DNA of 63,965 bases, filler included, from Octopus bimaculoides (lineage: Eukaryota), in the NCBI RefSeq assembly GCF_001194135.2. It is 9 parts of 9 records of this genome, joined end to end, with 100 filler letters (N's around TTAATTAATTAA, not from the genome) between each part and the next. Parts side by side here need not be neighbours in the genome. Positions count along the whole stretch, not along the records: positions 6,779 to 15,355 come from NC_068984.1; 8 more parts are not named here. One strand, written 5' to 3'. Positions 1 to 63,965 of this stretch are shown here, one piece after another. The notes below the pieces were generated by a model. The model was not told where the DNA came from. It saw only the letters and a list, made by a program, of their open reading frames with translations, and did no database searches. Made by a program: the position numbers and the translations under genes. Positions within the stretch are counted from its first letter, which is position 1. Every line of letters begins with the position of its first letter.

Positions 1-31
<31 letters not shown>

Positions 32-234
32 CATGCAATCATACATATACATACGTATGTGTGTGTATGTGTGTGCACGTGCGCGTATATACATGTATAC
101 GTTCACATCACCATACATACATATACACTCCTACATACATACATACATACATAAATGCATACATACATACATGCATACATTCATACATACGTACGTACGT
201 ACGTACATACATACATACATACATACATACATAC
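1..234. repeat. (TA)n/(TACA)n microsatellite
   Basis: Directly visible. Confidence 0.95.
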
Positions 235-817
235 ACTCGGGTGAGATTTATTTTTAAGAGAAATAACATCTCAACGTGGAGCCTAAAATGTTTTATGAGG
301 GAGCTGGCAGAAAGGATGTCAAGGCTCCTTGGACTAAATGAACCTTGTAAACGGATCATTCTAGAAAACTCGTATTTTTGCGGAGGGTTTTGTATTGTAT
401 TCAGGATATAAAGATTATTATGAACGCTTCGATCTTTCATTTGAACGAAAATACAGACATTTGGTTTGAGTAACTTTGTCAGTTGGTTAAACAACAGGGA
501 ATGATTTCATTTACTAAAAAAACTTGCAATCATCGATCACTTCTGGAATTTGGGAAGGAAAATGAAGGAATCTGGGGTCACCAACTATCTTTTTGAAGAG
601 TGGCTTTTCTCCTTTGGTTTTTAGTTCAACAGTTGGAAAATATTGTCAGTGAAACCATATTGCATTTGAGGTATTATACATATTCTAAAGTAATGTCCCC
701 TGTATCCAGTTACACCCGATCATTTGTGTGGGACTGCAAAACGTTATCTTCCCACAAACACACACTACCACCACCGCCACCACCACCACCGAATACGTCA
801 TCATTATTGCAGCCAAT

Positions 818-1020
818 AAGGAGACGAGCTGGCAGAAACGTTAGCACGTCGGACAATGTGCTTTGCCGCGTTTCCTCCAGGTTTACGTTCTGCCGAGGTC
901 GATTTTGCCCTTCGTCTTTCCGGGATCAATAAAATAAGTACCAGTAGAGCTCCGAGATCGTTGTGATCGGCCAGCCCCACTCTCTCATAATTTCAGCCCT
1001 TGTACATTTAGTACAAAAGA
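818..1020 (+). mobile_element. tRNA-derived SINE, family B (my label)
   Basis: gagctggcagaaacgttagcacg..ttacgttctgccgaggtcga..ttttgccc..ataaaataagtaccag. About 10 related copies in the window. Confidence 0.75.
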
Positions 1021-2400
1021 TTGTTATAGCCATTGAACAGTAACATTTAGATCCTGCTACTTACGAAAAATATTTGCTGAAGCAATGTGGAAGCCACAAT
1101 TTCTTTACCACAGTTATGGAATAAAATGTATCAAATTTACAACTGGCAATATTCACTAGGCAACATCTGAACCGACCAATGAATAAGCAACAAAATCGTC
1201 ATTTTATTTTCTGTGTGCTTTGTGTTTAGATGTCCTGAAAACTAAGGTATTAACCAGGAAGTTGTCTGTTCTTGAGTCGCTACTAAAAGTGATTTAAGTC
1301 TTTGTTCTTTCGAAATATCAACTAGACCTTTCCTTATGTATCTTGGTTTATATCTGTTTATGTTGTTAGCAATAGCTATACCGTCATATTTCTGAAGAGG
1401 TCACAGGTTAGAGACGAAAGGTTTCCAGACAATGGACATAAAATAAGAACAATAATACACAGGTGGAGAAGGAATGTATAGTGCGTGTGTTTATTTGGCA
1501 AGAGAAAACAAATGACCGTACCGAAATACAACAATCTATATATATATATATACTGATGTGTCTGGGGAGAGTCATTTTCTTTTTGTGCCTTATAATTTAA
1601 CACACTCACCGGTAAAGTTTCCACTGATTTACTTATTTATTTTTCTAAAATTTTCGTTGCGTCGGTTTATATCTACATTTTTCTATTTGTCTGTCTGTNN
1701 NNNNNNNNNNNNNNNNNNNNNNNNNNNNNNNNNNNNNNNNNNNNNNNNNNNNNNNNNNNNNNNNNNNNNNNNNNNNNNNNNNNNNNNNNNNNNNNNNNNN
1801 NNNNNNNNNNNNNNNNNNNNNNNNNNNNNNNNNNNNNNNNNNNNNNNNNNNNNNNNNNNNNNNNNNNNNNNNNNNNNNNNNNNNNNNNNNNNNNNNNNNN
1901 NNNNNNNNNNNNNNNNNNNNNNNNNNNNNNNNNNNNNNNNNNNNNNNNNNNNNNNNNNNNNNNNNNNNNNNNNNNNNNNNNNNNNNNNNNNNNNNNNNNN
2001 NNNNNNNNNNNNNNNNNNNNNNNNNNNNNNNNNNNNNNNNNNNNNNNNNNNNNNNNNNNNNNNNNNNNNNNNNNNNNNNNNNNNNNNNNNNNNNNNNNNN
2101 NNNNNNNNNNNNNNNNNNNNNNNNNNNNNNNNNNNNNNNNNNNNNNNNNNNNNNNNNNNNNNNNNNNNNNNNNNNNNNNNNNNNNNNNNNNNNNNNNNNN
2201 NNNNNNNNNNNNNNNNNNNNNNNNNNNNNNNNNNNNNNNNNNNNNNNNNNNNNNNNNNNNNNNNNNNNNNNNNNNNNNNNNNNNNNNNNNNNNNNNNNNN
2301 NNNNNNNNNNNNNNNNNNNNNNNNNNNNNNNNNNNNNNNNNNNNNNNNNNNNNNTGTCACATGTGGAGAATTTCAAATCAAGATTATTATTGTTATCGGT

Positions 2401-2401
<1 letters not shown>

Positions 2402-2460
<59 letters not shown>

Positions 2461-2624
2461 GCTGTTGTTGTTGTTGTTTTTGTTGTTGTTGTTTACAAAT
2501 TTTTCTGGATTAAAATTTCAAATTGATAAAAATACCATCGTCGTGGCCGTCATTCGTCGTCGTCGTCACAACAATCACCACTATCGCTTCCATCTTAAAC
2601 GTCAGCATTATCATCACTACCACT

Positions 2625-2685
<61 letters not shown>

Positions 2686-2890
2686 CCACCACCACCATTC
2701 TCATCATCTTCATCGTCGGCTTCGTCGTCGTCATCGTCGTCATTATCGTCGTCATCGTCATCATCATCTTCATCATCTTCGTAGCTGTAATCACTGTCAT
2801 CAACATTGTCGTCATCGTGTTCGTCGTCGTCGTTGTCGTCGTCGTCATCGTTGACTTTGTTGTCCTCGTCATTGCCATCATCATCGTCAT
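2402..2890. repeat. Compound trinucleotide microsatellite (GTT)n, (ATC)n, (GTC)n
   Basis: Directly visible; source of the poly-V/L/H/M ORFs. Confidence 0.95.
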
Positions 2891-3108
2891 CATGTCTGTC
2901 TCAATCGGTCTGTCTGTGTGTCTGTTCACCCCCACCCCCACCCCACCCTTTCACTCTTTCTCTTTCATTGGCTAATTGTCCTTTGAGCTGTTGTCTTTGA
3001 GGTCCACTTGTCATCATCTCACTCCCCGTTTTCCCAANNNNNNNNNNAATTCACTATTTTAAACTGCGACCCCTATAACAATCAAAATGGCAATAAAACC
3101 TCCACCTT

Positions 3109-3496
3109 AAGGCGGAAAGCTAACAAAAACGTTAGCTCACCGGGCGAAATACTTAGCGGTATTTCGTCTGCCGTTACGTTCTGAGTTCAAATTCCACCGT
3201 GGTCGACTTTGCCTTTCATCCTTTCGGGGTCGATAAATTAAGTACCAGCTACGCACTGGGGTCAATGTAATTGACTTAATCCCCTTGTCTGTCCTTGTTT
3301 GGCCCCTCTATGTTTAGTCCCTTGTGGGCAATAAACAAATATGAAATGTTAGCTCGCCGAGCGAAATGCTTAGCGGTATTTCGTCTGTCTTTACGTTCTG
3401 AGTTCAAATTCCACCGTGGTCGACTTTGCTTTTCATCCTTTCGACTGGCCCCTTCCTCCGAAATTTCGGGCCTTGTGCCTAGAGTAGTAAAAGAAT
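3109..3496 (+). mobile_element. Two tandem SINE family B copies
   Basis: gttagctc..gcgaaat(a/g)cttagcggtatttcgtctg..gagttcaaattccaccgtggtcgactttgc occurs at both about 3130 and about 3350. Confidence 0.8.
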
Positions 3497-4621
3497 AAAA
3501 CTTCCACTTTCTAGAAATAGCAATCAAATCTTCCAGATGTCCACATCTTACAGCTTTTGAAATCAATGTGAGAGAGACAAAGAGACAGAAATACGGACAA
3601 AGAGAGAGCGAAAGATAGACTGACGGTCAAACACACACACACGGACAAGGAGAATATGAGAGAGGGANNNNNNNNNNNNNNNNNNNNNNNNNNNNNNNNN
3701 NNNNNNNNNNNNNNNNNNNNNNNNNNNNNNNNNNNNNNNNNNNNNNNNNNNNNNNNNNNNNNNNNNNNNNNNNNNNNNNNNNNNNNNNNNNNNNNNNNNN
3801 NNNNNNNNNNNNNNNNNNNNNNNNNNNNNNNNNNNNNNNNNNNNNNNNNNNNNNNNNNNNNNNNNNNNNNNNNNNNNNNNNNNNNNNNNNNNNNNNNNNN
3901 NNNNNNNNNNNNNNNNNNNNNNNNNNNNNNNNNNNNNNNNNNNNNNNNNNNNNNNNNNNNNNNNNNNNNNNNNNNNNNNNNNNNNNNNNNNNNNNNNNNN
4001 NNNNNNNNNNNNNNNNNNNNNNNNNNNNNNNNNNNNNNNNNNNNNNNNNNNNNNNNNNNNNNNNNNNNNNNNNNNNNNNNNNNNNNNNNNNNNNNNNNNN
4101 NNNNNNNNNNNNNNNNNNNNNNNNNNNNNNNNNNNNNNNNNNNNNNNNNNNNNNNNNNNNNNNNNNNNNNNNNNNNNNNNNNNNNNNNNNNNNNNNNNNN
4201 NNNNNNNNNNNNNNNNNNNNNNNNNNNNNNNNNNNNNNNNNNNNNNNNNNNNNNNNNNNNNNNNNNNNNNNNNNNNNNNNNNNNNNNNNNNNNNNNNNNN
4301 NNNNNNNNNNNNNNNNNNNNNNNNNNNNNNNNNNNNNNNNNNNNNNNNNNNNNNNNNNNNNNNNNNNNNNNNNNNNNNNNNNNNNNNNNNNNNNNNNNNN
4401 NNNNNNNNNNNNNNNNNNNNNNNNNNNNNNNNNNNNNNNNNNNNNNNNNNNNNNNNNNNNNNNNNNNNNNNNNNNNNNNNNNNNNNNNNNNNNNNNNNNN
4501 NNNNNNNNNNNNNNNNNNNNNNNNNNNNNNNNNNNNNNNNNNNNNNNNNNNNNNNNNNNNNNNNNNNNNNNNNNNNNNNNNNNNNNNNACACATATTCTT
4601 TCTCCCTCTCTCCCTCTAGTT

Positions 4622-4656
<35 letters not shown>

Positions 4657-4714
4657 CTATGGATTCCTCTCTCTCTTCTCACTTTCTTCCTCCCCCCCAC
4701 CGCCACTCTCTTCA

Positions 4715-4755
<41 letters not shown>

Positions 4756-5225
4756 AACGGTGCCAGTTGACCGATTATTTCTAACCTTGGCGACCATTAA
4801 ACACATACTAAACAAATAATGAACTCCACTCCGCTTTCCACCCTCCACCCACACTCCTTCGGCTAAACGACTCATTATAAAATGCTTAAATAATTAGTTT
4901 GTCTAATTAACAAAGAAACAAAGAGAGGAAGAGGAGGTGAAGAGCGGGGGAAGAGAGAGAGAGAGAGAGTAAGGGGTCGGGAACTATTTAGATCTCTCAG
5001 ACAGGAATATACATTTAGACATATATCTCTAAACGCCTACGTAAGTGTAGATGGATACATAGAGAAAGATGTGGGTGTGGAAAGATAAGCAGTCATTTTT
5101 ACGCCATATGCAAACACCAGAAATGAGGTTACAAGGATATCTGGAATATCTTTGCATCTACATCTGCACACACACGCACACACAAACGCTCACGATCGCG
5201 CAGTCGTGGTTTCTGTATTTGGATG

Positions 5226-5267
<42 letters not shown>

Positions 5268-5364
5268 NNNNNNNNNNNNNNNNNNNNNNNNNNNNNNNNN
5301 NNNNNNNNNNNNNACACACATTATTTCACTCCTTCTTTCTTTCTGCATTCCTTTCAGTGGAAGA

Positions 5365-5713
5365 GTTCCGGGTTCAGTCCCGCCGCGTGACACCTTGGGC
5401 AAGTGTCTTCTACTATAGCCTCGGGCCGACCAAAGCCTTGTGAGTGGATTTGGTAGAGGGAAACTGAAAGAATCCCGTCGTATATATGTATATATAGAAA
5501 TAAGTATGTGTGTGTGTATCTTTGTGTGTCTGTGTTTGTTCCCCAACATCGCTTGACAACCGATGCTGCTGTGTTAGCGGTTCGGCAAAACAGACCGATA
5601 GAATAAGTACTAGGCTTACAAAGAATTAGTCCTGGAGTCGATTTGCTCGGCTAAACGCTGTGCTCCAGCATGGCCGCAGTCAAATGACTGAAACAAGTAA
5701 AAGAGTAAAAGAG
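5365..5713 (+). mobile_element. SINE family A, 5'-truncated
   Basis: Begins at the B-box ggttcagtccc and ends in gagtaaaagag; aligns with 62399-62768. Confidence 0.85.
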
Positions 5714-5734
5714 AGGTATACACACCTACATGCG

Positions 5735-5766
<32 letters not shown>

Positions 5767-6678
5767 GACATATATATATACATATACGCACACACATTTA
5801 TAGGAGTTTATGCGTGTACACATACGTGCGTCCGCATGTGCGTGTGTATGCGTATCCTGGAGTGAGACTTGTTTCACAAGTGACACCATCTGAAGAGCTA
5901 TTTAAACAGAAACATAATATCGTGGAAATATCTTGATGGTTATTTAAAATAGACATCATATAGCTTTATGCCTTTGTATGGCCTTTTGTGTTAACGTTTG
6001 ACACTTGTGTGAATAGCAACAAAAATTTAAATGGAAGTAAATATACGGTTATAAATATGTATGAGGTTTAATTGGCACCTGTGCGTGTTTCGCGATATAA
6101 TTGCAGTATGTATATATACACATTTATTGGACAGGTGCAACAGCGGTTTCCGGAAGCTTTGGATCCAGGGACTTTCCAGACCACGAATGGCTACCATGCT
6201 CAACTCTTTCTAAATCAAACAAATATTAAATTTAATGATATAATCAAATGAAATACATGTACCTGTACATTAGTATATACGACACAAGTTTATGATTAAC
6301 ATACTGTACAGGTTACTAATCTGAGTAAAGTAGCGCTAAACTAGTTTGGCGGTCTTGAGAATTTCAAGTTCCCGCGCATAAATTCGTACGGATTGTAAGA
6401 GACTCCGGGCAATCACTGTCCGGAAAGTTAGTGTAGCATTTGTAAATATGTGATGGTGGGGAGTGGGGAAGTGAACAGGGGGATAAATAGATATAAATAT
6501 ATCAGTGTATATATTCTATTATTCTTAATTGGCAACAATTAAAACATGGCCATGGCCCGCGGTCCGAGAGTTTAGGTTTGATAAATGCCATACACGGAAC
6601 TGTCAACCTTTGAGCCGATTATAAACAATTATGTGTACCCGTGCGTATATATCTGTAGTTATATATATATATATATAT

Positions 6679-6778
6679 NNNNNNNNNNNNNNNNNNNNNN
6701 NNNNNNNNNNNNNNNNNNNNNNTTAATTAATTAANNNNNNNNNNNNNNNNNNNNNNNNNNNNNNNNNNNNNNNNNNNN
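6679..6778. other. Synthetic 100-bp scaffold spacer N44-TTAATTAATTAA-N44; the 12-mer also lies at 15400, 20705, 22949, 24780, 43112, 59483 and 62828
   Basis: Identical palindromic 12-mer with stops in all six frames, always centred in N runs; an assembly artefact. Confidence 0.95.
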
Positions 6779-7028
6779 TGGCTTGTGCGGGTGGCACATA
6801 AAAGACACCATTTCGAGCGTGGCCGTTTTCGTGCGGGTGACACGTAAAAGCACCCACTACACTCTCTGAGTGGTTGGCGTTAGGAAGGGCATCCAGCTGT
6901 AGAAACTCTGCCAAATCGGACTGGAGCCTGGTGTTGCCATCCGGTTTCACCAGTCCTCAGTCAAATCGTCCAACCCATGCTAGCATGGAAAGCGGACGTT
7001 AAACGATGATGATGATGATGATGATGAT
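6779..7028 (+). mobile_element. RTE-type 3' UTR and tail
   Basis: gagtggttggcgttaggaagggcatccagctgtagaaac...ccaacccatgctagcatggaaagcggacgttaaac(gat)n. Related tails lie at 16553 (-), 14385 (-), about 10040-10139 (+) and 62884 (+). Confidence 0.7.
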
Positions 7029-7094
7029 ATATATATATATATATTCTACTATACCTATCCCTGTAGACCAACAAACCAACAAGTGTGTCTTTCT

Positions 7095-7295
7095 CTATGT
7101 GATCTTCTGACTAGCTAGAAATAGCAGTTAAATCACACCCTGCTGTCTTAAAAGAGAAAAGACACATCAGACGACAATGTAGTTCTTGATGTACTGTGTC
7201 TGAAAAGAAGACTGGATACTTATGGCTGTAACACATTGGATCATAAGTTCATTAAATAAATGCTAACCTGGGCTAAACTGCAGCGATGACAATAA
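7095..7295. repeat. Interspersed repeat family D (unclassified); other copies near 10300-10460, 11975-12025, 26850-26895, 30420-30610, 32785-32920 and 46860-47040
   Basis: Recurrent block (g)ctagaaatagcagc/ttaaat..gtcttaaaa..ggtcat/cggctggaat..ctttgatcatagg..gggctaaac. Confidence 0.55.
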
Positions 7296-7746
7296 CTACA
7301 ACAAGAACACTGCTGTTGAATGGAAGTATTATCCCAGAAGGTCATGTCTGTAACGTGTATTCAATTCACTGTGGAGTCCTGTCTCTTAGCTTATTTCTCA
7401 TGCTTTTTGTTATGGCTGAGATGATTGACACCTTTCACAATGTCCTCTCCATAATACCTAGAATTAGGAGAAATACCTAGAATGTGGTACAAGCAAAACA
7501 AGTGGAGAGTGCTTCAGGAGAAATTTTTTTCTCATAAAATCATTCATTTGCATTACATATCCATAGCATTTTTGTCATCAGACCTGTATATACCAACCAA
7601 TATTTCTAATCTTTTATCTTGATTCAGACATTGGAGTGCAGCCATGCTGGGGCTTGAAGTATTTGGTCAAACAAACCAACCCCGTTTTTAGAAATAATAC
7701 ATTTTCTAAACCTCTCAGAGAGATTTATGCAGGAGTGATACGATGA

Positions 7747-8044
7747 AGTAGTTGTATGCTGTCAACTTAATGTGACAGTCCCCTGATGGGAATAATACTA
7801 CTCTTGGTTAGACCTAAGAAGCTGCACCACTTCCTGTTGGCCTTGACACATTTCCTATGTCCTTATGTTTACAAGGGGGAGACAAGCTTAGCTGGGTGGA
7901 GGTGCTTGTCTCCCCCTCGTAAACATAAGGACATAGGAAATGTGTCAAGGCCAACAGGAAGTGGTGCAGCTTCTTAGGTCTTACCAACAGTAGTATTATT
8001 CCCATCAGGGGACTGTCACATTAAGTTGACAGCATACAACTACT
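7747..8044. repeat. Near-perfect fold-back (inverted repeat), MITE-like
   Basis: Arms 7747-7887 and 7904-8044 are 141 bp each with 3 mismatches and a 16-nt loop. This also explains the mirror ORFs 7786-7977 (+) and 7814-8005 (-). Confidence 0.95.
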
Positions 8045-8109
8045 AAATCAATCCCCATACTCAATTTTTAAGTCCTACTTGATGTATATATATGTATATA
8101 CATACATCA

Positions 8110-8245
8110 ATCCTTGTCTACCAAATCCACTTACAAGGCTTTGGTCTGGAGCTATATCAGGAGACAGTTACCAAAGGTGTTCCACAGTGGAACTGAACCC
8201 AAAACTGAATGGTTGGGAAGCAAGCTTCTTAACCACACCTCTGCC
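8110..8245 (-). mobile_element. SINE family A, 5' half
   Basis: ctaccaaatccac..ccaaaggtgttccacagtggaactgaaccc..accacac. Confidence 0.7.
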
Positions 8246-8421
8246 TTATCTCAAATGTAAAACAGAAATCTTTAAAAATCCCATCAAACCATCAGAGATA
8301 CCTGCAGACAACAACTCATATAAATCATCTTTTGATTAGTAACATAGTTTGTTACTAACAAAGACTATGCTTGCACTTTACAAGATTTTTACCACTGACC
8401 TATCGGTTATTGACCCCTTGC

Positions 8422-8595
8422 CATTGTTTCCCAACATATGATCTTCAAAGATAACCAGAAGGGTTCTTGAGCTGAATTCAAAATTTGTTCAGTAGACAAA
8501 CCATTTAAAAGCTTGTTGGGGAAAGTGGGAGGCCTTCAGAAAATTTCTTTAAATAAAAGGGGGCTCTTGGTAGTGAAACGGTTGGAAACCATTGT
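8422..8595. mobile_element. Degenerate hAT-like MITE
   Basis: Termini cattgtttcccaac ... gttggaaaccattg are inverted at 11/14. The 8-bp flanks ccccttgc and tcctatgc match at 5/8. Confidence 0.4.
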
Positions 8596-8659
8596 CCTAT
8601 GCTTTTAGTGAATTAGACCATTGCATACTCAAGTTTATCCTTCATGACTACCTCTCCTC

Positions 8660-9040
8660 TGTGAAGGCGCAATGGCCAAGTGGTTGGGGGAGCAGACTCG
8701 CAGTTGTAGGATTGTGGTTTCGATTCTCAGACTGGACGTTGTAAGAGTTTATTGAGCGAAAACACCTAAAGCTCCACGAGGTTCTGGCAGGGGGTGGTGG
8801 CAAACCTTGCTGTACTCTTTCACCACAACTTTCTCTCACTCTTACTTCCTGTTTCTGTTGTGCCTATATTTCAAAGGGCCAACCTTGTCACACACTGTCA
8901 TGCTGAATTTCCCCAAGAACTATGTTAAGGGTACACGTGTCTGTGGAGTGCTCAGCCACTTGCACGTCAATTTCATGAGCAAGCTGTTCTGTTGATCAGA
9001 TCAACTGGAACCCTCATTGTCATAACCAACAGAGTGCCAC
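8660..9040 (+). mobile_element. tRNA-derived SINE, family C (my label)
   Basis: Head gaaggcgcaatggccaagtggtt (A box) and gtttcgattctc (B-box-like), followed by a GC-richer body. A related head lies at 51425-51530 (-). Confidence 0.6.
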
Positions 9041-9149
9041 GACCTCTCCTTTTTTTGTCACTCTTCTAGGTTCTTTACAAACCACTTTTTACCCAATATT
9101 TTTTCATTAGACAGTTGACCTGGAATTTCTCTACTTCTCATACTTTTGT

Positions 9150-9390
9150 TAGCCATGTTGTGAAGAAGGTTCAGTGTCTTCTACCATAGCCCATGACTTG
9201 TGAGTCAATTTGGTTGACACGTGTTGGTTTGTTTACATCCCAGTAACTCAACAGTTTGGCATAACACATTGATAGAATAAATATCAAGCTAAAAATAAGG
9301 CATGTACTGGGGTTAATTTGTTTCTTTAAACCCTTCAAGGTGGTGCCCATCATAGCCACTGTCTAATGGCTGAAACAAGTAAAAGATCGG
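9150..9390 (+). mobile_element. Degenerate SINE family A
   Basis: gtgtcttctaccatagc..tgtttacatcccagtaact..gatagaataa..ggctgaaacaagtaaaaga. Confidence 0.6.
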
Positions 9391-9604
9391 AAAATATCAA
9401 ATGAACTTCAATTATGTAAATCTCATTAGTCTTTGAGGGCTTGAAAAGGCCAGAGATACAAGTCCTTCCTCTTGGCTAAACAATGGAAAACAAGGAAACA
9501 AAACATAGTACCCTTTCCAACAGTAATTATGCTACCCAAGTAACAGAACTAATCTTATAATTTCATAACAGAATAATTAAAATAATCAATGACTAACAAG
9601 ATAG

Positions 9605-9718
9605 TAAGCTGGCAGAATCATTAGCACACGGGGCGAAATGCTTAGTGGTATTTTGTCTGCTGTTATGTTCTGAGTTAAAATTCTGCCGAGGTTGACTTTG
9701 CCTTTCATCCTTTTGGGG
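9605..9718 (+). mobile_element. SINE family B, 5' part
   Basis: agctggcagaatcattagcac..gttgactttgcctttcatcc. Confidence 0.75.
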
Positions 9719-9759
9719 CCACCCTTACAGCCAGGAACTTTTCAGCACCCCCTCATATA

Positions 9760-10139
9760 TAAGGCTGTGTTATTAAGAAGTTTGCTTCCCAACCACGTGG
9801 TCTTCAGTTCAGTTCCATTATCTTCAACTATAGCCCACGGCTGACAAAAACCTCGTGAGTGGATTTGGTAGACGGAAACTGAAGGAAACCCACCCTATGT
9901 GCATGTATGTGTTGTCCAGAGATCCAGTGATTGTTGTAAGCGAACATCATCGTCATACGAGCGAGCTTATTTGCTTCCAATTTTCCGTGAACAATGTGTC
10001 TGGTGAAGGGGGAATATTACCTTGTTTGGAAACAGGAGAAAGTTGATGACAGTAAGGACATCCCGCTATAGAAAATCTGCTTCAATAAATTCCGTTTGAA
10101 GCCATGCAAGCACGAAAAAGTAATTGTTAGATGGTGATG
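9760..10139 (+). mobile_element. SINE with family-A head and RTE-type 3' tail
   Basis: Head ggctgtgt..gcttcccaaccac..gttcagttcc and gtggatttggtagacggaaactg, then aaggacatcccgctatagaaaatctgc..ccatgcaagcacgaaaa..gatggtgatg. Confidence 0.6.
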
Positions 10140-10883
10140 TATTTATAGAAATGTTTCCAACTGACAGTCAGTCACAGCTGAAGGTACTTTATTTTATTTA
10201 TGCTTTTCAAGGAATGAACGTCATCCATTCAGCATAATTAAAGAAATCAATAAGTTGTGATTAACAAAGAAAAAAAGATTTATATACCGATATTGCTCAG
10301 AGATATTATTTCTTTTCCGCCAAATCGACCCCAAATACCACTCTACTGTCTTAAAATAAAAGAATACACTGACAAGTAAATAGATGGAATGGTCACAACT
10401 GGAATACCTTTGATAGAATAATCTATTGAAACGGGGCTGACTTAGGGTTAAACACCTAACTTTATCTAATATTCATTCTTTCTCTTTTTTTTTTTTTTGG
10501 AATAAGATAAAAACTATTTCTAAAAATAACTTAACAGAGTACTGTTATTTGTGTAAAGTTATTTTTAGTACAATTGTGATAATGTTGATTTCTCTCATCG
10601 CCGCTGGTTCCAATATTATTATAGAAAACGTGATTTTAAGTGATAAATTCTAGAGAGTATAAGGTTCATTTCCGTCTAAACGAGACATGGCACAGATGCG
10701 GACGGAGAGGCGATGCGGGTGACTGAGATAAAGAAGACTGGCAAATTATCAACACAATTATCTGTTGTTAAGTTATTCAGGTCAATTTTCGCTACATCTA
10801 CTTAATCTGGCAATCCTCCGCGCATCATCATAACGAAAAGCAGTCGACAGACATAAACAAACCGAAAGAAATCTGAACGCAAA

Positions 10884-11153
10884 ATGGTTGGCACTTATAC
10901 AGTTGCAGCTATATCAGGGAGTTGCGGATTTCTACTTGGAGGTACTCTTTATGGATATTATTTATGTTGTAAAGCACATAGGAAGAAAAATGTCTACGAA
11001 ACACCAAAGTTAGTCGACGAGTATATGTATCTTCATTACGGATCTCCTCAGGCTTCCACCCATGCTGACTGGTATAATAACTTTCAAATTAGAGATGGAT
11101 TCGATTTCCCTCTTCGATGTGCCATATTCTGTGATAAGTACTGCCCCAAAGAG
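10884..11153 (+). CDS. Exon 1 of a stand-alone SAM-dependent methyltransferase similar to the OvoA C-terminal (mercaptohistidine methyltransferase-like) domain, with an N-terminal signal-anchor
   Basis: ATG at 10884 follows an in-frame TAA at 10854. The 90 codons read MVGTYTVAAISGSCGFLLGGTLYGYYLCCKAHRKKNVYETPKLVDEYMYLHYG...FDFPLRCA...CPKE and end at a strong donor GAG|gtgagt (11154), phase 0. NVYET..LV.EY...HYG and FP..CA match my recollection of the start of the OvoA methyltransferase domain. Confidence 0.85.
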
Positions 11154-12109
11154 GTGAGTTCTCATCATCAATTGTATATAATTCCTGTATTATGTATTCT
11201 TTATTAGTAAACGTATTTTCATTTTCCTTCACTACTCAATCCTGTGTTCGACCGTCAGGTAACATTATATTTCATACTTAAAAGTTGTATCGATTTGTGC
11301 AGCTTCCTTCGTGTATTTATACATTTCCCCCCCTTTCCCTAGATTTCATTTAGGTTTTGTATGTATTTTCCTTTCCTTTAGCTGTCCCATCCGAAGTAAA
11401 ATATATATATCACTTGCACCCAAATGTCATACCTTAATTTCTTACACCTCAACGTGCCACGTTCCGGGTTCGCCTTCTTTTCTCATTAACCTTGAAAGAC
11501 TACCAACACTACTAGTTGAAGCTTCTATGTGGTCGCTTCGATCTTCTAGTATTAACAAGAAGGAAATAGTAAAATTCAAACCTATAAACAATATTCAGCA
11601 CACCTACATAAGTGCACTCCCACAACGACTTTATTTCCTCAAAATTTTCATGAAAATGGATATTTTTAAATGGAATTTTCTGCAAATACTTTTTCAAATA
11701 GATTCTGGTTATATCTGAATCTGTTGTGAAAAACTTTGTTTTGGCAAACGATTTAAAAAATGTCAGGAAAACTCAAACTAAAAAGCATGGAACAAAATTC
11801 AGGGCACCGACTTCGAATTTGTTACATTCTTCAGAAAATTAAAAACGTCGTAAAAGTTGCCCCATCTCAGCATGAAACGTCCTTAAATACTCCCCCAATC
11901 ACAACAAATCATGACACATTTCAGCTTGCAGGGTCTTATTGCTACAAAAATACTCTCCTAACACGCTACGAGGTAGCTTTCTAGAAATGACAGCCAAATC
12001 TCCCTCAAATCATACTCCACTATTGGCCGATGTAGTGTCCGATGTTAAATATGGTTGTTGACATCATAAGAAAGTATAAACTTCAAGAGAAGGTGAAATA
12101 ATTTTTTCG

Positions 12110-12510
12110 AAACGGTGCATCTCTAAACGAATAAAGCTATGAATAACAGTGTGTAAATATTAAGTCAACTTTTCTATCCAAAGGGTTTTAATCAATATTT
12201 AGAAATTTTGGTAAATTTTCAGATTAACACCCGCACGATTTTCACTAGGGTGTTAGGGTTTTGGGGTCAGGGTTACGGTTTTAGGGTTAGGGTTAGGGAA
12301 TTCCGTCCCTAACCGTAACCCTAACCCTTAGACTCTAACCCTCACCCTAAAACCCTAACACAGTAGTCACTACTGTGTTAGGGTTTTAGGGTGAGGGTTA
12401 GAGTCTAAGTAACACCCACACGATTGTCACAATCGTGTGGGTGTTAATCTGAAAATTTACCGAAGTTTTTTTTTCATTTATAGCTTTATTTGCTTCGAGA
12501 TGCACCATTT
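12110..12510. repeat. Nested-palindrome element containing TTAGGG/CCCTAA-like arrays, in intron 1
   Basis: Outer IRs 12110-12143/12473-12510 and 12210-12240/12431-12461. Internal perfect palindromes 12327-12409 and 12410-12446. Telomere-like arrays at 12246-12298 (G-rich) and 12307-12359 (C-rich). Confidence 0.9.
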
Positions 12511-12818
12511 AAAAAAAAAAAGTAAAAAATCATGGTCAAGCTGAAACACTTGATCGAGGCTAATCTGGGGGTAAATAGCAACTAAACAATGCCAGCGTCT
12601 AAACACAAAATACAGAGCCAAAGCTGCTAATGTTGTTACATAACTTAATACCACCATCAAAAAGAAAGAAAATCATGCCTCAATATATAATATTAACTGT
12701 CTAAAATAATATATATATATATATATATAATTTTTGGTTAATGTAGTTTAGTGTCACGAAAAATTTTAAGTAAATTGCACCAGAAATGATTATGTGAAGT
12801 CCCATAATTTCATAAATA

Positions 12819-13474
12819 TCGAGTCATCCCATAAATAATGTGGTTTTTTTCAATTACATGAACTAAAAGTCATAGGGAGACGAGATAAACTACCTGCATT
12901 AGCTTGCTATAAAAGCAGGTAGTAATTTTATTTTGTACTTATTCTTTGTGCAAGTTTTGAAGAGTGCAGTTCCCTATAAAATTGTCAAGCTCTGAAGACA
13001 GTGGGTAGGGAAAGGAGAAATACTGGCACCCCAGGCTAAAGAAGACCTTCACTCACGTAAGGTGTTGTTGTTGTTTCTTTGGTTTCAAGACGAAAGGTGT
13101 TCTTCCATCAGCATAATGCTTGGCCACATGCAGCAAGGATGACATTCCAAAGGCTGGAGCAGTTTGAATGTGAAATGATGCCCCACCCACCGTATTCACT
13201 GGACATTGCCTTATCTAATTATCATTTATTCCACATCTTCAAAATCATTTGAACAGAAAAAAATATGAATTCTGTAGACAAGGTCAGAACAATACTGGAG
13301 AAGTATTTTTCATCACAGACAAATGAATTTTGGAAGAGGGGCCTTGCAAGTCTACCAGTAGATGGAAGAGTATTGTAGAAAACGAAGGAGAGTATACTTT
13401 AAATTAAAAAAGATCTTAATTTTGAAAAATAAAAGAAGTATAAAAAAAACCGCATTATTTATAGGATGACACAA
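12819..13474 (+). mobile_element. Internally deleted mariner (DD34D-type) element in intron 1
   Basis: TA-flanked imperfect TIRs (tcgagtcatcccataaataatg ... cattatttataggatgacacaa). From 13094 it translates as KVFFHQHNAWPHAARMTFQRLEQFECEMMPHPPYSLDIALSNYHLF, a decayed HDNARPH and YSPDLAPSD motif pair. Confidence 0.85.
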
Positions 13475-13869
13475 TACATGCATTGAAGATATCACCTGGG
13501 TATGTGACATAAAGAAAATTGGATGTTTGGTGCTGTAGAAAATGGGTACAGGAAAATGTGGCATGCTTACACAAGTGTGCTAGAAAATTTCATTGAAAAT
13601 TATCCATTTCTCTCAAAGTTATGAGGAAAGAAATTTGAGAAGAGAAGCATGTGGTTGATACCCAATAGGTAGGCTTCCTATGTTGGTTTAGGCTGCACAC
13701 ATGGTTGTAAACTATTCTTTAAATTTTGTTGATCCAATGATAAGAGCATCCATTCTCTGACTATTGAGGGGTGGTGGAAACTTGCCAAGAAGATACTCAG
13801 TTGACAATTACCTGTTTGCATCACTAAACCTATATGTATACATGTATAAATTTTGTGTCTATTCTTCAG

Positions 13870-14091
13870 CCGCGATCTACAGAAGCTCGGCGAGCTTTAG
13901 ATATTGGATGTGCAGTTGGAAGGTCAACATTTGAACTGTCACAATATTTTGAGGAAGTTATAGGAATTGACTACAGCCAAGCATTCATCAACCAATGCCT
14001 TTTATTGAAAGAGAAGAAAACATTAGATTTTTCGATTGTCAGTGAAGGAGACATTTATGAAAAACACACAACTACATTATCGAGTTCTGTG
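13870..14091 (+). CDS. Exon 2 of the same methyltransferase (SAM-binding motifs)
   Basis: Acceptor tctattcttcag|CCG, donor GTG|gtaagt, 222 nt, phase 0 at both ends and in frame with exon 1. Encodes RALDIGCAVGRSTFELSQYFEEVIGIDYSQAFI (class I MTase motif I and the acidic motif II) and SEGDI. Confidence 0.9.
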
Positions 14092-14384
14092 GTAAGTCTT
14101 CTCTAATTTTAAGCTCAAATTATTTCATTTAAACTATAATTAGTTGAGAAATCTTTGGGATCTTTTTCCATTTGATATATTTGTTTTGATTCTATTGGAA
14201 ATTCTTCAGATGTAGTTTTCCAACTGAATTATGAAAATCAAAACTATATTTTTGAAGCAATTAATAACATGAATAATATGAAGATTGAAACATTGAAATT
14301 TTTTGTAATTTTAGCCAATAAGATTCATCCACATTTTACACAATATGATGATATATTGTTTTATTTTTGTTTGTTTCCACCACC

Positions 14385-14520
14385 ATCATCATCATTTTAT
14401 GTTCATATCCGATGCTGGCATGACTTGAATGGTTTGGTAGGATCTGGTAAGCCCCAAGGCTAGGCTGAGCTCCAGTGTCAGCTCTAGTATGTTTTGTATG
14501 GCTGGATGTCCTTCTTAGTA
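14385..14520 (-). mobile_element. Degenerate RTE-type 3' tail
   Basis: (ATC)n then gatgctggcatgacttgaatggtttgg...ggctggatgtccttc, the reverse complement of the 6779-type tail. Confidence 0.5.
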
Positions 14521-14990
14521 TCAACCAATTTATAGTCTGTACTGGATTGTTTTTTTTTTTGTGTCACTTGCACTATTAGGGTTGCCACATGTTGCAAGAC
14601 AGGAAAAGAACAGAAAAGGCAAGAGGCCCCTAAGTGGTGGAGTGGGGAGTATTTGGGAGGGAAAGATGATTTTATGCCAGTTGTTGAGTGGCTAGAGTAT
14701 GAAATAGGAATGTACATGTATGTGTTATTATAGAGGAGATATATAGCTACCTCACATAAGGGTGTTTTGTTTTATGAAAACCAAAACAATTTTATATTTT
14801 TTGTAAAATTAATAATAAATATGTTACAAAACCTCTAAATATGAAAATATTTAATGAAAGACAAATTAATATGTACAATGAAATTTTATGAAGCACTGTG
14901 AACACTAACTCCCACGATGCTGTGGTAACTTATTTGAAGAAGAAATTATTGATGAATTTAATTGGCTTAAATCACAGAAATTTCAATCTG

Positions 14991-15204
14991 TAACCCTTTA
15001 GTATTCATATGACTCTGTCAAATGTAATGCTTATTTATTCATATTGTATTGAATTGCATTATCTCATAGCTTTCAGATTTCTAGGATGTGAATGTTTATT
15101 ATTAGAATGACATTGTAGGATAGGTGTGAGAGACCAAATCTGGCCAGTTTGAACATAAAACAGGTCAAATATTCAGGCTGCATATGGCCAGTTTAAATGC
15201 TAAA
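14991..15204. mobile_element. Short MITE-like element
   Basis: Starts taaccctttagtatt and ends aatgctaaa (partial inverted terminus). Recognised partly from memory of similar octopus repeats. Confidence 0.4.
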
Positions 15205-15696
15205 ATTAAAAATTTTGTAACTTTATTTTCATTAATTTCTTTAAGAAATAGTTGAAATTTTCGTAATTAGCTTGAAAACTACATCTATGTAGAAATTTTC
15301 CATAACATTAGAATGAATGTATCAAACCAAAAAGATCCATTGTGTATTGTATTTTNNNNNNNNNNNNNNNNNNNNNNNNNNNNNNNNNNNNNNNNNNNNT
15401 TAATTAATTAANNNNNNNNNNNNNNNNNNNNNNNNNNNNNNNNNNNNNNNNNNNNTATATCAAAAAGATGTATCACAATACTATATATATATATATATAT
15501 ATATGGGCACACACTTAATCTACAACTGCGAATCCAACAGAATATACTCTGATGGATTCAAACTTATGAACTGAATGTTCGAACACACATATTCCTGTCT
15601 GTGACTTTTTTATTCTGATTTCGATGATCATTTTTCTATGAACAATTATACAGACATACATGTATATGTATATTTATGTATGCATGTATACATATA

Positions 15697-16449
15697 CAAG
15701 GTGCGATGGGTAAATTGTCGCCATTTCATATTCTTTATTTCATACATGCACATTATTTGGTTTTGATTTTGACCCTAGTGGGATCAGTTGAGCACTGAGA
15801 GACAAACAGCACCATGGTGCTATTCACTCTGCTAGAAATTTGGAAACGACATGCTGAACTGCTTAGCATTTGTGCTAGAAGCTCCAATATGAACATTTCA
15901 GAGTGTTTGATTGTCAATCTGAAAACAAGTACTGAGAGTGATGTGATAAAAATTAAATATCCAGTCAACATCAGAGTGTGTGGAGTGATCACTAGTGATG
16001 GCAACGTTATGCCTCCATTCATCTTCCCACACGGCCTCAGACTCAATACCGAGACCTACATCAAGTTCCTGGAGGAGGTAATGCTGCCCTGGATTAAGAG
16101 GGTGGATGCTGGAAGACCCTATGTCTGGCAACAGGACTCTGTACCATGCCACACAAGCAGGGGAAGCCAATCATGGCTGTCAGACAATTTCTTCGACAAC
16201 ATCAATCCTAACATCTGGTCACCTAACTCCCCAGACTTAAACAAGGAAAACGTCCAGAAGAGTTGCAGGAGATTCCGCAGTCATCTGGAGTTCGTAGTTG
16301 AAGCCAATGGCGATTTCATCGAATAAATTTATTCTTTAGCGTTTCAAGATAATTCTATGCAATTTTGGTAAATATATTTGTTAAAGTGAGACATCAGTGT
16401 TATTTTCATTTTTGTGCAATTTAGACAACAATTTATTCACTGCACCCTG
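15697..16449 (+). mobile_element. Internally deleted Tc1/mariner-superfamily element (maT/DD37D-like)
   Basis: TA-flanked degenerate TIRs (caaggtgcgatgggtaaattgtcg ... acaatttattcactgcaccctg). ORF 15814-16326 contains KYPVNIRVCGVITSDG.VMPPFIF, YVWQQDSVPCHTS and IWSPNSPDLN; the third catalytic Asp region is deleted. Confidence 0.85.
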
Positions 16450-16552
16450 TATTTATATATATACATATATATATATGTATGTATGTATGTATGTACGTAT
16501 TCACATAAATGTATATATATACACACATACACATATATATAAATACACACAT

Positions 16553-17150
16553 ATCATCATCCAGTATCATAATCATCAGTGTCTGTTTTCCACGCATCCA
16601 TAGGTTGGACAGTTTGACAGGAGCTGGCATGCCACAGAGCTGCCCAGGCTCTTTTGTCTGTTGTGACATGGTTTCTACAGCTTGATGCCCTTCCTCACAA
16701 TTACTACTTTACAGAGTGTTCTGGCTTTCCTCATGGGACACTAGCATAGCTGTTTTTTACATGGCAGCAGCATGACTGCTTCCAAATGCTTTCTATGTGG
16801 CTCCAGCATTAGTGCTTCTTGTGTTGTGCTGGTGTGAGTGGGCTACATGTAGCACTGGCACGAGTGCATTTTACATGGAAGAGGTTCACTTTTATACTGT
16901 GCCAGCACAGGCCATAAATGACTTAACTGTATGCATGCGTGGCCACACTTTTACTTAGTTTGTGTCATGTCTTTTCAAGCACAGCAAATTGCCATGTCTT
17001 GGTCCTTCGTCATCTCTTCAGTGAGGCCCAATATCTGAAGATCCCTTTACACCACCTCATTCCACGTTTACCTGGGTTTACTCCTTCCACAGGTTCCCAC
17101 CACAATTAAAGATCTACAATGCTTTATGCAGTTGTACTCATCTATCTGCA
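16553..17150 (-). mobile_element. 5'-truncated RTE LINE 3' end (ORF C-terminus, 3' UTR, (GAT)n tail)
   Basis: Reverse complement encodes CIKHCRSLIVVGTCGRSKPR.TWNEVV.RDLQILGLTEEMTKDQD, a decayed GRGRPRKTW motif. It is followed by the aggaagggcatc..ccaacctatgg..(GAT)n tail also seen at 6779-7028. Confidence 0.75.
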
Positions 17151-18799
17151 TATATGCATTGATATTATACATACACATACATAAATACATAAATGTATAA
17201 ATACACGCACACATACACCCAAAATATTTCAGTGCTATAAATTATCATTCAAAAAAGCTAGAAATCAATACATTTATCTCATGAATCAATACCTTTATGG
17301 CCAACGCAACAGATTGTCACAATTACAATCATGAACATCAATATTATCATTGTTATTATTATTTCGATGTTTATAACTAAAATCAATACTACCAAACATT
17401 TGGCATTCTCCATTATCTCTATGATCATTTAAACAAGTGTAACATCATACAGTCTCTCTCTTTCTTCCTCTTTTACATTTATTCTCCAAAGGAAAATTGA
17501 AAGTAATGATTTCTTTTTTTTATTTTCTTTACTGTCTTTGAAGCAACAAGAAATCCTATCCTTTAAAAACAGTCTGGAAAAAATTGGTTTCAAAGATGAT
17601 GATGATGATAATGATGATAATATTGATAATAATGATGTTGTTAATGATGGCTCCATAGAAAGAATACCGTCACTGAAGTTAATTGGTCTGTATGCGAAGA
17701 ACAGAAACCCACTGTTCCTTTAATGGCAACAGACATAAAGAGTTGAGTTCTTTTGCAATAAATATTTAAATGTTTACATTTAAAATATGGCTTTTGGCCA
17801 AGAAATTCTTTATTTATTTTGAATTTTTGCTTGAAGCAATGAAGAGTTGATTTTTTAAAATATTTCTTATAGTTAATGTTTTCTTTGTTTAGATTTTATT
17901 TTCTTTCCACAGAAGTAGCTTAATATATGTAACAAATTTTTGCGTTTTGATTCTACATGTCTTAATCTTTGATTTTTTTTTCAAAAGACTAAAGCACAGG
18001 TGCAGCTGAAGTAATCAATATATATTTAAATATCAATGAAATAAAGTGTGTGGTAATATAAAAGACCTAACAGTATTTGAATAGTGCAGATAAATTATAT
18101 TATATTCATTCATGAGTTAAAATAGATTTTGTGTCAAAGGCTACATCTTATGCACAAAATCTTTTTGTGAATTGTCCATATTATTTTAGGATACAAAAGA
18201 AAACACATTGTAGAGTTTCTCAGTTGAACTGTTGAGATTAAAGAAGTTTTGTACTTAAATAAGGCTTTTGTTTTTTTTTTGTTTTTGTAAGTTAAACAAA
18301 ATATTTTTTCTATTAGTAGATACTGCAGTAAACAGGAGCATCAATCTCATTTTATAAGACAGTCTATAAATAATTTTATATTTCACTGATTTCTTTGTCA
18401 TAGTTGATTTGTAATTAGAGACGTTTTGAAATAAATATTTCATCTACATGAGGAACCTTTTGTGAAATTTGTACAAGACATTACTTTGATACATCAATAG
18501 ACAATAATGTTACAGTTCTTTTATAAAAATTGTATAAATTCTTCATAATTTTCAAATTTAGTTCAAACCAGATATTTTATTTTCTAATGTAGTATCAAAG
18601 TAAATAATGTAGATGCCATGTCTCATAATCCATTAGCTTATAGAACAACTGAAGACTTAAATAAGTTGCTGTTATTGTTTGAAACTTAATCTGACATCCA
18701 GGTTAATACCATTAGTTCGCCTTTGCATGCCACTAGCAGAATTCACTCTGTTGCAAGGATTCAAGTTAGGAGTCCCAGCATTTAGCCCACAATTTCATG

Positions 18800-19036
18800 A
18801 GACCAGAGTTCATCTGGAGTTTCAAGGAAATCAGGCTGAAAGTAGAAAACTTAATTCACTTAATGAGTGGCTTATCCATTATAGGGCTAACTTTTAGACA
18901 CTCCTAGTATTCATTAGTTACTAGAGCAAGGTGAAATGAAGTGCCTTACTCATGGGCATAGTGTTTCTCACAGTTCAAAACGAAACCAAAGACCTAATGA
19001 TTGGCTATGCTTTACTAACCATTGGCTATGCTTTCA
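18800..19036 (-). mobile_element. Old degenerate SINE
   Basis: agcaaggtgaaatgaagtgccttactca and ctaaccattggctatgctttcac, a decayed tRNA-like head. Confidence 0.45.
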
Positions 19037-21186
19037 CAAGAGTTTGGATTAGGTGGTGGTGGTGGTTTTGGCAGTGATTACAATAGCATTACTGGTTACA
19101 GATTTATGAAGTGTCAGTCACTACTTTGCCACAGATTTGGATGTGAGGGTGACAATGAAGTGTCTGTCTGTAAGTCTGTGTATTGCAAGAGGCTTCATCT
19201 GACTAAGTTATTTGTTTTAATATCACTTACATCCTGTATTGATATACATCGGTGCAAAAAGTGTTTCATACTGTTAGGTGAATCAGAATAGCATCAATTA
19301 TTCAAACGCGTTATTGCTACACAAAAATTTGCTTGAGGACTAAATCTCTCGTGGACACTCTGCTTTGAATAAATTATATTGTGTTATATAATAATACATA
19401 TGTGTGAGTATGTTTGCGTCTGAGACAATCACAAACAATTTCTGTCTTCCAAATTCCAGCTTACATGGTGTTGGACATACTCTGCCTACCATTAAAGACA
19501 TTCAACGGTAATACACAACCATGGAATTAATCCAAAACCAAACATTTACACAGTAAGCTTTTTAATCTAACAGACATGCAGGCCCCTCGAATCAGTTTAC
19601 TTAGATTAAAAATAGATAAAATAGTAGTAATGTTACAGTTCCAAATATAATTGGCAAATCTGCATAATCTTGAAACCAATTCAATAAACCTTCCAAAGAA
19701 AACCATGTAGTTAATCCCTGAATTCAGTTTGATAAAGTGCTTTAACACCAAACTCAAAGTCAATGAATCACTCTTGCAGCACAATTGGCTCTTAAAACGT
19801 TTAGTAGACTCTGCTTTAGGCACTAAGTTCTCTTTTTTTTTCTCTCTCTCTCTCCTCCTCCTCTCCCTCTCAATCTCTCTCTTGTTTAGATGCAGCAGAT
19901 TCTACAATAAAAACAGGACACCCAAGAATAAACAGAACACTAATCAGTTACCTATTTCAACACTGTATATACTCTGATAGCAAAATACAAACCAACCTAT
20001 AACAATTTCTGCTACTACTGCTGCTACTACTACTACAGAAGTAATATTGATACAGCATAACTGCAAAGTTTTACATCCATATTGCAATTGTTAAAGCTAA
20101 GAAGAGGCTTTTAACTGTCATAAAAATTGACAAGAATATATCAGAAACTAGAGAAACAACTGGACTTTTCTAGTAAAAAATAAAAATGAGAATTAAAAGA
20201 TAAACTAATGGCTATGTATTGGTTAATAACTGAATACCAGACTTAACAAATGGTCTAAATATTTTGACATTTATTTAAGTATATAGAATGGTAAAGTTAA
20301 AAAAATCTGCCATGTTTGTATTCCAGTATCCTAAGTCGACATGTCATAAAGCTTGAATAAGTTTTTGTTGTAAAGATTGTATTGTAGTCACATGCTTACT
20401 GTTGTAATGTTAATAAATACCTAATGGAACGTAGCATAGTGTTTAGAACTTGACATTTCCAAAGTTGATAGCAAGGAGCAGTAAGTTTAAAAAATATTCT
20501 ACCAAAATGTAACTGTTTCGGTTGTGCAATCTATTATTAGAACTACAGTTGATATAATGAATGGCATTATCAATACAGTGTGTACTGTAGCAATACAGTG
20601 TATATTGTGTGTGTGTGTGTGTGTGTGTTTGTGAATGTGTATTCTTATTTATATATATATNNNNNNNNNNNNNNNNNNNNNNNNNNNNNNNNNNNNNNNN
20701 NNNNTTAATTAATTAANNNNNNNNNNNNNNNNNNNNNNNNNNNNNNNNNNNNNNNNNNNNCACACACACACACATACACACACACACAGATACAGATAGA
20801 TAAATATACCGACTGACTGACATATAGATACATACATATATACATACATACGGACAGACAGACAGACAAACGTAGGTACGTGCATACATACACACATGCA
20901 TACATACATACATACATATCATATAATCAAGACTTTGTCCTTTACTTCTGTGGCAATTATGACATTATCTCAAACCCCCTGTTACCCTGTTATTTATAGT
21001 GCAGATGTTACAAAGTTAATACAAGGCTTTTAGAATAAGGGGTCTCTTCGGACATCGGCCATAAATCGCTATAAATATTTGAACGATTGTTTTTTTTTTT
21101 AAACCGACCAATTAAATTAAATTGCACAGTCTCGCTAATTGTTATTCTTTTTTCTTCTTGTTCCTTTCTTAACTTTATTGCAGCTG

Positions 21187-21256
21187 TTGTTGTTGTTGTT
21201 GTTGTTCTTCTTCTTCTTCTTCTTCTTCTTCTTCTTCTTCTTCTTCTTCTTCTTCC
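21187..21256. repeat. (GTT)n-(CTT)n microsatellite
   Basis: Directly visible. Confidence 0.95.
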
Positions 21257-21651
21257 TTTTCCTCTTCCTTCGCTTCTCTCCTCCTTCTACTTCCCCTAAC
21301 CCCGCTTTCCTCCTCCCTCTCCTCCTACACGTCTCCCTCCTCCCTTGTCTTTCCCTTCTTTCCTTGCTTCCTTCCTTTTCTTTTTCTTTTTCGTCTTCTT
21401 CATTCAATTGCTCAGCATCAGCATCGCATTACCACCACCTCCACCATCACTCCCACGACCACTACCACCATCATCATCATCACTATTAGTGTAGGACAAT
21501 GTGAAGAGGGCACTTTGCCCTAGGTGGTCAGGGTGACCGTGGGTTTTATGGGGACTGCATGAACAGCCTTAGGAAGTTTCCTATTTAGGGGGAATTAATC
21601 GTTCTTACCTGGGTAGATATAGCCTTTTGTAAAGTTGTACAGTAGCAGGTC

Positions 21652-21902
21652 ATACGAGAAGAAAATGAACGTAATAATAAGGGGAAACTCATCGTTTTCG
21701 CTGGTATGCCTTTAATTTAATTAAATAACAAAGAAGAAGGAAGCAATGATAAAGGTAGCATTTACTAAACTAGTAAATCGAAACGATCGTAAATGCTACC
21801 TCCATCATTGCTTCTTTCTTCTTTGTTATCTAATTAAATTAAAGGCATACTAGTGAAAACGACAAGTTCCTCCTTGTTATTACATCCATTTTCTTCTCGT
21901 AT
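21652..21902. repeat. Degenerate fold-back element (MITE-like)
   Basis: Arms about 21652-21765 and 21789-21902 (atacgagaagaaaatg...ggtagcatttac versus gtaaatgctacc...cattttcttctcgtat); mismatches are mostly transitions. Confidence 0.85.
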
Positions 21903-22329
21903 ATATATAGATATATATATTATTTTGTTTAAAAGAGTTCCAACACTGTCTGTTTTTTATGTTTTATTTATATTCCTGCAAAACCAATGTGGGATATAGA
22001 ATATGGAATATACAATATATAATATAATATACAATATATAATATAAAATAAAAATGGATGGTACTATGAAATAAAGTATTGAATGTCTTATTGAATATAT
22101 ACGTACATGTATGTACATACCTACATCAACATCTATATATAGATGCATATCTGGGTACAGGACGTAGCAAAAAAAAAACGTGGACAAAATGATAAACGGA
22201 ATACAGAAAACACACAGGCCACATAGAGAACATTTCCTTCATCAGCTGCCACCATTCTAAAACTAAGCGTTTCGAAGAGTTAAGGCAGGACGCATTGTTA
22301 GAATGGCTCTTCCCACGGACCAATGCGAC

Positions 22330-22488
22330 CGGTTTCTTTCAGTTTCTGTCAACCAAATTCATTCACAAGACTTTTGTTAGCACATGACTATAATAGATAG
22401 AGAACACTTGCCCAAGGTGCCACGCAGTGGGAGTGAACCTAGAACCATGTGGTTAGGAAGTAAACTCCTTACCACACAGTCACGCCTG
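22330..22488 (-). mobile_element. SINE family A, 5' half
   Basis: acacttgcccaaggtgccacgcagtgggagtgaacc..accacacagtcacgcc. Confidence 0.8.
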
Positions 22489-50690: not shown

Positions 50691-51273
50691 TAATATAATA
50701 TTAATAATAATTATAATAATGTTAATAATAATGATAATAATAATAATTAGGACTATGATAATTATAATGTTGTTACACGTATGTACGTTGCAGAAAATAT
50801 TTTTACAAGTGTCTGTAATAGTGATAAATACGGAAAGTAAGAGGGATATGGCAATTAAGGAATATGACGTCATGACATTTATAATTACCATGACTAGAAT
50901 AATGCGTAATGATTGATGGAATTATTTGTAACATTACAGAAATTAGTTAAATATTAAATGTGTAAATTCTGTTCTATCTATCTATCTATCTATCTATTAA
51001 TTTATAAATTTAAGTCACAATGTATAGATTCAAGTAATCCGGCAGTGCTCAAAAAAATCTTTCTACAAAACATATAGAATATTTACAACTTCTTTTTTTA
51101 AGTTACGAAACAATTTGTCGTGATACTTGAAATTTCTTATTGTGAAATAAAATTTCATCAAACTATTTCTCTGTCGTTTATGATTACACACACACACACA
51201 CATATATATATATAAATTAACAGAATAAAAAACGTCCGAGGCTGTGAATAGTTTCCAGAACATTTATAAAGAG

Positions 51274-51321
51274 GTCTTACAGCTGTTTCAGGGATATATT
51301 ATATATTCCTTTGTCAGAAAC
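51274..51321 (-). ncRNA. Minimal type I hammerhead-ribozyme-like motif, probably inactive (G8 to A)
   Basis: Minus strand: guuu-CUGACAA-aggaauauauaauauaucccu-GAAA-cagcug-UA-agac, giving stem I of 4 bp, stem II of 8/9 bp and a palindromic stem III. Confidence 0.65.
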
Positions 51322-51424
51322 GGATCGAAAAAATGTTTAAGTAATAGCTATTATAGAGAAGATATGAAATACAGAGTCTGTTTTCATTCTTCCACTTCAC
51401 TCTGTATAATAACTATTACTTAAA

Positions 51425-51530
51425 TATAACTTGCTCAGGAACACAACGCAGCGCTCGGTCTGGGAATCGAACCAACGATCTCGCAATCGTGAGTACAACA
51501 CCCTAACCATTAAGCCACTAGCCTCCTACG
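51425..51530 (-). mobile_element. SINE family C-like tRNA head
   Basis: Reverse complement ggctagtggcttaatggttagggtgttg..gttggttcgattcccagacc carries A and B boxes. Confidence 0.6.
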
Positions 51531-51534
51531 AACA

Positions 51535-51735
51535 GAATAGGGTCGCAAGAGCTCAAAGAGTGTGTGAGCCGCGCATGTTCAGAGCCAGCTTAGTGCTTTC
51601 ATTCTGAGCAGACCATCACTGCCCGACATGTGACAGAACCTTCCGTGTTTGCATCAGCCTGATCGACCAGCCACATGCACTGTGACTCATCTTCTTCAAG
51701 TATGAGATGTCCTGATCATCATCGATAACGACGGA
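51535..51735 (+). mobile_element. RTE/BovB-like ORF C-terminal zinc-finger relic
   Basis: Translates as HHCPTCDRTFRVCISLIDQPHAL*, resembling the CPTCGRxFRAxIGLISHLRTH end of RTE ORFs. Confidence 0.55.
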
Positions 51736-51739
51736 CTCT

Positions 51740-53300
51740 GCCTCATGCCCCTCTTACTGCATCAAGGGTGAAGGGTAAAATATTGCCAGTTAGTCTTATA
51801 CAGCGTGTATACCTAAAAGCTCACATTTCGAAAAGAAATGCTGGGTTCATCCTATATACTCAATCAGCTTATACATCGGCGTATACGTCAATTGGTACAA
51901 TAACCGCTGTAAAGACGACATTTCATTGCAAAATATATCAACGGGTTACCTTAGAGGCTAGAAACAGGCAACTCAAGATGAATTTCGGATGCAGAAACTG
52001 TAAAGAAGCTGCACGCATATTACCTACCTTACCTACTATATGTATATTTTGAATAAAATAGATCGATAGCAACATTTTCCTTTTTTGGCAAAAAAAAATT
52101 AGTCTGATTACTATGCAAAATATTTTACTTCTTTGTAGATTAGGTAGGCATAATTTGCCCCTGCTTTTCAATCTCAGTATTAAAACTACGCATAGAACTG
52201 CTGTTGTAAACGTGCTGGGTACATTCCTACAACAACGTTTTCTTTACGTCTTATAAAGGCAGAAGTAAACCTGCCTTCAGTTCAGTCGCATGCCTGTGTT
52301 TCGCTTATTTTCTTTGTGTGTTTTACTACATAAATGTCACCAACTGCCTACCCTGAGTAATTACTCATGGCACGTGCCTGATATATATATTAAAAGGAAA
52401 AGCATGCAGTGTACTTTGAAATCAATGCATGCAACAGTTCACGGCTCAAGCATCACTCCTTCGTAGTCAGGGTATCAACTTTTCAGCTCACCCTTGTATG
52501 TTAAACTACGCTTGTGGCTCAAATAGCGAGCGATCAGGACGATGTTCTAACAGTCACAGAGGTGTTAAACTCTGCTTCATTCACCTTCCAACCACTGCAT
52601 CAACGATGAAGGGTGAAATGATTCCTGGTAGTATTGTACAGAGAACCTAGCGGGATATTTTAAATGGAAACTCTGGAGTCATCTTATATACCCAGTCGAG
52701 TAAAAAAAAAATACCGCTGTAAAGACTCCAATAATTTTTTGTAAAATATATTAACGGGTTACCTCTGAGGATAGACACACGCACGTTCAACATTCCAAAA
52801 ATTTAAGATCTGTAATTATTGTTAGATACACAAAGTTACATATATTATGAATTTAAGAGTCTATTATATTACTTATAATTGGTAAGCCAGCTTTTGTAAA
52901 GTCACAATTATTTCTTTTAAACGACATCACCGGGTTATTTCTCAAGATAGACGTTCGGGTGTTCAAGAAAAATAGCAATGTTACAATTTCTATATATTTT
53001 ATGTTACCAACTATTCCATTTGTATTTTGTATAAATGGGAATATACTCAACGATTTATTATAAAAAGTTCAACAAATTACCTCTTATAATAGATATGGGC
53101 GCATCCAGGAAAAAAATAGTAACATTAAAATTTCTTAATATTGTTGTTAAGTCAAGAATTAAAGAAAAATATGGCAGTAAATAAATGTCTCCTACATTTC
53201 CGAGTATTTTGTACAAATGGATGTAGAGGTAGCTAGTATTTGTAAAGACATCAACCATTTACCTCCGAGGATAGACATAAGTGCATTCAACTAAAGCGGT
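51740..53300. repeat. Segment present as three progressively decayed direct copies (about 51750-51960, 52590-52790 and 53235-53285)
   Basis: Shared accgctgtaaagac..aaaatatat.aacgggttacct..gagg.tagac, and ctgcatcaa..gaagggt.aaat in the first two copies. Confidence 0.65.
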
Positions 53301-54249
53301 CACATTTACATTTCTCGCTTCCGAGTGTCTTGGANNNNNNNNNNNNNNNNNNNNNNNNNNNNNNNNNNNNNNNNNNNNNNNNNNNNNNNNNNNNNNNNNN
53401 NNNNNNNNNNNNNNNNNNNNNNNNNNNNNNNNNNNNNNNNNNNNNNNNNNNNNNNNNNNNNNNNNNNNNNNNNNNNNNNNNNNNNNNNNNNNNNNNNNNN
53501 NNNNNNNNNNNNNNNNNNNNNNNNNNNNNNNNNNNNNNNNNNNNNNNNNNNNNNNNNNNNNNNNNNNNNNNNNNNNNNNNNNNNNNNNNNNNNNNNNNNN
53601 NNNNNNNNNNNNNNNNNNNNNNNNNNNNNNNNNNNNNNNNNNNNNNNNNNNNNNNNNNNNNNNNNNNNNNNNNNNNNNNNNNNNNNNNNNNNNNNNNNNN
53701 NNNNNNNNNNNNNNNNNNNNNNNNNNNNNNNNNNNNNNNNNNNNNNNNNNNNNNNNNNNNNNNNNNNNNNNNNNNNNNNNNNNNNNNNNNNNNNNNNNNN
53801 NNNNNNNNNNNNNNNNNNNNNNNNNNNNNNNNNNNNNNNNNNNNNNNNNNNNNNNNNNNNNNNNNNNNNNNNNNNNNNNNNNNNNNNNNNNNNNNNNNNN
53901 NNNNNNNNNNNNNNNNNNNNNNNNNNNNNNNNNNNNNNNNNNNNNNNNNNNNNNNNNNNNNNNNNNNNNNNNNNNNNNNNNNNNNNNNNNNNNNNNNNNN
54001 NNNNNNNNNNNNNNNNNNNNNNNNNNNNNNNNNNNNNNNNNNNNNNNNNNNNNNNNNNNNNNNNNNNNNNNNNNNNNNNNNNNNNNNNNNNNNNNNNNNN
54101 NNNNNNNNNNNNNNNNNNNNNNNNNNNNNNNNNNNNNNNNNNNNNNNNNNNNNNNNNNNNNNNNNNNNNNNNNNNNNNNNGCCCCCCCCCCAACCTTCCC
54201 AAAAATTTCGGGCCTTGTGCCTAGAGTGAAAAGGAATATATAAAGTACA

Positions 54250-54639
54250 CATTAATCCCTCGACTATCGCGGGTGAAAATCCTCCAAGTAGAAACAGTAC
54301 TGTATATTTTTTTTTTCATTATTTTTACAGTTTGTATATGTTTATTTCATTCTAAAGCAAAACACCACCACACACTCGCGTCCCGAGTTTCGTTTTCCAT
54401 ACAGTATGTTCGATTCTTTGTTTAATCATCTACGGTATACTACGTATTTTTTTTAAATATAAAGTTTAATTAATGTGTTATTCAGTGCAGTACTGTACTC
54501 CATTTTTGATTTATTAATTTATTAATTTTTAGGAGTGAAAATGCTTATTTTACCACAGAAATAATTAAAATCTTAAAGAAACCCGCGATATACTGGGGAG
54601 TCCGTGATAGGTGAACCGTGATAGGGCGAATGATTACTA
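54250..54639. mobile_element. Tigger/pogo-like MITE
   Basis: Termini cattaatccctcgactatcgcgg ... ccgtgatagggcgaatgattacta are imperfect inverted repeats, with TA at the right flank. Confidence 0.6.
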
Positions 54640-54756
54640 TATTTAACAACATGAAATACAAAAAAAATGTGTATATGTTTACATACAAAAAGGTCTGACT
54701 TACACAGAATAGAAATGATATACAGAATTAGAGAGGTGGAAGAAAAGCGTTACATA

Positions 54757-54848
54757 TCCAACAGCTGTTTCTGGGGGCTCGGTAATCCCAAATAATGTTT
54801 GTAGATTGATTCCATCGTCTGATGAGACGAGCTTCCTTCTTCAGGGAA
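54757..54848 (-). ncRNA. Hammerhead-like motif with intact core residues and extended stem II
   Basis: Minus strand: ucc-CUGAAGA-aggaagcucg..cgagccccca-GAAA-cagcug-UU-gga. Same CAGCUG stem III as 51274. Confidence 0.5.
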
Positions 54849-55443
54849 GAGGTCTTATATTTGAGGTGTGAAAGGAAAGAATTTTACGTATTTATTATAC
54901 TTTGTATATTGATCTGTCTAACTTGCTTATTTCTAAATTTATATATATATATATATATATATATATCCTGAAAAAAACTGGAAGAAGATCTCTGCTGGTA
55001 TGCACTAATCAATGGATTGAGTATTGTGGATTAACTTGGGAGACGTTTCCGACTGATTCTTCATTCGCCCAACACCAAAAAAGAAAAGAATCTTTACGAA
55101 AGTAACAGAAAAATTTCTACAAAGTGAAAGACAAACTTATTAATTTATATAGATTGACACGTGTCAATTTAAGTTATATAGCATCTTATGTAACGCACAC
55201 GCACACACACACACATGTATGTATGTCTGTCTGTCTGTATGTATGTATCTATCTATTTATATATCTATCTATCTATCTATACACACACACAAGCGTCCTT
55301 TTTCTATTCCAAAGATTTTAACGCAATATTTATTCGCTGTTAATTACAGCTTTATCTTCTTCGAGATTCATCGCTCCAGAAAAATATTTCATGTCAAATC
55401 ATTATGAGCTGATAAATCCACACACACATACATGTATATGCAT

Positions 55444-55474
<31 letters not shown>

Positions 55475-55477
<3 letters not shown>

Positions 55478-55605
55478 GGGATTCTTTCAGATTCCCTCTA
55501 CCAAATCCATTGACAAGTATTTTGGTCGGCTCGAGACTATAATAGAAGACGCTTGCCCAAGGTGTCACGCAGTGGAACTGAACCCGGAACCATATGGTCG
55601 GGAAG
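55475..55605 (-). mobile_element. SINE family A, 5' half
   Basis: ctaccaaatcc..cttgcccaaggtgtcacgcagtggaactgaacccggaacc. Confidence 0.8.
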
Positions 55606-55854
55606 AAAAGATTTTACACACACACATACACGGATGGTGTATATTCCATGGGTGTCGGTGAAGAGCGTTTAATCAATGCATTAAACGAATTCCCAAGTGG
55701 CTGGGTATTCCGTAGGCACAACCCTTATTTTGGAATCAGTAAAAAAGTGGCATGGAGCTGCGCTTTTTGAATTACGGGTTCAATTCACCCAACCGACAGC
55801 TTCTCACTCGGGTTACATCTTCGAGGTTTTACTCACAACGCTGAGATGTATAAA

Positions 55855-55885
<31 letters not shown>

Positions 55886-56128
55886 TAAATGGTTAGGTGT
55901 TATCTACATATATATTTCTACGCGTTTATATACACCTGTGAAGGACTATATTCATTATATATGATGAAATATTTATTCAAAGTGGGTTTTTGTATTGTAA
56001 GTAAATTCAAATAAATTATTGTTGTTTACTTTGATTGGGACTTCGAAATTTTCTGCAACTACTTATGTAAATGTATCAAACCGCTAACGTCAAATATGAA
56101 TATATGTGTGTGTGTGTCTGTGTGTGTC

Positions 56129-56177
<49 letters not shown>

Positions 56178-56363
56178 GCATTCATACACACACATATGTA
56201 TTTTATCTTTTACTTGCTTCTGTCACTCGACCGCGATCATGCTGGAGCACTACCTGCTACTTATTCAATTATACACCAATATAAACGCAAACACATCCAG
56301 CCCCTCCCTATATACATAAACACACACACACACACACATATATATATGTATATATATATATAT

Positions 56364-56525
56364 ACGACGGGCTTCTTTGAGTTTCCGTCCACCAAATCCA
56401 CTAACAAGGCTTTGGTCGGCCCAAACGTGTAGAAGACACTTGCCTAAGGTGTCATGCAGTGGGAATGAACCCGGAACCATGTGGTTGGTAAAGAAGCTTC
56501 TTGCCACACAGCTATTCCTGCGCCT
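56364..56525 (-). mobile_element. SINE family A, 5' half
   Basis: acgacgggcttctt..acacttgcctaaggtgtcatgcagtggg..ccacacagctattcctgcgcc. Confidence 0.8.
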
Positions 56526-56932
56526 ATATATATATATAAGTGAATTTGGTGTGTTTTCACTTGACAGGTTAAAAATAACAGCCAAATCGTACTGAACGTA
56601 TGTAGTTGCGCGATTATAAGTATCACATATATTGCTGTCCGCGTTTCAGAATTATGGGTAAAAAGATTAAATGTCGGTGTGGTCACGCGTGGATTAGGTT
56701 TGATTAATAAAAATTATTTTCGGTTCCTTATATAGTATGTATATATCTGTTTATATATATATATATGTATATGCAAGTATATCTGTCTGTCTGTCTGTCT
56801 GTCAATCTGTATACGTGTATAAACACTCTCACATATGAACATATATAAATATGTAGAACTATGTATTTATATTCATACATATATTCGTTATATACGTATA
56901 TATATATATATATATATATATANNNNNNNNNN

Positions 56933-56964
<32 letters not shown>

Positions 56965-57100
56965 GTGTGTGTGTTTGTGTGTATGTATATTTATTTATAA
57001 ATGTATGTAGATATGTGTTTATCTATATGTGCGTATAAATGTGAGTGTTATATATAAGCATGTGCATATCGCAGGTGAATGTTCTCTTTTGATCCGATAT

Positions 57101-57168
<68 letters not shown>

Positions 57169-58045
57169 CATACATGTACATACATACACTCACACAAATA
57201 TGTTGTCCAGGGTGCCACCAAATCGACTGACAAGGCTTTGGTTGACTCAGGGCTACATATACTTTCAGTTTCCGCCTAAGCAATCTATCCACAAGGGCTT
57301 TGGTTGACGAGAGGTTAAAGTAGAAGAAACTAGTCGCAGGTGTCACGGTTGGAAAGCAACGCCCGTGCGCGGTTATGATCACTAAGATGTATNNNNNNNN
57401 NNNNNNNNNNNNNNNNNNNNNNNNNNNNNNNNNNNNNNNNNNNNNNNNNNNNNNNNNNNNNNNNNNNNNNNNNNNNNNNNNNNNNNNNNNNNNNNNNNNN
57501 NNNNNNNNNNNNNNNNNNNNNNNNNNNNNNNNNNNNNNNNNNNNNNNNNNNNNNNNNNNNNNNNNNNNNNNNNNNNNNNNNNNNNNNNNNNNNNNNNNNN
57601 NNNNNNNNNNNNNNNNNNNNNNNNNNNNNNNNNNNNNNNNNNNNNNNNNNNNNNNNNNNNNNNNNNNNNNNNNNNNNNNNNNNNNNNNNNNNNNNNNNNN
57701 NNNNNNNNNNNNNNNNNNNNNNNNNNNNNNNNNNNNNNNNNNNNNNNNNNNNNNNNNNNNNNNNNNNNNNNNNNNNNNNNNNNNNNNNNNNNNNNNNNNN
57801 NNNNNNNNNNNNNNNNNNNNNNNNNNNNNNNNNNNNNNNNNNNNNNNNNNNNNNNNNNNNNNNNNNNNNNNNNNNNNNNNNNNNNNNNNNNNNNNNNNNN
57901 NNNNNNNNNNNNNNNNNNNNNNNNNNNNNNNNNNNNNNNNNNNNNNNNNNNNNNNNNNNNNNNNNNNNNNNNNNNNNNNNNNNNNNNNNNNNNNNNNNNN
58001 NNNNNNNNNNNNNNNNNNNNNNNNNNNATATATATATATATATAT

Positions 58046-58182
58046 ACGACGAGCTTCTTTCAGTTTCCGTCTACTAAATCCACTCAGAAGGCTTTGGTCG
58101 GCCCGAGGCTATAGTAGAAGACACTTGCCCAAGGTGTTACGCAGTGGGACTGAACCCAGAACAATGTGGTTGGGAAGCAATC
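58046..58182 (-). mobile_element. SINE family A, 5' half
   Basis: acgacgagcttctttcagtttccg..acacttgcccaaggtgttacgcagtgggactgaaccc. Confidence 0.8.
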
Positions 58183-59538
58183 TTATGCAGGCTGGTTAAT
58201 GTGGTGTGTTTATAGCTGTCTGAATAGAGGCATGTCTGTCTCACTACTCCCCGAACCTGACAGCCAGCTGTTGGCTGATATATAACCCAAGCTTAATGAC
58301 TCTGCTATTGGCATGGTCGGTGCTCTGTTGTTATTTACTTATTACTGTTTTGTTCGCGCCAATCTTGGGTTTGAGAGAGGCGTGTCTTTATACATCCTGG
58401 ATATGATTGTCCTTTTCTCTCCCCTGGAATATTGTATGGCATGTGAAGTCGCTGATAATTAACAGAACGGTAGAAATTTCTATATTTGAATCTTTCAAGA
58501 ACTGTCTTTATATTTATTGCGGAACACTGATGATATATGGTACAAGTTTGCATAATATTTTTACAAAAGTTGCGTAATACGACCTCTTGTTGAAACACGT
58601 GTATGTTCTATAAAACATTAAATAGCAGACCTGTTTTCTTTAAAATATCATTAAGTGTATTATTTGGTTCGTATTTCATACATTAGTCTATCCCAAGGTG
58701 AATGCTCCGCGTCGTAGTACAGTAGATTCTGGAGTGCAGTGTGGAAGCCATTAATGAGCTCGATATAGATGTATATATATATATAAATATGTTTGTGTGT
58801 ATACACATATGACGTACTTGCATACAGTTTCTGTTAACCAAGTTCCCTCATTATGCATAGGTTGGCGTGGGGCTATAGTAAAAGACATTTGCCTCTGGGG
58901 CTGCACCTAAAACCACTTCAGGTTGTAAATGGTGGTGGTGGTGGGGGGTCTTAAGCGCACATCCGTGCTAGCACCAAAAGAAAAGAAGAGAACATGCTAA
59001 AGAAATCGTATCTACATATAGTTAGAATATTTATCACTATTTCCCGCTAAATCTCGATCAGCCTCTCGCGAATTTTCGTGAAACCCGTCATTGCTGTTCC
59101 ATTCTAACAAAACTGTCCAACGAACGGGAACGTGAAACTCTGAGTAACAGTTTTTGTGATATTTCTGCTGTTTTGAATAAAGCATATTACTCTACCTCTG
59201 GTATTTTGAGTACACTTTTTTCCAACCTTGTTTCACATTTATGAGCTTACTCATGTCCCAACGTTCGAAACGTGGAGTAGATAAAACAGGGGACAACTGA
59301 TGAAGGGAATTGTTCTTTATGTTGCCTGTCTCGTTTCCCTATTTGTTCCTTTCGTTGTTCGAAAACAAGTTCGTTTTCCATGTTTTTGTTTTTTATTCTC
59401 GTTTTTATTTTGTACACGTTTTTTTTACGTCCTGTACCNNNNNNNNNNNNNNNNNNNNNNNNNNNNNNNNNNNNNNNNNNNNTTAATTAATTAANNNNNN
59501 NNNNNNNNNNNNNNNNNNNNNNNNNNNNNNNNNNNNNN

Positions 59539-60496
59539 TCCCTTCTGGCAGTCTGATACAATTCCCTGCTACCACCGTTCTTCCAGTCCTTCCAAGCCTG
59601 TTTCTTTTGTCTAATAGCCCTGTCAACAACATTGTTCCACCACCACGTTACTCTGGATCGAGAGGGGACTTTACACCAGCCACAGATCTGGTCGGTGGCT
59701 CTCAGCAGGTTGTCCTGCAGAAACCTCCAATTGTCTTCCACATTGTATGATGCTATATCCCCTTCTATTTTGTCAAATGCTTCAAGTAACATGTCTCTAA
59801 ATCTCTGTCCATTTGCAGGAACTTTAAGCTTCCGCACCCTTCTCCTCCAAGCTGGTCTACTTCTGAGCACCCATTTTGCCTTGATCCCGAAGTCGCTAAC
59901 TATTAATCTGTGTTGAGGGGTACATTCTTCGTCAGAGAAGGTTTTGGCATTTATAAACAGTCCTCTTTCCCTATTTCTGGCGAGGATATAATCGATTTGG
60001 CTAGAGTGTCTGCTGGATCAGTAGGTGACTAGGTGACAGGCAGATTTCCTGAAGTTGGTATTGCAAACCACAAGATCGTTTGCATCACAGAACTCCAGCA
60101 ATCTGGTTCCTTCCTCATTGCGGGAACCGAAGTCATAGCCTCCATGTACGCCATGGAAGCCTCCTGCATGACGTCCAGCATGACCATTGACGTCACCAGC
60201 CACAAAGAGAAGGTCCCTGTCAATTGTCAATGAGGTAGTTTGCAAGAGGGTGTCGTAGAATTGGTCTTTCAGCCCATCCGGTAGCCCTGGTTGAGGGGCA
60301 TAGGCAGAGATGATGAAGCACTAGTCTAATCTTAAGTACTCTGTCACATACTCTGACTACCTCGATTACCTTATCAACCCATTTCTCTGCTAGAAGTATT
60401 CCCACAACCCCAACCCCATCAGTGTTCCCTGCCCAGAAAATCTTGTACCTGTGTTCTTTGCTTGTGAGGAACCTTGCAGAACCTCCTCTCCATCTT
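59539..60496 (-). mobile_element. RTE-clade LINE, AP-endonuclease domain and downstream linker, bounded by gaps on both sides
   Basis: Minus-strand translation: GVGILLAEKWVDKVIEVVRVCDRVLKIRL..SAYAPQPG..KDQFYD..VAGDVNGHAG..GSRNEEGTRLLEFCDANDLVVCNTNFRK..TY*SSRHSSQIDYIL..EECTPQHRLIVSDF..VTWWWN. One visible stop and about one frameshift. Confidence 0.92.
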
Positions 60497-61740
60497 NNNN
60501 NNNNNNNNNNNNNNNNNNNNNNNNNNNNNNNNNNNNNNNNNNNNNNNNNNNNNNNNNNNNNNNNNNNNNNNNNNNNNNNNNNNNNNNNNNNNNNNNNNNN
60601 NNNNNNNNNNNNNNNNNNNNNNNNNNNNNNNNNNNNNNNNNNNNNNNNNNNNNNNNNNNNNNNNNNNNNNNNNNNNNNNNNNNNNNNNNNNNNNNNNNNN
60701 NNNNNNNNNNNNNNNNNNNNNNNNNNNNNNNNNNNNNNNNNNNNNNNNNNNNNNNNNNNNNNNNNNNNNNNNNNNNNNNNNNNNNNNNNNNNNNNNNNNN
60801 NNNNNNNNNNNNNNNNNNNNNNNNNNNNNNNNNNNNNNNNNNNNNNNNNNNNNNNNNNNNNNNNNNNNNNNNNNNNNNNNNNNNNNNNNNNNNNNNNNNN
60901 NNNNNNNNNNNNNNNNNNNNNNNNNNNNNNNNNNNNNNNNNNNNNNNNNNNNNNNNNNNNNNNNNNNNNNNNNNNNNNNNNNNNNNNNNNNNNNNNNNNN
61001 NNNNNNNNNNNNNNNNNNNNNNNNNNNNNNNNNNNNNNNNNNNNNNNNNNNNNNNNNNNNNNNNNNNNNNNNNNNNNNNNNNNNNNNNNNNNNNNNNNNN
61101 NNNNNNNGTCGTAATTCTGTCAGCAGAATTAGGAGAGACTGCTTATAGAGAGCTAGGGTCCTGCAGGAATTGAGGATAGAGAGGAGGACAGAGAAAGAGT
61201 GATTCAGAGAGAGATGGGCACAGAGAGAGATGGGCACAGAGAGAGAGGGCCAGGCAACTAGTACATCACGCGGAATGAATAATTCTTTGGGCTTTTTTTA
61301 GAACAAAATTGAAGACAGCAGTGCTTAATCATAAGTTTTAAATGCTTAAACATATTTGAGAGACAGCAATGCTTAAATCGTAATTCTAAAGGAAGGCAAG
61401 GAGCGAACAGTAACATAGTTGAAAGAGACAGCAAAAGCTTAAATCGTAATTTTAAAAGGAGCAATAAACTTGAATAAAGTAAAGAAAGAAAATAAATAAG
61501 CATGAATTTAAGACAAAAACGGGGTTCAAGTGATTTACATGGAAAGAAATAGATAGATAAAGGAGATCAGATGGGGCGGGAAATATGTAGGGTGTACATA
61601 GAATAAAATTTCTTCACTGTTCATATTTTGGAGAACTTCGTCGTAATTCTGTCAACAGATAGATATATATATTATATATATCATATATATCTATATATTA
61701 TGTATATATATATGTTATATATATATTATATATATATGTA

Positions 61741-61775
<35 letters not shown>

Positions 61776-61777
61776 TA

Positions 61778-62160
61778 CTCTCTTTTACTCTTTTCAGTCA
61801 TTTGACTGTGTAAGTGCTTGAGCACTGCCTTTAGTCAAGCGTATCGACCTCAGGACTTTTTCTTTGGAAGCCTAGTACTTATTCTATTGTTCTCTTTTGG
61901 CGAAGCGCTATGTTACAGGGACGTAAAGACGCCAGCATCGGTTGTCTAGAGATGTTCGTGGGACAAACACAGACACACAAACATATACACATATATACGA
62001 CGGGTTTCTTTCAGTTTCCATCTGCCAAATCCACTCACAAGGCTTTGGTCGACCCGAGGCTATAGTAGAAGACACTTGCCCAAGGTGCCACGCAGTGGGA
62101 CTGAACCCGGAACCATGTGGTTGATAAACAAGTTACTTACCACACAGCCACTCCTATGCC

Positions 62161-62161
<1 letters not shown>
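61778..62161 (-). mobile_element. Full-length SINE family A copy
   Basis: Reverse complement aligns end to end with 62399-62768. Confidence 0.85.
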
Positions 62162-62192
<31 letters not shown>

Positions 62193-62398
62193 TATATTAT
62201 ACATGTATATATTGCATATATATATATTATACATGTATATATTGCATATATATATATTATATATGTATATATTGTATATGTATATATTGTATATGTATAT
62301 ATTCTATATGTATATATTATATATGTATACATTATATATGTATATATAATATATATATATATACACTCCCGCGCTTATATATAATATATATTATATAT

Positions 62399-62768
62399 AG
62401 GCGCGGGAGTGGCTGTGTGGTAAGTAGCTTGCTTACCAACCACATGGTTCTGGGTTCAGTCCCACTGCTTGGCATCTTGTGCAAGTGTCTTCTATTATAA
62501 CCTCGGGCCGACCAATGCCTTGTGAGTGGATTTGGTAGGCGGAAACTGAAAGAAGACCATCGTGTATATGTGTTTGTCCCCCCAACATCGCTTGACAACC
62601 GATGCTGGTGTGTTTACGTCCCCGTAACTTTGCGTTTCGGCAAACGAGATCGATAGAATAAGTACCAGGCTTCCAAAGAATAAGTCTTGGGGTCGATTTG
62701 CTCGACTAAAGGCGGTGCTCCAGCATGGCCACAGTCAAATGACTGAAACAAATAAAAGAGTAAAAGAG
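62399..62768 (+). mobile_element. Full-length tRNA-derived SINE, family A (my label)
   Basis: A-box tggctgtgtgg, B-box-like ggttcagtccc, body (cttgggcaagtgtcttct..gtggatttggtag.cggaaactgaaag) and tail gactgaaaca..(taaaagag)2. At least 10 related copies in the window. Confidence 0.85.
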
Positions 62769-63012
62769 TATGTATATATTCATNNNNNNNNNNNNNNNNN
62801 NNNNNNNNNNNNNNNNNNNNNNNNNNNTTAATTAATTAANNNNNNNNNNNNNNNNNNNNNNNNNNNNNNNNNNNNNNNNNNNNGGACGTTAAACGATGAT
62901 GATGATGATGATGATATATATATATATATAAAACATACAAATACATATGTAATATATATATATGCACATATATAAATATATATATTTTACAGATAGATAT
63001 ATAATAAATATA

Positions 63013-63052
<40 letters not shown>

Positions 63053-63062
63053 NNNNNNNNNN

Positions 63063-63106
<44 letters not shown>

Positions 63107-63183
63107 ATAATACAGATAGATGTATAATAAATATATGCATATATATAAATATATATATATATTATACAGATACATATATAATA

Positions 63184-63965
63184 TTGGGTTGGCAACTAAG
63201 TTCTCGCCGTTTAAATTATGGAATTTATTGCGTTTTTAAATTTAGGAATCTATTTTTTTCGAGAATTCTATTTTTGAATCATTTTGGAATCTGTTTTGTC
63301 TTTTTTCTAGTTAATTTTAGTTAATTTTTGTTTATTTTCAGATCATTAAATGGAATATCAAATTAAGAAAAATGAGAATTTTTTGACACCTCCTTCTTTT
63401 TGCTTTTAATCAAGGTTCTAAGGCTGCAAAAACTGCTCGCGACATTTGTGCTGTATATGGAGAGGGTGCCATAGCTGAAAGAACCACTCGTGATTGGTAT
63501 GCCAAGTTCAAGAATGGAAATTTTGACCTCAAAGACGCACCTTGTTCAGATGAGTTCGATGAAGAGCGATTAAACCAACTTTTGCACGAAAATTCTTGTC
63601 AAACGACAAGGGAACTGGCAGAGAAAATGGAATGCTCCTACACTGCTATAGAGTAGCATCTTCACTCAATGGGAAAGGTTCAGAAGTATGGAGCTTGGGT
63701 TCTGCATGCTTTAAGCGACAACAAAAATCAACGAGCCACAATTTCCGCTGGTTTGCTTGCTCGTCACAGCTCAACTCATTGACACAAGTAACAATTTCTT
63801 TACCAAATCGTTACTGCCAACAAAAAGTGGTGCCTGTACATCAATATGAAGCAGTGTAAGGAATGGCTTAGCCCCGATAAACAAGCAACACCACACTGAA
63901 ACAAGATCTTCATCTGCGTAAAACAATGTTGTGCGTATGGTGGGACTGGGAAGGGATTATCCATT
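63184..63965 (+). mobile_element. Mariner transposon, 5' TIR plus disrupted transposase; runs off the window end
   Basis: TA then ttgggttggcaactaagttctcgccg (typical mariner TIR). ATG at 63350. Frame-corrected translation gives FNQGSKAAKTARDICAVYGEGAIAE..WYAKFKNGNFDLKDAP, TTRELAEKM, GAWVLHALS, IVTANKKWCLY and MLCVWWDWEGIIH. Several stops and frameshifts. Confidence 0.92.

What the first reader, a model, noticed from the sequence alone, without database searches (positions are those of the whole stretch)
10884..14091. Stand-alone, membrane-anchored paralogue of the OvoA methyltransferase domain: candidate unassigned thiohistidine/ovothiol methyltransferase
Seen: two clean phase-0 exons. An in-frame stop 30 nt before the ATG means the reading frame starts at the methyltransferase. 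A ~25-residue hydrophobic segment followed by KAHRKK precedes NVYET..EY..HYG, FP..CA, ALDIGCAVGRSTFEL and VIGIDYS. Established: canonical OvoA is a fusion of DinB-like and FGE-sulfatase (sulfoxide synthase) domains with this type of C-terminal methyltransferase, which methylates the imidazole ring in ovothiol A. Ovothiols B and C carry extra alpha-amino methyls, for which I know of no assigned enzyme, and cephalopods contain 5-thiohistidine derivatives. Inference: this is not OvoA but a separate gene with a signal-anchor (positive-inside, catalytic domain probably cytosolic). It could methylate thiohistidines or a related small molecule at a membrane. The substrate is speculative.
Basis: partly seen in the sequence, partly recalled or inferred. 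Interest (0 to 1): 0.8.

Follow-up and report, generated by a model that had tools for sequence, protein, structure and literature searches.

The report
Octopus membrane-anchored stand-alone ovothiol methyltransferase gene
These are the first two exons of an octopus gene for a membrane-tethered enzyme that closely resembles the bacterial enzymes that finish making the antioxidant ovothiol, resembling them far more than the methyltransferase part of the animal's own ovothiol synthase (OvoA) does, so it may do the final step of the pathway in animals.

Summary
Window 10884-11153 and 13870-14091 are coding exons 1 and 2 of Octopus bimaculoides LOC106880151. The joined 164 aa equal the first 164 residues of XP_014785470.

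The gene is stand-alone. There is an in-frame TAA at 10854-10856, no sulfoxide-synthase exons lie within 10 kb upstream, and OvoA sits on another chromosome-scale contig.

The full-length orthologue (O. sinensis, 301 aa) scores 236 bits on TIGR04345 (ovoA_Cterm, cut-off 170). Its model superposes on the solved 5-thiohistidine N-methyltransferase OvoM (TM 0.94).

Orthologues of about 295-300 aa carry the same N-terminal hydrophobic helix plus basic cluster. They occur from sponges to sharks, in the lineages that have OvoA.

The C-terminal domains of nine animal OvoAs tested, Octopus included, score only 49-111 bits. They have lost most family-conserved positions.

Best reading (about 0.6): this is the animal counterpart of bacterial OvoM. 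It methylates N-pi of 5-thiohistidine to ovothiol A at the cytosolic face of an organelle membrane. I found no paper describing the animal family.

I rate it a new variant of a known kind, interest about 0.68.

The parts
10854..10856 (+). In-frame TAA stop, 30 nt upstream of the start codon
   Evidence: Translation of the 90 nt upstream in frame; sequence read.
10884..11153 (+). Coding exon 1 (90 codons, phase 0), ATG to donor GTGAGT. It encodes the membrane anchor and the N-terminal family motifs NVYET, LHYG and FPLRCA.
   Evidence: Identical to residues 1-90 of XP_014785470. tblastn of P0096 and P0094.
10887..10970 (+). Hydrophobic segment, residues 2-29 (VGTYTVAAISGSCGFLLGGTLYGYYLCC): predicted signal-anchor helix
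   Evidence: Kyte-Doolittle mean 1.34 over the best 19 residues. The AlphaFold model of the orthologue has helix 3-32. An equivalent segment is present in the animal orthologues examined (one Ephydatia model excepted) and absent from bacterial and most protist relatives.
10971..10988 (+). Basic cluster KAHRKK directly after the hydrophobic segment (positive-inside determinant)
   Evidence: Most of the animal orthologues scored have 2-6 K/R in the 12 residues after the segment.
11154..13869 (+). Intron 1 (2716 nt, GT...AG). It contains a telomere-like palindrome and a mariner remnant.
13870..14091 (+). Coding exon 2 (74 codons, phase 0): start of the Rossmann-type core
   Evidence: Identical to residues 91-164 of XP_014785470. 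tblastn.
13894..13938 (+). Motif I, ALDIGCAVGRSTFEL (glycine-rich SAM loop, family signature)
   Evidence: Aligned to ALDLGCAVGRSSFEL of OvsM, ALDVGCAIGRSTLEL of OvoA_Th2 and ALDLGCATGRASFEL of OvoM. G and C of the loop are invariant in alignment A1.
13957..13977 (+). Motif II, VIGIDYS (acidic residue at the end of strand beta-2, the usual ribose contact in class I methyltransferases)
   Evidence: The Asp is invariant in A1 (D125 in P0094 numbering). The role is assigned from general knowledge of class I methyltransferases, not tested.
14092..15355 (+). Start of intron 2 (donor GTAAGT). There is no further coding exon before the piece ends.
   Evidence: tblastn finds only two exons in the piece. 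Exon 3 is at L002 15996-16214, beyond the N run that ends the piece.

Best explanation
The window holds coding exons 1 and 2 of Octopus bimaculoides LOC106880151. The gene has four coding exons in O. sinensis and gives a protein of about 300 aa.

Inferred topology: an N-terminal signal-anchor helix followed by a basic cluster, with an OvoM/OvoA-C-terminal-type class I methyltransferase domain in the cytosol.

Proposed mechanism:
- The separate OvoA sulfoxide synthase couples cysteine to C5 of histidine.
- A beta-lyase releases 5-thiohistidine.
- This membrane-tethered enzyme transfers a methyl group from SAM to N-pi of the imidazole ring, giving ovothiol A.

Shown: the gene structure, its independence from OvoA, family membership at equivalog level, the fold, conservation of the anchor across animals, and the strong divergence of the animal OvoA C-domains.

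Inferred: the substrate and regiochemistry, the orientation in the membrane, and the membrane involved. The moderate hydrophobicity plus a basic flank resembles mitochondrial outer-membrane or ER signal anchors.
For: Gene and independence:
- The peptide is identical to XP_014785470 residues 1-164, and the piece matches the O. bimaculoides chromosome at 100%.
- An in-frame stop lies 30 nt upstream.
- No OvoA N-domain exons lie within 4 kb or 10 kb upstream in two Octopus species.
- OvoA (LOC106877452) is on a different chromosome-scale contig.
- A 996-nt transcript-like contig carries the complete 295-aa ORF, with stops in its 5' UTR.

Family:
- The window peptide's best family is TIGR04345, E 1.7e-26, covering profile positions 1-108.
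- The full-length orthologue scores 236.3 bits over profile 1-242 (cut-off 170). Generic methyltransferase models score below 30 bits.
- Against solved structures it scores 190.6 bits to OvsM, 173.1 to OvoA_Th2 and 171.7 to OvoM.
- The AlphaFold model has pLDDT 90.8. Foldseek gives OvoM E 1.2e-29, TM 0.94, rmsd 1.9 A. The next unrelated hit, CARNMT1, is at 3e-9.

Conservation:
- 54 of 75 positions identical in all three solved enzymes are kept.
- 60 of 68 positions conserved among bacterial and protist members are kept, against 19-32 in animal OvoA C-domains.

Pathway link:
- Orthologues of about 295-300 aa occur in molluscs, annelids, a nemertean, a brachiopod, starfish, crinoids, a hemichordate, tunicates, amphioxus, lamprey, sharks, cnidarians, a placozoan and sponges. 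None from teleosts, tetrapods, insects or nematodes is among the best 120.
- Many of the same genera appear in the OvoA list.

Anchor:
- It is conserved in the animal orthologues examined and in Creolimax, and absent in bacteria.
Against: - No enzymology exists for any animal member.
- The residues that contact 5-thiohistidine in the OvoM and OvsM structures could not be read, because the structure paper is not held. Substrate conservation is therefore argued only from overall conservation.
- Animals also keep a C-terminal methyltransferase-like domain in OvoA. That domain retains the glycine-rich loop and the beta-2 acidic residue, so it may still bind SAM and perform the N-pi methylation, which would leave this gene another role.
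- Sea urchins make much ovothiol, yet no echinoid orthologue was among the best 120 hits. If they truly lack the gene, the divergent OvoA C-domain must be active there.
- Two positions differ from all three solved bacterial enzymes: Cys for Asp in NLI(C/D)RL and Trp for His in RKxQ(W/H). Both variants are common in the family.
- No transmembrane or targeting predictor was available.
Confidence: 0.6

Rival explanations
1. It is the missing alpha-amino methyltransferase that converts ovothiol A into ovothiol B and C, or it methylates another thiohistidine derivative.
For: The enzyme for ovothiol B/C is unassigned according to PMC12631010 and PMC8623360. Animals keep two methyltransferase-type modules, the OvoA C-domain and this gene, so two different reactions are conceivable.
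Against: The protein keeps 60 of 68 positions conserved in bacterial and protist members, and 54 of 75 positions identical among three solved N-pi methyltransferases. A change of acceptor atom would be expected to remodel the pocket. [quoted passage not shown]
Confidence: 0.1
2. It methylates a different acceptor unrelated to ovothiol, for example histidine-containing dipeptides, another imidazole or thiol metabolite, or a protein histidine at the membrane. The resemblance to OvoM would then reflect ancestry only.
For: The next-best structural neighbours are imidazole or small-molecule N-methyltransferases such as CARNMT1 and NNMT. The membrane anchor is an animal (holozoan) addition with no bacterial counterpart. 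NCBI names it only by a generic yeast methyltransferase, 'CRG1'.
Against: The gap between the OvoM/OvsM/OvoA matches (E 1e-29) and all others (E 3e-9 or worse) is 20 orders of magnitude. The score exceeds the curated equivalog cut-off. The phyletic distribution follows OvoA, including absence from the listed hits of bony vertebrates, insects and nematodes.
Confidence: 0.17
3. It is a redundant or catalytically dead relic. The OvoA C-terminal domain does all N-pi methylation in animals.
For: The accepted pathway in the literature assigns this step to OvoA. OvoA C-domains keep the glycine-rich loop and the beta-2 acidic residue.
Against: Stand-alone orthologues evolve slowly (mean pairwise distance 0.69 across phyla, against 1.54 for OvoA C-domains of a similar phylum range). 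They keep 56-65 of 68 family-conserved positions. That is the signature of strong purifying selection on an active enzyme.
Confidence: 0.05
4. The two exons are the 3' part of a longer OvoA-type transcript. The apparent start is an annotation artefact.
For: Eukaryotic in-frame stops in genomic DNA do not by themselves exclude an upstream spliced exon.
Against: No sulfoxide-synthase-like coding sequence lies in 10 kb upstream in O. bimaculoides or O. sinensis. OvoA is on another contig. RefSeq models in O. bimaculoides and O. sinensis, GenBank models in O. vulgaris and Argonauta, and more than 40 other animals start with the same anchor at about 295-300 aa. The transcript contig L001 has the complete ORF with stops in its 5' UTR.
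Confidence: 0.02

Closest known systems
OvoM, stand-alone 5-thiohistidine N-methyltransferase of Sulfuricurvum sp. (PDB 9bxl, 9bxm, 9bxn)
   Same: A discrete, non-fused enzyme with the same fold (Foldseek E 1.2e-29, TM 0.94, rmsd 1.9 A). It matches over the full length at 171.7 bits, 39% identity. It shares the family motifs NxYE, xHYG/QYG, ALDxGCAxGR, GDACNL, NLIxRL, SPYTW, WxGG and IRETxRKxQ.
   Different: OvoM is bacterial and soluble, with no N-terminal anchor. From memory of the OvoM paper, which I could not read, it accompanies an OvoA that lacks a methyltransferase domain. The octopus gene co-exists with an OvoA that still carries a divergent C-domain. It has Cys for Asp in NLIxRL and Trp for His after RKxQ.
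OvsM, 5-selenohistidine N-methyltransferase of the ovoselenol pathway (PDB 9bxh, 9bxj, 9bxk)
   Same: It is the best sequence match among solved structures (190.6 bits, 44% identity). It is stand-alone and performs N-pi methylation of a 5-chalcogenohistidine.
   Different: It works with a selenosugar-dependent OvsA and senB/senC genes in gammaproteobacteria. Nothing suggests a selenium pathway in Octopus. The score difference from OvoM and OvoA is too small to indicate chalcogen preference.
C-terminal methyltransferase domain of bacterial OvoA (Erwinia tasmaniensis; Hydrogenimonas thermophila OvoA_Th2, PDB 8khq)
   Same: 173.1 bits, 41% identity over residues 75-295. It belongs to the same TIGR04345 model.
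   Different: It is fused after the DinB/FGE sulfoxide synthase and forms the dimer core of the bifunctional enzyme. The octopus protein has no such N-domain.
C-terminal domain of animal OvoA (for example O. bimaculoides LOC106877452, P. lividus OvoA)
   Same: Distant homology: exon 2 matches Argonauta OvoA residues 569-606 at 42% identity, E 1e-5. It shares the glycine-rich loop, the beta-2 acidic residue and a final xTxW.
   Different: TIGR04345 scores only 49-111 bits over profile 1-178 of 242. It lacks NVYE/FHYG, FPxRCA, GDAC, N194, the 22-residue WLGG segment and RKxQW. It forms a separate long-branch clade in 200 of 200 bootstraps.
Yeast CRG1 (the name NCBI's pipeline gives the Octopus orthologues)
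   Same: Both are class I SAM methyltransferases with Methyltransf_11-type Pfam hits.
   Different: The name comes from automatic annotation. The specific family here is TIGR04345 at 236 bits, while generic models score below 30 bits. I did not compare with CRG1 directly.
CARNMT1, carnosine N-methyltransferase
   Same: Best structural neighbour outside the ovothiol family (E 3.4e-9). From general knowledge, it also methylates an imidazole nitrogen.
   Different: 13% identity and TM about 0.5. It is not the same family.

Membership tests
TIGR04345 / OvoM-type 5-thiohistidine N-pi-methyltransferase | Score above the curated cut-off (170 bits) of the equivalog-domain model over its full length | tested here: met
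   The O. sinensis orthologue P0094 (96% identical to the window peptide, by identity to the near-identical O. vulgaris protein P0001) scores 236.3 bits over profile 1-242/242. The window's own 164 aa score 93.3 bits over profile 1-108, as expected for 45% of the domain. The C-terminal exon of the O. bimaculoides copy itself is hidden by N in the record.
TIGR04345 / OvoM-type 5-thiohistidine N-pi-methyltransferase | Fold of the solved family members | tested here: met
   The AlphaFold model has pLDDT 90.8. OvoM, OvoA_Th2 and OvsM are the top 11 Foldseek hits at E 1e-29 to 8e-28, with target TM 0.90-0.94 for the stand-alone enzymes.
TIGR04345 / OvoM-type 5-thiohistidine N-pi-methyltransferase | Family-specific conserved positions outside the generic SAM motifs | tested here: met
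   60 of 68 positions conserved in 15 bacterial and protist members are kept; 27 of the 33 that lie in the window-encoded part are kept. 54 of 75 positions identical in the three solved enzymes are kept.
TIGR04345 / OvoM-type 5-thiohistidine N-pi-methyltransferase | Residues that contact 5-thiohistidine in the ligand-bound structures | not testable with these tools
   The structure paper (Ireland et al. 2025) is not held and no coordinates are readable.
TIGR04345 / OvoM-type 5-thiohistidine N-pi-methyltransferase | A 5-histidylcysteine sulfoxide synthase encoded in the same genome | tested here: met
   O. bimaculoides LOC106877452 (P0387), O. vulgaris P0388 and Argonauta P0389 were found. The O. 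vulgaris and Argonauta OvoAs score 589-600 bits on TIGR04344, cut-off 400.
TIGR04345 / OvoM-type 5-thiohistidine N-pi-methyltransferase | SAM-dependent methylation of 5-thiohistidine at N-pi | not testable with these tools
   This needs an enzyme assay.
Canonical bifunctional OvoA | DinB-like plus FGE-sulfatase sulfoxide synthase domain on the same polypeptide | tested here: not met
   There is an in-frame stop 30 nt upstream. No such exons lie within 10 kb upstream. The transcript contig and all orthologue models are about 295-300 aa.
N-terminal signal-anchored (single-pass) membrane protein | One N-terminal hydrophobic helix long enough to span a bilayer, with flanking charge asymmetry | tested here: inconclusive
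   Residues 2-29 are uncharged, with a Kyte-Doolittle mean of 1.34. Six residues with three Lys, one Arg and one His follow. The model has helix 3-32. The feature is conserved in the animal orthologues examined. No dedicated transmembrane or targeting predictor was available, and the hydrophobicity is moderate.

The most novel reading that the evidence does not exclude
In most animals the C-terminal 'methyltransferase' domain of OvoA no longer carries the ancestral 5-thiohistidine pocket. This separately encoded, membrane-anchored enzyme would then be the main or only N-pi methyltransferase of ovothiol biosynthesis. Sulfur insertion and methylation would be uncoupled in animals. That would explain pools of unmethylated 5-thiohistidine such as those reported from Octopus eggs and adenochrome, and would free the OvoA C-domain for another role.
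Probability: 0.3. Interest if true: 0.8.

Novelty: new variant of a known kind. Interest (0 to 1): 0.68.

Why it matters
Papers on animal ovothiol treat OvoA as the bifunctional enzyme that both inserts sulfur and methylates the ring. That activity was shown for bacterial OvoA only.

This gene shows that animals from sponges to sharks carry a second, much better conserved, membrane-tethered copy of the bacterial-type methyltransferase. The domain fused to their OvoA has lost most family-conserved positions.

If the stand-alone enzyme does the methylation, the animal pathway has to be redrawn. Expression studies that use ovoA alone as a marker for ovothiol would then miss a step.

The origin of unmethylated 5-thiohistidine metabolites in cephalopods, and of ovothiol B and C, also becomes directly testable with two defined recombinant proteins.

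Tried and rejected
- **Failed scan:** the NCBIfam scan of raw six-frame references failed because of stop codons. I relied instead on tblastn with OvoA sequences against the piece and the two Octopus loci.
- **Locus look-ups:** the look-up of the O. vulgaris protein P0001 found no record. P0096 and P0094 worked.
- **Finding an animal OvoA:** I first tried the exhaustive representative search. The fused proteins among the best 150 turned out to be protist or bacterial (Bigelowiella, Cyanophora, gammaproteobacteria), not animal. That is informative in itself. The Octopus OvoA query was finally taken from an OCR'd supplementary alignment.
- **Copepod OvoA:** the transcripts from a paper supplement proved atypical. 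They have an apparently OvoB-like N-terminus (read by eye, not scanned) and canonical TIGR04345 matches in three stretches. I did not use them as representative animal OvoA.
- **Tree:** the Bio.Phylo bootstrap timed out. I replaced it with a numpy/NJ bootstrap.
- **Papers not held:** Gerdol et al. 2019, Ireland et al. 2025 and the journal version of Kayrouz et al. 2024.
- **Unproductive literature searches:** 'OvsM' returned unrelated acronyms and the TIGR family name returned nothing.
- **Readings considered and rejected:** a selenium (OvsM-like) role, because the score difference is small and no selenosugar context exists; the NCBI 'CRG1' name as informative; and loss of the last exon in O. 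bimaculoides, because the expected position is covered by N in the record.
Full report
**What is in the window**

The piece 6779-15355 is eukaryotic DNA with 26-43% G+C. It is 100% identical over all 8577 bases to Octopus bimaculoides chromosome record CM046604.1 of GCA_001194135.2 (locus L002 5896-14472). In the stored record the piece is bounded on both sides by runs of N.

- An ATG at 10884 opens a 270-nt exon that ends at 11153 before GTGAGT.
- After a 2716-nt intron, a 222-nt exon runs from 13870 (after ttcttcAG) to 14091, before GTAAGT.
- Both exons are phase 0.
- A TAA lies in frame at 10854-10856.
- The joined 164 aa are identical to the first 164 residues of the annotated protein XP_014785470, 'uncharacterized protein LOC106880151'.

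**The whole gene**

In O. sinensis the orthologue (XP_029635865, 301 aa, P0094) has four coding exons: L003 about 10001-10270, 18433-18657, 21127-21340 and 22283-22486.

In O. bimaculoides, exon 3 is at L002 15996-16214. The position where exon 4 is expected, about 0.9 kb further on, is covered by N (17285-19998). The 263-aa RefSeq model therefore reads on into intron 3 and ends in a hydrophobic artefact. Only exons 1 and 2 lie in the piece.

**It is stand-alone**

- tblastn with cephalopod OvoA proteins finds no sulfoxide-synthase coding sequence in the piece, or in 10 kb upstream of the start in either Octopus species. The only weak hits are to the methyltransferase exons themselves.
- The O. 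bimaculoides OvoA gene (LOC106877452, P0387) is on a different chromosome-scale contig, 97.8 Mb against 147.8 Mb.
- A 996-nt contig assembled from run SRR8281687 carries the complete 295-aa orthologous ORF without introns. It has the same MVGTY... start and stops in all of its 96-nt 5' UTR frame. The species is not known; at 64% identity to Octopus it is probably another cephalopod.

**Family**

- The window peptide's best NCBIfam model is TIGR04345, ovoA_Cterm ('putative 4-mercaptohistidine N1-methyltransferase'), at E 1.7e-26. The next model is at 2e-5.
- The full-length orthologue scores 236.3 bits over the whole profile (cut-off 170). Every generic methyltransferase model scores below 30 bits.
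- Against solved structures by sequence it matches OvsM (190.6 bits), the methyltransferase domain of OvoA_Th2 (173.1) and OvoM (171.7), and nothing else below 1e-5.
- An AlphaFold model built on 40 orthologues has mean pLDDT 90.8. It shows an N-terminal helix 3-32 followed by a Rossmann-type domain.
- Foldseek puts OvoM, OvoA_Th2 and OvsM first (E 1e-29 to 8e-28; TM 0.94 to OvoM, rmsd 1.9 A). A gap of 20 orders of magnitude separates them from the next hit, CARNMT1.
- NCBI's name for the O. sinensis and O. vulgaris orthologues, 'CRG1', reflects only generic similarity.

**Distribution and the anchor**

A search with the full-length protein returned orthologues of about 295-300 aa from:

- cephalopods, gastropods, bivalves and a chiton;
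- annelids, a nemertean and a brachiopod;
- starfish, crinoids and a hemichordate;
- tunicates, amphioxus, lamprey, and many sharks and a chimaera;
- anthozoans, Trichoplax and sponges;
- non-animal eukaryotes: Creolimax, Euglena and green algae.

Nearly all are labelled 'uncharacterized'. No teleost, tetrapod, insect or nematode is among the best 120.

Many of the same genera recur in the list of animal OvoA proteins. That list also lacks bony vertebrates, as the literature reports for OvoA.

Most of the animal orthologues scored have a short N-terminal segment of moderate hydrophobicity (Kyte-Doolittle 0.95-2.1 over 19 residues; rich in G, A, S, T and ending in aromatic residues). It is followed by 2-6 Lys/Arg within 12 residues, and then by the family's first motif, N(V/I)YE(T/S). 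The exceptions are one Ephydatia gene model, whose N-terminus may be incomplete, and two echinoderm orthologues that the script could not score but whose N-termini are also hydrophobic. Bacterial and most protist relatives begin directly at that motif.

The anchor is therefore an old, conserved addition in the animal lineage. By the positive-inside rule, and because SAM is available in the cytosol, the catalytic domain should face the cytosol. This is an inference. Which membrane is involved is not determined. The moderate hydrophobicity with a basic C-terminal flank is what mitochondrial outer-membrane signal anchors look like (my knowledge, not tested). OvoA was localised to mitochondria in a diatom.

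**Comparison with the animal's own OvoA**

This was the unexpected result. An OCR'd alignment in a paper supplement gave an Octopus OvoA sequence, and a search with it returned 120 animal-type OvoAs of about 700-800 aa.

- Of the 120, 106 carry no Pfam methyltransferase hit at all. The named exceptions are echinoids, a brittle star, Lingula, one of two Trichoplax copies and a rotifer.
- In NCBIfam, the N-domains of nine animal OvoAs pass TIGR04344 comfortably (556-641 bits, cut-off 400).
- Their C-domains score only 48.9-111.4 bits on TIGR04345 and match profile positions up to about 178 of 242 (O. vulgaris 59.2, Argonauta 53.5, Paracentrotus 65.6).
- Stand-alone proteins of Octopus, Nematostella, Patiria and a shark score 235-246 bits, like a bacterial stand-alone (241) and a protist fused OvoA (217).

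Conserved positions tell the same story.

- Of 68 positions conserved in 15 bacterial and protist members, stand-alone animal proteins keep 56-65 (Octopus 60). Animal OvoA C-domains keep 19-32.
- All 18 OvoA C-domains examined have lost Y48, R79, the GDAC motif, N194, L195, the 22-residue segment containing W237-G239-G240, and Q283-W284.
- They keep the glycine-rich loop, the acidic residue of strand beta-2, R198, G217 and W292.
- They probably still bind SAM, but the acceptor side is rebuilt.

In a neighbour-joining analysis the OvoA C-domains form one clade in 200 of 200 bootstraps, on a very long branch. Mean distances were 0.69 among stand-alone animal proteins, 0.89 between these and bacterial or protist members, 2.14 to OvoA C-domains, and 1.54 among OvoA C-domains.

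The exhaustive representative search agrees. The fused proteins I checked among the 150 nearest relatives of the octopus protein are protist or bacterial; none was identifiably animal.

**Interpretation**

The most economical reading is that this gene is the animal counterpart of bacterial OvoM, a discrete SAM-dependent N-pi methyltransferase for 5-thiohistidine, with a membrane tether added.

Stand-alone enzymes of this family are already known and solved in bacteria (ovoselenol preprint). The kind is therefore not new.

Three things appear to be new:

- the animal family itself;
- its conserved anchor;
- its co-existence with an OvoA whose fused domain has diverged.

I found nothing on these in the library. 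Recent papers still assign the step to OvoA and call the ovothiol B/C methyltransferase unknown.

The mussel paper itself remarks that SAM-site residues of the mussel OvoA are 'less conserved'.

For Octopus this offers a simple account of an old observation. Unmethylated 5-thiolhistidine is reported in O. vulgaris eggs and in adenochrome (Rossi et al. 1985, as cited). If methylation depends on a separately expressed, separately located enzyme, both forms can accumulate.

**Limits**

- There is no enzymology for any animal member.
- I could not read which residues contact the substrate in the OvoM and OvsM complexes.
- I could not search sea-urchin genomes. No echinoid, holothurian or ophiuroid orthologue is among the best 120 hits, although starfish and crinoids are. 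If echinoids really lack the gene, their equally divergent OvoA C-domain (21-22 of 60 positions) must be an active N-pi methyltransferase, because they make much ovothiol. The stand-alone enzyme could then be redundant or do something else.
- The apparent complementarity is suggestive only. Echinoids and the brittle star have Pfam-detectable motifs in OvoA and no stand-alone protein in the list. Most other animals show the reverse.
It is disfavoured by the near-complete retention of the ancestral conserved positions and by the gene's very wide distribution.

**Verdict**

I put the main functional explanation at about 0.6 and the stronger 'this is the animal ovothiol methyltransferase' reading at about 0.3. 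It is a new variant of a known kind, interest about 0.68.

Noticed in passing
L002 16215-16295 and 17285-19998 (O. bimaculoides locus outside the piece): The RefSeq protein XP_014785470 (263 aa) ends in a hydrophobic read-through of intron 3. The last coding exon, present about 0.9 kb after exon 3 in O. sinensis, would fall in a run of N in the stored O. bimaculoides record. The same read-through isoform is annotated in O. vulgaris (P0001).
   Followed up: yes
window 12203-12468: Intron 1 holds nested palindromes built from TTAGGG-like telomeric repeats and their complement. They include a perfect 41-nt hairpin (12327-12367 / 12369-12409) inside 58-nt outer arms. It looks like a foldback element carrying interstitial telomere-type repeats.
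   Followed up: partly
window about 13080-13400 (+): Intron 1 holds a decayed mariner/Tc1-type transposase remnant. The translated fragment, which has stops and frame changes, matches Mos1 transposase and SETMAR at E 7e-13.
   Followed up: partly
window 7747-8044: A 300-nt sequence is 94% identical to its own reverse complement (foldback with arms of about 150 nt). It produces near-identical 63-aa ORFs on both strands (7786-7977 + and 7814-8005 -).
   Followed up: partly
window 8894-8989 (-): This stretch translates to a peptide 75% identical to the N-terminal 32 residues of the old O. bimaculoides OvoA gene model Ocbimv22035077m (EINVQVAEHSTDTC...). It is probably a dispersed repeat that was wrongly taken as an exon in that model; the current OvoA models lack it.
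   Followed up: partly
window 6779-7013: The first 235 bases of the piece recur twice downstream in the same locus (L002 20039-20273 at 98.7%; 17069-17284 at 96.8%, inverted). Each copy abuts a run of N. This is a dispersed repeat at assembly or masking boundaries.
   Followed up: no
P0387-P0506 (animal OvoA proteins): 106 of 120 animal-type OvoA proteins of about 700-800 aa have no Pfam methyltransferase hit. The C-domains of the nine tested in NCBIfam score only 49-111 bits on TIGR04345 (cut-off 170). The named exceptions with Pfam hits are echinoids, a brittle star, Lingula, one Trichoplax paralogue and a rotifer.
   Followed up: partly
Neocalanus flemingeri transcript GFUD01011893 (supplement of PMC8623360): The copepod 'OvoA' is atypical for an animal. 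After the sulfoxide synthase, its C-terminal 534 aa match TIGR04345 at 210.9 bits in three stretches, which I read by eye as two tandem methyltransferase-like modules. The transcript also encodes what looks by eye like a PLP-enzyme (OvoB-like) N-terminus.
   Followed up: partly
P0166/P0213 (Ptychodera), P0159/P0212 (Montipora), P0221: There are lineage-specific duplicates of the stand-alone gene. Some have altered C-terminal motifs: P0213 ends HETTWEYNGGVSH instead of RETARKNQWTVSH. P0221 has NVCET and NIGCAVG and still scores 209.5 bits.
   Followed up: no
P0440 and P0450 (Trichoplax sp. H2): Two OvoA paralogues lie on the same contig. Only one has Pfam-detectable methyltransferase motifs (ALDIGCGVGR).
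   Followed up: no
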